A program made the translations under genes and the position numbers. This document shows positions 1 to 64,000 of a DNA stretch of 64,000 bases, piece by piece. The stretch lies in contig OZ244879.1 in NCBI GenBank assembly GCA_965221295.1, positions 623,252 to 687,251 on the forward strand, read 5' to 3'. Source of the stretch: Dehalococcoidia bacterium (lineage in GTDB: Bacteria > Chloroflexota > Dehalococcoidia > Lucifugimonadales > UBA3495). Below the pieces are notes generated by a model. The model was given only the letters and a program-made list of their open reading frames with translations. It was not told the origin of the DNA and made no database searches. The stretch's first letter is position 1, and each line of letters starts with the position of its first letter.

Positions 1-1
1 T

Positions 2-619
2 GACCTGGGATTCTCATCGCGCCAAGTGAGCGCGGCCGGGTACGGCCTGTCATTCCAAACGGATGAACCCCTGGACATGAGGTACGACCCGGTGGGCGAA
101 ACGGCGGCGGATCTGGTCAACTCGCTGAACGAGCGGGACCTGGCCGACCTGATCTTCCGGTACGGCGAAGAGCGCAGGCGCCGGGCCATCGCCCGGTCCA
201 TCGTGAATAGCCGGCCCGTTGCAACCACCGCACAGCTGGCCCAGGCGGTGGCGCGGGCGACTGGTGGCCGACGCGGCGGCCGCAACCCGGCGACTCGCAC
301 GTTCCAAGCGTTGCGCATCGCCGTGAACCGGGAGCTGGATCACGTGGCGGCCGGGTTGGACGCTGCTGCGGAGCTACTGAAACCCGGCGGGCGCCTGTTG
401 GTAATCAGCTACCACAGCCTGGAGGACCGGTTGGTCAAGGACTGGATGGATCGGGAGACGGCGACGTGCGTTTGCCCCCCCGACCTGCCGGTTTGCGTAT
501 GTGAACGGCAACCGCGATTCCGGACCGCGCGTCGTCGCGCTGTCCGACCTTCGGAAGACGAGCGCGCCGCCAACCCCCGTAGCCGGAGCGCCCGACTGCG
601 AGCAGTGGAACGGCTATGA
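2..619 (+). CDS. rsmH: 16S rRNA (cytosine-N4)-methyltransferase RsmH/MraW, C-terminal part (5' end outside window)
   Basis: The frame is open from the window edge (DLGFSSRQVSAAGYGLSFQTDEPLDMRYD, ...ISYHSLEDRLVK). These are typical RsmH motifs. The gene lies directly upstream of ftsA. Confidence 0.85.
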   Translation, partial: DLGFSSRQVSAAGYGLSFQTDEPLDMRYDPVGETAADLVNSLNERDLADLIFRYGEERRRRAIARSIVNSRPVATTAQLAQAVARATGGRRGGRNPATRTFQALRIAVNRELDHVAAGLDAAAELLKPGGRLLVISYHSLEDRLVKDWMDRETATCVCPPDLPVCVCERQPRFRTARRRAVRPSEDERAANPRSRSARLRAVERL

Positions 620-695
620 ACCGCCGGTGGTCGGAGCGGCTCCGTCGCCTGTAGGAACACTCTGTAGGAACACTGGGAGAGAGGAAACGTCGAGC

Positions 696-2156
696 ATGGC
701 AAGGGAACCGATATTCGCCGTAGTTGACATCGGAACCAGCAAGATAGTGTCGATAGCCGCCAGGCTGGGGCCAGAGGGCGAGCTCAAACCGTTGGGTGTG
801 GGCGTGGCGCCGTCCCTTGGCGTTCAACAGGGAGTAATCGACGACTTCAAATCGGTTCAGGAGGGCATCAGAGAGAGTCTCGACGAATGCCTGCGGTACA
901 TGGGTCGCAACTCGCTTTCCGGGGTTTACGCCGTGGTCAACGGGGAGCACCTGACGGGTCGCAATTCCTCGGAGGGATTGAGCAACGACGTGGAACCGGT
1001 CGCGGTGACCGAACGGCGCCTGCGTTCCCTGATCAGCGAGGCGGCCGGCGCGCTGCGCGAAGAAGCCGATAGCAAGAGCCAGCAGACGCTGCATGTCATC
1101 CCCATGCGCTACCGGCTGGACGGCGTTGAAGGCGTGCGCAATCCCACCGGACTGCGTACCAACGACCTGCAACTGGAAACCCACATAGTGCGCGGCTTGT
1201 CGATCCCACTGGACAACATCGCTCGAGCCTTGCAGTCGTGCAAGACGCCGGCCCAGGGCTTGGTGGCCCATCCGCTGGCCTCCGCTGAGGGCGTGCTGAC
1301 CGCGGACGAACGCGAGATGGGCGTTGCGGTGGTTGATATTGGCGCGGGCACGATGAAGGTCGCGGTGTATCGGGGCGGCACGCCGTGCCACTCATCCGTG
1401 GTGGCCATGGGCGGCAATCAGTTGACCCGCGACCTGGCAGTTTCTCTGAGAATCCCGTACCAGATGGCGGAGGAACTGAAAATCGAGCAGGGCCACGCGC
1501 TACCGGACGAATTGTCGTCCAACGAGGATGTTCTGCTGCCGGACACCCAGATGCATCCCAAACGGACGATGCAACGCAGAGAACTTTGCGAACCGTTGTA
1601 CCTGCGCTGCTTGCAGATGCTCAAGCTGGTTCACGCCGAACTGTCCAAAGCCGAATCTTTGGACCTGCCGGGTGGGATTGTTCTGACGGGCGGAGGCGCC
1701 AAGATGCGCGGGTTGGCGGAGATGACCTCCCGCGGGTTTGGGACGCCGGTGCGCATCGGCGCGCCGCTGTGGTATGCGGGGTTGCCCGAATCGCTGCGAC
1801 AGCCCGAGTTGGCCGCGGCCCTGGGGACTCTGCAATGGTCGGTGAAGCACCGGCATCTGTCCGACCCGGGCCATGCCAATCGGGGCCTTGCAGACCGGGG
1901 TCATGCCAATCCGGGCCATACCGACCGGGGCCATACCGACCGGGGCCACGCCGACCGGGGCCATGCCAACCGGGACCATATCGAAGACCGCGACGTGGAC
2001 AAGACAGGGAAGGGCTGGTCGCCCCGCTCTCTGTTTCGCCGTCCTTTCGCCAAGGTTGGCGCGGCCGGAACTTCTGGAGACGCCCCCGCCGAGACGCTCA
2101 ATGCCGAGACGTTCAATGCCGAGACGCTCAGAGCCGAGACGCTCAGAAACGATTGA
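696..2156 (+). CDS. ftsA: Cell division protein FtsA with a repeat-rich C-terminal extension
   Basis: ATG at 696 gives MAREPIFAVVDIGTSKIVSIAA..., an actin-like ATPase pattern (VVDIGAGT, LTGGGAKMRGL). It lies upstream of ftsZ. The ORF-track start at 501 is probably too early. Confidence 0.85.
   Translation: MAREPIFAVVDIGTSKIVSIAARLGPEGELKPLGVGVAPSLGVQQGVIDDFKSVQEGIRESLDECLRYMGRNSLSGVYAVVNGEHLTGRNSSEGLSNDVEPVAVTERRLRSLISEAAGALREEADSKSQQTLHVIPMRYRLDGVEGVRNPTGLRTNDLQLETHIVRGLSIPLDNIARALQSCKTPAQGLVAHPLASAEGVLTADEREMGVAVVDIGAGTMKVAVYRGGTPCHSSVVAMGGNQLTRDLAVSLRIPYQMAEELKIEQGHALPDELSSNEDVLLPDTQMHPKRTMQRRELCEPLYLRCLQMLKLVHAELSKAESLDLPGGIVLTGGGAKMRGLAEMTSRGFGTPVRIGAPLWYAGLPESLRQPELAAALGTLQWSVKHRHLSDPGHANRGLADRGHANPGHTDRGHTDRGHADRGHANRDHIEDRDVDKTGKGWSPRSLFRRPFAKVGAAGTSGDAPAETLNAETFNAETLRAETLRND
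1861..1980 (+). repeat. Eight in-frame 15-nt tandem units (pentapeptide G-H-x-D/N-R) inside the ftsA 3' region
   Basis: Read directly as consecutive 15-nt units such as ccgaccggggccata. They translate to PGHANRGLADRGHANPGHTDRGHTDRGHADRGHANRDH. Confidence 0.9.
2088..2147 (+). repeat. Four in-frame 15-nt tandem units (AETLN-like) at the extreme 3' end of ftsA
   Basis: gccgagacgctcaat, gccgagacgttcaat and gccgagacgctcaga (twice). They translate to AETLNAETFNAETLRAETLR. Confidence 0.9.
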
Positions 2157-2210
2157 CCAACGAAAGCAACCAAAGCGCCCAATCGCGCCGACATCAGGAG
2201 GAACCACGAA

Positions 2211-3353
2211 ATGATTTTCCCCGACAGTTCCGCATCATGGGAACCGGCTGCCGGTTTTGAGGAGAGCGACGGCATGATCCCAGAGATCGGTCGTGGAGTT
2301 CCGCTCATCAAGGTGATGGGTGTCGGCGGCGGAGGATCCAACGCGGTCAGCCGGATGTACAAGGACAAGCTGCCCGTGGTGGAGTATTACGCCCTGAATA
2401 CCGACGCCCAACACCTGGCCCGGTGCGACGTGCACTACCGGATTGCGTTGGGTCGGAACTTGACTCGCGGCCTGGGCGCCGGCGCGCAACCGGAATTGGG
2501 CCGGCAGGCTGCCGAGGAATCGCGGTCTGAAATTGAGCAGGCCGTAAGCGGCGCCGACATGGTGTTCGTCGCCGTGGGCATGGGCGGCGGAACCGGCACC
2601 GGCGCGGCCCCGGTGGTGGCCCAGATCGCCAAGGAAAGCGGCGCCCTCACCATCGCCGTGGTGAGCCGTCCCTTCGGCTTCGAAGCCCAGACCCGCCGGC
2701 GCAACGCCGAGGACGGCTTGGAAAAACTGCAAGACCACGTGGACACCATGATCGTGATTCCCAACGACCGTCTGCTGGCCCTGAACGAGGAACAGGCCGA
2801 CTCCTATTCCTGGGAGGACGCCCTGAAGTTGGCCGATTCGGTGCTGCATCAGGGCATCAGCGCCATTGCCGAGGTGGTGACCGTTCCGGGCGAAATCAAC
2901 GTTGACTTCGCCGACGTCAAGACGATCCTCACCGGAGCCGGACAAGCCTGGCTGTCCATAGGGCGAGGCCGGGGAACCGACCGGGCGCGAGACGCCGCCC
3001 GCCAGTGCACCGCAAGCCCGATGCTGGACATGTCCCTGGAAGGCGCGCGTCGGATCCTGTTCATGCTGACGGGCGGCAATAACCTGTCGCTGCAGGAAGT
3101 GCAGGAAGCGGCGGCGGTAATCGAAGAACTGGCGGATCCCAACGCCAACATCATCTTCGGAACCAACAAGGACGCCCGATTGGACGACGAGGTGAAGATG
3201 ACCATGGTGGCGGCGGAATTCCCGGTGGCGGCGCCAGCTGCCGAGGACGATATCGCCAAATTGCTGGACGAGATGGAAATCCCCGAACGTAGCGACTTCG
3301 AACTGCCCACGTTCCTACAGCATCGCCAGAACCGCAGAGGCTTTTACCGCTAG
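2211..3353 (+). CDS. ftsZ: Cell division GTPase FtsZ
   Basis: Contains the tubulin signature GGGTGTGAAPV and the N-terminal VMGVGGGGSNAV. An AGGAGG sequence lies about 10 nt upstream of the ATG at 2211. Confidence 0.95.
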   Translation: MIFPDSSASWEPAAGFEESDGMIPEIGRGVPLIKVMGVGGGGSNAVSRMYKDKLPVVEYYALNTDAQHLARCDVHYRIALGRNLTRGLGAGAQPELGRQAAEESRSEIEQAVSGADMVFVAVGMGGGTGTGAAPVVAQIAKESGALTIAVVSRPFGFEAQTRRRNAEDGLEKLQDHVDTMIVIPNDRLLALNEEQADSYSWEDALKLADSVLHQGISAIAEVVTVPGEINVDFADVKTILTGAGQAWLSIGRGRGTDRARDAARQCTASPMLDMSLEGARRILFMLTGGNNLSLQEVQEAAAVIEELADPNANIIFGTNKDARLDDEVKMTMVAAEFPVAAPAAEDDIAKLLDEMEIPERSDFELPTFLQHRQNRRGFYR

Positions 3354-3390
3354 GCTCGGCGCCAAACCCGGTCGTTTTTCGACTGCTGAG

Positions 3391-3424
3391 GCCCCGGCTC
3401 CCGCGTGGAGCCGGGGCTTTTCGG
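3391..3424 (+). terminator. Intrinsic terminator after ftsZ
   Basis: GC-rich hairpin gccccggctcc / ggagccggggc followed by ttttc. Confidence 0.6.
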
Positions 3425-3522
3425 TGTCGGCAAAACCGGAACTGCCGGAGCGTTCTGCCCCGGGCCCGGTATGGCCGTCCAATGCTGGCCCAAAAATCGC
3501 TTAAATTCCCAGGCGGCACAAA

Positions 3523-3553
3523 TTGACACGCTCTTTAGGGGTTGGTCTATAAT
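3523..3553 (+). promoter_or_regulatory. Candidate sigma-70-type promoter upstream of nrdR
   Basis: TTGACA at 3523-3528 and TATAAT at 3548-3553. The 19-nt spacer is longer than optimal. The site lies in a locally AT-richer stretch. Confidence 0.4.
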
Positions 3554-3558
3554 CCCGC

Positions 3559-3606
3559 ATACAAGAAATTGTGGTATTTTCAGCCGAAGGCACAATATAT
3601 TCGGTT
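3559..3606 (+). promoter_or_regulatory. Two candidate NrdR boxes
   Basis: atacaagaaattgtggt and gcacaatatattcggt each resemble one good half of the published NrdR-box palindrome (acaCwAtATaTwGtgt). Their starts are about 31 nt apart, which matches the usual tandem-box spacing. Confidence 0.4.
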
Positions 3607-3649
3607 TACTAAAATTGTTTGAGAATTCGACCAAAAGGCAGCCAACTCC

Positions 3650-4195
3650 ATGAAATGCCCCTACTGCGAAGATAATCAGAGCAAGGTTACCGACTCCCGG
3701 GACGCCGACAACGGCATCCGCCGCCGCCGCGAATGCCTGTCCTGCGGGCGCCGTTTCACCACCCACGAGCAGGTGAGGCTGCCGGCGTTGCTGGTCGAAA
3801 AACGGGACGGGCGGCGGCAGGAATTCGACCGCGTGAAACTCCTCGCCGGGGTCAACATGGCCTGCACTCGCCGGCCCATACCTCGGCGCGACGTGGATCG
3901 GTTGATCGACGACATCGAGTCAGAACTGCAACGCCTGGGCAGCGGCGCCGTGCAATCCAAAGACCTGGGGCTGATGGTGCTGGAACGCCTTCGGCCGATG
4001 GACGAAGTGGCGTACATGCGTTACGCGTCGGTTTACTACGACTTTCAAGACGCCGCTGATTTCGAGGAGCGGGCTCGCACGCTGAGGGACGGCCAACCCG
4101 AACCGTTGCTGAGCTTGGCCGCCATTTCCAGCCAGCGCGCCCGACCACGGCGCGCCACCCGACGGGCCGGTTCAGCCAACCGGTCCAAGAAGTAA
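3650..4195 (+). CDS. nrdR: Transcriptional repressor NrdR
   Basis: N-terminal zinc ribbon MKCPYC...SKVTDSR...RRRRECLSCGRRFTT followed by an ATP-cone region. Confidence 0.95.
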   Translation: MKCPYCEDNQSKVTDSRDADNGIRRRRECLSCGRRFTTHEQVRLPALLVEKRDGRRQEFDRVKLLAGVNMACTRRPIPRRDVDRLIDDIESELQRLGSGAVQSKDLGLMVLERLRPMDEVAYMRYASVYYDFQDAADFEERARTLRDGQPEPLLSLAAISSQRARPRRATRRAGSANRSKK

Positions 4196-4228
4196 CCAAC
4201 CCAATCCACGGCTTCAGCCACCGTTGCC

Positions 4229-4552
4229 GTGGAGGCTTTCCGCAATGCTATCTGCTCGCCAACACCAACTCCAATGGAGGAGCTTCACACCATCATGGGC
4301 AGCAGCATTCAGTACTCCGCCTTTACCAGGCTATTGACCTACAACAATCGGGTTCACGACATGGAGGAGATGCTACGGAAGATGTGGGTCCCGTCGGACT
4401 GGACAACCGGCGACGCGGACAACGGTTCATCGTGGATACCGAATCCATTTGCCGAACTGCAAGACGACATGGACCGCGAGTCTCGCGCCTGCCTGGTGAG
4501 TTGCTGGGCAGCCTTGCCGATCCAGCGTGAGGAAGACGACCTTTTCGCCTGA
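4229..4552 (+). CDS. Hypothetical protein (start uncertain; the ATGs at 4274 or 4295 are also possible)
   Basis: The ORF has protein-like, non-shadow composition and lies between nrdR and nrdJ. No family was recognised. Confidence 0.4.
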   Translation: MEAFRNAICSPTPTPMEELHTIMGSSIQYSAFTRLLTYNNRVHDMEEMLRKMWVPSDWTTGDADNGSSWIPNPFAELQDDMDRESRACLVSCWAALPIQREEDDLFA

Positions 4553-4655
4553 CCCACCAGGAACCGCGACCCGATCCGACTCGACTCGGCGCGCCGACCC
4601 ACCGCGTTTTCGGTTCGCGCGTCGACCAGGGGCCAAAACCCCGGAGTTTCAATTG

Positions 4656-5102
4656 ATGCAGGAAATTGTTCAGTACAACGTTGAAATCAATTGCGGCCCG
4701 TGCCCGGAAGGGTGCTTGTCGCGAATATCCCGGCGGCTGCGCGCGGCGTTCCCAGTAACCAGCTGCCGCAGCACCAGCAACGGTTTAGAGATGCGAATGG
4801 TCTCAGGCCGCCGATTCGCGGACGGAGCGTTGAAGGACTTTGCGGATCTGGTTGGAGAGACGCTGACCGGCTTCGGTATCGTCATGACCATGGGCGTGGT
4901 GCGGCTCGTGACGCGAAGCAAGACCTTCCGCGTCGGCGCCCTGCAGCGGGCCCAAGACCTTGCCGCCAACCTCACCGGCATCGACTGGAGGCCAGCGCGT
5001 GAGGTTCCGGTGCTATATTTCTACAAGGGGTTGAAGTTCGATCTGGAGATGTCCGCGCGGCTGCAAGCCCTGAACCATACGGAAAGAGCCAGCGCAATTT
5101 AG
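4656..5102 (+). CDS. Hypothetical protein with N-terminal CGPC motif, possibly a glutaredoxin/NrdH/thioredoxin-like redoxin
   Basis: The ATG at 4656 is preceded by GGAG. The product starts MQEIVQYNVEINCGPCPEGC..., a strand followed by CxxC as in Grx/NrdH. Later, REVPVLYFYKG resembles the cis-Pro loop of the thioredoxin fold. The gene lies immediately upstream of nrdJ. Confidence 0.5.
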   Translation: MQEIVQYNVEINCGPCPEGCLSRISRRLRAAFPVTSCRSTSNGLEMRMVSGRRFADGALKDFADLVGETLTGFGIVMTMGVVRLVTRSKTFRVGALQRAQDLAANLTGIDWRPAREVPVLYFYKGLKFDLEMSARLQALNHTERASAI

Positions 5103-5115
5103 CAGGGAGGAAATC

Positions 5116-8100
5116 GTGGAGGCGAGGGCAACGAGCATGACGCAGCAGGTGAGCGGCGACCAAAAATCAAGCGACCCGAAATCATCGGCGCAGCGACGCA
5201 TTCGAGACGCGATGACCGCGGCGGGCATCGCACAGTCCTATGGCGAACGCACCGGCGAACTGACCGACAACGCCCGTGTGGTGCTGCAACGGCGATACCT
5301 AGCCAAGGACCGGGAAGGCAAGGTGTTGGAAGATCCGGAAGGGATGTTCCGCAGGGTCGCGCGCAACCTCTCCCAGTCGGACTTGGAATACGGCGCCACC
5401 GAAGCCGAACGCCAGCGCGTCGAGGATGAGTTCTACCGGGTCATGCGTCGGCTGGAGTTTCTGCCCAATTCGCCCACCCTGATGAACGCGGGACGGGAAC
5501 TGCAACAGCTCTCGGCCTGTTTCGTTCTGCCCGTTGAGGACTCTCTGGACTCGATTTTCACCAAGGTGAAGCAGACTGCGCTGATTCACAAGAGCGGCGG
5601 CGGAACCGGCTTCGCCTTTTCTCGCCTGCGCCCAGAGGGAGACGTGGTTGGTTCAACCGGAGGCGTGGCCTCCGGACCGGTGAGTTTCATCAACGCCTTC
5701 GACGCCGCCACCGACGTGGTGAAACAGGGCGGGACGCGCCGGGGCGCCAACATGGGCATCCTACACGTCACCCACCCCGACATCATGGACTTCATCACGT
5801 CCAAAGAGGACGGACAGCGCCTCAGCAACTTCAACATCTCGGTGGCGGTAACCGAGGATTTCATGCGTCGGGTGGAAAACGACCAGGCTTACGACCTGGT
5901 GAATCCTCGCACAGGACAAATCACCGGACAGCTCAACGCCCGCGAGGTCTTCGAACGCATGACTGAGCTGGCCTGGCGCACCGGGGATCCAGGCATCGTC
6001 TTCCTGGACCGTATCAACCGGGACAACCCGAACCCTCAGTTGGGGGACATCGAAAGCACGAATCCGTGCGTGTCCGCCGACACCTGGGTGCAGACTGCGG
6101 ATGGCCCGCGGCAGGTGGTGGAGCTGGTCGGCGTTCCCTGCGCCGTGATGGTTGATGGCGAGGCCCACGACACTGGCCGGCAGGGATTCTTCCCAACGGG
6201 CGTCAAACCCGTTTTGCGGCTGGCCACCGAAGAAGGCTACAACCTACGGCTAACGGAGGACCACCCAACGCTTCGCGTGAACGCCGACGCTGGCGCCGGT
6301 TCCGGGCGCGCGTGGGTCCCCGCCCGCGACCTGCGACCCGGCGACGAGATTCAGCTCCATGACCATCGCAACATTGCCAGCTGGCCCGGCCCGTATAGCG
6401 AGCGCGAAGGATACCGCATCGGCGCGCTGATGGGGAACGACGCCCTGTCCGAAAATCGGGCGCCGCTCGGTTTCGGGACGCGCCAAGGGTTCCCCAGCGG
6501 AACCGACCAGACGCACGGAGCCGCTCCCGTCATGGAACGAACCGCGGCGGCCGTCCAGACTCGCCATCGCCGCAACGCCCTCGATGGCTCCATGGACGCG
6601 CCGGGAGTATCCCAACGCCAGCCCGGCTTGGGCGCAGCGTCGCTACTGGCGCTGGAAGTGGGCATGGCCCCAGGACGCAAGACCATTACGCCGGCAATGG
6701 AGCGCGCCTCCAGCGACTTCTATCGCGGTTTCCTGCGCGCGCTCTTCGACGCTGACGGAACGGTCAACGACGCGCCGGCGGATGGCCTCAGCGTTCGCTT
6801 GTCCTGGAGCGATGCGCCCTTCGATGCGTCCTTCCTTGAAGCGGCGCAACGGATGTTGCTGCGGCTGGGCATAGCGTCGCGGCTGCGCAACCCAAGCCAC
6901 CCGTCTGGCGCTGGGACATTGTCGGATGGCCAGCGGAACCCTGTCCCTGGCCCGATGGGAACCGAACCCGTAGGAACCAAACCCATGGGAACCAAACCCA
7001 TGGAAACCAAACCCGAATTGGCTATTGCCGGCGAGAATATCGCCCGCTTCGCCGCGACCGTCGGATTTTCCGACGTGGACAAGCAGACGCAGCTCGTTGG
7101 ATCGCTCGCCGCCCACCGGCCCGGTTTCAGCGAGGAACGCTTCGTTGCGCGGGTACAGTCGCTGCAACCGGACGGCTGCGAGGCGGTCTTCGACGTTCAG
7201 GTGCCCGGCGTCAACGCTTTTGACGCCAACGGCCTCTACGCCCACAACTGCGGGGAGCAACCCCTGCTGCCCTATGAATCCTGCAACCTGGGTTCGCTGA
7301 ACCTGGCGCGGATGGTGCGGTACGACGGGGTCGGCGCCGAAATCGATTGGGAACGAATGTCGGAGGTTATCGAGACGGCGGTTCACATGCTGGACTGCGT
7401 CATCGATATGAACGACTACCCAATCGATGAGATCGCCGACATGAGCCGTCGGACGCGGCGCATAGGTCTGGGTGTGATGGGCTGGTCGGACCTGCTGATT
7501 CAGATGGGCGTTCGCTACGACAGCGAAGCGGCGCTGGAACTGGCCGAAGAGGTGATGAAATTCATCCAGGAGGAGACTTACCGCGCCTCTGAGCGACTAT
7601 CCGAAGCGCGCGGCCCCTTCCCGGAATGGGAACGAAGCGTGTACAGCCGCGGCCCGAACCAGCGCCACATGCGGAACTCGGCCCCGGTCACCATCGCGCC
7701 CACGGGCACCATCAGCATCATCGCCGGAGCGTCCAGCGGAATCGAGCCGCTGTTCGCGTTGTCCTACGTGCGCAACGTGATGGACAACACCAGGTTGGTG
7801 GAGGGCAACAACTACTTCGAGGCGGTGGCCCGCAACGAAGGGTTCTACTCTGAAGAGTTGATGGAGCAGCTGGCCGCCGTGGGGTCATTGGAACATCTGG
7901 ACGTGCCCGCCTGGGTGAAGGAAGTCTTCAGGGTCTCGCACGACATCGATCCCCGTTGGCACGTCAAGATGCAGGGAGCCTTCCAGAAATATACCGACAA
8001 CGCGGTGTCCAAGACGATTAATTTCCCACACGACGCGACGGTGGCCGACGTGGCCGAGGCGTATCGCTCGGCGTATGCGCTGGGCTGCAAGGGAATCACG

Positions 8101-8847
8101 GTGTACCGGGACGGTAGCAAGGCCGAGCAGGTGTTGAGCACGGGCGCCGCCGACGAGGCGAACGAACCCGACGCCCAACTGTCTGTGTTGGACCAGGCGC
8201 CGCCCGGCCCTCGCGTTCCTCGGGGCCGCCCCCGTCAGATCAGTGGAGTCACCGAGCGGGTGCGCACGGGCCACGGCAACATGTACGTAACGGTGAATCT
8301 GGATGACGCCGGCCGTCCATTTGAGGTATTCGGCACTACAGGCAAAGCCGGCGGTTGCGACGCGGCGTTGATGGAGGCTGTGTCTCGCCTGGTTTCCCTG
8401 GCCCTGCGCGCCGGCATCGACAGCGGCGAGGTCACCAGGCAGTTGCGGGGCATCACCTGCTGCCCGGCGTGGGACGACGGAACCCTGGTGCGTTCGGGTC
8501 CCGACGCCGTGGCGATTGTCCTGGACAAGCTGACCGAAGGATTGGCCGGAGGAACCAACTTGCCGGACGGAGTTCAGCTAACGCTGGCCTCGGGACTCTC
8601 AAGCTACTCTCAAGATGCGTCCGACCCGCGCTCGTTCCTGCCTCCGGGAGCGACGGTAGGACGCAACGAGACGGGGTCGCAAAACGGCTACGCATCCGTG
8701 AACGGCAACGGCAGCGCCAATGGATACCACCTGGCGATGCCGACCGGGTTGGCCTACTCCCAGCGGTGTCCGGAGTGCAACAGCGGCGTGGCCAACCAGG
8801 AGGGTTGCCTGACGTGCCACTCCTGCGGGTGGACCAAGTGTGAATGA
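5116..8847 (+). CDS. nrdJ: Adenosylcobalamin-dependent (class II) ribonucleoside-triphosphate/diphosphate reductase NrdJ, interrupted by an intein
   Basis: Class II RNR blocks are present (LPNSPTLMNAG, SACFVLPVEDS, KSGGGTGFAFSRLRP, ...ESTNP / CGEQPLLPYESCNLGSLN, TIAPTGTIS, KTINFP). The C-terminus is a Cys-rich zinc ribbon. The N-terminal start (GTG at 5116 or a downstream ATG) is uncertain. Confidence 0.9.
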   Translation: MEARATSMTQQVSGDQKSSDPKSSAQRRIRDAMTAAGIAQSYGERTGELTDNARVVLQRRYLAKDREGKVLEDPEGMFRRVARNLSQSDLEYGATEAERQRVEDEFYRVMRRLEFLPNSPTLMNAGRELQQLSACFVLPVEDSLDSIFTKVKQTALIHKSGGGTGFAFSRLRPEGDVVGSTGGVASGPVSFINAFDAATDVVKQGGTRRGANMGILHVTHPDIMDFITSKEDGQRLSNFNISVAVTEDFMRRVENDQAYDLVNPRTGQITGQLNAREVFERMTELAWRTGDPGIVFLDRINRDNPNPQLGDIESTNPCVSADTWVQTADGPRQVVELVGVPCAVMVDGEAHDTGRQGFFPTGVKPVLRLATEEGYNLRLTEDHPTLRVNADAGAGSGRAWVPARDLRPGDEIQLHDHRNIASWPGPYSEREGYRIGALMGNDALSENRAPLGFGTRQGFPSGTDQTHGAAPVMERTAAAVQTRHRRNALDGSMDAPGVSQRQPGLGAASLLALEVGMAPGRKTITPAMERASSDFYRGFLRALFDADGTVNDAPADGLSVRLSWSDAPFDASFLEAAQRMLLRLGIASRLRNPSHPSGAGTLSDGQRNPVPGPMGTEPVGTKPMGTKPMETKPELAIAGENIARFAATVGFSDVDKQTQLVGSLAAHRPGFSEERFVARVQSLQPDGCEAVFDVQVPGVNAFDANGLYAHNCGEQPLLPYESCNLGSLNLARMVRYDGVGAEIDWERMSEVIETAVHMLDCVIDMNDYPIDEIADMSRRTRRIGLGVMGWSDLLIQMGVRYDSEAALELAEEVMKFIQEETYRASERLSEARGPFPEWERSVYSRGPNQRHMRNSAPVTIAPTGTISIIAGASSGIEPLFALSYVRNVMDNTRLVEGNNYFEAVARNEGFYSEELMEQLAAVGSLEHLDVPAWVKEVFRVSHDIDPRWHVKMQGAFQKYTDNAVSKTINFPHDATVADVAEAYRSAYALGCKGITVYRDGSKAEQVLSTGAADEANEPDAQLSVLDQAPPGPRVPRGRPRQISGVTERVRTGHGNMYVTVNLDDAGRPFEVFGTTGKAGGCDAALMEAVSRLVSLALRAGIDSGEVTRQLRGITCCPAWDDGTLVRSGPDAVAIVLDKLTEGLAGGTNLPDGVQLTLASGLSSYSQDASDPRSFLPPGATVGRNETGSQNGYASVNGNGSANGYHLAMPTGLAYSQRCPECNSGVANQEGCLTCHSCGWTKCE
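6067..7248 (+). mobile_element. Intein (394 codons) with a LAGLIDADG-type homing-endonuclease-like insert
   Basis: The conserved NrdJ motif TNPCGEQPL is split as TNP | CVSADTW....LYAHN | CGEQPL. That gives Cys1, a terminal His-Asn and a +1 Cys. Internally, GFLRALFDADGTV is a good LAGLIDADG block and GALMGNDAL is a degenerate one. Confidence 0.85.
6958..7017 (+). repeat. Four in-frame 15-nt tandem units (GT[EK]P[VM]) inside the intein
   Basis: ggaaccgaacccgta, ggaaccaaacccatg (twice) and gaaaccaaacccgaa. Confidence 0.85.
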
Positions 8848-8885
8848 CCCTCCCACCGGGAGGCGAGGCCTGGAGAAGCGACCGG

Positions 8886-8909
8886 GAGGGGCGGCCAAAG
8901 CCGCCCCTC
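8886..8909 (+). terminator. Possible terminator hairpin after nrdJ
   Basis: gaggggcggc caaa gccgcccctc forms a perfect 10-bp stem. It has no clear U-tract. Confidence 0.35.
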
Positions 8910-9324
8910 TCTAAACTCAGCGCCGCTTGGCGATTGCTGGCAGCCGCAGGCGATACAATCGCCGGAACCCGGCGGCTACCAGATAATCGGCGGTGAGGGT
9001 TTTCGCGTCAGACTGGCGTCGCGACGTTCGAGAAGGCCCGATTGGACTGACGACCGATCACATCGCCCGGCGAACCAGCAGAGCGACGCTGGCCATACGA
9101 CCGAACTTCCACCAACGCGATTCCAGGCAATGCGATTTTAGGCAACGCGAATTTCAGGCAACGCGCTAATCGTAGGCTTTGGCCGATTCGCCAGCAACCT
9201 ACGGGGCCAACCAGAGTTCCAGCGTATGGCATAATACCGGCTACAATCCGCATACCGGCTACCGTCCGCGTTAGCAATACGTCAAGAGCGCGCAGGCGGC
9301 GGGTCAAAGCAAACGTCGCCGTCC

Positions 9325-9873
9325 ATGTCTGCTGACAACATCATCCTGGTAGGGTTCATGGCCACCGGCAAGAGCCACGTCGGCCGCCTGATCGCCCGGC
9401 TGACTGGCCGGCGTGTGGCGGACATCGATGAAGAAATCGTGCGGCGGGCCCACAAACCCATCCAGGACATTTTCTCCCAAGACGGCGAGGCCGTTTTCCG
9501 GGCCATGGAGCGACACGCGGCCCTGACCCTGTGCGAAGGCGGCAACAAGGTGATTTCGGCCGGCGGCGGCGCTTTCGCACAGGAACTCACCCGTCAGATT
9601 CTACTGGAGAGCGGCACGGTTTTTTGCCTCACCGCGCAACCGGAAACCATCCACCATCGCATCACGCGAGGCAGCCCGAACGCCGCGGTTCGGCCCATGC
9701 TGGCGGGCGGCGACCCTCTGGACCGCATCCGCGACCTGCTCCAGGAACGCGCCGAAGCCTACGCCCACGCCCACTATTCCGTCGCCACCGACGACCGCAC
9801 GCCGGAGCAGGTGGCGGAGGAAGTCCTGCGCATTTTCGATCAGACCGCCTCGGGCTGCGATTCCAGTGGTTGA
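9325..9873 (+). CDS. aroK: Shikimate kinase
   Basis: P-loop LVGFMATGKSHVGR and typical size. The gene sits in an aro gene context. Confidence 0.9.
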   Translation: MSADNIILVGFMATGKSHVGRLIARLTGRRVADIDEEIVRRAHKPIQDIFSQDGEAVFRAMERHAALTLCEGGNKVISAGGGAFAQELTRQILLESGTVFCLTAQPETIHHRITRGSPNAAVRPMLAGGDPLDRIRDLLQERAEAYAHAHYSVATDDRTPEQVAEEVLRIFDQTASGCDSSG

Positions 9874-9877
9874 CGGC

Positions 9878-11398
9878 ATGATGATCGCCCACCAGTGGCA
9901 ACCGATCACCCCGCTGTCAGAGGATTGCGGCTACGATTTTTCCGAAATCGACGCCCGGCAACGGCGGGGGACTGCCGTTCGCAGGATCTTTCAGGAAGAA
10001 CGGCCCGACGCTTACCAAGCGTTCCTGGATCGTCTGGATCGTAGCGGGGCTATCGAAACCGGTAAGATCGAAAGGCTGTACATCCTGTCCGAAGGCACGA
10101 CTAAAACGCTGATCGCGCGCGGCCTTTCGGCTGACTTAATTGAACACGGATCAACGAACAAAGACCCCCAGGAACTGGTCAGAATTTTGCAAGACCATGT
10201 GGACGCTGCAACTGGAGTCTACACCGCAATCAAGGAAGGTCGGCCGATTTCACGCAGCGCGATCCGTGAGATTCACCAAGTCCTCACCAGAAACCAACCG
10301 ACCTACGCGGCTGTTGACCAGTTCGGCAAGCAGTTCGACGCCCAGCTGGAACGCGGCGCATTCAAAAAGTTGCCAAACAACCCGACTCGTCGCGACGGGT
10401 TGATCCACGAATTTTGCCCACCGGAACAGGTGGATAGCGAGCTGGACAACTTGCTGGAGTGGTACCACGATTACGTGCAGCGCCCCGATAGGTATCATCC
10501 GCTGCTCACGGGAGCATGGCTCCATCATCGCTTTACCCAAATTCATCCCTTCCAGGACGGCAACGGCCGAGTGGTCCGCACGCTGCTGACCTGGCATTTG
10601 GCCCGTGAAGGCTATCTGCCTGTAGTCGTGAAAGAGGCTGATCGAGTCCATTACTTGGCGGCCCTTGAAACGGCCGACGCCGGCAACCTGCGTCCATTTG
10701 TCGAACTACTGACGCAGCTGCAATCGAGCGCCATATCGGAAGCTTTGGATTTTGCTCTGGGGGAGGCTGACCCATCAGAACCAGTCGGCCTCGTTGACCA
10801 GATCCTGGATAATGTAGTCGCGCGGATCGAACGTGGGGATGCAGTCCGGGCGGCCCAATTGCGCGCGGCCAACACCATTGCTGCGTCACTCCGAGACACC
10901 GCTGGCGCAACATTGGAGACGCTGGGCAGCCAAGTCGCGACACGGTTGGGCGACGCGGGGCGAACCGTGGTGCCAGAGATCATCAATGGCGGCCCGGAAG
11001 AACGAGGATACTGGTACCGCCAACAAGTGATTCAAACCGCACGGAAGTCCGGTCATTGGGTGAATCTGAATGAATCCAGATTCTTCGTTAGGCTCGCCCT
11101 AACGCCGGAACCTCGGTATGGCCAACCGCGGCTAGTTTTCGTGATATCGCTGCATCACGTTGGGCGCAGATTGTCGGGGGTGATGGCGGCAACCGCATTC
11201 GCCACCGTTGAGCGTCAACCTCCGGACGCTGCTGAGTACGTTGCCGGGGCCGATGATCCGTCGTTCATGGACTGCACGTCGGAACCATTTGTCTTCACTG
11301 GAGAGGATGACCCCGATTCACTGACTGCCGACTTTGCTACATGGACCCAACTCCAATTCGCCATCGCGTTGCGCGAGTGGGGCGAATACCTAACCTGA
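9878..11398 (+). CDS. Fic/DOC family protein (probable AMPylase) with an uncharacterised C-terminal region of about 230 aa
   Basis: Carries the canonical Fic motif HPFQDGNGRVVR. The ORF overlaps the aroK stop and ends 35 nt before the aroB start. Confidence 0.85.
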   Translation: MMIAHQWQPITPLSEDCGYDFSEIDARQRRGTAVRRIFQEERPDAYQAFLDRLDRSGAIETGKIERLYILSEGTTKTLIARGLSADLIEHGSTNKDPQELVRILQDHVDAATGVYTAIKEGRPISRSAIREIHQVLTRNQPTYAAVDQFGKQFDAQLERGAFKKLPNNPTRRDGLIHEFCPPEQVDSELDNLLEWYHDYVQRPDRYHPLLTGAWLHHRFTQIHPFQDGNGRVVRTLLTWHLAREGYLPVVVKEADRVHYLAALETADAGNLRPFVELLTQLQSSAISEALDFALGEADPSEPVGLVDQILDNVVARIERGDAVRAAQLRAANTIAASLRDTAGATLETLGSQVATRLGDAGRTVVPEIINGGPEERGYWYRQQVIQTARKSGHWVNLNESRFFVRLALTPEPRYGQPRLVFVISLHHVGRRLSGVMAATAFATVERQPPDAAEYVAGADDPSFMDCTSEPFVFTGEDDPDSLTADFATWTQLQFAIALREWGEYLT

Positions 11399-11433
11399 CC
11401 GAGCAATACCCACCGCACATAAGGAGCGACGGC

Positions 11434-12537
11434 ATGACAACCAACGCCGATCTCGCCGCGACCGTTCACCACTCCGGGGGCAGCTACCCCGTCATCGCCG
11501 GTTGGGGTGTCATTGACCGCCTGGGCGACTACATCAAGGATTTGGGACTGGGCAACGTCGCCTACATCATCACCGACGAAAACGTGATGCGTCCCTACGG
11601 CCGCAACGCCCAGTGGGCCCTGCAGCGGGCCGGCATCGCGGCGCACTGCTTCGTAATACCGGCCGGAGAGACGAGCAAGTCGTTCCAGCAGGCCCAGGAA
11701 ATCTACGAATGGCTGGTGAGCCTGAAGGCCGAGCGCGGTCAGCCCATCATCGCCATCGGCGGCGGAGTCTCCGGCGACCTGGGCGGTTTCATCGCCAGCA
11801 CGTTCCTGCGGGGCGTGCCCTTCATCCAGGCGCCCACCAGCATGGCCGCCATGGTCGACGCCTCCATCGGCGGCAAGGTTGCGGTCAATCTGCCCCAGGC
11901 CAAGAACATGGTCGGCGCCTTCTACCAGCCCCGGGCCGTCCTGGCCGACGTGCAGGCGCTCGCCACCCTGGGCAAGCGTGAGCTGTCGGAAGGGTGGGCC
12001 GAAGCCATCAAGCACGGACTCATCCTCGACCCTTCGCTGGTGGAGGTATTCGAAGAACACGCCGAGGCGCTCATGGAAGTGGAACCGGAAATCTCCACGG
12101 AGGTCATCCGCCGCAGCATGGCGATCAAGGCCGACATCGTGAGCCAGGACGAACGAGAGACGCTGGACATTCGCATCCTGCTCAACTACGGGCACACCAT
12201 CGGCCACGCCCTGGAAGCCTCCACCGAGTACGGGCGATTCATGCACGGCGAAGGGGTGTCCGTGGGCATGATGGGCGCCGGCCGCATTGCCCGGGAGATG
12301 GGAATGATTGGCGACGACATCCTCGACCGGCAGCGCGAGATATTGCGTCGCTTCAACCTGCCCATAACCGCCCACGGCGTGGACATCGGGGCCATCCGGG
12401 GAGCCATGTCGCTGGACAAGAAAACCGTTGGCGGGGCCAACCGTTGGGTGCTGCTTGAGGACGTGGGTCGGGCTACCGTCCGCCGCGATGTCCCCACCGA
12501 TATCGTTGACGAGACGCTGGCGTGGTTGACCGACTGA
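11434..12537 (+). CDS. aroB: 3-dehydroquinate synthase
   Basis: The ATG at 11434 follows AAGGAG. AroB-like blocks are present (GGGVSGDLGGF, NYGHTIGHALE). Confidence 0.9.
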   Translation: MTTNADLAATVHHSGGSYPVIAGWGVIDRLGDYIKDLGLGNVAYIITDENVMRPYGRNAQWALQRAGIAAHCFVIPAGETSKSFQQAQEIYEWLVSLKAERGQPIIAIGGGVSGDLGGFIASTFLRGVPFIQAPTSMAAMVDASIGGKVAVNLPQAKNMVGAFYQPRAVLADVQALATLGKRELSEGWAEAIKHGLILDPSLVEVFEEHAEALMEVEPEISTEVIRRSMAIKADIVSQDERETLDIRILLNYGHTIGHALEASTEYGRFMHGEGVSVGMMGAGRIAREMGMIGDDILDRQREILRRFNLPITAHGVDIGAIRGAMSLDKKTVGGANRWVLLEDVGRATVRRDVPTDIVDETLAWLTD

Positions 12538-12543
12538 TCCCGT

Positions 12544-13638
12544 TCAGCCTCCGCTGGCGCCGACCCGGTTGGCGCCGCGAATTTGCCGCAGTCTGGCCAG
12601 GCGGCGCCCGCGTCTCATCTGGGAGATCACTGCCGCCACCAGCAGCGCCACAATGGTCAACGCCACCAGGCCCGATACTCCCAACAGCAGCAACTGCCCA
12701 ATCTGCGCCAATCCCGCAGAGCCGATCCATCGCGCCAACTGGCCGATTCCCACTGCCACGCCAGCGTTGAGCACCGTAAGGCCGAACAGCCCCAGGATAC
12801 GAGCCGAGTTCACGAACCGTGTGGCCAGGGCGCCTACCTGCGTTCCTACTGAGGCGGCGGCGAACATGATGATGGCGATCACCGGGTCCACGTTCCCGCT
12901 CAGGGAGTACAAAAATGCCCCCAGCGTGCCGGTCACGATGATCTGAAACAGGTCGGTGCCGATGGCCACTGCCGGTGGGACGCCCAACCCGTACACCAGA
13001 AACGGCATCAGCAGGAACCCGCCTCCGGCGCCCAGCAGCGCCGCAACGAACCCAATCACCAACCCGGTACCCATCGGCACCAACGCCGACATTTCGACGA
13101 TTCCTGCATTGGGGAACCCAGGCCGCAGGTTGATCGCCAGATTCCCGGAAAGGACGATTCGGCTTGGCCCCAAACGCACGCTTTGGAACCAACGGGGAAA
13201 GACTCCCAGATCCCGACTGTTGGGGCGGTAGCGCAGGCGTCGCAGCCAGTTTCCCACCATGAGGGTTCCCAAGGTCAGCAGCAGGGTGAAATACACGGCG
13301 CCGATCACCGGCCCGGATATGCCCGCGTCCTCCAGCATGGCATTCACCCGTTCCCCCAGGAACACCCCGGGAATCGTGCCGCAAACGATCAATACGGCCA
13401 GGCGAAGGTCAACGTTGCCCAGCCGCCGGTGCCGCAACGTGCTGGTTATGGCCGTTCCCATCACCATCAGCAACCCAGTTCCCACCGCGTAAATCGTGGG
13501 AACGCCCAGCACCAGTAGCCCGCCAGTAATCAGGAAGCCTCCGCCGACGCCGAAGAAGCCGGTCATCGTGCCGACCACTATGCCCAGCAATGCCAGCAGG
13601 AAAGGGGATACCGCAACGTCGGCGATGGGGAAATACAC
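12544..13638 (-). CDS. TauE/SafE (DUF81) family anion exporter membrane protein
   Basis: Polytopic and Gly-rich, with repeated GxGGG motifs (FFGVGGGFL, LLGAGGGFLLMP) typical of the family. Confidence 0.8.
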   Translation of the reverse strand: MYFPIADVAVSPFLLALLGIVVGTMTGFFGVGGGFLITGGLLVLGVPTIYAVGTGLLMVMGTAITSTLRHRRLGNVDLRLAVLIVCGTIPGVFLGERVNAMLEDAGISGPVIGAVYFTLLLTLGTLMVGNWLRRLRYRPNSRDLGVFPRWFQSVRLGPSRIVLSGNLAINLRPGFPNAGIVEMSALVPMGTGLVIGFVAALLGAGGGFLLMPFLVYGLGVPPAVAIGTDLFQIIVTGTLGAFLYSLSGNVDPVIAIIMFAAASVGTQVGALATRFVNSARILGLFGLTVLNAGVAVGIGQLARWIGSAGLAQIGQLLLLGVSGLVALTIVALLVAAVISQMRRGRRLARLRQIRGANRVGASGG

Positions 13639-13639
13639 G

Positions 13640-13825
13640 TTAGTTCCGCCGTCCGGTTCTACTGACGTTGAACGCCCGCGCCACCAGGGTGATGCCCCGG
13701 CCCAACAGATCCCAAAAAACGAAGAGGGTGACTGCCGTGGCCGCCATGGCTGCGATCACTATGATCGCCCACAACAGGGTGTGAGCCGTCAGAGCCACCA
13801 GAATCTCGGAGAAGATTGTGGGCAT
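13640..13825 (-). CDS. Small hydrophobic protein, apparently translationally coupled to the TauE-family gene
   Basis: A 61-aa ORF with one or two predicted TM segments. Its stop abuts the downstream start. Confidence 0.45.
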   Translation of the reverse strand: MPTIFSEILVALTAHTLLWAIIVIAAMAATAVTLFVFWDLLGRGITLVARAFNVSRTGRRN

Positions 13826-13853
13826 CGGTGTCGCTCGGTTCGGGGCAACCTAG

Positions 13854-15116
<1,263 letters not shown>

Positions 15117-15189
15117 TCTGTTTTCACATGCCGATGGGCGCGGGCCGGGCCGTGCCTGGGCCTGCACCGGGCATCGGCCTGCGCTGGGA

Positions 15190-15777
15190 TTAGGCAGCGA
15201 CCCCCTGCAACGCGGCTACGATGTCCGGCATCACCGAATCGACCCGGCGCTCGATGGCCTCGGGATCCAGCGCCGCCACCGGATGTTGCAGATACACCGA
15301 ACCGGCGTAGTCGGCCCGGCCGAGGGACACGATGTGCTGCTCTGCCGCGGTTCGGAAAGCCTGCGTGTGCACCACCACCGTCTTCACGCCACGGTCTTCG
15401 AGTTCCACCGCGTCGCGCAAACTGCGCGCCACACAGCTTCCTCAATCGCCAATCGCCGTCACCACGAAGTCGCACTCCGCCAATTGGTCGATGATGTCAG
15501 GCGCGGCGGGAGCCGAGAATACCCACTTGGATAGCGTCACGGTTTCGTCAATTCCGTACCCGTCGGATAGCCTCCGCCGGATCGCTTCCAGTATGACGTC
15601 GGCGTTGCCCTTCCGGTTGTCCAGGAACCCGCCGGTCAGGCCCTCCAGGGTCTCCAACGGATTTGCCCGCCGGCGTTCCGGCTCCTCCTGGCGATCCGTG
15701 GGGTCCACCAGGCCCAACTCGGCCATGCGCGTTAGTGAATCGGCCATCTCAACCATCCTGCGAACTGTGTTCGTCAA
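15190..15777 (-). CDS. UGSC-family selenoprotein (in-frame TGA at 15442-15444 read as selenocysteine)
   Basis: The track ORFs 15442..15777 and 15190..15432 are in the same frame, separated only by TGA GGA AGC TGT. The joined reading is ...VVTAIGD-U-GSC-VARSL..., which contains the UGSC motif. The start codon is uncertain (TTG at 15777 or a downstream ATG). Confidence 0.7.
15408..15432 (-). promoter_or_regulatory. Candidate bacterial SECIS hairpin
   Basis: On the minus strand, about 10 nt after the UGA, gtggcgcgca gtt tgcgcgacgc forms a stem of about 10 bp with one mismatch and a G/U-containing apical loop. Confidence 0.35.
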
Positions 15778-15847
15778 TGCGGTTCGTCGTCAATGCGGTT
15801 CAGCATCAATGCAGTCCGTCGCCAAAGCATTCCGTTGGCGATGCGCA

Positions 15848-16909
15848 TCAGTTTACCAGGGCCGAGGTGATCCGCGATCCCCACCCGGGGATATACACGG
15901 AATGCCGTCCGGGTCCCCCGGCAACCATTATATGGATATCTTCTGGGCGGCGCACCAGGGGAACCATGGCGTCGTCGTCATCGCGATCGATCCAGCGCGG
16001 CCACAGGGTATTCCGGTGGGTGTGGCGGCCGTGGATGCCGCCCAGCTTCAGCAGCGACAGCGGTTGCCGCGCCAGCTCGTACAGGTAGGAACGCGCGTCG
16101 TTCTTGCTCCATCCGGCGCCGGCGATGATCTCGGCGTGTTCCGGGCCCAGGATCAGCAGCACGTCGCCCATCACGTTGATGTTGTTGCATCCTGGAATAG
16201 CCATCGAAACGGCGAAGGTCGTCAGCAGGTCCCTGGGATTGTCGGCTCCGTGGTTGTTCAGGTTGTGCGGAGCCTCGGCGGGATGCGTCGTCACCACCGA
16301 CTGCTGGGCGTCGTAGCCCCGTTCCACGTGGTACGGTTCCCACGGGTTGGCCGCCTCGTTTTCGGCGATGCAGTAGGTGAACTTCCCCGGATGCCCAAAG
16401 GTGGCCCGGTCTTCGTCCCCGGGCAACGCGCCGCCCAGGTTGGTCAACGCCAATTTGACGGCCCGGCCGATGGTGGCGTTGGCCCGGTTGCCCTGTCCGA
16501 AGCAGTTGCCCCCGGAGTTCATCTCCAACTCGTTGGCGATTGGTCCGTTCACCACCACCAAGGGCGTGGCGATGTGGGTGGAACACTGCACCGAGGCCAG
16601 GTTGAAGCGCGGCAGCAGCAAAGCCTCGATGGCCGCGATGACCACCGGAAAATAGTCCGGCAGGCATCCCGCCATCACCGCGTTGGCCGCCAGCTTTTCC
16701 ACCGTGGCGCGCCCGCCCCGGGGCGGAACGACGCCCACAGTCTCCAGCGCCGACCGGCCCGAGGCCTCCACGAAGGCGCGCACCCGTTCCACGGTGGGCG
16801 GAACCACAGGCAACCCGTCCGTCCATCCCGCTTCGTAAGCCAGGGCCAGGGCTTCGTCATCTTGGTAGATTGGCCCAGATTCGTTCGCAGATTCATTCAT
16901 CGCCGTCAC
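15848..16909 (-). CDS. Conserved hypothetical protein (353 aa)
   Basis: Long ORF with non-shadow composition (GWTDGLPVVPPT, SVQCSTH, GQGNRANATIGRA). It lies between the enolase-superfamily gene and the UGSC gene on the same strand. No family name was recalled. Confidence 0.7.
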   Translation of the reverse strand: MTAMNESANESGPIYQDDEALALAYEAGWTDGLPVVPPTVERVRAFVEASGRSALETVGVVPPRGGRATVEKLAANAVMAGCLPDYFPVVIAAIEALLLPRFNLASVQCSTHIATPLVVVNGPIANELEMNSGGNCFGQGNRANATIGRAVKLALTNLGGALPGDEDRATFGHPGKFTYCIAENEAANPWEPYHVERGYDAQQSVVTTHPAEAPHNLNNHGADNPRDLLTTFAVSMAIPGCNNINVMGDVLLILGPEHAEIIAGAGWSKNDARSYLYELARQPLSLLKLGGIHGRHTHRNTLWPRWIDRDDDDAMVPLVRRPEDIHIMVAGGPGRHSVYIPGWGSRITSALVN

Positions 16910-17078
16910 GCATCGTCAGCCAGAGACATGGTTGGGCATCTGGCTGCCGAGGGCCCGGCTGGCGCCGCCAGCCGCGCGGGTTTATTCGGTTCGCGGCGCC
17001 GTTGGCATGTCGATGCGCGCTCTCGCCGCCGCGACCTCCCGGTTTTCGGAGCCGTCTTGTTTCCAGAGCCGCCTTGCA

Positions 17079-18182
17079 TCAATAGACCTTGTATTCCTCA
17101 AGAACCGCCGCGTCCAGGCGCAGGCCCAGGCCCGGCTCGTTGGGAGCGATGATTTCACCGCCGTCCCATGCCGGCAAAACGCTGTTCAACCGGTAGTACA
17201 CCGGGTCTCTCTCCTCCTCGAACACCTCCACGAACAGGCCATGGGCGTGGGCGGGAAGCAACTGCACCGCCAGTTGCGGTTCCTCATGGTGCGCCATGCG
17301 GACGCCGCGCATCTGAGCGGCCCCGGCCACGCGCCGCCATTCCGAAATGCCGCCGCAGATGGCCGCGTCGATGTTCAGAATGTCCACTGCCTCGGTGTCC
17401 ATGAGGCGCTGACCGCCCCACGAGCTGCTCTCCCCCTGGCCGGCGGCAACGGGAACCCCCGTGCGCAGGCGAACCTGGCGCATGTCGTGGTCAGCGTTCT
17501 GCCAGCGACACGGCTCTTCGAGCCAGGCAATGCCCATCTCCTTGGCCGGCGCCGCAAATTCCAACGCTTCTTCCAGCGTCCAGGCCTGGTTGGCGTCGCA
17601 CACGATTATGAAGTCGTCGCCCAGGGCATCTCGAATCGCCCGCACCCGCAGCAGGTCGTCGGGCACGGCCACGCCGCCCACCTTCAGCTTGACGCCGCCG
17701 ATGCCTCGTTGCCGCTGATGCAGCAGGTCTTCCACCATGAAGGCGGTATCCCGTCCCTGCACGTAGTAGGCGAACCGCACCACGGGCGACCGGTCGGCGT
17801 ACCCGCCCAGCATCGTTCGCACGGGAACCCCCAGGGCTTTGCCGGCGATGTCCCACAGCGCGATGTCAATGGCGGCAATGGCCCGCATGGCGATTGCTTT
17901 GTTGCCGATGCGGGGAGTCAGGGCGAACATCTGCTGCCAGCATCGCTCAATGGCCATCGGGTCCTCGCCCATCACGGCTTCCGCCATGGGGCCCACCACC
18001 AGGTCCTTCAGCAGTTGGTATCCGGCGCGTTCATCCCCGGAATAGACCTCGCTGACCAGTCCCTCGTCGGTATGAACGCGCGTAACGATGGCGCAGCGTG
18101 ATTCAATCTGGTACACGCTGCCGCTGAATCTGGCGCTCAGTGGGAAGCGGACGATGTCCGCCTCCACGTTGGTTATTCGCAT
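17079..18182 (-). CDS. Mandelate racemase / muconate lactonizing enzyme family (enolase superfamily) protein
   Basis: Shows an N-terminal capping-domain pattern, VKLKVGG, and a barrel with a spaced acidic-ligand pattern (CDANQAW, EEP, ...D). The specific substrate cannot be inferred. Confidence 0.85.
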   Translation of the reverse strand: MRITNVEADIVRFPLSARFSGSVYQIESRCAIVTRVHTDEGLVSEVYSGDERAGYQLLKDLVVGPMAEAVMGEDPMAIERCWQQMFALTPRIGNKAIAMRAIAAIDIALWDIAGKALGVPVRTMLGGYADRSPVVRFAYYVQGRDTAFMVEDLLHQRQRGIGGVKLKVGGVAVPDDLLRVRAIRDALGDDFIIVCDANQAWTLEEALEFAAPAKEMGIAWLEEPCRWQNADHDMRQVRLRTGVPVAAGQGESSSWGGQRLMDTEAVDILNIDAAICGGISEWRRVAGAAQMRGVRMAHHEEPQLAVQLLPAHAHGLFVEVFEEERDPVYYRLNSVLPAWDGGEIIAPNEPGLGLRLDAAVLEEYKVY

Positions 18183-18395
18183 ATTCTGCCGCCTCCCGGC
18201 GCGATGGATCGCCCTGAATTATACCCTCAGCAGACCCGCTCAGCAGCCTCGCTGGTTGGGGCCACTTCGTAGTTATTGGTAAATTCGGCGGCGATGTTAC
18301 AATTCGATAGTAGCCGCCCGGCGAGGCGTCGAATTTACCAATATTGGACAAACACCGCGCGGACACAAAACCCACGGAGACAACACGAGGAAGCC

Positions 18396-19355
18396 ATGAA
18401 CACTCTCAAGACCTTCTTCCTGCTGATGGTTTTGACCGGCATGCTCCTGCTGATCGGCGCCGCCATCGGCGGTCAGGCCGGCCTGATCATCGCGCTGATG
18501 TTCGCATTGGCCATGAACTTTGGCGCGTACTGGTTCAGCGACAAAATCGCGCTCAGCATGACCCACGCCAAACCCATCACCCGGGAGGACGACCCCGAGT
18601 TCTACGACCTGGTGGAAGAACAAGCCCGCCTGGCCAACATGCCCATGCCCAAAGTGTACGAAATCGATTCGGATTCGCCCAACGCCTTCGCCACCGGCCG
18701 CAATCCCCAGAACGCCGCGGTCGCGGCCACCACCGGCATCCGGCGCCTACTGACGCGGGACGAGCTGGCCGGCGTCATGGCGCACGAGATGGCCCACGTC
18801 GGCAACCGCGACACTCTGATTATGGCCACCGTCGCCACCATCGCCGGAGCGATTTCCATGCTGGCGTTCATGGCCCAGTTCGCGGCGATATTCGGCAGCT
18901 TCGGCGGCCACCACGACGATGAAGAGGGCGGAGGCGGCGGCAACATGATCAGTTTGCTCATCATCGCCATCGTCATGCCCATCGCGGCCACGTTGATCCG
19001 CTTGGCCATCTCCCGCGCCCGCGAGTACCAAGCCGACCAGACCGGCGCCCACAACTGCGGCGACCCGGAGGCGCTGGCCCGGGCCCTGGAAAAGCTGGAA
19101 ATGGGCGCCGAGATCCGGCCCATGAAGGTCAACGAGGCGGCTTCTCACCTGTTCATCGTCAATCCGTTGAGCGGCAGGTCCATGGCACGCCTCTTTTCGA
19201 CGCATCCGCCCACCGAAGAGCGGGCGCGACGCCTGCGCGCCATGAACGCGCGGCCCAGGTTCGATGCCTACGATGCGTCGGGATTCGACGCGCCAGCAGG
19301 CAACAACCAACCCAACTACGAAATCCCAGACAGCAACGACCGCCCCAATTTCTGA
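18396..19355 (+). CDS. htpX: Zinc metalloprotease HtpX
   Basis: Contains HEMAHV (HExxH), N-terminal TM helices and a C-terminal FSTHPPTEERARRL. Confidence 0.9.
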   Translation: MNTLKTFFLLMVLTGMLLLIGAAIGGQAGLIIALMFALAMNFGAYWFSDKIALSMTHAKPITREDDPEFYDLVEEQARLANMPMPKVYEIDSDSPNAFATGRNPQNAAVAATTGIRRLLTRDELAGVMAHEMAHVGNRDTLIMATVATIAGAISMLAFMAQFAAIFGSFGGHHDDEEGGGGGNMISLLIIAIVMPIAATLIRLAISRAREYQADQTGAHNCGDPEALARALEKLEMGAEIRPMKVNEAASHLFIVNPLSGRSMARLFSTHPPTEERARRLRAMNARPRFDAYDASGFDAPAGNNQPNYEIPDSNDRPNF

Positions 19356-19390
19356 CGAAGGGATAGCCGCGGCCTGACTCGAGCGTTTTC

Positions 19391-20500
19391 ATGCGACACC
19401 GCAGCAAAAAAGCCGAGAGGGAGATGAATGAGCGCAGTCATGAGCAATGGCGAAACGCTGGGCAAAGGTGCTTGATGGAAGGCATCGCAACGCCCAGAGG
19501 CGCTGCGCCGCACTATTGCCAAGGACGGGGCATACCAATCGGATCCCATACGATACCTGCCAATGTCATCAGACGCGTATCCGGAGACCACAAGCAGGTC
19601 GTTGCGTTCGTACCGCGCGTCGATTTAGACCGCTGGTCGCCGCGCGAAACAGTTGGACCCGCTTTTCCAGATACTCCTGTGGGTGCGGCTACTGTCGGGC
19701 GTTACGCCTGCGCATGGCATGATCAGTGGTTTAACCCCATCGATACCCTGCCGTATCGATTGGTAGAAGACAGTTCGACAGCAATGCGGATTGCGTTGCG
19801 CGCAACCTCAATGGCGTATTTCCTGGCCGAACGCAGCCACGACTTGTACCAAAAGCGGTCAGATTATTGCCAGCAAGCATCGCGACCGGCTCCGTTACGA
19901 CCGCAAGAATGCGGCTGTCTTGAACAGTGGGAGATTGATCACAAAAAGGATCGTGAACGTGCCGAGGCGCTCGAAAAGCACACTCTCCCGGTATTGGCGC
20001 AAGAGGTCGAACAACTCGTGGATCTCGCTCGAAACGAGCGATGGTCAGAAATCGTCGCGAATGAGACTTTCCTGCCGGGGCAGCCTTCCATGGGCGGCAC
20101 CGCATTATGGCGGCCTCTTTATAGTGGCGACCCGATCACCCTGACCATAATTCCAGAAAGCGCTGGACACCGGATTTTCGTCACCCACCATAGGAAGCTC
20201 ACCAACGTGGTTCAGGGGGTGGTTGGGGCGCTGATGGGACAATATGCCAAAGCCGGCAGGACAAGGTTGCTTTCAGAGATCGCCCTGCAACAGCATCACG
20301 CCATGTTCATCCTCAAGCCCAAGTGGGAATCCATGAGCGCGTCAGATCAGGAGGCAGTTAAGGAAATCGTCAAAGAAATGGGATCTCCGGTCCCTCCGAT
20401 CTCGATTCGGAAAAACCCCCTGAAGTGGTTGCGGAGCCCCAGATCCTGGCCGCTACGGGAAGACCCACGGGTGCCGGATCTTTTCTCGGCGGCCGATTAA
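19391..20500 (+). CDS. Hypothetical protein (start uncertain)
   Basis: Long ORF with protein-like composition in a locally less GC-rich stretch. No recognisable family. Confidence 0.5.
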   Translation: MRHRSKKAEREMNERSHEQWRNAGQRCLMEGIATPRGAAPHYCQGRGIPIGSHTIPANVIRRVSGDHKQVVAFVPRVDLDRWSPRETVGPAFPDTPVGAATVGRYACAWHDQWFNPIDTLPYRLVEDSSTAMRIALRATSMAYFLAERSHDLYQKRSDYCQQASRPAPLRPQECGCLEQWEIDHKKDRERAEALEKHTLPVLAQEVEQLVDLARNERWSEIVANETFLPGQPSMGGTALWRPLYSGDPITLTIIPESAGHRIFVTHHRKLTNVVQGVVGALMGQYAKAGRTRLLSEIALQQHHAMFILKPKWESMSASDQEAVKEIVKEMGSPVPPISIRKNPLKWLRSPRSWPLREDPRVPDLFSAAD

Positions 20501-20552
20501 TCTCGCCAGGCTTCAGGACATCGCGTTGCGTTGCCGGGGTCCTACGATTGGG

Positions 20553-21503
20553 TCAGAAAATCGCGATGGGGTTCACGGGGCTGCCGGTTACGTTGCGCAG
20601 CCGCAGGGCGCCGATGGACAGCATGAACTCGTGGCGGTTGTGCCGATCTGCAGCCTCTGCCAGCTCTTCCAGATTGGCGTTGTCGATCAGCCACACGCCC
20701 AGGTACACCAGGCAGGCGATGTGCAGCGGCGACACGATGTTGGCGTACTCGTTGGGCCGGATGTCGTTGGACGTGTCCGTGCCGAGCATGGCGACGCCTC
20801 GTTCCTTGAACCATGGCGCGCAGGCCACGTGGCAGGCGACGCTGGGTTCGCTGGGCGGCAACGGCCCTTCCACCAGCCGGCGCCGGTAGTTCCCCGTCCG
20901 CACCAGCATAATGTCGCCAGATTCCACGGTTACTCCGTGATCGCGTTCCGCCGCGTCCAGATCCTCGGGCATCACCGGCGCGTTGGGCGGAAGCCAGTCC
21001 ACGCCTCGGACCTTGGCGATGTCCAGCAGGACGCCCCGGCTCACCAGGCCCTGGGCGGTCAGGTCTATGGCGTGGCTCTGGGCGCCTTCCCGAGATGTGA
21101 CCACTGCCGCCGGAATCCCGTTGTACATCAGGCCGTCGTAGGAGTAGTGCGACAACGCGTCGATGTGGGTGATGGTTTGCCCATGGAAAACCATCCCGAT
21201 GAACTCAGCGGCGCCGCGCCGGGAATTGCGCCGCTCCAGCGGGTCGGTGTCCCGTCCCTCGCCGCTGTCCACCATGAACCGCTGCACCTGGTAGCTGATG
21301 TCAGGCGCCATATCGGTGGTGATGGGCCGGGCGCAACTGACCGTTTCGCCGGTTTGAACCAGGGCGGCCGCCTGCGTCCGCTTGGCCTGGGTAATCAGGT
21401 TCAGCGCGCCCAATTGGTCCTGCTGGCCCCAGCGACCCCAATTGTTCTCGCTGCGGTACCACTCCAACACTTCTGCCTCAGTTGGCGCTCCCGAAAATGC
21501 CAT
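20553..21503 (-). CDS. Cyclase family protein (kynurenine formamidase-like fold)
   Basis: Starts NWGRWGQQDQLGALNLIT and carries a metal-site-like HGQTITHIDALSH. Confidence 0.75.
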   Translation of the reverse strand: MAFSGAPTEAEVLEWYRSENNWGRWGQQDQLGALNLITQAKRTQAAALVQTGETVSCARPITTDMAPDISYQVQRFMVDSGEGRDTDPLERRNSRRGAAEFIGMVFHGQTITHIDALSHYSYDGLMYNGIPAAVVTSREGAQSHAIDLTAQGLVSRGVLLDIAKVRGVDWLPPNAPVMPEDLDAAERDHGVTVESGDIMLVRTGNYRRRLVEGPLPPSEPSVACHVACAPWFKERGVAMLGTDTSNDIRPNEYANIVSPLHIACLVYLGVWLIDNANLEELAEAADRHNRHEFMLSIGALRLRNVTGSPVNPIAIF

Positions 21504-21693
21504 GTTTCCCTCCGTTTTCGATGCGCATTCGCCACACCGCCGCGGCGGGCGGTTGTGGCGGCATTCTACACCAACGTGAGGGATGGCCAGACAGCCACGC
21601 GGTCAAAGGCCGCCGCCGCGTGGAACGGGGTCGCGCCGCGCGATTAGGGCTGCGCCGTACGCTTGATGCGAGCCCGGCGCCCGACGCGGGTTC

Positions 21694-22707
21694 TCACGCC
21701 AACCGGGACCCGATGAAATTGGGATGGCCTCGCAAAAATTCCGAGTCGCTGGTTGCCCGGCGACCTTCCAATTGCAGGCGCCGCGCCGCCAGCAGTCCTC
21801 GTCCGGAGCCGATGGCGATGGCGGCGCCGTCAACGGAGGTCACCAGCCCTGGCCCCGCGTCCAGGTCGTTGATCGGCGCGACTTCCAGCAGCTTCAATTC
21901 CTTCCCGCCCCAATGCGTGTACAACCCCGGCCAGGGCGCGTAGGCCCGCTGACGCCTGGCGAGGGTATCGGCGCTCAACTCCCAATCCGCCAACCCGTCG
22001 GCGCGTTCCAACTTGGTGGTGTACGTCGCCCGGTCCGCGTCCTGCACGGTGGCTTCGACCAAACCGTCGATCCATTGGGGAAGGATCTCCACCAGCAGGG
22101 AGGCGCCATCGGCGAACAGCGCGTCGGTCAAACCGGCGGCGTCATCGAGCGGCTCTACGGCGCGTTCGCGTTGCGCGATCACCGGCCCGGTGTCCATGCC
22201 TTCGTCCAGCAGCATCAGCGAGACCCCGGTAACGGCGTCGCCGGCCAGGATGGCGCCGGCAACTGGCGCCGGGCCGCGATGCCTGGGCAGCAACGAGGGA
22301 TGCAGGTTCAAACAGCCAAAGCGCGGCAGCTCCAGAACCTCTCGCGGCAGCAACCGCCCGTAGGCGGCAACCACGATGACGTCGGGACGGTAGGATCGCA
22401 GACGCTGCGCAACGTCCGCATCCCTGAAGGCGCGCGGCTGCTCGACTGGGATCCCCAACTGCTGAGCGCGCTGCTTGACCGGGGACGCTTCCATGACCTG
22501 TCCTCGGCCGCGCCGGCGGTCCGGGGTCGTATAGACCGCCACCACCTCAACTCTCGGGCAATCTAGCAGCGCGTCCAATGCCGGGTTGACGAAACCGGGC
22601 GTTCCCATGAACACCGCGCGGTGGGACTCGCTGGCGATTACGAACGCCGAAGATTCGGCCTGAAAATGGGTTGACAAGACTTGGACCTGGTTGTAAATTT
22701 GCATCAA
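21694..22707 (-). CDS. fmt: Methionyl-tRNA formyltransferase (true start probably downstream of 22707)
   Basis: Contains VFMGTPGF...AVYTTPDRRRGRG, NLHPSLLPRHRGPAP and a C-terminal Fmt domain. Confidence 0.85.
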   Translation of the reverse strand: MMQIYNQVQVLSTHFQAESSAFVIASESHRAVFMGTPGFVNPALDALLDCPRVEVVAVYTTPDRRRGRGQVMEASPVKQRAQQLGIPVEQPRAFRDADVAQRLRSYRPDVIVVAAYGRLLPREVLELPRFGCLNLHPSLLPRHRGPAPVAGAILAGDAVTGVSLMLLDEGMDTGPVIAQRERAVEPLDDAAGLTDALFADGASLLVEILPQWIDGLVEATVQDADRATYTTKLERADGLADWELSADTLARRQRAYAPWPGLYTHWGGKELKLLEVAPINDLDAGPGLVTSVDGAAIAIGSGRGLLAARRLQLEGRRATSDSEFLRGHPNFIGSRLA

Positions 22708-23017
22708 CCGCTGTGCGGAACTTTGAGAAAGGAGGTGATGGCTAATGGAACACAGTTTAACATGCTGGGGCGATGGTAGGCACCAGTCTGGACACGACGG
22801 GGTGAACGCCTCTTAGCGTCATCGCTTTTCAAAACGGCATTTAGCCCGTCAGTCGGGCCCAGACCAGTGTCTACCGTCGCCCCAAGGTCTTGGGAGCATC
22901 GGGCGGCAAGCCAAAGGTCCAGTCTGGGCCCGATACCCTTTTAATGACGCCGGCGTATTCTGCGCTATGGGGCTTCGCCGGGATTCAGCCCGAAACCGCG
23001 CCCCAAGCGGAATTCGT

Positions 23018-23046
23018 TTGACAAAATCGGCGGCTGAACATACATT
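23018..23046 (+). promoter_or_regulatory. Candidate promoter of the rpsP operon
   Basis: TTGACA at 23018-23023, a 17-nt spacer and TACATT at 23041-23046. Confidence 0.45.
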
Positions 23047-23100
23047 GAAAGGGGCCCTGATGAAAGTTGCCCCATTCGTAATTTCTGAAATGGAGTTCAA

Positions 23101-23370
23101 ATGCTACGGATTCGCCTGCGGAGAGTAGGAAAGAAAGGCCGCCCCTACTATCGGATCGTCGTCACCGAACGACGCAACCCACGGGACGGCGCGTACATCG
23201 ACGGCATCGGTCACTACGATCCAATGGCAGACCCTCCGGCGGTAACCCTGGACGAAAATCGGGCCATCGATTGGCTGCGCAAGGGCGCTCAGCCTTCTGA
23301 CCCGGTGCGTCGCATCTTCGATTTCAACGGCATCTTCGAAAAGGCAAACGCCGATGAAAGAACTGATTGA
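23101..23370 (+). CDS. rpsP: 30S ribosomal protein S16
   Basis: Starts MLRIRLRRVGKKGRPYYRIVV. Confidence 0.95.
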   Translation: MLRIRLRRVGKKGRPYYRIVVTERRNPRDGAYIDGIGHYDPMADPPAVTLDENRAIDWLRKGAQPSDPVRRIFDFNGIFEKANADERTD

Positions 23371-23581
23371 GTTTATCGCCCAATCCCTAACTTCCAATCC
23401 CGAGGCCGTACGCGTCACCGAATCCGACGAGGGCGACCAAATCGTGATACGGCTGGAAGTAGCGCCCGAAGACAAGGGCAAGGTTATCGGACGTCAGGGC
23501 CGCGTGGCCCAGGCGATGCGGGTATTGCTACGGGTCGCCGCCGTCAAGGACGGCACGCGGGCAGTCTTGGAGATTGTCTAA
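23354..23581 (+). CDS. KH-domain RNA-binding protein (YlqC/UPF0109)
   Basis: Contains GKVIGRQGRVAQAMR and occupies the conserved position between rpsP and rimM. Confidence 0.85.
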   Translation: MKELIEFIAQSLTSNPEAVRVTESDEGDQIVIRLEVAPEDKGKVIGRQGRVAQAMRVLLRVAAVKDGTRAVLEIV

Positions 23582-24167
23582 CCCGCGGCAATACCGACGG
23601 AACCGCCGGGGCGCTGCCGGCGTTCAGTCCGCGAAGCAAGCGCCGCCCGGCCCGGATGATCCCGAACCGCCGGCTGGCATGGCCCTGGTGGGGCGAGTCT
23701 TGCGCCCACACGGCCTCGATGGCTCCCTGAGGATCCGGCCGCTGTCCGACAACCCGAAGCGGTTCCTCGTTGGCGAATCCCTGACCGTCGCCGGCAGGTC
23801 GTGGACTGTCGCCAGCTTCCGGGCAACGCCCGGCGACCAGGCGCTGTTGGGCTTGGAAGGTTTGAGCGACCCTGCCTCAGCGCGCGCCCTGACCGGCGAA
23901 TGGCTGTACGCCGCCATCGACCCCGCCGACGCCCTGCCTCCCGGGGAGTACTACCACTATCAATTGATCGGACTTTCCGTCGCCACCGATGAGGGAGAAG
24001 CCCTGGGAACCATCAGGGAGATTCTAACCACCGGCAGCAACGACGTTTACGTAGTCGACTCCGGTTCCGGGTCCGACATCCTGCTACCCGCGATTTCCCA
24101 GGTGATCAAACACGTCGATCTGGAGTCGGGCGCAATGCTGGTCCATCTGATCGACGGTTTGAGATAG
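23574..24167 (+). CDS. rimM: 16S rRNA processing protein RimM (start may be the ATG at 23679)
   Basis: Contains VGRVLRPHGLDGSLRI plus a C-terminal PRC barrel, in the conserved gene order. Confidence 0.85.
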   Translation: MSNPRQYRRNRRGAAGVQSAKQAPPGPDDPEPPAGMALVGRVLRPHGLDGSLRIRPLSDNPKRFLVGESLTVAGRSWTVASFRATPGDQALLGLEGLSDPASARALTGEWLYAAIDPADALPPGEYYHYQLIGLSVATDEGEALGTIREILTTGSNDVYVVDSGSGSDILLPAISQVIKHVDLESGAMLVHLIDGLR

Positions 24168-24204
24168 CAGTTGGTCAGGCGCAGGATGCGGCGCGCCCTC
24201 CCTT

Positions 24205-25625
24205 TTCTGTCATTGCGAACCTTCCTCTACTGTCATTGCGAGCGAAGCGCGGCAATCTAGTGGGTCGCAACCAACGGCCGCTGGGCTCCGCCACCCTACG
24301 GTCGTTCGCCCAGGAATCGAGATTGCCGCGGCCTTCGGCCTCGCAATGACGGTTGCTATGGTCGGTCATTGCGGGCCTTCCTCTACTGTCATTGCGAGCG
24401 AAGCGCGGCAATCTAGTGGGTCGCAACCAACGGCCGCTCGGCTCCACCATCCTACGGTCGTTCGCCCTGGAATCGAGATTGCCGCGTCGCTAACGCTCCT
24501 CGCAATGACAATTGCTATGGTCTGTCAATGCGGGCCTTCCTCTACTGTCATTGCGAGCGAAGCGCGGCAATCTCGTTGACCGCAACCAACGGCCGCTCGG
24601 CTCCGCCATCTCACGGTCGTTCGCCCAGGCATCGAGATTGCCGCGTCGCTACCGCTCCTCGCAATGACAGTTGCTATGGTCGGTCATTGCGAGCCTTCCT
24701 TTACTGTCATTGCGAGCGAAGCGCGGCAATCTAGTGGGTCGCAACCAACGGCCGCTCGGCTCCGCCACCATACGGTCGTTCGCCCAGGCATCGAGATTGC
24801 CGCGTCGCTACCGCTCCTCGCAATGACAGTTGCTATGGTCGGTCATTGCGAGCCTTCCTTTATTGTCATTGCGAGCGAAGCGCGGCAATCTCGTTGGCCG
24901 CAACCAACGGCCGCTCGGCTCCGCCACCCGACGGTCGTTCGCCCAGGCATCGAGATTGCCGCGTCGCTACCGCTCCTCGCAATGACAGTTGCTATGGTCG
25001 GTCATTGCGAGCCTTCCTTTATTGTCATTGCGAGCGAAGCGCGGCAATCTCGTTGGCCGCAACCAACGGCCGCTCGGCTCCGCCACCCGACGGTCGTTCG
25101 CCCAGGCATCGAGATTGCCGCGTCGCTACCGCTCCTCGCAATGACAGTTGCTATGGTCGGTCATTGCGAGCCTTCCTCTACTGTCATTGCGAGCGAAGCG
25201 CGGCAATCTCGTTGGCCGCAACCAACGGCCGCTCGGCTCCGCCATCTTACGGTCGTTCGCCCAAGCATAGAGATTGCCACGTCGCTAACGCTCCTCGCAA
25301 TGACAATTGCTATGGTCGGTCATTGCGAGCCTTCCTTTACTGTCGTTGCGAGCGAAGCGCGGCAATCTCGTTGGCCGCAACCAACGGCCGCTCGGCTCCG
25401 CCATCTTACGGTCGTTCGCCCAGGCATCGAGATTGCCGCGTCGCTAACGCTCCTCGCAATGACAGTTGGGGGGCGCTCTTCGCAATGACAGTTGAGGGGC
25501 GCTCCTCGCAATGACCAGAACCGAGGGGCCGAATGAGCGACCGCAGGAAGGCGCCTGGCGGCCTTCGTCCTCGCAATGACAGTTGCTATGGTCTGTCATT
25601 GCGAGCGGAGCGCGGACAGTCGCCG
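24205..25625. repeat. Tandem array of a 159-bp palindrome-containing unit (8 full units plus degenerate fragments)
   Basis: Units start at 24231, 24387, 24546, 24705, 24864, 25023, 25182 and 25341. The first spacing is 156 nt and the rest are exactly 159 nt. Each unit has nested inverted repeats tgtcattgcgag...cgcggcaatctcg / cgagattgccgcg...ctcgcaatgaca around a conserved core of about 57 nt. Confidence 0.92.
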
Positions 25626-25632
25626 GCCGCGG

Positions 25633-26112
25633 TCAGTCGCCGGCCGCCGCCAGGTGGCGTTCGGCGTGCGCGCGTTCGTGGTCCGTCTCGTCGGCGAACT
25701 CGTGGTCTTCGCAAGCCACCCAGCGCGAGCCATCGGCGAACCATTCCTTCTTCCAGATGGGAACGATGGTCTTGATGCGGTTCACCGCTTCGTGGCACGC
25801 CTCGAAAGCCTGCAACCGGTGGGGTGAGGCCACCGCCACCACCAGGCTGATCTGCCCAACGTCCACGCGGCCGGTGCGGTGGGCAATGGCGATGTCCTCG
25901 ATGCCGTAATCGGCCCGCAGGCTGTCCCGAACCTCGTGCAGCTTCTTTACGGCCATCACGTCATAGGCTTCATATTCCAGCCGCGTGACTTCCTTGCCGC
26001 CATAGTTGTCGCGAGTGGTTCCCAGGAAGGTGACCACGGCCCCATTGCCATCCTGGCGAACTGAATCGGTGATTTCCGTCGGGTCCAATGGTTCTTCGGT
26101 TAGGATGATCAT
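25633..26112 (-). CDS. moaE: Molybdopterin synthase catalytic subunit MoaE
   Basis: Contains GAVVTFLGTTRD...LEYEAYDVMA...IAIAHRTGRVDVG. Confidence 0.85.
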   Translation of the reverse strand: MIILTEEPLDPTEITDSVRQDGNGAVVTFLGTTRDNYGGKEVTRLEYEAYDVMAVKKLHEVRDSLRADYGIEDIAIAHRTGRVDVGQISLVVAVASPHRLQAFEACHEAVNRIKTIVPIWKKEWFADGSRWVACEDHEFADETDHERAHAERHLAAAGD

Positions 26113-26221
26113 GGACTGCAGCCTCTGTTGGGGTAGTCGCCTGTTGGGATGGTCTTGCGCTAGGATGAGCGTCGGCTAGGATTGGCGTCGCCTAAGATCG
26201 GCGGTGGCGAAAAGGCGCCGA

Positions 26222-26473
26222 CTAGAATCGGCCCCCACTGACCGGAGGGATCAGGCAAACTTCGTCGCCGGGTCGAAGTGGCAGGTCATCATCCGCGTAT
26301 TCCGCGTTCACCGCCACCACGATGCGAACCTCGGGCGGGGCCAACCTGGGGTGGTCTCTTCTCACGGCGTCGGTGAGATCTCCCACCAACGCGCCGTCCG
26401 GCAGATCGACCGCCACCACGGAGGCTCCGGCCCGTTCCCGGTACAGGGCGAACAACCGAACGTCAAAACGCAT
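26222..26473 (-). CDS. moaD: Molybdopterin synthase sulfur carrier MoaD (ThiS/MoaD family)
   Basis: An 83-aa ubiquitin-like pattern ending ...IPPVSGGRF. The Gly-Gly is followed by two extra residues. Confidence 0.75.
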   Translation of the reverse strand: MRFDVRLFALYRERAGASVVAVDLPDGALVGDLTDAVRRDHPRLAPPEVRIVVAVNAEYADDDLPLRPGDEVCLIPPVSGGRF

Positions 26474-26483
26474 AATAACCGGG

Positions 26484-26513
26484 ATTATGGGCGAGGCGCC
26501 GGCGCGTTGTCAA
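26484..26513 (-). promoter_or_regulatory. Candidate moaD promoter
   Basis: On the minus strand: TTGACA, an 18-nt spacer and CATAAT. The moaD ATG lies about 10 nt further, giving a very short leader. Confidence 0.35.
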
Positions 26514-26721
26514 CGGGCGCCGAGGCCTCGAGCGCCTGGCGGGCAGCATCCCGCGAATGTCCTGAGGGGGGCGGCTCCCAAGCGACAGATCGAGGCGGAA
26601 CGCCGTCGGGCTCATCTCAACTTGCCGCATCGCTATGGCAAGCCCGGGTGTTTCGCCGGCGCAACCCCCATGAAAAGCCGGGCATGAAAAGCCGGGTATC
26701 ACCGGGCAGCCGCGGGCGTTG

Positions 26722-26750
26722 TTGACAGGGTTTCTGCCCGGCGCTAATAT
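26722..26750 (+). promoter_or_regulatory. Candidate promoter of the ilv-leu leader
   Basis: TTGACA at 26722-26727, a 17-nt spacer and TAATAT at 26745-26750. Confidence 0.5.
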
Positions 26751-26756
26751 CCTTAC

Positions 26757-27037
26757 ACGTTGTTTGCTGTGATGGGGAGTAGTAAGCGGGGTACGGTCGC
26801 GTAGAGAGCCGACGGCTGGTGAAAGTCGGTGGACGGAACCGCAGAACTCGCCCCGGAGCGTCCGGCCTGAGAGTCCGCCTGATTCAGGCGACGATTGTAG
26901 GGCGGGCGGGTCGGCCCCGATATAGGCTGTGCACAAAGAGTTTCGAGTCTGGCCCGAACTTGAGGGCCGGCGCGGAAAAGAAGGGTGGTACCGCGGGAAT
27001 TCAAACCCGTCCCTTCGGGGGGGCGGGTCATTTTTAT
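26757..27037 (+). promoter_or_regulatory. T-box leader (tRNA-sensing riboswitch), probable Leu (CUC) specifier, with terminator
   Basis: Contains an AGAGAG bulge, a GGTGAAAG distal loop and GAA-CUC-G at 26844-26850. The conserved T-box sequence aagGGTGGTACCGCGg lies at 26981-26996. The terminator acccgtccc ttcg ggggggcgggt is followed by cattttt. Confidence 0.8.
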
Positions 27038-27072
27038 GCTCCGCCGATGCAGGATCCAGGCAACACCAGGAG

Positions 27073-28788
27073 ATGCCAACGATGGAAATGACCGGGGCCG
27101 AGATAATTTGCGAAAGCCTCCTGCGCGAAGGCGTGGACACCATATTCGGGTTGCCCGGCGGCGCTGTACTGCCTTTTTACGGCGCGCTTTCCGGATACCC
27201 CCAGTTGCGCCACATCCTGGTACGGCACGAACAGGCAGCCGCTATGGCGGCCGACGGTTACGCCCGCGCCACCGGCAAGGTCGGCGTGTGTTCGGCGACC
27301 TCCGGACCCGGCGCTACCAACCTGGTCACTGGGTTGGCCTCAGCCCAAATGGACTCGGTGCCCATCGTCTGCATCACCGGACAGGTGCCCCGTCCCGCCA
27401 TCGGCCGCGACGCGTTCCAAGAAACGGACATCACCGGCATCACCCTGCCCGTCACCAAGCACAACTACCTGGTGATGGACGTGCGCGACATCGCCCCGGT
27501 GATCAAAGAAGCGTTCTACATCGCCCGAACCGGACGGCCCGGACCGGTTCTGATCGATGTACCGAAGGACATCTTGGCCGGCGAAAAGACCGAATTCGAA
27601 TGGCCCGAGTCAATCGAGTTGCCGGGCTACACCCCGCCAGGCGAAGCCGAACCCGCGCAGGTGGCCGCCGCCGCCCGTTTGATCAACGAAGCCGAACGCC
27701 CTGTGATCCTGGCTGGACACGGTGTGCTGATTTCCCGGGCCTGGGATGAACTGCGGCAGCTGGCAGAGAAGGCGCAGATCCCGGTCATCACCACTCTGCT
27801 CGGCATCAGCGCTCTGCCCACTGACCACATCCTCAACATGGGTATGCCGGGGATGCACGGCATGGCCTACGCCAGCTTGGCCATAGACCGCTCCGATCTG
27901 GTGATCGCCCTGGGCGCGCGGTTCGACGACCGGGTAACCGGCCGCCTCTCCGACTTCGCGCCCCAGGCCAAGATAATCCACTTCGACGTCGACCCCAGCG
28001 AGTTCAACAAGAACGTGGTGGCGGACGCGCCGGTGCTGGGCGACCTGAAAGCCAGCCTGCGCGCCCTGATCGGCCAGGTTCAATCAAACGTGCACCTGGA
28101 CTGGATCAGGGAGACCGACCGGATGCGGGCCGAGCATCCTTCCCTATTCATACGCAAATCCGATGAACTGCTGCCCCAGCAGGTGTTGAAGGAACTGTCG
28201 GACTTCACGGGCGGCGAAAGCATTATCGTCACCGGAGTTGGCCAGCATCAGATGTGGGCGGCTCAGCACTACGGATACAAAGAACCCAATTCCCTGATCA
28301 CGTCGGGCGGCAGCGGAGCCATGGGGTTCGAGGTGCCGGCCGCGTTGGGAGCCAAGGTGGGCCGGCCCGACAAGACCGTGTGGTCCATCGCCGGCGACGG
28401 CGGGTTCCAGATGACCCTTTGCGACCTGGCCACCGCGGTGGAGAACAACATCGACGTGAAGTACGCCATCCTGAACAATGGGTCGTTGGGCATGGTGCGA
28501 CAGTGGCAGGACTTCTTCTACGAAAAAGACTTTTTCGCCACCATCTACAGCGGCAACCCGGACTTCGTAAAACTTGCCGAAGCCTACGGCATCCGGGGCA
28601 TCCGGGTAACGAAGCAGGAGGAAGTCGCCGGGGCGATTCAGGAAGCCATGGAGACGCCCGGCCCGGTGGTGGTGGATTTCGTCGTGAAAGAAGACGAGTT
28701 CGTGTACCCGATGATCCCGGCCGGCGAATCGGTGCACGAAATGCTGGAAGAGCCCGAAGTTGAGGGGGTCGCCATTGAAACCGCATAA
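27073..28788 (+). CDS. ilvB: Acetolactate synthase large subunit (start at 27073 or 27082)
   Basis: Starts MTGAEIICESLLREGVDTIFGLPGGA and carries the TPP-binding motif GDGGFQM...NNGSLGMV. Confidence 0.92.
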   Translation: MPTMEMTGAEIICESLLREGVDTIFGLPGGAVLPFYGALSGYPQLRHILVRHEQAAAMAADGYARATGKVGVCSATSGPGATNLVTGLASAQMDSVPIVCITGQVPRPAIGRDAFQETDITGITLPVTKHNYLVMDVRDIAPVIKEAFYIARTGRPGPVLIDVPKDILAGEKTEFEWPESIELPGYTPPGEAEPAQVAAAARLINEAERPVILAGHGVLISRAWDELRQLAEKAQIPVITTLLGISALPTDHILNMGMPGMHGMAYASLAIDRSDLVIALGARFDDRVTGRLSDFAPQAKIIHFDVDPSEFNKNVVADAPVLGDLKASLRALIGQVQSNVHLDWIRETDRMRAEHPSLFIRKSDELLPQQVLKELSDFTGGESIIVTGVGQHQMWAAQHYGYKEPNSLITSGGSGAMGFEVPAALGAKVGRPDKTVWSIAGDGGFQMTLCDLATAVENNIDVKYAILNNGSLGMVRQWQDFFYEKDFFATIYSGNPDFVKLAEAYGIRGIRVTKQEEVAGAIQEAMETPGPVVVDFVVKEDEFVYPMIPAGESVHEMLEEPEVEGVAIETA

Positions 28789-29377
28789 CGCTCAACAGCA
28801 CACCATCGTTGCTTTGGTGCATGATCGCCCCGGCGTTCTGGCGCGGATCGCCAGCCTCTTCCGACGGCGCGGCTTCAACATCGCCAGCCTGGCCGTGGGC
28901 GCCAGCGAACAGCCGGGCCTGTCTCGCCTCACCTTCGTGGTCACCGGCGACCAGTACACCGTCGAACAGGCAACCCGCCACCTGGACAAATTGATCGACG
29001 TGGTGAAGGTATCCAACATTTCGGATGAAGACACGGTGGCTCGCGAATTGGCGCTGATCAAGGTGCGCGCCACGCCTTCAAACCGCACCGAAATCCTGGA
29101 AATGGCGAACCTGTTCCGGGCTAAAATCGTGGACGTGGGCGCCCGTTCCCTGGTGATCGAAACCACCGGTGAGGAGGACAAGGTCGACGCGCTGTACGAC
29201 CTGCTCCGGCCCTTTGGCATCCTGGAACTGATGCGCACCGGCCGGGTCGCCATGGTGCGCGGCAAGACCGGCGGACGCATCAGCGACGACGTGGGCGCCG
29301 ACATGACGATTATGGGACGGAACGGCGTCGCCGCGCAGCCGGCCGGCTCTGTCCCCGGACACTACGAAGGGGTCTAA
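28775..29377 (+). CDS. ilvN: Acetolactate synthase small (regulatory) subunit
   Basis: Contains the ACT domain [31 protein letters not shown]. The TTG at 28775 is preceded by GAGGGGG. Confidence 0.88.
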
Positions 29378-29432
29378 CCAAACACGCCCGGCGCCCCTGG
29401 CGAACCTACGGGCCCACAGAGGATTGATCAGA

Positions 29433-30443
29433 ATGGCAGTGAATATCTACACCGAGAAAGACGCCGACATGTCGTTCCTGGCCGGCAAAACCGTCGGCAT
29501 GGTCGGCTACGGCAGCCAGGGACACGCCCACGCCCTGAACCTGCACGATAGCGGGGTCAAGGTGATGGTGGGCCTGTACGAAGGCAGCGCCAGCCGCCAG
29601 GCGGCCCGGGACGCCGGCCTCGAAGTCGGCAGCGTGGCCGAGGTGGCCAGGGCCGCCGACGTGCTGATGGTGGCGATTCCCGACCACGTTCAGAAGGACG
29701 TGTACCGGGAAGAGATCGAACCCAACCTGGCGCCAGGATCATCCTTGATGTTCGCCCACGGGTTCACCATCCATTACAAGTTCGTCGTGCCGCCGCCGTC
29801 GGTGGACGTGATGATGATCGCCCCCAAGGCGCCGGGACACCGTATGCGCGAACACTTCGTGGAGCAGGGTATCGGAGTGCCGTGCCTGCTGGCGGTGCAT
29901 CAGGACGCCACCGGCAACGCCAAGAACATCGCCCTAGCCTACGCCGCCGGCATCGGTTGCGCCCGCGCCGGCGTGCTGGAAACCACGTTCAAGGACGAAA
30001 CCGAAAGCGACCTGTTCGGCGAACAGTCCGTGCTGTGCGGCGGCGTTACAGCGCTGATCAACCTGGCCTTCGAAACGCTGGTGGAACGCGGCTACCCGCC
30101 TGAAATCGCCTACTTCGAATGCCTGCACGAACTGAAGATGATCGTTGACCTGATTCAGCAGGGCGGCTTCAACTACATGCGCTACTCGGTCAGCGACACC
30201 GCCGAGTACGGCGACCTGACCCGAGGAACCCGGGTGGTGGACGACCACGTTCGCGACAACATGCACCGGGTGCTAGACGACATCCAAAGCGGCTCCTTCG
30301 CCCAGGAATGGATGGCGGAATGCGATGAGGGACGGCACAACTTCCTGCGCCTGCGCCAGGAGGCGCGCACCAGCCGCATCCACGAGGTGGGCCGGGGACT
30401 GCGCGAAATCATGCCGTGGTTGAACCCCAGGGAAATCGAGTGA
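29433..30443 (+). CDS. ilvC: Ketol-acid reductoisomerase
   Basis: Contains [20 protein letters not shown] and [11 protein letters not shown]. Confidence 0.95.
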
Positions 30444-30785
30444 TCGACCGCTGGTTCGATTCTCATCACCGCCGGGGAGGCATCCGCGATTCTGTATCCC
30501 AATTGGCGCATGCGAAACGTACGAGGTGACATGATGAAAATGGAGGTACTGTGCAGAGCAGTTCACCATCGCAGTCTGGTCTTGGCAGGGCTGGCTGCGG
30601 TGGACTGCGTGGGCCTGCCGCGCCTTTCCGTTGAAGTTCCCCAGGTGAAGTCCCCCAGGTGAAGTCTCCATAGGTGAAGTCCGCACGGGACCGTAATGGC
30701 CGCGACTTTGCGGACAACGCCAACCGCGCCCATCGTTGCGCTGATCCCTCTGGGCGCGCCACCCTACTGAAGGAAAGGAACCAAA

Positions 30786-32345
30786 ATGGTTGCACAGGTA
30801 AAGTTTCTGGATACCACCCTGCGCGATGGTGAACAGTCTGCCGGCATCGGCATGACGGTGGAAGAAAAACTGCAAATCGCGCGCCAACTGGCCCGGCTGA
30901 AGGTCGATATCATCGAGGCCGGCTTTGCCGCCAGCTCGCCCGGCGATTTTGAGGCCGTGTCCCGAATCGCCAACGAAGTGGAAGGCCCCATCATCTGCTC
31001 GCTGTCCCGGGCCGTGGCCGGGGATGTGGACGCGGCTTGGAACGCTATCAAAGGCGCCAAAAAACCCCGAATTCACGTGTTCTTGTCTTCGTCCGAGATC
31101 CACCAGATGCACCAGCTGCGGAAGGATCGCGAAGACGTGATGACCATGGCCGTGGATATGGTCGCCCGCGCCAAGAGCTACTGCGAGGACGTTGAATTCT
31201 CGCCCATGGACGCCACCAGAACCAACTCCGAATACCTCTACCGGATGCTGGAAGAGGTGATCAAGGTCGGGGCAACCACCATCAACGTGGCCGACACCGT
31301 GGGCTACGCGATTCCGTCAGATTTCCAAACCATGCTGCGCGACATCCAGGGAAATGTCCGGGGCATCGAGAACGTCACCCTTTCGGTGCACTGCCACAAC
31401 GACCTGGGGCTGGCCGTGTCCAACAGCCTGGCGGCAATCGAAGCCGGCGCCCGGCAGGTCGAGGGTTGCATCAACGGCATAGGCGAACGCGCGGGCAACG
31501 CCTCCCTAGAAGAGATCATCATGGCGCTGGACACCCGCAAGGACCTGTTCGGCGTCGAGCTGAACGTGGACACCACGCAGATCTACCCCAGCAGCCGCCT
31601 GGTGAGCCGCATTACCGGAATGAACGTACAGGCCAACAAGGCCATCGTGGGCGAAAACGCCTTCCGACACGCCTCAGGCATCCACCAGGACGGCGTGCTC
31701 AAGGATCGATCAACCTATGAAGTGATGCAGCCCGAACGCGTCGGTCTGCCGCCCGACGTTCAGCTGGTCTTGGGCAAACTCAGCGGCCGCGCCGGATTGC
31801 AGGCGCGACTTGAGGCCCTGGGCTACTCGCTGGACCGGGAAGAAATCACGGGCGTTTACCAACGCTTCCTGGAATTGGCCGACAAGAAGAGCGAGATCAC
31901 GGATCGCGATCTGGAAGTCCTGATGGACGAGGCGAACCGCTCCGCGTCGGAACCTGTCACATATTCTCTGGAAACCGTGTATTTCACCGGCGGAGATAAG
32001 GACATCCCCACCGCTACCGTGCGTCTCATCGGCCCCGATGGCGAGGCCCACACCGACGCCTCCACAGGCAACGGCCCGGTGGACGCCGTGTGCCGCGCCA
32101 TAGACCGGGTGGTGGGCACCACCGCAACGGTGACCGACTTCCAGGTTCAGGCCGTTACGGAAGGCCGGGATTCCGTCGGCTCGGTGTCCATGCGCATTGA
32201 AAACAGCGGCCGGGTGTTCTCCGGTCGCGGAGCCAACACGGACATCGTGGTTGCCAGCGCCCAGGCGTACCTGAGCGCGGTGAACCGGCTGCTGGCGGCC
32301 GACGAAGAAGCGTCGTTGCCAGCGGTGGGAACCACCCCGGATTAG
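30786..32345 (+). CDS. leuA: 2-isopropylmalate synthase
   Basis: Contains [13 protein letters not shown] and [16 protein letters not shown] plus a C-terminal LeuA dimerisation/regulatory domain. Confidence 0.92.
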
Positions 32346-32579
32346 GCTTGGCTCCGGGGACTAGGCTTGGCTCCGGGGACTAGGCTGAACTCAAGCCAAC
32401 CACCCTGATTGGGGAGCGCATTGCGTAGGGGCGGGTTCCACAACCCGCCCCTAATTTTCGGTCAACGCCAACGACCGTGGCGAAGATGGTCAGGAACCCG
32501 CCCTCGCGTCGCTGGCGGGCTTTGCCAATACGGGATCTGCCAATGCGAGCTCTGCAAACACAGGCTCTGCCGGTAAACC

Positions 32580-33593
32580 TTACAGCAGCGGCATTTGCAT
32601 CGACAAGTCTACCGGGGTAGCGTTCTTGCCCAGGTGCGTAGCGGCGTAACCCAGCTGGCGCAGGCGAGCGGCCAGGTCGGGAAAGCCAAACACGGTGTAC
32701 ACCCGGCGAGGTTGCGCCGCCTCCACGTAGGCCAGCAGGTCGTTGAAATCCGCGTGGTCGCTGTAGGGCAGGCTGGAATCGCCGGGGCGTCCTCGGCCCC
32801 AGGGCTTGGCTCCTTTGCCGGCAGCCCATCCGGTGAGTTCCAGATAACGCGCCGGACGACCCGCCGGCAACCGCTGCCCAATCGCATCCCGGGATTTCCT
32901 GCCCGGCGGGAAGAGCAGTACCTCGCCGTCGCGGTACTGGCCATCGAACGCGCGGTAGGTTCCGGGGAACCTGACGCCGATTGACTCGTACCGGGCGGCA
33001 ATTTCGTACACGCCCTCCTCGCACGCCACCGGGAACCCAGCGGAGAGCAGATGATGCAGGGCCTCCTGAGCCTTGCCCAGTCGCCAACCCAGAACCACCG
33101 GGGTCGCCCCTTGGTCAAGCCACCGGCCGATCACGCGCCGGGCCGTGGCAATGGATTCCTCCTGGGGCGGGAACACGTAGCGGGGATGTCCGTAGGTGCT
33201 TTCGATGACCAGGACATCGCAGGGGACGATTTCCGCCGGCTCGTTGATGGGCGACGGTTGCGTCCGCAGGTCTCCGGTGTAGAGGAGTCGCTCTCCGGTA
33301 GCGCGGCTGGTCACCAGCGTCTGGGCGGACCCGAGGCAATGGCCGGCCGGGTGGAAGGTTAACGTGTAGTCGGGCGTTTCCAGTGGCTCGCCGTATTTCA
33401 ATTCAATGGGCTGAGAACGGCTGAAGTAGTCGCCCAACAAAATTCGGGTTTCCGGGGTCAGGGTCGGGCGGTCGTGCCGGGCAACGTGGTCGGAATGAGC
33501 GTGGGACACGACCGAAGCGTTGCGCTTGCGCTGGCAGTCCAACCACAGGTCCAGCTGCGGCAGATAAACTCCACGGTCGAATGCCACGTCCAA
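32580..33593 (-). CDS. MBL-fold / beta-CASP nuclease, resembling the ligase-associated DNA damage response exonuclease family
   Basis: Contains HAHSDH (HxHxDH) and a C-terminal YSDHADFNDLLAYVEAAQPRRVYTVFG. No ligase or Lhr helicase gene is adjacent in this window. Confidence 0.7.
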   Translation of the reverse strand: MDVAFDRGVYLPQLDLWLDCQRKRNASVVSHAHSDHVARHDRPTLTPETRILLGDYFSRSQPIELKYGEPLETPDYTLTFHPAGHCLGSAQTLVTSRATGERLLYTGDLRTQPSPINEPAEIVPCDVLVIESTYGHPRYVFPPQEESIATARRVIGRWLDQGATPVVLGWRLGKAQEALHHLLSAGFPVACEEGVYEIAARYESIGVRFPGTYRAFDGQYRDGEVLLFPPGRKSRDAIGQRLPAGRPARYLELTGWAAGKGAKPWGRGRPGDSSLPYSDHADFNDLLAYVEAAQPRRVYTVFGFPDLAARLRQLGYAATHLGKNATPVDLSMQMPLL

Positions 33594-34593
33594 AATTTGG
33601 AGCCCTCGAACTGCTGGGCTGGCGAGTCGATCTCCCAGTTAAGCCACGGGGCGCCCCGAAAACCAAGGTGCAGCGCCCACAAGGCCATTGGGCGTCCGCA
33701 AAGCTATTGGGCGCCCGCAAGGCTATTGGGCGACCATCGCGCCAGCCTCATGCGGACTGGGAAAACAAGCAAAAATGGTGGAGACGGGGGAGAGTCGCAC
33801 TCCCCGTCCAGAAACTCCCCTGATCGGATCTGCTACAAGCTTGTTCGGCGCTTTAGTCTCGCTGCCGCCGACTCTCGCCGACGGGATTCGGCAGCGGCCA
33901 GCCGATGAAATCTGTGGCCCCGGTTATCGGCGTCGCTGGGGTAGCATCCCGGAATGATTGGTCGTCCGCTTCCCGGCTTCCGGGCCTACCGGTGGCAGAC
34001 GTAGCCGCGACTAGGCGGCTAGAGCGAATTCACGTTCGCCAGTTAGTTGTTCGCCACCGTTTTTAGCGAGGGCAGCGGCAGCCTCGGCCTGCAATCCGTC
34101 AGAGACCGCTCCTGTCGAACCTACGCGTCCCCAACTATCGATCCCATCAACCAAAGCGGCTCATGGGAACTTCCATATGATACCACCTCCGTGGCCAGGT
34201 AGGCAAAAGAGCCGTGCGCGTCCGCGCCACCGTTTTCCAACACCCGCGATCCCGGGGCGCGTTTCCCCCGCAGCCATCGCGAGCGGCGCCGCCTCGTTGC
34301 GATTGCGACGAGCGTTACCCACGGAGCCATCGCAGGGAGACGCCAGCGCGGGGGCATCCGTTGGCCGCAGGAACGACGCAAAGAGCGAACGGCCGTTATC
34401 GATGGCCAACGATCTTGATGACGAACGATCTAAATGACCACCTAGGACGCTGGCCACCCAAGACGCTGCGCTGCGTCGCCCGCATGGGAGACGCAAGGCG
34501 TGATCCCCCCGCCAAGACGGCCCAAAGCTGCCTGTGCCGACAGCCGACTGGGACGAGCGCTGGCAGGTTCAAAAAATCAGGGCGAATTCGGTG

Positions 34594-34622
34594 TTGACAA
34601 CGGGCCGGCGATGGAGTAAAGT
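34594..34622 (+). promoter_or_regulatory. Candidate rRNA promoter
   Basis: TTGACA at 34594-34599, a 17-nt spacer and TAAAGT at 34617-34622. It lies about 90 nt upstream of the mature 16S 5' end. Confidence 0.55.
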
Positions 34623-34709
34623 AGCCGAACGCTATCGGCGTTGACGGCGTTCAGCCTCCGGCGGCAGCGGGAAATTTAACAGTTGAATAGTGGAAGGAAG
34701 TAAGGTTCT

Positions 34710-36222
<1,513 letters not shown>

Positions 36223-36449
36223 TCAGGGAGACCTATGGTCGTTGACCGCCTAACCGCGCGATTCGATCCACTCCCAGGTCAATCAACGGACGTTCCTGCC
36301 TATCGGCTGGTCAGGTCGAGGCCTCCGGCTTCCCGCAGTCATGACGCAGGTCCCCTGTGAAAATCCGTTGCATCCGGCGATTCGACCGGAAACAATCTCA
36401 AACTTTCTTGCTTCCTTTCACTAATCAACTGTTAAAGCCAACCACCATA

Positions 36450-36485
36450 AACCGGGCCTCTCCACAGAAGCCCGGTTTTGCTTTG
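36450..36485 (+). terminator. Intrinsic terminator downstream of the 16S gene
   Basis: aaccgggc...gcccggtt hairpin followed by ttgctttg. It is preceded at about 36400-36435 by sequence complementary to the 16S leader at about 34675-34710, a likely processing stem. Confidence 0.6.
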
Positions 36486-36552
36486 CCCCAAATCGGCAGT
36501 ATAGTATCCTCCTATCCTCAACTACGCGGCGAACCGCGCCTGCCCGTCTGCC

Positions 36553-37662
36553 ATGCGTATTACCGACCTAGGCGAATTCGGCCTGATCGATCTGGTCCAA
36601 CAATGGACCAAATCCGCCTGCCCGGACCCGGATCGTCTGAACCCGGATTGCCCGAACCCGGATTGCCCGAACCCGGATTGCCCGAACCCGGATTGCCCGA
36701 ACCCGGATTGCCCGAACCCTGATCGAGGGACGATTGCCACCCCTACGTATCGCCTCGTGACGCCCAACGGGGACGACGCGGCCGCCGTGGCCTTTGCAGG
36801 CCCCGTCGTCGAACTTTACACCACCGACACCATGGTCGATGGCATTCACTTCACCGCGTCCACCACACCCTGGCGCGACCTGGGGTGGAAGGCCTTAGCC
36901 TCCAACATCAGCGACATCGCCGCGATGGGTGGCGACCCGTCGGTGGCCCTGATCACCTTGGGTCTCCCACCAGAGACCCTCGTGGACGACGTGCGCGCCC
37001 TGTATCAGGGCATGACCGACATCTGTCGCCAGTTCGGCGCGTGTATCGTCGGTGGCGATATGGTGCGTTCCCCAGTCGCCTTCGTCACCGTTGCTCTCAC
37101 CGGCATCGCTGCAGGGACCCCAATGGTCCGTACCGCAGCGCAGCTGGGGCATCTCATTGGAGTTACCGGGCCCGTGGGAGGGTCGGCTGGCGGTCTGCGC
37201 CAACTCCTGGAGGGAACCGCCGCTTCTGCCGCGGAACCGTCGCCCTTGGTGACGCAACACCGGCGCCCCCATCCGCACGTGTCGGCGGGGCGAACGCTGG
37301 TGGCCGCCGGCGTCGCCTCGGCAATGGACGTGAGCGATGGCCTGGCCGACGACCTGGGCAAGCTTTGTTACGCCAGCGGGGTCGCCGCCACCATCTTCGC
37401 CCACCAGACGCCGGTATTGCCGTCGCTGCGCGCCGCGTTCCCAGACGACTGGCTGGCCCTGGCGCTGTACGGTGGCGAGGATTACGTCATCCTCTTCACG
37501 GCTCCGCAGGATATAATGGACGTCGCCATGGCTGCGCTCCCAGAAGGCGCTGCGGTGGTGGGCAAAATCACCGAAGGAGAGCCGGGCGCCGTGACGATAC
37601 TGGACGAATCGGGCGTCCAGATACCCGCAGCCGGCGGAGGCTGGGATCATTTCGCCGACTGA
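36553..37662 (+). CDS. thiL: Thiamine-monophosphate kinase with an N-terminal pentapeptide-repeat insertion
   Basis: Contains GEFGLIDL...GDDAAAV...TTDTMVDGIHF and an AIR-synthase-like fold pattern. Confidence 0.85.
   Translation: MRITDLGEFGLIDLVQQWTKSACPDPDRLNPDCPNPDCPNPDCPNPDCPNPDCPNPDRGTIATPTYRLVTPNGDDAAAVAFAGPVVELYTTDTMVDGIHFTASTTPWRDLGWKALASNISDIAAMGGDPSVALITLGLPPETLVDDVRALYQGMTDICRQFGACIVGGDMVRSPVAFVTVALTGIAAGTPMVRTAAQLGHLIGVTGPVGGSAGGLRQLLEGTAASAAEPSPLVTQHRRPHPHVSAGRTLVAAGVASAMDVSDGLADDLGKLCYASGVAATIFAHQTPVLPSLRAAFPDDWLALALYGGEDYVILFTAPQDIMDVAMAALPEGAAVVGKITEGEPGAVTILDESGVQIPAAGGGWDHFAD
36621..36725 (+). repeat. Seven in-frame 15-nt tandem units (core cccgaacccggattg, PDCPN) inside thiL
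   Basis: Read directly. Translates to PDPDRLNPDCPNPDCPNPDCPNPDCPNPDCPNPDR. Confidence 0.9.
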
Positions 37663-37668
37663 CCCAAC

Positions 37669-38196
37669 ATGCCTAGCAATATCCTCATACACACCGACAC
37701 CGCCGAAGCCACCCGTCAGGTCGGGCGGATCATTGGAGAAGCCGCCTCACCGGGGGACGTCTATCTGCTCACCGGGCCCCTGGGCGCCGGCAAGACCTGC
37801 CTCACGCAGGGCATTGCCCGCGGGCTCAATGTCGACGGCTACGCTCGCAGCCCCACCTTCGTGCTGATGACCCGATACCAGGGCCGTCTGGTTCTGCACC
37901 ATGCCGACCTCTACCGGATAGACAGCACGGCGGAGGCCTGGGACCTGGGGTTTGAAGACATCGTGTCGGCCGGCGAGGACATCCTCATCGTGGAATGGGC
38001 GGACCGGGCCCCCGACATCTTTCCCGACCATGCTCTCTGGATAGACCTGGACTACGCGTTGGACGAATCCGGCGCCCCGTGCGAAGTGATCCCTGATGAG
38101 GATGGCAGCGTCCCGGCGCGCCACGTCATTTCGATTTCCGACGCGCCGGACCGTTTCGCCAACTTGCTGCAAAGGCTGGAGGCAATCGCAGGCTGA
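37669..38196 (+). CDS. tsaE: tRNA t6A37 biosynthesis ATPase TsaE (YjeE)
   Basis: Contains LTGPLGAGKTCLTQGIARGL and HHADLYR. Confidence 0.88.
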   Translation: MPSNILIHTDTAEATRQVGRIIGEAASPGDVYLLTGPLGAGKTCLTQGIARGLNVDGYARSPTFVLMTRYQGRLVLHHADLYRIDSTAEAWDLGFEDIVSAGEDILIVEWADRAPDIFPDHALWIDLDYALDESGAPCEVIPDEDGSVPARHVISISDAPDRFANLLQRLEAIAG

Positions 38197-38939
38197 TGAT
38201 CCTCTCCATCGACACCTCGTCGCGTCACGGAGGGGTTGCCCTCGCCGACACGGATGGCTTGGTAATGGAGGCCCGGTTGTGGCTTTCGTCGGCGAACCAT
38301 ACGGCGCAACTGGCGCCCGCCATCGCCGAACTGCTAAAGTCCCGAGGCGCCCAAGCCGCGGATTTGGATGGAGTGGCGGTTGCCCTGGGCCCGGGGCCGT
38401 TCAGCGCTTTGAGAGTGGGCGTCAGCGCCGCCAAGGGCTTGGCCATGGCGGTTGGCTTCCCCATCATTGGCGTTGACACGCTGGAGTTGGAGGCGTGGCC
38501 CAACCTGACCCCGGACGGCATCGCCGCAGCCTGGTTGGACGCCGGCCGCAATGAAATCGCCGTGGGTTGGTTCGCCGGCAATGGCGAACGGATCCGCGAT
38601 GATGAAATCGCCGACCCGGAAACGCTGCTGGCCCAAGCATCCACGCTGCCCAATGGGCCGCTGATCTACTGCGGTGAAGCGGCTCACGGGCGGCGGGACA
38701 TGATCGCCAACCCCGAAAACCCGACCGACCCGCTGCGTCCCGCCACGGTGGCCGCCTGGACCCCGGCCAATCGCATTTGGGCGTTGTCTCGCGTCGCCGC
38801 CCAACGTCTGCGGCGGGCCGAAACCGACGACCTGGCCACCCTGCAGCCCTATTACCTGCGAATGCCAACCATCGGCGTCGCCAAGCAACGGGGCCGGGTT
38901 AGGCAGGGACGGACGCCCGCATCTTCACCTCAAACCTGA
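38196..38939 (+). CDS. tsaB: tRNA t6A37 biosynthesis protein TsaB (YeaZ)
   Basis: Contains MILSIDTSS...GVAVALGPGPFSALRVG. Confidence 0.85.
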   Translation: MILSIDTSSRHGGVALADTDGLVMEARLWLSSANHTAQLAPAIAELLKSRGAQAADLDGVAVALGPGPFSALRVGVSAAKGLAMAVGFPIIGVDTLELEAWPNLTPDGIAAAWLDAGRNEIAVGWFAGNGERIRDDEIADPETLLAQASTLPNGPLIYCGEAAHGRRDMIANPENPTDPLRPATVAAWTPANRIWALSRVAAQRLRRAETDDLATLQPYYLRMPTIGVAKQRGRVRQGRTPASSPQT

Positions 38940-38957
38940 TAGGAGACCATCAACTCA

Positions 38958-39410
38958 ATGGAACGAACCTTCGTCGCAATCAAACCCGACGGCGTGCAGC
39001 GCGGCCTGATCGGAGACGTGATCTCCCGACTGGAACGGCGTGGCCTCAAACTGGTCGCCATCCGCATGATGCAGGTGGACGAGGATTTGGCCAGCCGCCA
39101 CTACGCGGAACACGTCAGCCGCCCTTTCTTCGCCTCGCTGGTGTCCTTCATCACTTCCGGGCCGATCGTCGCCATGATCTGGGAAGCCAACAACGCGGTG
39201 GCTCTGGCTCGCCAGACCATGGGAGCCACCAACCCCGGCGAGGCCTCGCCAGGGACCATACGCGGCGACTTTGGCGTTGACATTGGCCGGAACATCGTCC
39301 ACGGTTCGGACAGCCTTGAGTCCGCCGGGCGCGAGATTGGCCTGTTCTTCGGCCAGGACGGAGGCTTGAATTATCCGCGCAGTTCCGACCCCTGGATCAC
39401 AGAATCCTGA
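38958..39410 (+). CDS. ndk: Nucleoside diphosphate kinase
   Basis: Contains [19 protein letters not shown] and NIVHGSDS. Confidence 0.95.
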
Positions 39411-39783
39411 CCACCTGAGGAGCCCGGCTCCACAGCCGTTCCAAGCCGAAGAAATCCCGTTCTTCGGGGCCGAATATGTGAATCACCACGTCGGCGAAAT
39501 CCAAAAGCACCCACCCGGACGCCGGGGCGCCCTCCCGATGATGGCGGGCCGCTCCGGCTCCCTTCATGGCGTTGGTCAGATCTTCTTCGAGCGCTTCTAT
39601 CTGACGCACGGAATCCGCCGTCATCACCACGAAGTAGTCGGCAAACGTCGATAATCGCCTCAGATCCATCATGACGATGTCGGTGGCCAACTTCTCGGCC
39701 GCGACGTCGACGGCAAGGCGGGCCACTTCGCTGGGATCAATGGCTTCAGTGGGATTGATGGCTTCGGTAGTCGTCATCTGCAC
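39397..39783 (-). CDS. rsfS: Ribosome silencing factor RsfS (iojap family)
   Basis: Contains [19 protein letters not shown] and [14 protein letters not shown]. Confidence 0.85.
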
Positions 39784-40034
39784 GTGTTCCGCCCGCGCTT
39801 GACGGCGGTGGCTTCCCGGATTTGAGGTTCGCCGGTTCGAAGGTTCACTGGTTCGAAGGTTCAGTCCAAGCAGTATAGGGGCAGACCGGCTTTCCTTGCA
39901 ATCCCCACCGATTGTGATATATTACACAAGTCAATTTTCGCGCGGCTCGGCTATGTCGCTTTGCGCCAGCGGGTTGAGATTCGCTCTCAATGTCCTGCCG
40001 GCTGCTTTTCATTTGTTTTGTGCACGGTGCGGTT

Positions 40035-44578
<4,544 letters not shown>

Positions 44579-44579
<1 letters not shown>

Positions 44580-46030
44580 TGGGCAAAGTCACCGGATTCA
44601 TCGAGTTTGGGCGGTTCGGACCGGACCGCCGACCACCCGCCGAGCGCGTCGGGGACTACCGGGAATACTACAACCGTTGGTCGGACCAGCAGGCCACAGA
44701 ACAGGGCGCGCGCTGCATGGATTGCGCCGTTCCCTTCTGCCACATGGGTTGTCCCCTGGGCAACGTCATCCCCGAATTCAATCACCAAGTTTATCTGGGC
44801 AACTGGGAACGCGCCCTGGAAATTCTGCTGGGCACCAACAATTTCCCCGAATTCACGGGCCGCATCTGCCCCGCCCCCTGCGAGGCTGCCTGCGTCCTCA
44901 GCATCAACTCCGACCCGGTGACCATCGAGTACATCGAGAAGGAAATCAGCGAACGCGGATTCGAGCAGGGTTGGATCAAACCCATGCCGCCGGAAACCCG
45001 CACCGGCAAGACAGTGGCCGTGGTGGGCAGTGGGCCGGCCGGCCTCGCCGCAGCCCAGCAGCTCAACCGGGCTGGCCATTCGGTAACCGTTCTGGAGCGG
45101 GCCGACTACATCGGCGGCCTGCTCATGCTGGGAATCCCCGACTTCAAGCTTGAAAAATCGGTGGTTCGGCGCCGTGTCGACATAATGGCGGCCGAAGGCA
45201 TCGAGTTTCGCACCGGCGTCAATGTGGGCGTCAATTACCCAGCCCAGCAGCTGCTGCAGGAATTCGACGCCGTGTGCTTGGCCGGCGGTTCGACCCACCC
45301 CCGGGACCTGGATGTTCCGGGCCGTGATCTCGATGGCGTTCATTTCGCCATGGAGTACCTGCCTCAGCAGAACCGCGCCCTGGCCGGCGAATCCATCAAC
45401 AACCAGATCACCGCCGAAGGCAAGCGCGTCATCATCCTCGGCGGCGGCGACACCGGCGCAGACTGCCTGGGAACCGCTCACCGTCAGGGCGCCGAGATCG
45501 TCCACCAATTCGAGCTTTTGCCTGAACCTCCCGAAACCAGGCCGGACGACAACCCCTGGCCCCGTTGGCCAATGATTTTGCGGACCTCCGGGGCCCACGA
45601 AGAGGGCGGCGTCCGCGATTACAATATCCTCACCAAGTCGTTGTCTGGCGAAAACGGGCAGGTCAACAAGCTGAACGCCGTCCGAGTGGACTGGACCAAA
45701 GCCGAGAACGGCCGATTCCAGATGTCTGAAGTGCCAGGCAGCGAGTTTTCCGTTGACGCCGACCTGGTTCTGCTCGCCATGGGATTCCTGCACCCCGAGC
45801 GCGAAGGGATGCTGGAACAGTTGGGCGTGGAACTGGATGGTCGCGGCAACGTCCAGGTGGACGAAAACAAGATGACCTCAGTGCCCGGAGTTTTCGCTGG
45901 CGGCGACATGGCGCGCGGTCAGTCCCTGGTGGTCTGGGCCATCGCCGAAGGCCGCGACGTAGCGCGCGGCATCGACCGTTACCTGTCGGCGGGGGTGTCC
46001 CACCTGCCCAGATCCACCTCCGCCGTGTAG
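44579..46030 (+). CDS. gltD: Glutamate synthase small subunit (NADPH)
   Basis: The ATG overlaps the gltB stop. Contains MGKVTGFIEF, a Cys cluster and VAVVGSGPAGLAAA. Confidence 0.92.
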
Positions 46031-46381
46031 CCGGCAATACGCCTTGGGCCACTATGTGGCGGAGCTGTGGCCCGAGGTTGCCAGCTCCCAAATCGCTGAA
46101 GCATCGCTGTCGCGCGCTCAATTTGCCAAGAGCCATTCATTGCGGGACGCTGTAGCGACCCGACATCGGCGTCGATTGCTCCAGATGACGTTCAAGTCCC
46201 ACGGCAAGCCGGCGGAACCCTCCGTTGCGCCCGACCATCCATACCGGCCGACCCGCGATAGCGGCCGATGGGATGGCTCCAGCGCGTTCACCGTAATGGG
46301 TAGCGGAACGTGGGAATGCATGGGGCAACCGAACCTGACGCCTCGCGACAAATGCGATAAAATCAGGCTGCGCCCATCCAA

Positions 46382-46792
46382 TTGGGCAGCGACGAGGTGC
46401 AGGAAATGCCCAACGACAGCAACCGTGTGGTCTTTCCGCCTGAAGGTTGGCAAAACTCTCTCCAGTCCGAGCACATCGGTCCCGACCGTTTTGGCAACGG
46501 CCAAATGTACGACGCCAGCATCGGCGGGTCTCCGCTGATCAGACTCATCTACGACGCGCGAGACGACCAGATCACCGTGCGCTGCCTCGGCTGCGACCAG
46601 CAGGATCAGGCCGGCGGCCGCTACCAGGAATATCGAATGATCGGAATCGTTAGCGTCAACGCAACCGCTCTGTTGGTGCCCATGAACACCCCGCGCATCA
46701 TGAAACATCTTGCTGACGCCCATGCTCAGGACCTGAATGGCATTGACGACGTGGACTTCTTCAACTGCCTGCTCGATTGCTGTGATTTGTGA
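46382..46792 (+). CDS. Hypothetical protein (start uncertain, possibly the ATG at 46406)
   Basis: The ORF has protein-like composition in a region with no recognisable homology. A competing antisense ORF at 46118..46798 looks like a shadow ORF. Confidence 0.35.
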   Translation: MGSDEVQEMPNDSNRVVFPPEGWQNSLQSEHIGPDRFGNGQMYDASIGGSPLIRLIYDARDDQITVRCLGCDQQDQAGGRYQEYRMIGIVSVNATALLVPMNTPRIMKHLADAHAQDLNGIDDVDFFNCLLDCCDL

Positions 46793-46814
46793 AGCCAAAC
46801 GCGAGAGGATACCA

Positions 46815-48365
46815 ATGAATTACGATTTCATTATCGTTGGCGGCGGTTCCGCCGGTTGCGCGCTGGCCTCCCGCCTGACCGAAGACCCCGATGTTTCGGT
46901 TCTGCTGCTGGAAGCCGGGCCCGACTACCCTGAATTCGACCACCTGCCGGTGGATTTGAAAGAAGGCAACAACGTGTGGCGGTCGGCCTACGGGCCCCAC
47001 AGTTGGGGCTACTCAGCCAAGGGAACCCCGCAACAGGACGAGCCGATCATCATACCCCGCGGCAAGGCCATGGGCGGGTCCAGCAGCATCAACGGCCAGG
47101 TCTTGTTCCGCGGCGTCCCAGAGGATTATGACAACTGGGCAATTTGGGGAAACGACGAATGGTCGTTCACCAAGGTGTTGCCCTATTTCCGCCAACTGGA
47201 AAACGACCTGGACTTCGCCGGCGACGATTTCCACGGAGACAGCGGACCGATACCAGTGAGACGTTACAAGCGTGAGGAGTGGTTGCCCGTCGCCGAGGCC
47301 TTCTATGACACCTGCCGAGTCTTGGGTTTCCCGGAAGACCCGGACCAAAACCACCCGGACTCCAATGGCATCGCGTCGCGGCCCCTGAACAACATCGACG
47401 GCGTGCGCATGAGTACATCGCTGACCTACCTGTCCATGGCCCGGCACAGGCTGAACCTCACCGTGCGCGGCAACGTTGTCGTGCGGCGAGTCCTCTTCGA
47501 TGACAAAACCGCCGTGGGCGTGGAGGCCGAAAGCGGCGGCGAAATCTTTGAAATATCCGGCCGGCAGATCATCCTCAGCGGCGGAGCCATCGCCTCGCCT
47601 CAGATCCTCCTGCTCTCCGGCGTGGGGCCCGCCGACCATCTGCGGGAAATGGGAATTCCCCTGATCCACGAGCTCCCCGGAGTGGGCGAGAACCTGCGAG
47701 ACCATCCGGCGGTGTTCACCCTGTTCCGCGGCGTCGGAGACCCACCGGACCTGGACTCTCCCAGCATCCAAGTTGGCCTGCGCTATAGCCCCGAAGGAAC
47801 CGGCACCCGCGGCGACATTCAACTGTCCCCCATCCTGATGACCAGCGAACACCGGCCGGCCAGCGTCAACATCGAAACCGACGACTTCCACTTCGGGTTC
47901 AGCGCCGCTCTGCAGAACGCAACCACCGCCGGTCGCCTGCGCTTGGCCTCCACCGACCCTCACACGCAACCCGACCTGTTCTACGACTATCTCTCCGACC
48001 CGGTGGATCGTCAGCGGATGCGGGCGGCAGTGCGGCTCGGACTCCAGATAGCAGACCAGCCCACGTTCCGGGAGTTCGTCGCCGAAAGACTCTCGCCAAC
48101 CGATGAGGACCTGGCCTCGGACTCGGCGCTCGACCAATGGATGCTGCGCAACGCCTACACCCAGCACCACTCGTCTGGAACCTGCAAGATGGGCCCCGGC
48201 TCCGACCTCGACGCGGTGGTTGACCAGTATTGCCACGTGTACGGCATGAAGAACCTGCGCGTCGTGGACGCCTCGGTGATGCCCGACGTCATTCGCGCCA
48301 ACACCAACGCCACCACCATCATGATCGCAGAGCGGGTGGCTGACTTCATCAAGGAGGGCAAATAG
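46815..48365 (+). CDS. GMC family oxidoreductase (choline dehydrogenase-like)
   Basis: Contains YDFIIVGGGSAGCALASRL, GGSSSINGQV and a C-terminal HHSSGTCKMG. Confidence 0.9.
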   Translation: MNYDFIIVGGGSAGCALASRLTEDPDVSVLLLEAGPDYPEFDHLPVDLKEGNNVWRSAYGPHSWGYSAKGTPQQDEPIIIPRGKAMGGSSSINGQVLFRGVPEDYDNWAIWGNDEWSFTKVLPYFRQLENDLDFAGDDFHGDSGPIPVRRYKREEWLPVAEAFYDTCRVLGFPEDPDQNHPDSNGIASRPLNNIDGVRMSTSLTYLSMARHRLNLTVRGNVVVRRVLFDDKTAVGVEAESGGEIFEISGRQIILSGGAIASPQILLLSGVGPADHLREMGIPLIHELPGVGENLRDHPAVFTLFRGVGDPPDLDSPSIQVGLRYSPEGTGTRGDIQLSPILMTSEHRPASVNIETDDFHFGFSAALQNATTAGRLRLASTDPHTQPDLFYDYLSDPVDRQRMRAAVRLGLQIADQPTFREFVAERLSPTDEDLASDSALDQWMLRNAYTQHHSSGTCKMGPGSDLDAVVDQYCHVYGMKNLRVVDASVMPDVIRANTNATTIMIAERVADFIKEGK

Positions 48366-48368
48366 AAC

Positions 48369-49784
48369 ATGACCAGTTCCAACACCCGCGTTGAACGCGA
48401 TTCCATGGGCGAAATGCAGGTGCCCGCCGACGCCCTTTACGGCGCCTCTACCATGCGGGCCGTGCTCAACTTCCCGATTAGCGACCTCCGTTTTCCCCGC
48501 CAATTCATCCGGGCTCTGGGCCTCATCAAGTTGGCCTGCGCCCAGACGCACATGGAACTGGGAGCCCTTGACCCCAAGATTGGCGACGCCATCGTCCAGG
48601 CGGCTCAGGAAGTCGCCGACGGCAAGCACGACGAGCACTTCGTTCTGGACATCTTCCAGACCGGCTCCGGCACGTCAACCAACACCAACGCCAATGAAGT
48701 GATCGCAAACCGCGCTTCGCAGCTACTGGGCGGCGGGTTGGGTTCTCGCTTGGTTCACCCCAATGACCACGTGAACCTGGGGCAATCCTCCAACGACGTG
48801 ATTCCCACGTCGATCCATCTGGCCGCGCTTTTGGGAATCAAAGAAGACCTGATTCCGGCGCTGGAAGAGCTTCAGGCCGCGTTGCGGCAGAAATCCGAGG
48901 AATTCTGGCCCATCGTGAAGACCGGCCGCACCCACCTCCAGGATGCTACCCCGGTGCGTCTGGGGCAGGAGTTTGCCGGGTACGCCGGGCAGGCTCAGTA
49001 CAGCATCGCCCGCGCCCGCCGCGCCGAGGAAGCCCTGGCCGAAGTGGCCTTGGGCGGCACCGCGGTGGGAACCGGAGTCAACACGCACCCCGAATCTTCC
49101 GGACGCACCTGCGCCCGGCTCTCGGCCATGACGGGCGTCAACATCCGGGAGACCAGCAACCACTTCCAAGCCCAGGCCGCCCTGGATGGCATCGTGGAAG
49201 CCAGCGGCCAACTCAAAACCATTGCCGTCAGCCTTCACAAGATCGCCAACGACATCCGTTTCCTGGGCTGCGGCCCTCGGGCCGGGTTGGGCGAGATCAA
49301 CGTGCCGGAAGTGCAGCCGGGCAGCAGCATCATGCCCGGCAAGGTCAATCCGGTCATCTCGGAATCGGTGATACAAGTCTCCGCCCATGTGGTGGGCAAC
49401 GACGCGGCGGTGGCCCTGGCTGGGGCCGGTGGCTACTTTGAGCTCAATACCATGATGCCGTTGGCGGCCTACAACCTGCTCCAGTCGGTATCGTTGCTGG
49501 CGGCGTCCGCCCGCAACTTCGCCCGGCAATGCGTCGTTGGCATCGCGGCCACCAACACTGGGCCGGCCATGGTCGAAAAAGGCCTGATGCTGGGCACCGC
49601 CCTCGCGCCGTCCATCGGGTATGACGCCGCCGCCAGCATCGCCAAGAAAGCCGCCGACTCCGGCCTCACCATCAGGGACGTAGCGCGCGCCGAAACCTCC
49701 CTAACCGAGGCGGAACTTGACGAACTGCTCAATCCGGAGGAGATGACCAAACCCAGCTTGGAAATTCGGGCCGGCGGCGGATGA
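48369..49784 (+). CDS. fumC: Class II fumarate hydratase (aspartase/fumarase superfamily)
   Basis: Contains GSSIMPGKVNP and TGRTHLQDATPVRLGQEFAGY. The latter is closer to the FumC pattern than to AspA. Confidence 0.85.
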   Translation: MTSSNTRVERDSMGEMQVPADALYGASTMRAVLNFPISDLRFPRQFIRALGLIKLACAQTHMELGALDPKIGDAIVQAAQEVADGKHDEHFVLDIFQTGSGTSTNTNANEVIANRASQLLGGGLGSRLVHPNDHVNLGQSSNDVIPTSIHLAALLGIKEDLIPALEELQAALRQKSEEFWPIVKTGRTHLQDATPVRLGQEFAGYAGQAQYSIARARRAEEALAEVALGGTAVGTGVNTHPESSGRTCARLSAMTGVNIRETSNHFQAQAALDGIVEASGQLKTIAVSLHKIANDIRFLGCGPRAGLGEINVPEVQPGSSIMPGKVNPVISESVIQVSAHVVGNDAAVALAGAGGYFELNTMMPLAAYNLLQSVSLLAASARNFARQCVVGIAATNTGPAMVEKGLMLGTALAPSIGYDAAASIAKKAADSGLTIRDVARAETSLTEAELDELLNPEEMTKPSLEIRAGGG

Positions 49785-50424
49785 GTCAACGCCCAACCAC
49801 GGCCGTTTACCTTCAGGTAGGCTGGACCAGCCAGCGGGGCGCCGCGGTCGCCCCGCCGCCGTTGCTGATGTCGGTTTACGTAACATGGGAACGTAGCCGG
49901 GCGCCCTTAACCTTGGTGCGCTCAGAATGCGGCTGACCCGAGGGTATGGGCGTCAACGCATTGGATTTCAGCGCCGCCAATCTCTTGAACTTGGCGCCCA
50001 GTTCGCGCTCACCGCAGGGGCTTTGCCGTGCGCGGGACGCAACCTGGGACATCGCGAACCCGCCGGGCCAGACGCGGGACGCAACCCTGGGGAGATGGCC
50101 AGCGGGCCGCCCCAGGGGGCGGCGACCCCGGTGGTGGCGCCAACGCGCAATGCAGCGATCAGCGTGTTGCGCATCTGAGGAGAACCCAACACCGCGGCGG
50201 CCGCGCAAAGAACCGGCTGAACCCGGAGCCAACCGGCGTAGGCTGCGGTTGGCCAACCCCAGAAAACCGAAAGAGCCTACGCCAAACCGGCGACGTTTTC
50301 GCCTGAGGCTGGATGCGAGTATAATTGCGGTCGCGCCGCGCGATGCTTGATACTGATCGCGCCCCATAATCGCCGTTGCCGCTGCCGCCTGAGGATTCCC
50401 CTGAAAGACTCGCTGATCAAAAGG

Positions 50425-51762
50425 ATGCTCGCTTGGTATCTGCCAACTCCGTTCTTCTACGGGTGGCTGATATTGGGGATGGGTTCGCTGTCTTCCGCGG
50501 CCGGCGCCAGCGTGTCCCAGGTGGTGCTGGGCGCGATCCAGGTATACATCGTCGAGGATACCGGGTGGGACATCGGTACCCTGTCCATCGCGGTCACCGC
50601 GGGAACCTGGTGCTCCGGAGTCCTGGCGCCCTTCGCCGGACGCCTAGCCGACCGGTACGGCCCCAGATACCTGGTAACCATGGGGCTGCTGGTGGTGGGC
50701 TGCTCGCTGCTGGTACTATCAACGGTCCCCACCCACACTCTTTGGCCATTCTTCACCGCCTACATCATCGGCCGCTCCATCAGCAATCCGTTCCTGATTG
50801 GCGTGGTGCCCAGAACCGCCACCGTCAACTTCTTCCGGCGGCGCCGCAACATCACCATCGCCATCTCCGGGATGTCTCGGCCAGTGGGCGGCGCCATCAA
50901 TATCCAGGTCATTTCACTCATCGCCGCCACCCAGAGCTGGCGCGCCGCCTACGGATACGTGGGCCTATTCCTCTTGGCGCTGTCCATCCCGGCCTTCCTG
51001 CTGATGCGACGAACGCCCGAGGAGATCGGTATGCTGCCCGACGGGGATCGACCAGCGGCGGGCCAAACCCAAACCGGCCGGGGCGGGGCCAGGCGCGCCT
51101 CGGCCAGCGCGACCCCCGAATTCAGCTGGACGGTTCGCGAGGCGATGCGCACCCGCGCCTACTGGTGCATCGCCGGCACTGCGATATTGGCCGTGATCGC
51201 CTCGGCCGGGCTGGGGTACATACTGGTGCCGTACCTGGTCAGCGAATCAGGGCCGAACCTGAGCAAACCCCAGGCGGTGGGCGTAGGGAGCCTGGGGGCG
51301 GTGCTGGCGATGACCACGCTGATTTGGGGCGTCCTGGCCGACAAGTTGGGCCCGCGTTACTGCATGACCCTGACCATAACCGGCGCTGTGCTATCTGGAG
51401 CGTTCCTCATGTTCGGAGTCAACTCGGTTTGGACAGCCTACCTGTTCGCCATACTATGGGGCTTCTTCTCCAACACCGTGGGCACCCTGGAGCACATGCT
51501 GTTGGCCCAATACTTCGGGCGGGGATCCTTCGGCGCGATCCTGGGTTCGCTGGGGCCCATGCAAACCACCGCGTTGGGCGTCGCTCCCGTGTTTGGCAGC
51601 TACCTGTACACGTTCACGCAGAACTACACTTTGGTATTCGCCGTCCTGATGATAATGTACGCTGGCGCGGGAATGCTCATCTTTCTGGCCAAGGCGCCCC
51701 AACTTCCGCCACGCGCCACGGCGTCGGCGCCCGAGGCTGTTGCGGCCCGCGACGCAGTATAA
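50425..51762 (+). CDS. MFS transporter
   Basis: Shows a 12-TM-like hydrophobic pattern and GRLADRYGPR between TM2 and TM3. Confidence 0.8.
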   Translation: MLAWYLPTPFFYGWLILGMGSLSSAAGASVSQVVLGAIQVYIVEDTGWDIGTLSIAVTAGTWCSGVLAPFAGRLADRYGPRYLVTMGLLVVGCSLLVLSTVPTHTLWPFFTAYIIGRSISNPFLIGVVPRTATVNFFRRRRNITIAISGMSRPVGGAINIQVISLIAATQSWRAAYGYVGLFLLALSIPAFLLMRRTPEEIGMLPDGDRPAAGQTQTGRGGARRASASATPEFSWTVREAMRTRAYWCIAGTAILAVIASAGLGYILVPYLVSESGPNLSKPQAVGVGSLGAVLAMTTLIWGVLADKLGPRYCMTLTITGAVLSGAFLMFGVNSVWTAYLFAILWGFFSNTVGTLEHMLLAQYFGRGSFGAILGSLGPMQTTALGVAPVFGSYLYTFTQNYTLVFAVLMIMYAGAGMLIFLAKAPQLPPRATASAPEAVAARDAV

Positions 51763-51791
51763 TCGCCAAACCCATTCAACGGAGGAAGACC

Positions 51792-52184
51792 ATGCCGGAC
51801 ATCACCTACATGAACCCTGACGGAATCGCCAATCCTTCGGCCTCCGGCTTCACCGCTGTGGTGAAGGCCGGCAGCGCCGTGTACATCGCGGGAATGGTGG
51901 CCCAGGACGAAAACGGCAACGTTGTCGGCGCGGGCGACGCCGAGGCCCAGACCCGACAGATTTGGCGCAACATCGATGTCGCGGTGCGGGCCGCTGGCGG
52001 CAGCCTGGCCAACATCGTCAAGACCACCACCTACGTCACCGGCATCGAGCACGCTCCGGCGGTGCGGGCGGTGCGGAGCGAACTGTTCCCAACCAACCCG
52101 CCCACCAGTACGCTGCTGGTGGTGAGCGAACTGGCGAATCCGGCCTACGTGGTCGAAATCGAGTCAATCGCGGTGATCGGATGA
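51792..52184 (+). CDS. ridA: RidA/YjgF family reactive-intermediate deaminase
   Basis: Contains YIAGMVAQDENG...TTTYVT...VEIESIAV. GGAGGA precedes the ATG at 51792. Confidence 0.85.
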   Translation: MPDITYMNPDGIANPSASGFTAVVKAGSAVYIAGMVAQDENGNVVGAGDAEAQTRQIWRNIDVAVRAAGGSLANIVKTTTYVTGIEHAPAVRAVRSELFPTNPPTSTLLVVSELANPAYVVEIESIAVIG

Positions 52185-52242
52185 CCAAGCTTGACCGCGC
52201 CAATTTGACGCGGCCAGCAGTTTCACAATCGTGGCCGGTTTT

Positions 52243-52494
52243 CTAGTATCCCTGGGACCTGCGCTTCCGTTCTTGTAGAACCTGCCACATGCGGCGCCAG
52301 ACGAATCGGCGCTCGGGTTCCTCCAATCGCCGGCCTATCAGTTCCCGGACCGCCAGGACGGCTTGGCCGGCGAAGAATCCCCAGTGGCCCGGCTCATCGC
52401 GAATCCAGCCGGTCAAACGATCCGGGTGCGCGTCGGCCACGCAGGCCAATACCCGGTCTAGACCGTCGTCCGGGGCGTTCGTATCGTCCGCCAC
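52243..52494 (-). CDS. Hypothetical protein at the distal end of the thi operon
   Basis: An 83-aa ORF starting 4 nt after the thiS stop. It shows a weak resemblance to GatB/YqeY-type helical domains (GHWGFFAGQAV). Confidence 0.45.
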   Translation of the reverse strand: MADDTNAPDDGLDRVLACVADAHPDRLTGWIRDEPGHWGFFAGQAVLAVRELIGRRLEEPERRFVWRRMWQVLQERKRRSQGY

Positions 52495-52498
52495 CGGT

Positions 52499-52702
52499 CT
52501 ATCCGCCTCCCACAGGCCGCACGATTTCCAGCGCGTCTCCGGCGTTGAGCTTGACCGAGGCGAAGTCTTCTTTGCGGATGACCTGCCCGTTGTAGCCGAC
52601 CGCTATGAACCGCATGTTGACGTCGATTGAGGCCAGGTAGGATTGCAAATCCAAACCGTCATCCACCTCACGATGCTTGCCGTTGACTCTCAATGTAATC
52701 AT
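52499..52702 (-). CDS. thiS: Sulfur carrier protein ThiS
   Basis: A 67-aa product, MITLRVNGK...EIVRPVGGG, with a C-terminal Gly-Gly. Confidence 0.85.
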   Translation of the reverse strand: MITLRVNGKHREVDDGLDLQSYLASIDVNMRFIAVGYNGQVIRKEDFASVKLNAGDALEIVRPVGGG

Positions 52703-52721
52703 GGCGGCGGTACACCTCCGA

Positions 52722-53426
52722 TCAGTTGCGATACGCCGGGTCGGCAAAAAGTTCACGCGTGGATGTCGACGCGATGGCAGACGCCATGGCGTCCTTGAGT
52801 CGTTGCGCGGCGGCCGTGGGATTCTCGTGAGCCAAGATGCCAGTGATTGCGGCCACGCCCTGGGCGCCGGCGGCCATCACCGGCCCGGCGTTGCCCGCCG
52901 TTATCCCACCGATTCCCAGCATCGGAGACGCTATGCCGGCCGACGCGATTCGCGATAGTAGGCCCGGGCCAGAGGGCTCTTCACCCGGGTGGGAATTGGT
53001 GGCGAACATCGTGCCCACCAGCAGAAAGTCCGCGCCGGATTCGGCGGCGGCGGCGGCCCCCTCAATCGAATGAACGGACCGGCCAACGACGGCTCGTTCG
53101 CCCACAATGGCGCGAGCGGCGCTCGTTGGCAGGGCGGATTCCCCCAACTGGACGCCGTCGGCTCCCGCCGCCACCGCCACATCGACGCGTTCGTTGATCA
53201 GCAGCAGCGCCCGGCCGGCGATTACTTGGCGCAGCCGCTGCGCCAGCTCCAGAAGGGCGCCACCCGGCAGTTCCTTGTCCCGCAATTGCACCAGATCCAC
53301 ACCGCCGCTCACCGCTGCGTCAACCCGCGCCGGCAGCTCATCCGGCGGGCAGACTCTGCGGTCGGTCACCAGGCAAAGGCACGGGTAAGGCAGGGCTCTT
53401 CGGCTGGCGTCGATTGGAACCGACAT
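52722..53426 (-). CDS. thiE: Thiamine-phosphate synthase
   Basis: Contains LCLVTDRR, VQLRDKE and GADGVQLG, in a thi operon context. Confidence 0.85.
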   Translation of the reverse strand: MSVPIDASRRALPYPCLCLVTDRRVCPPDELPARVDAAVSGGVDLVQLRDKELPGGALLELAQRLRQVIAGRALLLINERVDVAVAAGADGVQLGESALPTSAARAIVGERAVVGRSVHSIEGAAAAAESGADFLLVGTMFATNSHPGEEPSGPGLLSRIASAGIASPMLGIGGITAGNAGPVMAAGAQGVAAITGILAHENPTAAAQRLKDAMASAIASTSTRELFADPAYRN

Positions 53427-53435
53427 GCGTGATCA

Positions 53436-54230
53436 CTAGTCCGCCACCGCGGGCTCAGGAACGTCCGTGGGTGGGCTGCTGGCGATGGCCTCCGCGCGCA
53501 CCGGAATGCGGCCGGCCAAGTAAGCTTGCCGTCCCGCCTCCACGCCTTTGCGGAAGGCGTCGGCCATGAGGGAAGGGTTCTCGGCCTGGGCGATGGCGGT
53601 GTTCACCAACACGGCGTCCGCTCCCATCTCCAGAGCCTTGGCGGCGTCCGATGGCACGGCCAGCCCGGCGTCCACCACCACTGGGACATTGGCGTTTTCC
53701 AGGATAATCCGTACTTCCTCGGTAGTGTGAATTCCCTGGCCCGATCCAATGGCGGAACCCAAGGGCATAACGGTAACGCAGCCAGCCTCTTCGAGGTTCT
53801 TGGCCAGTACCGGATCGGCGTGGATGTAAGGCAGAACCTTGAATCCCTCCTCAACCAACTGGCGGGCAGCCTCTAGGGTGCCGTTGGGGTCCGGGAACAG
53901 GTACTTGGCGTCGGGGATGACCTCCAGCTTGACGAAATCGGTTTGAGCGACCTCGCGACCCAAGCGCGCGACGAAAAGGGCTTCGTCCACAGTGCGGCAA
54001 CCGGCGGTGTTGGGTAGAATCCGGTATTTGTCCAGGTTTATGTGTTCCAGGATGTTCTGTTCGGGATTGTCCAGGTCCAACCGTCGGATGGCGACCGTAA
54101 CCATTTCGGTTCCCGACGCCTCCAGCGAATCGACCATCTCCTGCATACTGCGGTGCCGACCCGTTCCGACGATCAGCCGGGAATTGAACGACACGCCGCC
54201 TATCATCAGTTCATCGGCCATGGTTGCCAC
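53436..54230 (-). CDS. thiG: Thiazole synthase
   Basis: Contains [36 protein letters not shown] and [11 protein letters not shown]. Confidence 0.93.
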
Positions 54231-54267
54231 TCTCCTGTCTTTGCGCTCAAGGGCCGAACCCGTCGCC

Positions 54268-54303
54268 CTGAAATAAATCGCCGCCAGGCGGAAACCCGGC
54301 GGC
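54268..54303 (-). terminator. Probable attenuator terminator of the TPP riboswitch expression platform
   Basis: On the minus strand, gccgccggg tttccg cctggcggc forms a hairpin followed by gatttatttc. Confidence 0.45.
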
Positions 54304-54319
54304 CAATGAGAGCGCTACC

Positions 54320-54415
54320 TACTGTTCCTACGCCGGCATTACCCGAGTCAGGTACAGACGGTCGGCGACGAATTTGGTCGCCCTCTCAGCCTGGTTTCCC
54401 CAAGCTCCCGCCAGA
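54320..54415 (-). promoter_or_regulatory. TPP (THI-box) riboswitch
   Basis: The minus strand reads ...ggggaaaccaggCTGAGAgggcgacc...gaccgtctgtACCTGActcgGGTAATGCCGGCGTAGGAAc. This matches the conserved CUGAGA and ACCUGA...GGAUAAUGCCAGCG...GGGA cores. Confidence 0.8.
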
Positions 54416-54660
54416 AATCGCGTCAGGCATTCGATTGTCCCTTGAATGTAGCGCTTTGAGCTGCTCAAGTCAACGTGAACCGATTGTTTCGCGACTGGGC
54501 CGTCCCACCGTACCGTTGCCCTGGAGTCAAGCCGTTGGAACCGCGCGGGACCGCCCCAAGGTCTCGCCATCGCGAAGGGGGATGCGACGCGGCGACGTGA
54601 CGCAACGCTAACCATCGCTAGGAAGGAAGGGAACGGCCGTTGGTCATGGTCGATGAGTTT

Positions 54661-54750
54661 GCCGCGCTGCGCTCGCAATGACAGAAAAAATTGGCTCGCA
54701 ATGACAGAAAAAAAATTGGCTCGCTATGACAGGAAAAATTGGCTCGCGGT
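54661..54750. repeat. Three to four tandem units of about 23 nt carrying the gctcgcaatgaca arm of the 159-bp element
   Basis: gctcgcaatgacagaaaaaattg, gctcgcaatgacagaaaaaaaattg, gctcgctatgacaggaaaaattg and gctcgcggtg. Confidence 0.8.
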
Positions 54751-54888
54751 GTTTGGGGCGACAGGTTGGCATTGTTTGGGGTAGCGCACTTGCGCCGCCT
54801 GGCGGGCAGGTGGCAAGGCGTTATAACTGGACGATGGGGCCATTGACAAGGAATTGATGTCGGCGCACTATGTTGCGGCGTTTGCTGG

Positions 54889-56202
54889 TTGTCCATTGCT
54901 GAGGCCGCGCCCCATCAGGCGGTTTCGCCATCCTTCGAGGTTGCCCTTATTTTCGGAATAAGATTGCCCCGCCTGCACACCCTCGATTCGTGGCTGGCCT
55001 ACCGCGATTTCCGCCTGCTCTGGTTTGCGAACTTCTGCGCATTTGCCGGCCAATGGCTCCAGTTGTTGAGCATTGGCTGGTTGGTGAAGGAATTGTCCGC
55101 CGGGTCGGGTGTGGGCGGCCTGCTCGTCCTCTCCGCCAGCGCGCTGAACACCCTGCCGGGAATCGTCGTCAACCCGCTCACGGGAGCGCTGGGCGATCGC
55201 TTCGACCGTCGCAAACTCGCCATTGTGGTCCAATCCATCGCCGCAGCCTTGGCGCTGGCGTTCGCTCTCCTGGTGTATTCGGACTACATCCGGCCCTGGC
55301 ATGCCTACGCCTACGTCCTGATCTCAGGTTGTTGCCTGGCCATCACGCAGCCCATCCAGCAGGTGATGATATCCAACACCGTGCCCCAGAGAGCGGTGAC
55401 CAACGCCTATGCCATCAACACGCTAACGATAACCGGCACCAGGATAGGCGCGTTCGCCGGCGGCATCCTGATCGCGAGCCTTGGCTTTCACTGGAGCTTC
55501 GCTCTAGAGGCGGCTCTGTATCTGGGCGTGGTCATCATGCTGATACCCATGCGCACGCCGTACTCCTCCTCCGAACCACCGGGGTCTTCCAACGGCTTCA
55601 ACCCGGTTGGGGACATTGTCAACGGCATCCGGCGCCTCTGGCGCGACCATCGCGAAGTCTTGCAGATCGCCCTGCTGTCCGTGATTCCCAACACCGTTCT
55701 GCATCCCCTGTGGTTCCTGCTGCCCCTGTTCACCGTTGAGGTACTGCAAGCCCACGCGGACACGGGCGGCTACCTGCTGGCCGCTACGGGCGCGGGCGGT
55801 CTGGTCTCCACTCTGTGCATCGCGACGTGGGGTTTCCAGTTCCGGCGAGGCCGTATTCTGTTCGCCGCGGCCATCTTGAGCTCGCTGAGCACCATGTTGT
55901 TTTCTCAATGCTCGTGGCAGTGGGCGGCGTTCATCGTGCTGGGGCTGATGTCCTTCTTCCAAGCTTACTTCCGCACCACTGCCGGCGCCCTGGTGCTGAC
56001 CATTGTTCCCGACCAGTACCGCGCCCGCACCATGGCGTTGCTGGCGTATGAACGATCTTTCCTGATCGGTGTGAGCATCGTCGTGGGCATCCTTGCCGAC
56101 TTCACGTCCGCGTCCATGGCCATATTGACCATTGGCGCCTTGGGGCTGAGCCTATCGTTGGCCTGTTTGGCCAGCCTGGGCCGGGTGCGAACGTTGGCCT
56201 AG
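54889..56202 (+). CDS. MFS transporter (start uncertain)
   Basis: Polytopic hydrophobic pattern, with GALGDRFDRRK after TM2. Confidence 0.8.
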   Translation: MSIAEAAPHQAVSPSFEVALIFGIRLPRLHTLDSWLAYRDFRLLWFANFCAFAGQWLQLLSIGWLVKELSAGSGVGGLLVLSASALNTLPGIVVNPLTGALGDRFDRRKLAIVVQSIAAALALAFALLVYSDYIRPWHAYAYVLISGCCLAITQPIQQVMISNTVPQRAVTNAYAINTLTITGTRIGAFAGGILIASLGFHWSFALEAALYLGVVIMLIPMRTPYSSSEPPGSSNGFNPVGDIVNGIRRLWRDHREVLQIALLSVIPNTVLHPLWFLLPLFTVEVLQAHADTGGYLLAATGAGGLVSTLCIATWGFQFRRGRILFAAAILSSLSTMLFSQCSWQWAAFIVLGLMSFFQAYFRTTAGALVLTIVPDQYRARTMALLAYERSFLIGVSIVVGILADFTSASMAILTIGALGLSLSLACLASLGRVRTLA

Positions 56203-56622
56203 CGGCCGTGACGTTGCGTCCGACACGCAAACGTCCCAGCCCATAGCTAAAGCGGCGCGGCCGTGCCGGGCCCGCGCCGGGGCGTCAGTTGCGGTCAACC
56301 AGATTGCCGCGCAGGGATCGCATTGCCATGCGGGGATCTCCTGGCGAACGATGGATCTTCTAGCGAACGAGTGATGGAAGGTGGAGCCTCGCGGCGGCGA
56401 GCCGGAGGCGGAATTGACGGCGACGGTCGATGGCGTTCGCCCATGTCAATCGGCGGCGGGGCCATGAGGCGTGGAGGTTGATTCATCTCCGCAATCTCAA
56501 TGGCAAGCGACACGACTCGTGGGCGAATCGGGATGGTTGGGCCGGCATGTGCTATGATATGCGTTCAGAATGCAAGCCACGCGGGCGCGGGATGGCGCTC
56601 CGCATTCAGGAGTCCCTGCACT

Positions 56623-56931
56623 ATGACCACCCAGGCGGTTACCCTTGAACTCGAACCCCGCGAGACACTGGGCAAGAAGGTTAGAGCCTTGCGTCGCGCT
56701 GGCATCGTGCCGGCGCACCTCTACGGGCGAGGCTCCGAGTCCCGTGCCCTGCAATGTGAGACGCGGACCTTGCTACGCGCCATCAGCAGGGCTGGCGGCG
56801 AGTACGGCCAGCCCATGACCGTCAGCATCGCCGGCGAATCCGGCCAATACACCGCCGAAGCTTCCGAGATCCAGTGGGACCCGCGTACCGGCGATGTGCT
56901 GCACGTTGACTTTCGCATCGTTTCGCCCTGA
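56623..56931 (+). CDS. rplY: 50S ribosomal protein L25 (short form)
   Basis: Contains LELEPRETLGKKVRALRRAGIVPAHLYG and DVLHVDF. Confidence 0.8.
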   Translation: MTTQAVTLELEPRETLGKKVRALRRAGIVPAHLYGRGSESRALQCETRTLLRAISRAGGEYGQPMTVSIAGESGQYTAEASEIQWDPRTGDVLHVDFRIVSP

Positions 56932-57015
56932 TCATGCGGCAATGATATTTGGGCGCCGCATTTGGTCCGTATCCAAACGCCGCCGCGTTTCCGCTCTCGG
57001 CCCAGGAGGCCCACG

Positions 57016-57786
57016 ATGTACCTGATCTTCCTCAGCGAGTCTGGCATCACCGGCGCCAGCGCCAACGACCCCAGTCAGCCGCACCACGTACACGCCGGCC
57101 TCCTCGTTCAGGAAAGTCAGTACATATCGATGTCCGGCGAGTACGAAGCCCTGGTGCGGCGCCATTTTGGCAGCCCTCCTGGCGGCGACGGGGCGCCTGC
57201 CGAACTCAATCCGCGCCACGTTTACCAGGGCGCCGGCCCGTTCAGGTCCTGGCGGCCCGACCAACGCGCCGAGTTGATCCAAGACTGCCTGAGCATTCTC
57301 ATCCGGCGGGAAACGCCGCTGATCGTTTCCTACATCAACAAGGAAGAATACGCCACCGCCGTGGCCACCGAGGGCAACCCGCTCTATGGGCATACCGACC
57401 CTTCTCGCCTGGCGTTCAGTCGGTTTCTCCTGGCCCTCACCATGTTCCTCGACGAGAACGTCATGGCGCAGATGAACCCCGATGACATCATGCAGTCTTC
57501 CTGGAACGTGAATGACTACGCGATGCTGATGGCCGGTTCGGAATCGCCCTCCATTTCCGCCGCGTTGTCGGAGTTCCTGAGTGATGAATCAGATTCCATC
57601 GCTCCCTCCATCTACGACGACCTCATCGTGGCGCCGCCCGCGACCTGCATCGGCTCTCAGTTGGTCAACATCTGCGCCTACTTCGTGCGTCGTTGGCTAC
57701 AGCAACCCGACGCGCCCCACAGCTATTTTGAAGCCTTGCGCGATGGCCGCGTCATCCAGGTGATCTACCCCTACCATTTCGATTAG
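57016..57786 (+). CDS. Hypothetical protein, possibly DUF3800-like
   Basis: The ATG at 57016 follows AGGAGG. The N-terminal MYLIFLSESG resembles the DUF3800 start (xYxxxDESG), but the Asp is replaced. Assigned from memory only. Confidence 0.45.
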   Translation: MYLIFLSESGITGASANDPSQPHHVHAGLLVQESQYISMSGEYEALVRRHFGSPPGGDGAPAELNPRHVYQGAGPFRSWRPDQRAELIQDCLSILIRRETPLIVSYINKEEYATAVATEGNPLYGHTDPSRLAFSRFLLALTMFLDENVMAQMNPDDIMQSSWNVNDYAMLMAGSESPSISAALSEFLSDESDSIAPSIYDDLIVAPPATCIGSQLVNICAYFVRRWLQQPDAPHSYFEALRDGRVIQVIYPYHFD

Positions 57787-58116
57787 ACCGCCGCCAGCCG
57801 GCCGGCCGAACCTAGCGCGGTTTGAGCTTGGTTCAGCTGGTGTCGGGGAACCTGTTGAGGCCGGCGCAGGCAATGGACTGGACCGCCTTCGTGATGGCGG
57901 GCTCGCGGTTCACAATGGCGTTGGCGTCGCGGCATCAGCAGGCCAGGCGCTTCCAGCCGTTCGCGGCCCTAACCGAACCGTCCGATCACCGCGTTGTGCG
58001 GCAAAGCGACGCCGCTCACTGCCAATGCCTGCCGCGTTATAGCGCCCGCCAATCTCTTCGCAGAGTCGCGAAACGCCCGCCCAAAAACGGTGATATACTA
58101 CGTGCGGGCCGTACCA

Positions 58117-58575
58117 ATGATCGATCGTGAAAGTGATGAAACCCCGCTGCCGTGGCCAAAAAGCGAATCTAGAGAGTCGATTTGGAGCGTTCCGGCCGGA
58201 TGGGGCAGACCCTGTTTCCTTGCGTTTTGCGTAATGACCATTGGAATCACGACGTTTTTGACTTGGCACGACCTGCGGCTTTCGTCCATTTTCAGCAGTT
58301 CTGATGTTGCGGCGGCGACGATCCGGAATATTTTCCCCAGCGGAGGGGCCTCCGCCGTAATGATCATCATTCTTGCCGAGGCGGTGCAGTACATCATGTC
58401 AACATTGGAATACCTCAGGAGCAAGTGGGTCAAACCCATAATCGAACAGCATCGCGCCGACGGGCGGGCGGAAATGCACAAGTTGATTCGCCAGTGGGTG
58501 GAGCGTCGCGACGCCGCTCTGCAAGCGGGAGAGGCTTTCGACGAGCCGTTCCCTTCTCCAGACGATCTTCGATAG
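58117..58575 (+). CDS. Hypothetical small membrane protein
   Basis: A 152-aa ORF with two hydrophobic segments and a charged helical tail. Its 3' two-thirds are duplicated immediately downstream. Confidence 0.55.
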   Translation: MIDRESDETPLPWPKSESRESIWSVPAGWGRPCFLAFCVMTIGITTFLTWHDLRLSSIFSSSDVAAATIRNIFPSGGASAVMIIILAEAVQYIMSTLEYLRSKWVKPIIEQHRADGRAEMHKLIRQWVERRDAALQAGEAFDEPFPSPDDLR

Positions 58576-58960
58576 CGCGCGCTGATCGGTTTCAGCTTCG
58601 CATTCTGCTCGCCACTACGTCATCAGTTCTGATGTTGCGGCGGCGACGATCCGGAATATTTTCCCAGCGGAGGGGCCTCCGCCGTAATGATCATCATTCT
58701 TGCCGAGGCGATTCAGTACATCATGGCAACGTTGGATTATCTCAGGAGCAAGTGGGTCAAACCCATAATCGAACAGCATCGCGCCGAAGGCCGCGCCGAC
58801 GGGCGGGCGGAAATGCACAAGTTGATCCGCCAGTGGGTGGAGCGTCGGGACGCCGCCCTGCAAGCAGGTAAGGATTTCGATGAACCGTTCCCTTCGCCAG
58901 ACGATCTTCGATAGCGCGCGCTGATCGGTTTCAGCGTCGCGTTCTGCTCGCCACTACGCC
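58296..58960 (+). repeat. Direct tandem duplication (two copies, period 328 bp)
   Basis: 58296-58623 is repeated at 58624 to about 58960 with a few substitutions, a 12-nt insertion (gaaggccgcgcc) and a 1-nt deletion (ttttcccc to ttttccc). Each copy includes the stop codon and about 45 nt of 3' flank. Confidence 0.88.
58687..58914 (+). pseudogene. Duplicated 3' fragment of the upstream membrane-protein gene
   Basis: It is the same reading frame as copy 1 but is cut off from any N-terminal part by the 1-nt deletion. The only start available is an internal Met (MIIILAEAIQY...). Confidence 0.5.
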
Positions 58961-59000
58961 AACAGCATTTGAAATGGTCGACCCCCAGTAGGCCCGCCTC

Positions 59001-59903
59001 TTGAAAATACTGCTCACCAACGACGATGGAATCCATGCCACGGGGCTGTGGGCCGCCGCCCGCAGCCTTTCTGCAGTCGGTGAAGTGGCCGTGGTCGCCC
59101 CTGACCGCGAGCAGTCCGGCGTGGGGGCGTCGATGACGCTGCACGCGCCACTGTTTGTCCACCAGGTTCCGGCGGAGCAATACCTGCTGCAGTATGCCCC
59201 CGGCGATGACTCGCCTCCACGCAGCGCCGACGCTGTGCCCGAACCCTCGGACGACGCGACGCTGGACCTGCCCCATCCCATCAACGCGTGGGCCGTGCAG
59301 GGCACCCCCGCCGATTCGTGCATCTTGGCGCTGGAGCAACTGGTCGACCCAAAGCCCGACCTGGTGGTCAGCGGGATCAACCGGGGCTCCAACATGGGCT
59401 GGGACGTCATCGTCTCCGGCACTGTGGGCGCGGCCGTGCAAGGATTCGTGCGGGGTTATCCGACCATCGCCATCTCTGTCGGTTCCGTGCAGGCGCCGCG
59501 CTACGGTCTGGCTGCCCAGGTGGTGGCGGCGCTGGCCAGCAGGCTGGGGGACGCGCCAGCGGTATCCCCTCCCTACTTTCTCAACGTCAACGTGCCCAAC
59601 GAACCGGCGGAAAATGTCGCCGGCGTGGCGGTCACCCGGTTGGGTGGGCGCGCCTACGGAGAATCGGTTCGAGCCGAAGATTCCTTCGGACACCGCCGCT
59701 ATTGGATCTCGCGGAACCGCCCGATTCTATCCGGCGGCGAGGGCACCGACATCACAGCGCACAAGGACAACAATATCACCATCACGCCGATGGGATTGGC
59801 GTTTTCCACCACCGACGAGCGCATGGCGTTGGTGCAGGGGTTGGTGGACCGGGCTGGTTTGCTACCGTCTGCGGCGCCGGCTGCGAACGCTGCCCCGGTT
59901 TGA
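59001..59903 (+). CDS. surE: 5'/3'-nucleotidase SurE (TTG start)
   Basis: Contains KILLTNDDGIHATGL and SGINRGSNMG. An insertion of about 35 aa follows the first third. Confidence 0.9.
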   Translation: MKILLTNDDGIHATGLWAAARSLSAVGEVAVVAPDREQSGVGASMTLHAPLFVHQVPAEQYLLQYAPGDDSPPRSADAVPEPSDDATLDLPHPINAWAVQGTPADSCILALEQLVDPKPDLVVSGINRGSNMGWDVIVSGTVGAAVQGFVRGYPTIAISVGSVQAPRYGLAAQVVAALASRLGDAPAVSPPYFLNVNVPNEPAENVAGVAVTRLGGRAYGESVRAEDSFGHRRYWISRNRPILSGGEGTDITAHKDNNITITPMGLAFSTTDERMALVQGLVDRAGLLPSAAPAANAAPV

Positions 59904-60410
59904 CCGGCGTCGCGGCTCGCCGGCGGTTTGGCGACTGTGGCCGGCTGCCTCCGTAGGCTCTTGGCGTTCGTACCAAGCGAACCCACCGGCATCCCGGATC
60001 CGCCGAATGCGCGGCCGGTCCTTCAACAGCCACAGCGATTGGGTGAGGATGGTCAACGCGACGCCGGGCGCCGCCAGCGCGAGCATGGTCGGATCCACCA
60101 GCGATTCACCGTTCTGCCAGCGCGATTGCGTCCTGAGGAAGATCCAGCCTCCGCCGACGATGATCCATGCCCATGACAGCGCGCCGGATACCACCCCGTC
60201 GTGCCACGGCGACCGGATGAACAACACCGCGCTACAGGGCCACCAGACAAAGGTGGGCACGATGAACCATCCCTGGTAGTACCAGGGTTTGAGGGCATCC
60301 GGCGGGGTTGGCGGCGCCGAAACTTGACCGGAGGCATCGGGCCGGGCGCTGGGATGGCGGGCGTCGTTCGCATCCGGCGGCTGTTGTTCGTTGCGATCAG
60401 GTACTGGCAT
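59862..60410 (-). CDS. Hypothetical membrane protein
   Basis: The ATG at 60410 gives a Trp-rich product with 3-4 hydrophobic segments. Its 3' end overlaps surE convergently. No family recognised. Confidence 0.5.
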   Translation of the reverse strand: MPVPDRNEQQPPDANDARHPSARPDASGQVSAPPTPPDALKPWYYQGWFIVPTFVWWPCSAVLFIRSPWHDGVVSGALSWAWIIVGGGWIFLRTQSRWQNGESLVDPTMLALAAPGVALTILTQSLWLLKDRPRIRRIRDAGGFAWYERQEPTEAAGHSRQTAGEPRRRSNRGSVRSRRRRR

Positions 60411-60427
60411 GGCCAGGAGTCTTCCGG

Positions 60428-60751
60428 TCAGTTTCGGGCCAGCAGCATGTGGAATTCCAGTTCGCCCAAATGCCGGCCCTCGTTGATCGATGCCGCCGCG
60501 TATTCTAAGCACATTCGAGCAAACCCGGGGTACTCGTAAACGTTGCTTCCCAGTACAACGTTAGGAACAACCGCCTGCAGGTCCACTTCAAGGCAGTTGG
60601 GGTCGCGCTCGTTGACCGACAAAAACACCTCGCGGCCGGTTACCCGTTGCAGCTTGTCGCGCATTCGCTCTACGAACTTCGCGTTTTCCATTTCTTCGGG
60701 CTCTGTACGGTGGGTTCGGGGGTCCGCCAGTAGCCGCAAAAATGGTATCAC
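60428..60751 (-). CDS. Hypothetical protein (107 aa)
   Basis: Protein-like composition. It lies 17 nt upstream of the membrane-protein gene on the same strand. Confidence 0.5.
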   Translation of the reverse strand: MIPFLRLLADPRTHRTEPEEMENAKFVERMRDKLQRVTGREVFLSVNERDPNCLEVDLQAVVPNVVLGSNVYEYPGFARMCLEYAAASINEGRHLGELEFHMLLARN

Positions 60752-60935
60752 ACTTCGACCTGACCTTCGGCGTGGCGCTATCGTTCATGGTTCCGCCGCA
60801 TTTTTGGCGTTATCCTGCATTGGCGCCTGGGGAAGGGCGCCAGGAGGCGCGTCGCCGGAGACGCGGGGCGGTATGTTATGATTGGCCCGCCCCCAACGAC
60901 GGGTGGTGGCAACCGCCCGTTCCCATCGTTACGGT

Positions 60936-62318
60936 ATGGATAATTTCCCGGCCGCTTTGATTGCCCGCTGGATTAAGCCTCGCTGGATCAGGCCCCAATG
61001 GATCAGGACGTATGGCGCCGTGGTCCTGGCGGTGGCGCTGGCGGTCAATTTGATCACCAGCTTCTCCCTGTATGTTCAAGCGTTGACCATCCCAGGGATG
61101 AAGGGCAGTTTCGATCTCTCCTACACCACGGTTTTCGTGCTGGTGGTGGCGGTGTCGGTTTCGAGAGTCCTCTCGGGGCTGCTGTCCGGCGCCGCGGCCG
61201 CGCGTTACGGCGGCCGCTGGATGGTCACCAGCAGCGTCTTCCTACAGGCGGCGGCCATGGCGTTGTTGGGGTGGTCGCCCAACTACTGGGTGGCGCTGCT
61301 GGCAATGGTAGCGGTCGGCGTTGCATCGGGAGCGGCTCTGACGCCCATGATGGGCATGTTGACCCCCTGGTTTCGGACCGGCGACCGAGGCATGGCCGCT
61401 GGCATCGCGGCCACCGGCGGCAGCCTGGCCATCATATTCACGGGCGCTATCGTTCCGCCGCTGACCGCAATGTTCGGCGAGGAAGCCTGGCGGTACACCT
61501 GGTACGTCCTGGCGGTTGGTAGCGTCATCATCGGGGCGCTTTGCGTTGGTTTCATCCGGGAGTCTCCGGGTGAAGCGACGCCCTACCCGGAACGCCTGGC
61601 ATCGGCCGCCGATTCAAGGCCGCAACCACCCACACGGCGCGGACCCGCGGGCTGGCCGGTGCAGGTGTACACCAATCCCCTGGTATGGCTGATCACCGCC
61701 ATGGCCTTTTGTTCCGGGTTTATCCACGGCATCCTGACCTCCAGTTACGGAGCCTATCTTGGCGGAGAGCGCGGAATCGACGTCGCCATCGTGGGCGGGT
61801 TGTTTATGGCCATCGGCATCCTGAGCGTCGGCAGCGGGGTAGGTTCGGGCGCGTTGTCAGATCGGGTTGGACGCGGCATGGCGTTTGGCGTAACGTTCCT
61901 GCTGGAAGCGGTGTGCCATGCCCTTTTCTGGCTGGCTCCGGATCTGGTCTCCTTCGTCATCGCTTCGGCCCTGGCCGGATTCGCGCTGCGCTCCACCTAT
62001 ACCATCTGCGCGGCCGCGGCCGGGGATTACGTGCCGATGTACATGGCTCCGGCCGCCTTCGGATTGATGGGCATGGGCGCGGGAATTGGCGGCGCCGTTT
62101 CCCCGGCCATTTCGGGACCCATCGCCGACGCGACTGGCACGCTGGCTTGGTCCTTCGCCATGGCCTCGGGAGTTGCGGTGATCGGAGCGTCGCTGGGTTT
62201 CACCCTTCATTGGATCACCAGGGATGGCGAGGCCGGGGCCGCCGATTCAGGCCGCGACATCAGCATGACCGCAGCGGGCCAAGAGCCCAGACCGAACCGC
62301 GATCAGACCGAACGATGA
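60936..62318 (+). CDS. MFS transporter (start uncertain)
   Basis: Polytopic, with a 12-TM-like pattern. Confidence 0.8.
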   Translation: MDNFPAALIARWIKPRWIRPQWIRTYGAVVLAVALAVNLITSFSLYVQALTIPGMKGSFDLSYTTVFVLVVAVSVSRVLSGLLSGAAAARYGGRWMVTSSVFLQAAAMALLGWSPNYWVALLAMVAVGVASGAALTPMMGMLTPWFRTGDRGMAAGIAATGGSLAIIFTGAIVPPLTAMFGEEAWRYTWYVLAVGSVIIGALCVGFIRESPGEATPYPERLASAADSRPQPPTRRGPAGWPVQVYTNPLVWLITAMAFCSGFIHGILTSSYGAYLGGERGIDVAIVGGLFMAIGILSVGSGVGSGALSDRVGRGMAFGVTFLLEAVCHALFWLAPDLVSFVIASALAGFALRSTYTICAAAAGDYVPMYMAPAAFGLMGMGAGIGGAVSPAISGPIADATGTLAWSFAMASGVAVIGASLGFTLHWITRDGEAGAADSGRDISMTAAGQEPRPNRDQTER

Positions 62319-63064
62319 CTGAACAACCCTCAGGAGATGGAAAACCAGTGGCACAACAATCCAGCTTGAAATTCAACCGCGCTATGGTGGTGGTCGCCCA
62401 CGCCGACGATGCCGAGTGGGGGTGCGCCGGCACGGTGGCCCGCCTGTGCGCCGAAGGTTGCTCGGTCGCTTACGTCGTGTGCACCGATGGCAGCAAGGGC
62501 AGCGATGACCCGAACATCACCGCCGAACAGCTGGTGAAGACGCGGGAATCGGAGCAGCGGGCGGCGGCCAGAATCCTGGGGCTGTCGGAAGTGTTCTTCC
62601 TGGGGTATCCTGACGCCTACCTGGAGTCCACGTTGCAGCTGCGTCGGGATATTTCTCGCGCCATTCGGACGCACCGGCCCGAACTGCTCATTTGCATGAA
62701 CCCGGTGCGCAATCTGGACGGCAGCGGGTATATCGACCACCCGGATCACTTCGCCTCCGGGGACGCCGCCATGGGCGCGGTGTATCCGGCTGCCCGCGAC
62801 CGTCTGACCTTCCCCGAACTGCTGCATGAGGAAGGACTGGAGCCGCATAAGGTGCGAGAGGTATGGGTGATGGGACGCGCCGAACCCGACCACGTTGTGG
62901 ATGTAACCGACCACATCGAAACCGCGGTGGCGGCCCTGCGGGCCCACCGCAGCCAGGTGGATCCAGAGGCCGCCGACCGCCACCTGAAGGAATGGCGGCG
63001 ACGCGACGGCCAACGGATCAACGTTGACTACGCTGAAGTTTTCAAGAGGTTCAGCCTGGGGTAA
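62315..63064 (+). CDS. PIG-L/LmbE family deacetylase
   Basis: Contains VVVAHADDAEWGCAG, CTDGSKG and HPDH. The ATGA start/stop overlaps the upstream MFS gene. Confidence 0.8.
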   Translation: MTEQPSGDGKPVAQQSSLKFNRAMVVVAHADDAEWGCAGTVARLCAEGCSVAYVVCTDGSKGSDDPNITAEQLVKTRESEQRAAARILGLSEVFFLGYPDAYLESTLQLRRDISRAIRTHRPELLICMNPVRNLDGSGYIDHPDHFASGDAAMGAVYPAARDRLTFPELLHEEGLEPHKVREVWVMGRAEPDHVVDVTDHIETAVAALRAHRSQVDPEAADRHLKEWRRRDGQRINVDYAEVFKRFSLG

Positions 63065-63207
63065 GCTCCCCGGGTGGCAGAACGGCGTCCAACGGTGCTA
63101 ACCCCCTAGCCCAGCGGCGGCAAAAGTGGTATCGTTGGCCAGATCGGTTGGCCGGCGCCGCCGGCCCAGTTCAGGTTGCGTACTTTCCATTCAAGGAGGA
63201 GGGAATC

Positions 63208-63633
63208 ATGCCTCAGATCAAGCACATCGCCATCGCCACCAACGACGCGGAAAAGACCGCCAAGTTCTACGCGGAAGTTTTCGGCCTGCGGGAAGTCGCC
63301 AAGCTGGAAAGCGACAACGCCAACGGGTACATGCTGAGCGACGGCAACGTAAACATGGCCATCCTGGACTTCCAGAACGACGCTGTCGCGGGCGAGCGCG
63401 GCAAGGACTGGGAAGGCATCCACCACATTGGGTTTGAAGTGGAGAGCCTGGAGGAAACCGAGGCGCGCCTTTCTGCCGCTAACTCCAAGCCCATGGATGA
63501 GGTCAACCACGCCCTCCATGCCGGCATGACCGGCCCCCGGACGCAGAACGTCGAAACGAAGTACGAAGGCCCCAACGGGGAAATGATCGACGTATCCGAA
63601 ACGGGTTGGGTCGGCACCCGGGGACTGGACTAG
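63208..63633 (+). CDS. VOC (glyoxalase/bleomycin-resistance/dioxygenase) family protein
   Basis: Contains IKHIAIATNDAEKTAKFYAEVFGL and HHIGFEV. AAGGAGGAGGG precedes the ATG. Confidence 0.8.
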   Translation: MPQIKHIAIATNDAEKTAKFYAEVFGLREVAKLESDNANGYMLSDGNVNMAILDFQNDAVAGERGKDWEGIHHIGFEVESLEETEARLSAANSKPMDEVNHALHAGMTGPRTQNVETKYEGPNGEMIDVSETGWVGTRGLD

Positions 63634-63714
63634 TCCCGCCCCATTGACGCCCGGCAACCCCAATCAACCACCACCAAGCAAGGCGGCGCCCGGCGCGCCG
63701 CCTGGAGAGCGGCA

Positions 63715-64000
63715 GTGAATACTCAACCCAGGCAGTTGACTTGCTACATCAAGAAAACCCGGTCCAACCCCGACATGTGGGAAGCGTTCTGCGTGGAACT
63801 CGACATCCCGGCCGTTGGCGATACCTACGAAGAAGTTGCCGCGATGATGTACCAGGCCGTGGACAACTACATCGACTACGTGTATCGAAACCAACCCGAC
63901 GATGAACAGCGGCTGCTCTACCGCCCGATGCCCAAGGCGGATGTCTGGAAGCTGCAGTTTGAGGAGCGCTTCCTGCAACGCCTTCCCTTCTCCAAGCGCC
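63715..64000 (+). CDS. Partial ORF, possibly a HicB-like/UPF0150 antitoxin-fold protein (3' end outside window)
   Basis: The GTG at 63715 follows GGAGAG. WEAFCVELDIPAVGDTYEEVAAMMYQAVDNYI resembles the HicB N-terminal fold pattern. The ORF is not in the supplied track because it runs off the window. Confidence 0.35.
   Translation, partial: MNTQPRQLTCYIKKTRSNPDMWEAFCVELDIPAVGDTYEEVAAMMYQAVDNYIDYVYRNQPDDEQRLLYRPMPKADVWKLQFEERFLQRLPFSKR

Follow-up and report, generated by a model that had tools for sequence, protein, structure and literature searches.

A UGSC-family gene with a probable selenocysteine codon in a Dehalococcoidia bacterium and its association with a conserved 350-amino-acid partner

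The DNA analyzed here, referred to as the window, is a stretch of 64,000 nucleotides from a Dehalococcoidia bacterium (GCA_965221295.1 OZ244879.1:623252-687251). Two mechanically called ORFs on the minus strand (15442..15777 and 15190..15432) lie in the same reading frame, and a TGA is the sole stop codon between them. The codons that follow the TGA are GGA, AGC, and TGT. Read continuously, the minus strand encodes AECDFVVTAIGD up to the TGA and GSCVARSLRDAVELEDRG beyond it, which across the UGA gives VVTAIGD-U-GSC-VARS, with U standing for selenocysteine (Sec). The initial annotation had joined the two ORFs into one selenoprotein gene on the strength of the TGA-GGA-AGC-TGT junction and its U-G-S-C reading. 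Sequence and translation confirm the common frame and the motif, whereas the joined product of 195 amino acids that had been proposed requires correction. The TTG at 15777 is the start of the mechanical ORF and nothing else. A database protein of 101 amino acids (P0001), which matches the N-terminal part of the reading as far as AIGD with 100% identity, begins with MADSL, so that the ATG at 15747 is the likely start codon and the product would contain 185 amino acids, with Sec at residue 102. In the public record for this protein (NCBI and ENA), the gene call ends at the UGA. The coordinates of the gene, its codon of interest, and the neighboring features are collected in Table 1.

Table 1. 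Features at the UGSC locus, in coordinates of the 64,000-nucleotide window.
Feature	Position	Strand	Details or basis
UGSC-family selenoprotein gene (predicted)	15190..15747	-	ATG 15747-15745 to TAA 15192-15190; 185 codons, Sec at codon 102
In-frame UGA, putatively decoded as Sec	15442..15444	-	Conservation of the aligned codon, Cys homologs, downstream dN/dS
SECIS-like hairpin	15409..15433	-	Fold and 72-sequence alignment; conserved core 15412-15430; apical loop AGUUU 15419-15423
Invariant G23/U24 of the hairpin	15422/15421	-	72 distinct sequences
Conserved partner gene, 350 amino acids, no known family	15848..16900	-	Immediately upstream of and co-oriented with UGSC; TGA stop

The geometry of this locus is common. 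A crude scan of the window, which has a GC content of 63%, yielded about 50 pairs of ORFs that share a frame, have coding-like GC3, and are separated by a single TGA. Judged by inspection alone, the pairs other than the UGSC gene resemble neighboring genes or frames antisense to real genes. It is therefore homology and conservation, rather than geometry, that carry the present case beyond chance.

When scored with Cys placed at the position of the UGA, the joined product matches the Pfam family PF24696 (UGSC) with 149.6 bits, the cutoff being 25, and the match spans positions 2-171 of the 172 in the profile. The match to NCBIfam NF041046, named "UGSC family (seleno)protein," reaches 121.1 bits (E = 3.8e-35; positions 4-147 of 147), 4 bits below the equivalog cutoff of 125. 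The identity that had been suggested from the motif is thus borne out, just short of the strict cutoff in the case of NF041046. The U/C-G-S-C motif that follows VVTA[IV]GD in this family is present at the conserved position, where the window reads AIGD-UGA-GSC. Scored alone, the N-terminal fragment covers positions 3-68 of NF041046 (38.1 bits) and the C-terminal fragment positions 70-147 (61.6 bits), which indicates that the two fragments are complementary halves of one domain and that the UGA occupies profile position 69.

UGSC-containing proteins were described from marine metagenomes in the GOS selenoproteome of Zhang and Gladyshev (PLoS Genet 2008, PMC2398784). In its passages on the family, that paper lists 255 Sec and 21 Cys forms and places UGSC among the most abundant GOS selenoprotein families, above all in non-marine samples (PMC2398784). 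The family is also included in the 2022 and 2026 reviews of prokaryotic selenoproteomes (PMC9312934, PMC13188914); the entry in the later one gives it with NF041046 as functionally uncharacterized (PMC13188914). The window copy has in common with the catalogued family a full-length domain, a U-G-S-C motif at the corresponding position of the profile, the alternation of Sec and Cys, an apparent intragenic SECIS, and a predominance of Sec forms (76 TGA and 4 TGC in the comparison described below, against the 255 and 21 given in the GOS passages of PMC2398784). It differs in an N-terminal extension of about 35 amino acids, which is no difference of kind. The locus is an ordinary member of the UGSC family; the family was already known and the copy is new.

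A protein search with the joined product returned 107 homologs. About 95 of these have been called as proteins of 101-107 amino acids that extend over no more than the first 55% of the query; the short homologs that we examined all end in VVTA[IV]GD. Full-length homologs (P0098, P0100, P0101, P0102, and P0104) read VVTAIGDCGSC through the same position. We also scanned at the DNA level, taking one genome per species, and found 80 loci, the best of them 85% identical; the window's own genome is not among them. TGA stands at the aligned codon in 76 of the 80 loci and TGC in the other 4, and every locus remains in frame for at least 70 codons past this codon (about 80-85 in most). This distribution, together with the GDCGSC of the full-length proteins, agrees with the earlier expectation that homologs carry Sec or Cys at the aligned position. 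The 80 loci are spread over Chloroflexota, Acidobacteriota, Burkholderiales, Rokubacteria, Binatia, Actinobacteria, and other groups. Among the carriers of TGA are Burkholderiales, Rokubacteria/Methylomirabilota, Binatia, Nitrospinaceae, Bacillota, some Actinobacteria, Dormibacterota, Vicinamibacterales, and Dehalococcoidia/SAR202 MAGs, the last being the closest (up to 85% identical). The four TGC loci come from Agromyces (two), Pseudoclavibacter, and Nesterenkonia.

The region directly past the UGA folds into a hairpin. A GC-rich hairpin had been noted at 15408-15432, about 10 nucleotides beyond the UGA; the structure is real, shifted by one nucleotide (Table 1), and its core begins 11 nucleotides past the UGA. 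We number its positions from the U of the UGA as 1 and describe it from a codon alignment of 72 distinct sequences that have the UGA. The stem is formed by positions 12-21 with 27-36 and closes a 5-nucleotide loop (positions 22-26). The fold of the single sequence (-30.9 kcal/mol, z = -1.78) is modestly better than that of shuffled sequences. Base pairing is kept in 82.5% of cells across the alignment, and in the upper five pairs (17-21 with 27-31) a single cell out of 360 is unpaired. Changes on both sides occur in seven of the ten pairs, as in 19-29 (UA 42, CG 28, GC 1), 21-27 (CG 68, GC 4), and 15-33 (GC 43, GU 13, AU 6). The covariation score of 0.259 was reached by none of 500 shuffles (0.172 +/- 0.010) and exceeds the scores obtained when the register was slid (0.001-0.146). 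Because the hairpin lies within conserved coding sequence, part of its conservation is at the level of the protein. Some compensatory changes alter the protein, as where UGC becomes UGG (Cys to Trp) together with a change of NUG to CUC in a Leu codon. G23, U24, and U26 are invariant in all 72 sequences, and the GU at positions 23-24 is maintained across codons for Ser (AGU, 69 sequences), Cys (UGU, 2), and Gly (GGU, 1), which fits selection at the level of the RNA. The AGU loop is missing from the four TGC loci, which have ACC, ACG, or UCG in its place, even where the GGCC/GGCC stem persists.

The SECIS of Escherichia coli follows the rule of a 17-nucleotide stem-loop at positions 15-31 in which U17, G23, and U24 are conserved and which lies 11 nucleotides from the UGA (PMC8659212). 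In comparing the hairpin with the SECIS of E. coli fdhF, we noticed both common features and differences. Each lies inside the ORF directly past the UGA with its core 11 nucleotides away, and G23 and U24 fall in the same register. The bulged U17 of fdhF has no counterpart here, position 17 being an invariant C that pairs with G31; the loop consists of 5 nucleotides (AGUNU), whereas that of fdhF is AGGUCU; and the clade to which the window belongs has a G.A mismatch at pair 16-32. No Rfam family covers the hairpin, either at the gathering threshold or at E <= 10. By its position and the covariation in the alignment, the hairpin sits where bacterial SECIS elements sit. The proposal that it serves as a bacterial SECIS has gained from the covariation, the invariant G23 and U24, and the E. 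coli register.

Taken together, these observations make it very probable that 15190-15747 on the minus strand is a single gene encoding a 185-residue UGSC-family selenoprotein, in which the UGA is recoded as Sec. The hairpin would recruit SelB-GTP-Sec-tRNA(Sec) to the ribosome, and translation would then continue for 83 more codons beyond the UGA. In the product, U102-x-x-C105 would have a selenol/thiol redox role.

The rival reading that survives best is one in which the UGA is read through as an amino acid other than Sec, by a near-cognate or suppressor tRNA (for Trp, Cys, or Gly), or is generally reassigned. It draws on the gene content of the window. ARAGORN detected no tRNA-Sec, and no tRNA genes at all, in the 64 kb, and tblastn with the SelA and SelB proteins of a Burkholderiales MAG (L044) found neither in the window, in agreement with the initial annotation, which had stated that the Sec machinery is not in this window. 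Chemically, moreover, Cys would be tolerated here. Against general reassignment stands the use of TGA elsewhere in the window. It is the commonest stop codon, ending 36 of about 61 putative genes, and the partner gene directly upstream closes with an ordinary TGA (ALVN-TGA), so that general reassignment is excluded. Against read-through by another tRNA stand the position of the hairpin and its G23/U24 loop, which are those of a SECIS bound by SelB, and the arrangement of the cassette in two relatives. In L044, selA (TIGR00474, 448 bits), selB (TIGR00475, 425 bits), tRNA-Sec, the partner gene, and UGSC follow one another in this order on one strand (32-4970); in a second Burkholderiales MAG (L048, 6001-9118), UGSC is closely followed by selA and selB. 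L044 is the only one of 60 loci scanned that has tRNA-Sec in its flanks. The cataloguing of UGSC as a selenoprotein family, in the passages cited above, argues in the same direction. SelA and SelB are reported to be enriched in bins of sponge symbionts and to co-occur in most of them (Slaby et al. 2017, PMC5649159), and several close relatives of the present locus are sponge-associated or SAR202 MAGs. Since selA, selB, and tRNA-Sec are not in the window, we infer Sec decoding in this organism from comparison with relatives. We nevertheless favor Sec, and consider non-Sec read-through or reassignment improbable.

A further alternative is that the gene is a pseudogene, in which a nonsense mutation changed the TGC of a Cys-type UGSC gene to TGA and from which a 101-residue fragment or nothing at all is made. 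Public gene calls do give only the 101-residue fragment, and the Sec machinery is missing from the window, as this reading would have it. The coding sequence past the UGA behaves otherwise. We compared its 79 codons with those of 29 close relatives and obtained dN/dS values of 0.04-0.18 at near-saturated synonymous divergence (pS 0.47-0.68, pN 0.05-0.15). The pooled pN/pS is 0.17 past the UGA and 0.27 for the 60 codons before it. Judged by this pattern of substitution, the segment past the UGA is under strong purifying selection and is translated, which excludes a pseudogene. The same TGA occurs in the great majority of loci across many phyla, and a covarying hairpin follows it; a decaying pseudogene would show neither the shared TGA, nor the selection, nor the hairpin. 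The reading as a pseudogene is thus effectively refuted, and we give it a very low probability.

An equally slight chance attaches to the idea that the locus encodes two separate small proteins, one of 101 amino acids from the N-terminal ORF and one of 80 amino acids from a GTG at 15432. The two mechanical ORFs are indeed separate, and each half matches the UGSC profile by itself. These matches, however, fall on complementary parts of a single profile, and the Cys-type homologs are all continuous polypeptides. The possibility raised with the original proposal, that homologs would show the halves to be normally separate proteins, finds no example among Cys-type relatives, in which they are never separate. 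The AF2 model of P0101 (see below) is one compact α/β domain with a central sheet that takes strands from both halves. The GTG at 15432 lies inside the stem of the hairpin, and a protein started there would lose the conserved GSC. Finally, a false stop produced by a sequencing or assembly error has a negligible probability, given that the identical TGA is found in 76 independent assemblies and that both NCBI and ENA contain the fragment with 100% identity.

To describe the fold of UGSC, we used an AF2 model of P0101, which among full-length Cys homologs is the nearest to the window protein, at 36% identity. The model has a pLDDT of 91.9 and a pTM of 0.85, and its elements follow in the order β1 (35-40), α1, β2, α2, β3 (93-99), α3 (102-117), β4, α4, β5, and α5. 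An invariant LDNxKxNA loop comes after β1. Cys101, the equivalent of Sec, caps helix α3, and the second Cys lies in the first turn of that helix; the U-G-S-C motif is thereby placed where strand 3 meets helix 3, at the N-terminus of the helix. The N-terminus of a helix is the usual place of a redox-active UxxC/CxxC pair. A Foldseek search of the PDB matched the model to flavodoxin-like proteins at TM scores of 0.4-0.5 (WrbA, lumazine synthase, FMN reductases, NQO1, and RpiB), and no thioredoxins were among the best 50 PDB matches listed. The predicted fold of UGSC is therefore a flavodoxin-like α/β fold with five strands. In its remarks on the family, the 2008 paper had guessed a thioredoxin-like fold (PMC2398784), which the flavodoxin-like matches and the lack of thioredoxins among the best 50 listed do not support. 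We reject the thioredoxin fold in view of the alternating β-α order of the model and its PDB matches, and retain the placement of the UxxC pair at the N-terminus of a helix.

The gene immediately upstream of UGSC encodes a protein of 350 amino acids. A homolog of this partner is adjacent to UGSC and on the same strand in 75 of the 80 loci, and three of the five loci without it (L036, L041, and L054) are contig ends. The partner lies upstream of UGSC in most loci and directly downstream in about 10, among them all four of the Cys-type loci. Its conservation exceeds that of UGSC, with identities of up to 93%. Across 52 members of the partner family there is no match to Pfam or NCBIfam even at E <= 5, and a search by sequence found no relative in the PDB. 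The family is nevertheless large: more than 8000 hits share words with the partner, all labeled "hypothetical protein," and representatives at 50% identity number 7294 with E <= 1e-3 and 2169 with E <= 1e-30.

The AF2 model of the partner (pLDDT 86, pTM 0.88) has no close solved fold in a Foldseek search of the PDB. The best match is the class I fumarase alpha 7xky_A (E = 6.9e-4), at a TM score of 0.25-0.3 and an rmsd of 16 Å. Among the Cys residues of the partner, Cys79 is present in 72 of 72 sequences, Cys177 in 67, and Cys106 in 42; D28, N132, R139, N141, R146, N154, D164, T167, E180, H191, and H255 are also invariant. These invariant residues look like the active site of an enzyme, rather than a three-Cys Fe-S site. 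We considered the partner as a hydro-lyase resembling class I Fe-S fumarate hydratase and rejected this assignment, given the TM score of about 0.25, the single invariant Cys, and the lack of a match between sequence profiles.

In many relatives, the two proteins are joined. A Bacillota locus (L063) encodes UGSC in its Sec form, a linker, and the partner in one frame of 567 codons. P0263 is a fusion of a Cys-type UGSC with the partner, and P0250 and P0297 are UGSC-partner fusions with variant motifs. Four other proteins (P0247, P0248, P0252, and P0258) start with the C-terminal half of the UGSC domain and continue into the partner, the form that gene calling would give to Sec-type fusions. In the loci and proteins compared, UGSC almost always travels with the partner and is often fused to it. 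A "UGSC/Unknown_1 fusion" is noted in the part of the 2008 paper that deals with UGSC (PMC2398784), and the fusions seen here probably correspond to it. Apart from that one remark, the passages on UGSC in the 2008 paper and in the two reviews contain no mention of the 350-residue partner cassette (PMC2398784, PMC9312934, PMC13188914). Two further forms were seen among these proteins and loci. P0245 and P0253 are tandem duplications of the partner of about 715 amino acids. In three Dormibacterota-type MAGs (L033, L034, and L035, at about 6286-6822), UGSC has an extra C-terminal CxxC domain of about 95 amino acids, which is weakly similar to the C-terminal domain of NifU (E = 2e-4).

Synteny and fusion are the two lines of evidence that bear on what the pair might do. 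They suggest that the most likely role of UGSC is that of a small redox subunit in a two-component enzyme, whose large subunit would be the upstream 350-residue protein with its invariant Cys79. It is tempting to go further and regard UGSC and its partner as one uncharacterized two-component (seleno)enzyme, widespread in environmental bacteria, in which the Sec-x-x-Cys pair of UGSC would pass on or take up redox equivalents; we put the chance that this fuller proposal is correct only slightly above even. PrdB and GrdB (Pfam PF07355), which are subunits of clostridial reductases, carry a UxxC motif in an α/β protein that is not a thioredoxin, and this protein serves as one component of a reductase with several subunits, whose genes are neighbors. 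They provide a working analogy for UGSC and its partner, with no claim of membership. PF07355 is absent among the Pfam matches of the joined product at E <= 1, and we thus detect no relationship in sequence; the partner, which is without any Pfam match, is unrelated to GrdE/PrdA.

For annotation, the consequence is that, in the public record, the genome of the window and about 95 relatives are given only a truncated "hypothetical protein" of the 101-residue type. The gene should be annotated as a 185-residue selenoprotein with a transl_except qualifier. The locus itself adds little to biology, the UGSC family having been catalogued since the 2000s. The leads that reach beyond a catalogue entry are the partner cassette and the revised, flavodoxin-like fold, along with the fixed AGUNU loop of the SECIS-like hairpin in the E. 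coli register. If UGSC and its partner do form a two-component enzyme, a defined catalytic partner would be at hand for an "orphan" selenoprotein that ranks among the most abundant in aquatic metagenomes, and UGSC would become experimentally tractable.

Several other features were recorded in the window. A full-length tmRNA lies at 33776-34132 on the minus strand (Rfam, 110.6 bits, model positions 1-374 of 374), where ARAGORN reported neither tRNA nor tmRNA anywhere in the window. The 16S rRNA gene is complete (34710-36222, plus strand), and the window contains no 23S, 5S, or tRNA gene; putative ORFs from the crude scan, which are unverified, begin at about 36505, after the 16S rRNA gene. The rRNA genes thus appear to be unlinked. 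A tandem array at 24209-25468 has a period of 159 nucleotides and 7.9 copies (94% matches, score 2149), with internal GTCATTGCGAGC repeats in its units, and a shorter array of 26-nucleotide repeats occupies 25448-25515. A T-box leader (26760-27017, plus strand, 97.4 bits) lies upstream of an ORF of 620 amino acids (26926-28788), and a TPP riboswitch is found at 54308-54421 on the minus strand (62.1 bits). An ORF of 510 amino acids (9866-11398, plus strand) contains a Fic/DOC domain (Pfam, 67.5 bits) and is weakly similar to effectors of the XopAC/AvrAC type.

Follow-up and report, generated by a model that had tools for sequence, protein, structure and literature searches.

Between the housekeeping genes rimM and moaE of a Dehalococcoidia bacterium lies 1.4 kb of added, cruciform-prone DNA (24205-25625 of the 64,000-nt stretch analyzed here, henceforth the window), and its regular palindromic units raise the question of what kind of element they represent and which enzyme might recognize them. 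The initial annotation had listed an amplified MITE/REP-like palindromic element, an array of structured RNAs and a recombination or termination module as candidates, while holding that no function could be assigned.

Architecture of the array

The array comprises eight in-register units over 24231-25465, with degenerate arm fragments at both ends. Tandem Repeats Finder recovered a period of 159 with 7.9 copies, 94% matches and a score of 2149 (span 24209-25468), while the positions of the motif TGTCATTGCGAG place the unit starts at 24231, 24387, 24546, 24705, 24864, 25023, 25182 and 25341, a single mismatch being present in the motif at the eighth start. The first interval is thus 156 nt and each of the next six 159 nt, reproducing the starts and spacing initially annotated. 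When up to one mismatch is allowed, the 11-mer of the arm occurs 30 times in the window as against 1.5 expected, a count reached by none of 100 shuffles. Overall, the units are 84 to 100% identical, with the edge units being the most diverged and the outer boxes invariant in units 2-7. Half of the variable columns among these six units fall in the 57-nt core. Units 5 and 6, already noted as near-identical, are the same over their first 125 nt.

The array is preceded on the plus strand by a half-site and an 11-nt linker (24205-24230, with GTCATTGCGAA at 24209-24219), and the same module stands ahead of every unit. Unit 1 (24231-24386, 156 nt) is the most diverged and has GCCTTCGGC as the middle of its right arm. 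It is followed by units 2 (24387-24545), 3 (24546-24704), 4 (24705-24863), 5 (24864-25022), 6 (25023-25181) and 7 (25182-25340), all of 159 nt, and by the palindromic part alone of unit 8 (25341-25465), whose left box carries one mismatch (GTCGTTGCGAG). Taking unit 5 as the reference, the left arm (24864-24893, tag on the plus strand) has the short form TGTC-ATTGC-GAG-CGAAG-CGCG-GCAAT-CTCG. It is succeeded by the 57-nt core (24894-24950) with its own hairpin AACGGCCG...CGGTCGTT, to which a related motif, CCAACGGCCG...CGGCCGTTGG, is found in sister arrays. The right arm (24951-24987, tag on the minus strand) has the long form, reading CGAGATTGC-CGCG-TCGCTACCGCTC-CTCGCAATGACA on the plus strand. 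Thereafter come linker 1 (24988-25000, GTTGCTATGGTCG), a plus-strand half-site (25001-25011, GTCATTGCGAG) consisting of the tag and the left half of the stem with no partner box, and linker 2 (25012-25022, CCTTCCTTTAT).

The degenerate tail, annotated as extending to about 25625, resolves into a minus-strand iteration of the right-hand box (25448-25515, CGCTCCTCGCAATGACAGTTGRGGGG, 2.6 copies of a 26-nt period) and a truncated ninth unit (25570-25625), in which a right box (25570-25581), linker 1 and TGTCATTGCGAG are followed by a degenerate inner box. The further occurrence of the arm motif that had been placed near 54661-54750 is also present (54655-54752), as part of a second, minus-strand site (54630-54752) with a core remnant AACGGCCGTTGGTC and a right-type arm containing a mismatch (GAGTTTGC...CTCGCAATGACA, 54655-54683). 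Two more CTCGCAATGAC-type boxes (54695-54705 and 54720-54730) and a degenerate copy lie 23-25 nt apart at this site.

Both the core hairpin and the additional copy of the arm that the linker carries stand as annotated. The half-site of the linker is predicted to be able to pair with the preceding right arm: the linker copy is the partner of the right arm in the minimum free energy (MFE) fold, whereas in the centroid fold the two outer arms pair with each other, consistent with the mutually exclusive hairpins proposed earlier. The outer and inner inverted repeats are likewise present; however, they are not two separate nested features. Instead, each arm (outer box, short middle and inner box) is one complete hairpin element, hereinafter element E, and a unit consists of two such elements arranged head-to-head around the core hairpin.

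Genomic context

The gap filled by the array is, as initially annotated, that between convergent genes, and both flanks are supported by Pfam. On the plus strand, rimM (23574-24167; Pfam RimM and PRC_RimM) is the last gene of an rpsP-khpA-rimM run. The gene probably begins at the ATG near 23679; in an independent assembly of the same population (L121) the gene caller gives it 162 aa. On the minus strand, moaE (25633-26112; Pfam MoaE, E = 1e-37) has its exact protein on record. In four relatives, whose MoaE falls in the same 90%-identity protein cluster, rimM and moaE are also convergent, but are separated by merely 14-58 nt without an array. The array is thus an insertion specific to this lineage that was then amplified on the spot; the same comparison renders irrelevant the absence of trmD-rplS, which had been pointed out earlier. 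We did not find a pair of filled and empty sites at the strain level.

Beyond this locus, the same genome contains at least five further arrays, with observed periods of 216, 159/186, 154 and 134. These sister arrays sit in divergent (L123, L124) as well as co-directional (L122) gaps. A BLAST search of plasmids with the 159-nt unit returned one partial, chance-like match.

Element E is a widespread bacterial hairpin

The generic form of the element is (T/C)GTC-ATTGC-GAG-[variable hairpin]-CG-WR-GCAAT-CTC, i.e., an unpaired (T/C)GTC tag and, beyond it, a basal stem of 5 bp (ATTGC:GCAAT), which an internal loop separates from a distal hairpin whose sequence is free, with a C right after the stem. 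All left arms of the array read TGTC-ATTGC..., as do all right arms on the minus strand, and the cytosine that directly follows the stem (...GCAAT-C-TC) is present in every unit as well as in the generic element.

Searches with the pattern GAGATTGC-N6-30-CTCGCAATGAC matched at least 120 viral contigs. A tighter pattern, GAGATTGC-NNCG-N3-30-CTCGCAATGAC, matched at least 120 stretches of GTDB genomes, with about 20 phyla among the matches listed, whereas by our own estimate, which takes base composition as uniform, about 8 matches are expected by chance in 596 Gb. The phyla with element E include Patescibacteria, Bacillota, Bacteroidota and Planctomycetota. The first pattern left the four bases after box 1 free; in 155 of 171 matches they nevertheless read TTCG, CACG or CGCG. 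The 181 distinct distal middles of at least 9 nt fold better than their shuffles (mean MFE -3.62 versus -1.17 kcal/mol) while using 45 different stem words.

Across 240 loci with 483 arms, neighboring arms are arranged head-to-head, with inner boxes facing, in 102 pairs versus 44 pairs in the opposite arrangement, and about 90 of the 102 enclose a core of 2-80 nt. Iterated half-sites recur as well, namely in the sister arrays L122-L124, at a Planktothrix locus (L337) and in viral contigs. In G+C-rich DNA, crude calling of ORFs in six frames gave too noisy a picture of how the arms are oriented relative to genes. When we looked for the arm sequences in the full text of the literature, primers were the sole matches, and the arm sequences are absent from the supplementary files of PMC11893778 and PMC3733652.

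Association with a GIY-YIG nuclease gene

Inverted pairs of element E at three loci from three phyla (L161, L163 and L197) bracket a gene for a GIY-YIG protein of about 96 aa (Pfam PF01541). At a fourth (L207), the same gene lies between covarying boxes in which ATTCT:AGAAT replaces ATTGC:GCAAT. For a reciprocal test, 80 metagenomic loci were picked by protein similarity alone, and evaluation was confined to the 66 in which 150 nt or more of sequence lay on each side of the gene. A tag box is present within 200 nt upstream of the GIY-YIG gene in 55 of the 66 and an inverted box downstream in 58, with 52 having boxes on both sides of the ~95-aa gene. Box density falls from 8.44 per kb in the 200 nt next to the gene to 0.36 per kb beyond 400 nt, a 23-fold difference.

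The GIY-YIG proteins flanked by element E align end to end with the SsnA homologue of N. gonorrhoeae (42% identity over 91 aligned residues; hhalign probability 99.9%, E = 9e-32). Local hairpins with CGTC, CCTC or TGTC tags flank a homologous gene in N. gonorrhoeae, A. lipoferum, S. meliloti, N. aromaticivorans and Planktothrix, the last of which additionally carries iterated half-sites like those of the window in these flanks. The Ssn nucleases and their Ssn-related motif (SRM) repeats (NTS in Neisseria) were described by Chenal et al. (Nat Commun 2025; PMC11893778): Ssn is specific for single-stranded DNA and for one strand, RNA and duplex DNA are not substrates, cleavage is governed by the 3 nt upstream of the palindrome within an (H)GTC tag, and the C directly after the palindrome is the most important base for binding. 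Taken together, the GIY-YIG gene within inverted pairs of E and its homology to SsnA point to the arms being Ssn-related hairpin repeats. By this homology the arm family is the flanking hairpin repeat of Ssn-type GIY-YIG single-stranded DNA nucleases, and a putative function is assignable where the initial annotation saw none.

The published SRM pattern, HGTCWYN(0-2)YYVSBRHN(0-5)WNVSBRGN(0-2)RNCYNB, has no match on the plus strand of the window and one unrelated match on the minus strand, and the window arms fail it. The positive controls, the Neisseria NTS and Azospirillum repeats, do match, whereas the gene-flanking arms of Planktothrix, S. meliloti and N. aromaticivorans fail it too. Accordingly, what places the arms in the SRM superfamily is their tag, the cytosine that follows the stem and their link to the gene, and not the published motif.

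No GIY-YIG ORF of this genome was found in the window and loci L121-L132 (about 125 kb in total), and searches with ssn proteins gave no match to the 3,367,335-bp contig among the best 120 of at least 7,788 matches. Most of the nuclease homologues among the matches listed sit on contigs of less than 5 kb.

A probable gene-less cluster of Ssn-type repeats

We conclude with a probability of about 0.8 that eight gene-less head-to-head doublets of a hairpin repeat of the SRM superfamily make up the array, as a non-coding cluster of the BIME/REPIN kind. In each gene-less unit, the 57-nt core would take the place in which the inverted arms of other bacteria enclose the GIY-YIG gene. Judging from the homologous, characterized enzymes of Neisseria and Wolbachia, reading of the arms would be confined to single-stranded DNA, such as arises when DNA is replicated, repaired or taken up: the strand with the tag would fold, Ssn would bind the hairpin, and the cut would fall a few nucleotides 5' of the tag. 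At this locus, one doublet probably entered a rimM-moaE gap of at most about 60 nt, after which the repeated arms would have allowed unequal recombination, or slippage during replication, to multiply the whole 159-bp unit, including its linkers. We infer a cognate Ssn that would act on the arms in this organism, as well as the way in which the doublets might spread and any benefit they might bring to the host.

A bolder version of this proposal holds that TGTCATTGCGAG...GCAATCTC is a distinct pan-bacterial class of Ssn substrates missed by the SRM pattern, that the arrays in perfect register and the half-sites (tag and half stem) iterated at 22-27 nt are footprints of single-stranded DNA being cut and rejoined by Ssn, and that Ssn is the transposase of a novel kind of mobile element driven by a GIY-YIG enzyme. 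We regard this as speculative and doubtful in its entirety. If it were true, gene-less doublets would be REPIN-like replicators, Ssn would be more than a "restriction" factor for transforming DNA, and this genome, in which at least six arrays lie, would lend itself naturally to testing the idea. The array would in any event be a ready substrate for asking whether Ssn mobilizes or merely cuts the repeats.

Alternative explanations

Of the competing accounts, the one that fares best, albeit an improbable one, treats the units as structured RNAs or a transcriptional module whose hairpins terminate, stabilize or regulate the convergent rimM and moaE transcripts. REP/BIME repeats are known to stabilize mRNA 3' ends, the array lies between convergent genes, and across the family many distal hairpins have TTC or TTCG loops on the strand running from box 1 to box 2. 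The unit also folds far better than its shuffles on the plus strand (z = -5.2), but the minus strand folds equally well (z = -5.1), as is expected of any DNA palindrome. Furthermore, the array has no Rfam match at the gathering threshold, and only chance-level scores of 15-17 bits at E-values up to 10. Between 23900 and 25900 there are no terminator-like sites, as against 1.9 expected in shuffles, and no promoter-like sites. The occurrence of sister arrays in divergent and co-directional gaps, and the sufficiency of a 14-58-nt gap in the relatives, likewise run counter to both the structured-RNA array and the termination module that had been entertained. Within-genome covariation of the doublet is uninformative, since nearly all of its 30 pairs are invariant and the arms hardly vary. 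The characterized partner protein, moreover, does not bind RNA (PMC11893778). Transcription that reads through the array may nonetheless be affected incidentally. Because promoter-like sites are lacking, the idea of sigma-70 promoters in the ATGACA boxes was considered and rejected.

Still less probable is that the array is a MITE or REP of some other mobilization system, be it a DDE-type MITE with terminal inverted repeats or a GTAG REP/REPIN served by a RAYT. The arms are indeed inverted repeats that begin and end as TGT...ACA. Ends of multi-site transposons bear iterated sub-terminal boxes, which the 12-mers iterated at 22-27 nt resemble. The doublet architecture is also that of REPINs (PMC3116915). 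However, the conserved GTAG tag is lacking, the four bases ahead of the left arm being CTAC, TTAC or TTAT, and a RAYT-type REP is rejected on this ground. Against a DDE-type MITE, despite its inverted repeats, we found no evident target-site duplication on inspection of the array borders and no transposase-like ORF between inverted arm pairs in the 240 loci, while the gene between the arms in the 66 protein-selected loci is a GIY-YIG gene. Nor did Di Nocera et al. find a transposase neighboring CGTC-type REPs (PMC3733652). The amplified MITE/REP-like palindromic element among the early candidates was the correct class, with the cluster of Ssn-type doublets as its preferred form.

That the array or its copy number is an artefact of a low-coverage long-read metagenome is highly improbable. 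The contig names of the ENA assembly give coverages of about 3.5-3.9x and the two assemblies show homopolymer differences; nevertheless, L121, which derives from this assembly of the same population and is identical at 99.67% of positions across 20.5 kb, contains the same array at the same length, with one homopolymer difference of 1 nt within it versus 3.9 differences per kb outside. The box spacing of a sister array is identical in two samples (L124, ERZ26695579; L125, ERZ25067264), and the units of the array differ in an ordered way that an artefact of collapse or expansion would not yield.

Finally, the notion of a genuine repeat-protein gene in the 274-aa or 222-aa plus-strand ORFs, to which two frames open across the array, a predicted 279-aa product and weak Pfam matches to Fer2_2 and DUF3493 lend some appearance, is effectively refuted: the only homologues among 5.8 billion proteins are themselves ORFs of this genome that overlie sister arrays, variable columns at codon positions 1:2:3 number 8:5:7 and 7:8:5 with no third-position excess or sign of codon-level selection across units, the Fer2_2 score (24.0) is below the curated cut-off (30.3), the DUF3493 total (30.8) barely exceeds its own (27.1) with no single stretch passing, and the conservation sits in the palindromic boxes rather than in a reading frame. 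The array ORFs are artefacts of the 3 x 53 period, as the initial annotation had it.

Such arrays give rise to false ORFs, e.g., the 270-279-aa product called here, and much of the anonymous "hypothetical ORF" noise in metagenomes may stem from this family. They probably also break assemblies.

Comparison with known systems

Like CRISPR arrays, the array has palindromic repeats at regular spacing. In contrast to them, its units share a conserved "core" instead of each having a unique one, and the repeats alternate in orientation, which bears out the earlier exclusion of a CRISPR; no cas genes were found among the flanking genes checked. Integron attC sites were rejected for want of the GTTRRRY core, and multi-site transposon ends of the Tn7/Mu kind for want of a transposase and because solo arms are common. 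With MITEs, such as the Correia element of Neisseria and the cyanobacterial Nezha, the units share small size, lack of a gene, terminal inverted repeats, multiple copies and a form derived from, or parallel to, a gene-bearing one. They differ in that no DDE transposase partner or target-site duplication is seen, solo arms are common and the central hairpin is hypervariable.

The parallel with the REP/BIME/REPIN repeats and RAYTs of Enterobacteria and Pseudomonas goes further: both occur as singlets, inverted doublets and tandem mosaic clusters, both bracket a small nuclease gene, and both involve recognition of a single-stranded DNA hairpin. However, RAYTs are HUH/Y1 enzymes with a GTAG tag whereas here the enzyme is GIY-YIG and the tag (T/C)GTC, and while REPs are lineage-specific in sequence, that of element E is almost constant across phyla.

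The window arms have their counterpart in the CGTC/TGTC-tagged REPs that Di Nocera et al. described (BMC Genomics 2013; PMC3733652), which include Neisseria dRS3 and Rickettsia RPE-4/6 and had no known transposase. As in those repeats (tagged CGTC, TGTC or CCTC), a TGTC tag precedes an AT-starting stem, head-to-head dimers predominate and the family spans several phyla; moreover, GIY-YIG homologues are found in the A. lipoferum, S. meliloti, N. aromaticivorans, Neisseria and genus Sphingobium listed in that paper. Where those repeats have a continuous 8-9-bp stem, a 4-5-nt loop and a CCA tail, the window arms have a stem that is split, a middle that is long and variable, and CTC as their tail; they also depart in coming from Chloroflexi, which is missing from the phyla given for CGTC repeats (PMC3733652). 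The CGTC-type REPs, which in 2013 were described as having no dedicated enzyme, are now tied to a GIY-YIG partner.

The closest resemblance is to Ssn and SRM. The window arms have the unpaired (H)GTC tag 5' of an AT-starting stem and the C after it; element E is multi-copy, mostly intergenic and clustered, and in other genomes it flanks, in inverted orientation, a single-domain GIY-YIG gene of about 95 aa. Unlike SRM, which has a continuous 8-9-bp stem and a 3-5-nt loop, the window arms have an internal loop (GAG / CG-WR) between a 5-bp basal stem and a distal hairpin free in length and sequence. The published SRM model was derived from 29 genomes of 4 phyla, and an ssn gene is reported for 81% of the genomes having more than 200 SRM (PMC11893778). 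Loci with boxes on both sides of the gene number 52 of 66 here, as against a reported 42% with the published motif; the boxes of the E class, for their part, are nearly invariant over about 20 phyla among the matches listed. The 1.4-kb tandem array in perfect register, with its conserved 57-nt core and iterated half-sites, is a further difference. The words tandem, Chloroflexi and Cyanobacteria are absent from the main text of that study (PMC11893778). The array is therefore genuine and remarkable, although the kind to which it belongs was already reported in 2025, for the first time, and a near-invariant, gene-linked class of arms spread over about 20 phyla and missed by the published model suggests that the Ssn family is larger than reported.

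Structure and reality of the array

Between rimM and moaE lies a real and visually striking array: a cluster of Ssn-type hairpin repeats (Ssn being a ~95-aa GIY-YIG ssDNA nuclease) that contains no gene, a type of structure known since 2025. Tandem Repeats Finder delineates a repeat block at 24209-25468 (7.9 copies, period 159, 94% matches), and the box TGTCATTGCGAG starts at 24231, 24387, 24546, 24705, 24864, 25023, 25182 and 25341, i.e. with one spacing of 156 nt followed by six of 159 nt. The units are 84-100% identical, with the first 125 nt of units 5 and 6 being the same and most of the divergence residing in the edge units. Outside the eight units lie a leading half-site, comprising the tag and the left half of the stem (24209-24219), a tail of arm fragments with a 26-nt period (25448-25515), a truncated ninth unit (25570-25625) and a second site of arm fragments (54630-54752). 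Thus, the eight unit starts and their intervals, the degenerate fragments up to about 25625 and the recurrence of the arm near 54661-54750, all claimed in the initial annotation, stand. The 11-nt arm occurs 30 times in the window with at most one mismatch, against 1.5 expected, and this count was reached in none of 100 shuffles.

The array is flanked by rpsP-khpA-rimM on the plus strand and moaE on the minus strand of a 3.37-Mb contig from a Chloroflexota metagenome-assembled genome. An ENA assembly obtained independently from the same population (L121; 99.67% identity across 20.5 kb) contains it too; the two assemblies differ by a single homopolymer within the array, compared with 3.9 differences per kb elsewhere. 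The right border coincides exactly with a 17-nt tandem duplication (CGCGGACAGTCGCCGGC, 2.2 copies, 25611-25647) that overlaps the moaE stop codon; at the position of the TCA stop complement in the second copy, the first reads ACA. Near the left border, around 24173, there is a similar 13-mer (GGTCAGGCGCAGG versus GGTCAGTCGCCGG, 11/13 matching). These likenesses may be the footprint of a junction or, the DNA being G+C-rich, a coincidence.

A single hairpin element underlies the unit

When viral contigs were searched with a pattern made of one arm's two boxes, inner and outer (GAGATTGC-N6-30-CTCGCAATGAC), at least 120 of them matched. In the matches listed, box 1 (GAGATTGC) is followed by four bases, then by a middle segment 3-26 nt long and finally by box 2 (CTCGCAATGAC(A)). 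These matches show a single element, which we term E; hence the "outer" and "inner" inverted repeats that had been described as separate features are instead its two boxes. The four bases after box 1 are TTCG, CACG or CGCG in 155 of the 171 listed matches, though the pattern leaves them unconstrained. The middle segment is, by predicted folding, a hairpin of free sequence: the mean minimum free energy of the 181 distinct middles that are 9 nt or longer is -3.62 versus -1.17 kcal/mol in shuffles, 49% versus 15% reach -3 kcal/mol or lower, and 45 different stem words are used.

The unit accordingly reads: E reversed, a 57-nt core, E forward, a 13-nt linker, a half-site and an 11-nt linker. Among 483 copies of E in 240 loci, 102 neighbouring pairs are head-to-head, with inner boxes facing, versus 44 in the opposite arrangement; about 90 of these 102 enclose a core of 2-80 nt. 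Where box 2 is iterated directly within 60 nt, the commonest spacing is 23-30 nt. In the IMG/VR viral contigs the E arm often adjoins gene ends, with box 1 immediately after stop codons or 5-15 nt from an opposite-strand ribosome-binding site; in several related contigs it lies upstream of a gene whose product starts with M..KEGLP.EAFAIVGDPE. This placement may stem from a preference in insertion or from a function.

E flanks a GIY-YIG nuclease gene

Among inverted E pairs 200-3500 nt apart, three from three phyla contain an ORF of ~96 aa with a GIY-YIG domain: L163 from Planctomycetota, L161 from Oscillospiraceae and L197 from Falkowbacteria. The gene is disrupted in the last (2514-3019), where an insertion of ~130 nt with its own long inverted repeat splits this ssn-type gene in two; this looks like a mobile element nested within a mobile element. 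In an Omnitrophota locus (L207) the same gene lies between GTCATTCTGAG...GAATCTC and GAGATCC...CTCAGGATGAC, with the stems ATTCT:AGAAT or ATCCT:AGGAT in place of ATTGC:GCAAT. This covariation between subfamilies lends support to the basal stem of E.

In the reciprocal direction, we chose 80 metagenome loci by protein similarity alone (551 of 600 candidate stretches being confirmed), 66 of which have at least 150 nt on each side of the gene. A tag box occurs within 200 nt upstream in 55 of these 66, an inverted box downstream in 58, and boxes on both sides in 52 (79%). Typical start positions are 40-60 nt ahead of the gene start for the tag box and 16-65 nt past the stop for the inverted box. 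The density of boxes falls from 8.44 per kb near the gene to 0.36 per kb beyond 400 nt from it, and the gene itself contains none. The protein family comprises at least 8,000 clusters (90% identity) at E <= 1e-10, and the majority of those listed are on contigs shorter than 5 kb. The E-flanked proteins can be aligned over their whole length with the SsnA homologue of the gonococcus, at 42% identity and with an hhalign probability of 99.9% (E = 9e-32); their sole solved relative is the UPF0213 protein 1zg2. No GIY-YIG ORF was found in about 125 kb of the window's genome, and among the 120 protein hits listed, of at least 7,788, none lies on its 3.37-Mb contig.

History of the locus

We compared four relatives whose MoaE falls in the same 90%-identity cluster (L127, GCA_034423595.1; L130; L131; L132). 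In all four, rimM and moaE are convergent with a gap of 14-58 nt that lacks the array, and about 44 kb of their DNA contains a single doublet (L132). The 56-nt gap of L127 has a perfect palindrome (5480-5537; GTAGGTGCGAGG-CAT-GCCTCGCACCTAC) that is similar to the window's arm (TGCGAG...CTCGCA) except that it begins with GTAG; it may represent a different hairpin at this site, or an ancestral one.

The window's genome itself has sister arrays at L122 5864-6640 (period 216), L123 6030-6660 (periods 159 and 186) and 1966-2330 (period 134), and L124 6064-6732 (period 154) and 500-1000. They occupy convergent, divergent and co-directional gaps; each is internally homogeneous with linkers of its own, and one has the same box spacing in two different samples (L124, L125). 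In the window's array the linkers are repeated together with the arms, and likeness is greatest between adjacent central units. The simplest account would be a single insertion at rimM-moaE, followed by amplification of the whole 159-bp unit through unequal recombination or slippage.

An AAA_15/AAA_21 ATPase gene recurs in this clade (L127 2670-4692, L132 1692-3697, L131 1798-3042, L123 9678-11014), followed by a weak-HNH gene in three of the four loci, a pairing that resembles a two-gene defence system. It lies upstream of thiS-moaE in three relatives; the window's genome has the pair elsewhere (L123), and its own thiS-moaE locus has a 226-aa ORF of unknown family in that place.

Alternative explanations for the array

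If the array were an RNA element or a terminator, its hairpins would act in a transcript; however, both strands fold equally well (z = -5.2 and -5.1), no terminator-like or promoter-like site was found at the array, no Rfam family matches, arrays occur in every type of gap, and the known partner protein ignores RNA. The long plus-strand ORFs might point to a coding repeat, but their homologues are solely ORFs over sister arrays and the variable columns are spread 8:5:7 over codon positions 1:2:3, in keeping with the earlier view that the ORFs are a by-product of the period. Pfam matches are weak, with Fer2_2 under its curated cut-off and DUF3493 barely over, and no single stretch passes for either. 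The palindromic arms also recall RAYT or DDE elements; nevertheless, they carry no GTAG tag, and neither a transposase between arm pairs nor a target-site duplication was found. An assembly artefact is contradicted by the agreement of two assemblies and of two samples.

Distribution of E

A tighter E pattern with 21 specified bases has at least 120 matches in GTDB species genomes; by our own estimate, about 8 would be expected by chance in 596 Gb of uniform composition. The matches listed span about 20 phyla, including Chloroflexota, Planctomycetota, Pseudomonadota, Bacillota, Bacteroidota, Nitrospirota, Patescibacteria (Berkel-, Falkow- and Roizmanbacteria), Omnitrophota, Armatimonadota, Gemmatimonadota, Myxococcota, Campylobacterota and Atribacterota. 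E is also found in plasmid or megaplasmid records of Novosphingobium, Methylobacterium, Methylosinus and Nostocales.

Other features of the window

A T-box leader (26760-27017), which at 97 bits only just exceeds its gathering score (93), is located upstream of an acetolactate-synthase-like TPP enzyme with three domains. The longest ORF of the latter (26929-28788) overlaps the leader, and therefore the true start is probably further downstream. A tmRNA gene (33776-34132, minus strand) and a complete 16S rRNA gene (34710-36222, plus strand) are about 580 nt apart; neither tRNA genes in the 64 kb nor a 23S match was found. A TPP riboswitch (54308-54421, minus strand) shares an intergenic region with the second hairpin-repeat site, about 230 nt away. 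A 339-bp tandem repeat (58292-58965; 2.0 copies, 90% identity, score 1086) has no relation to the hairpin family. Further tandem repeats, with units of 15 nt in 3.5-7.9 copies, occur at 1861-1979, 2088-2145, 6955-7014, 9113-9165, 32516-32571 and 36619-36723, the last a short way downstream of the 16S gene; they may be pentapeptide-type coding repeats.

Relationship to known hairpin repeats

The CGTC-tagged REPs of Di Nocera et al. 2013 (PMC3733652) have a CGTC, TGTC or CCTC tag, A-T at the stem start and mostly head-to-head dimers; they span five phyla, include Neisseria dRS3 and Rickettsia RPE, and according to the authors "apparently lack a dedicated transposase". Using tblastn against plasmid and megaplasmid records, we recovered homologues of the GIY-YIG protein in A. 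lipoferum 4B, S. meliloti, N. aromaticivorans, Sphingobium and Neisseria gonorrhoeae, all of them listed in that paper, either themselves or by genus, and additionally in Planktothrix. Local tagged hairpins flank the gene in all five such loci examined: CGTCATTCCCGCGCAGGCGGGAATC in N. gonorrhoeae, CGTCATCCCCGCGAAGGCGGGGATCC in A. lipoferum, CCTCATCCCTGTG...CACAGGGATCC in S. meliloti, CGTCGCCCCGTG...CACGGGGC in N. aromaticivorans and, in Planktothrix, TGTCATTCTGAG doublets with half-sites iterated at 23 nt. The A. lipoferum gene (plasmid AZO_p3 255112-256190), with hairpin doublets on each side, is inserted between sufB and sufC of the Fe-S cluster assembly operon.

Chenal et al. had already reported this link between tagged hairpins and GIY-YIG proteins (Nat Commun 2025, PMC11893778). 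SsnA, a 94-aa Neisseria protein (GIY-YIG, cd10448), binds the NTS hairpin, the Neisseria version of the Ssn-related motif (SRM), as ssDNA only and not duplex DNA, RNA or the reverse strand, and cleaves a few nucleotides upstream of it; cleavage is governed by the three bases that precede the palindrome, and binding by the C that follows it. SRMs lie near 71% of ssnA homologues and on both sides of 42%. In Neisseria the NTS/SsnA system lowers transformation by NTS-bearing DNA, and the authors likened NTS-ssnA-NTS to an insertion sequence, comparing it with REP/RAYT/BIME (PMC11893778).

In the window's arms the tag (TGTC), the A-T stem start and the C after the stem are retained. However, they give no plus-strand match to the published degenerate SRM pattern, which the Neisseria and Azospirillum controls match, and they do not fit the 8-9-bp stem and 4-5-nt loop of CGTC REPs, having instead a split stem with a free distal hairpin. 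We therefore file them as a putative divergent class of Ssn-related hairpin repeat rather than textbook SRMs. A full-text literature search did not find the E sequence in print. What the present analysis adds to the literature found is an arm class that the published motif misses, nearly invariant over about 20 phyla and present on both sides of the gene in 79% of loci, together with perfect-register arrays that have a conserved core hairpin and iterated half-sites.
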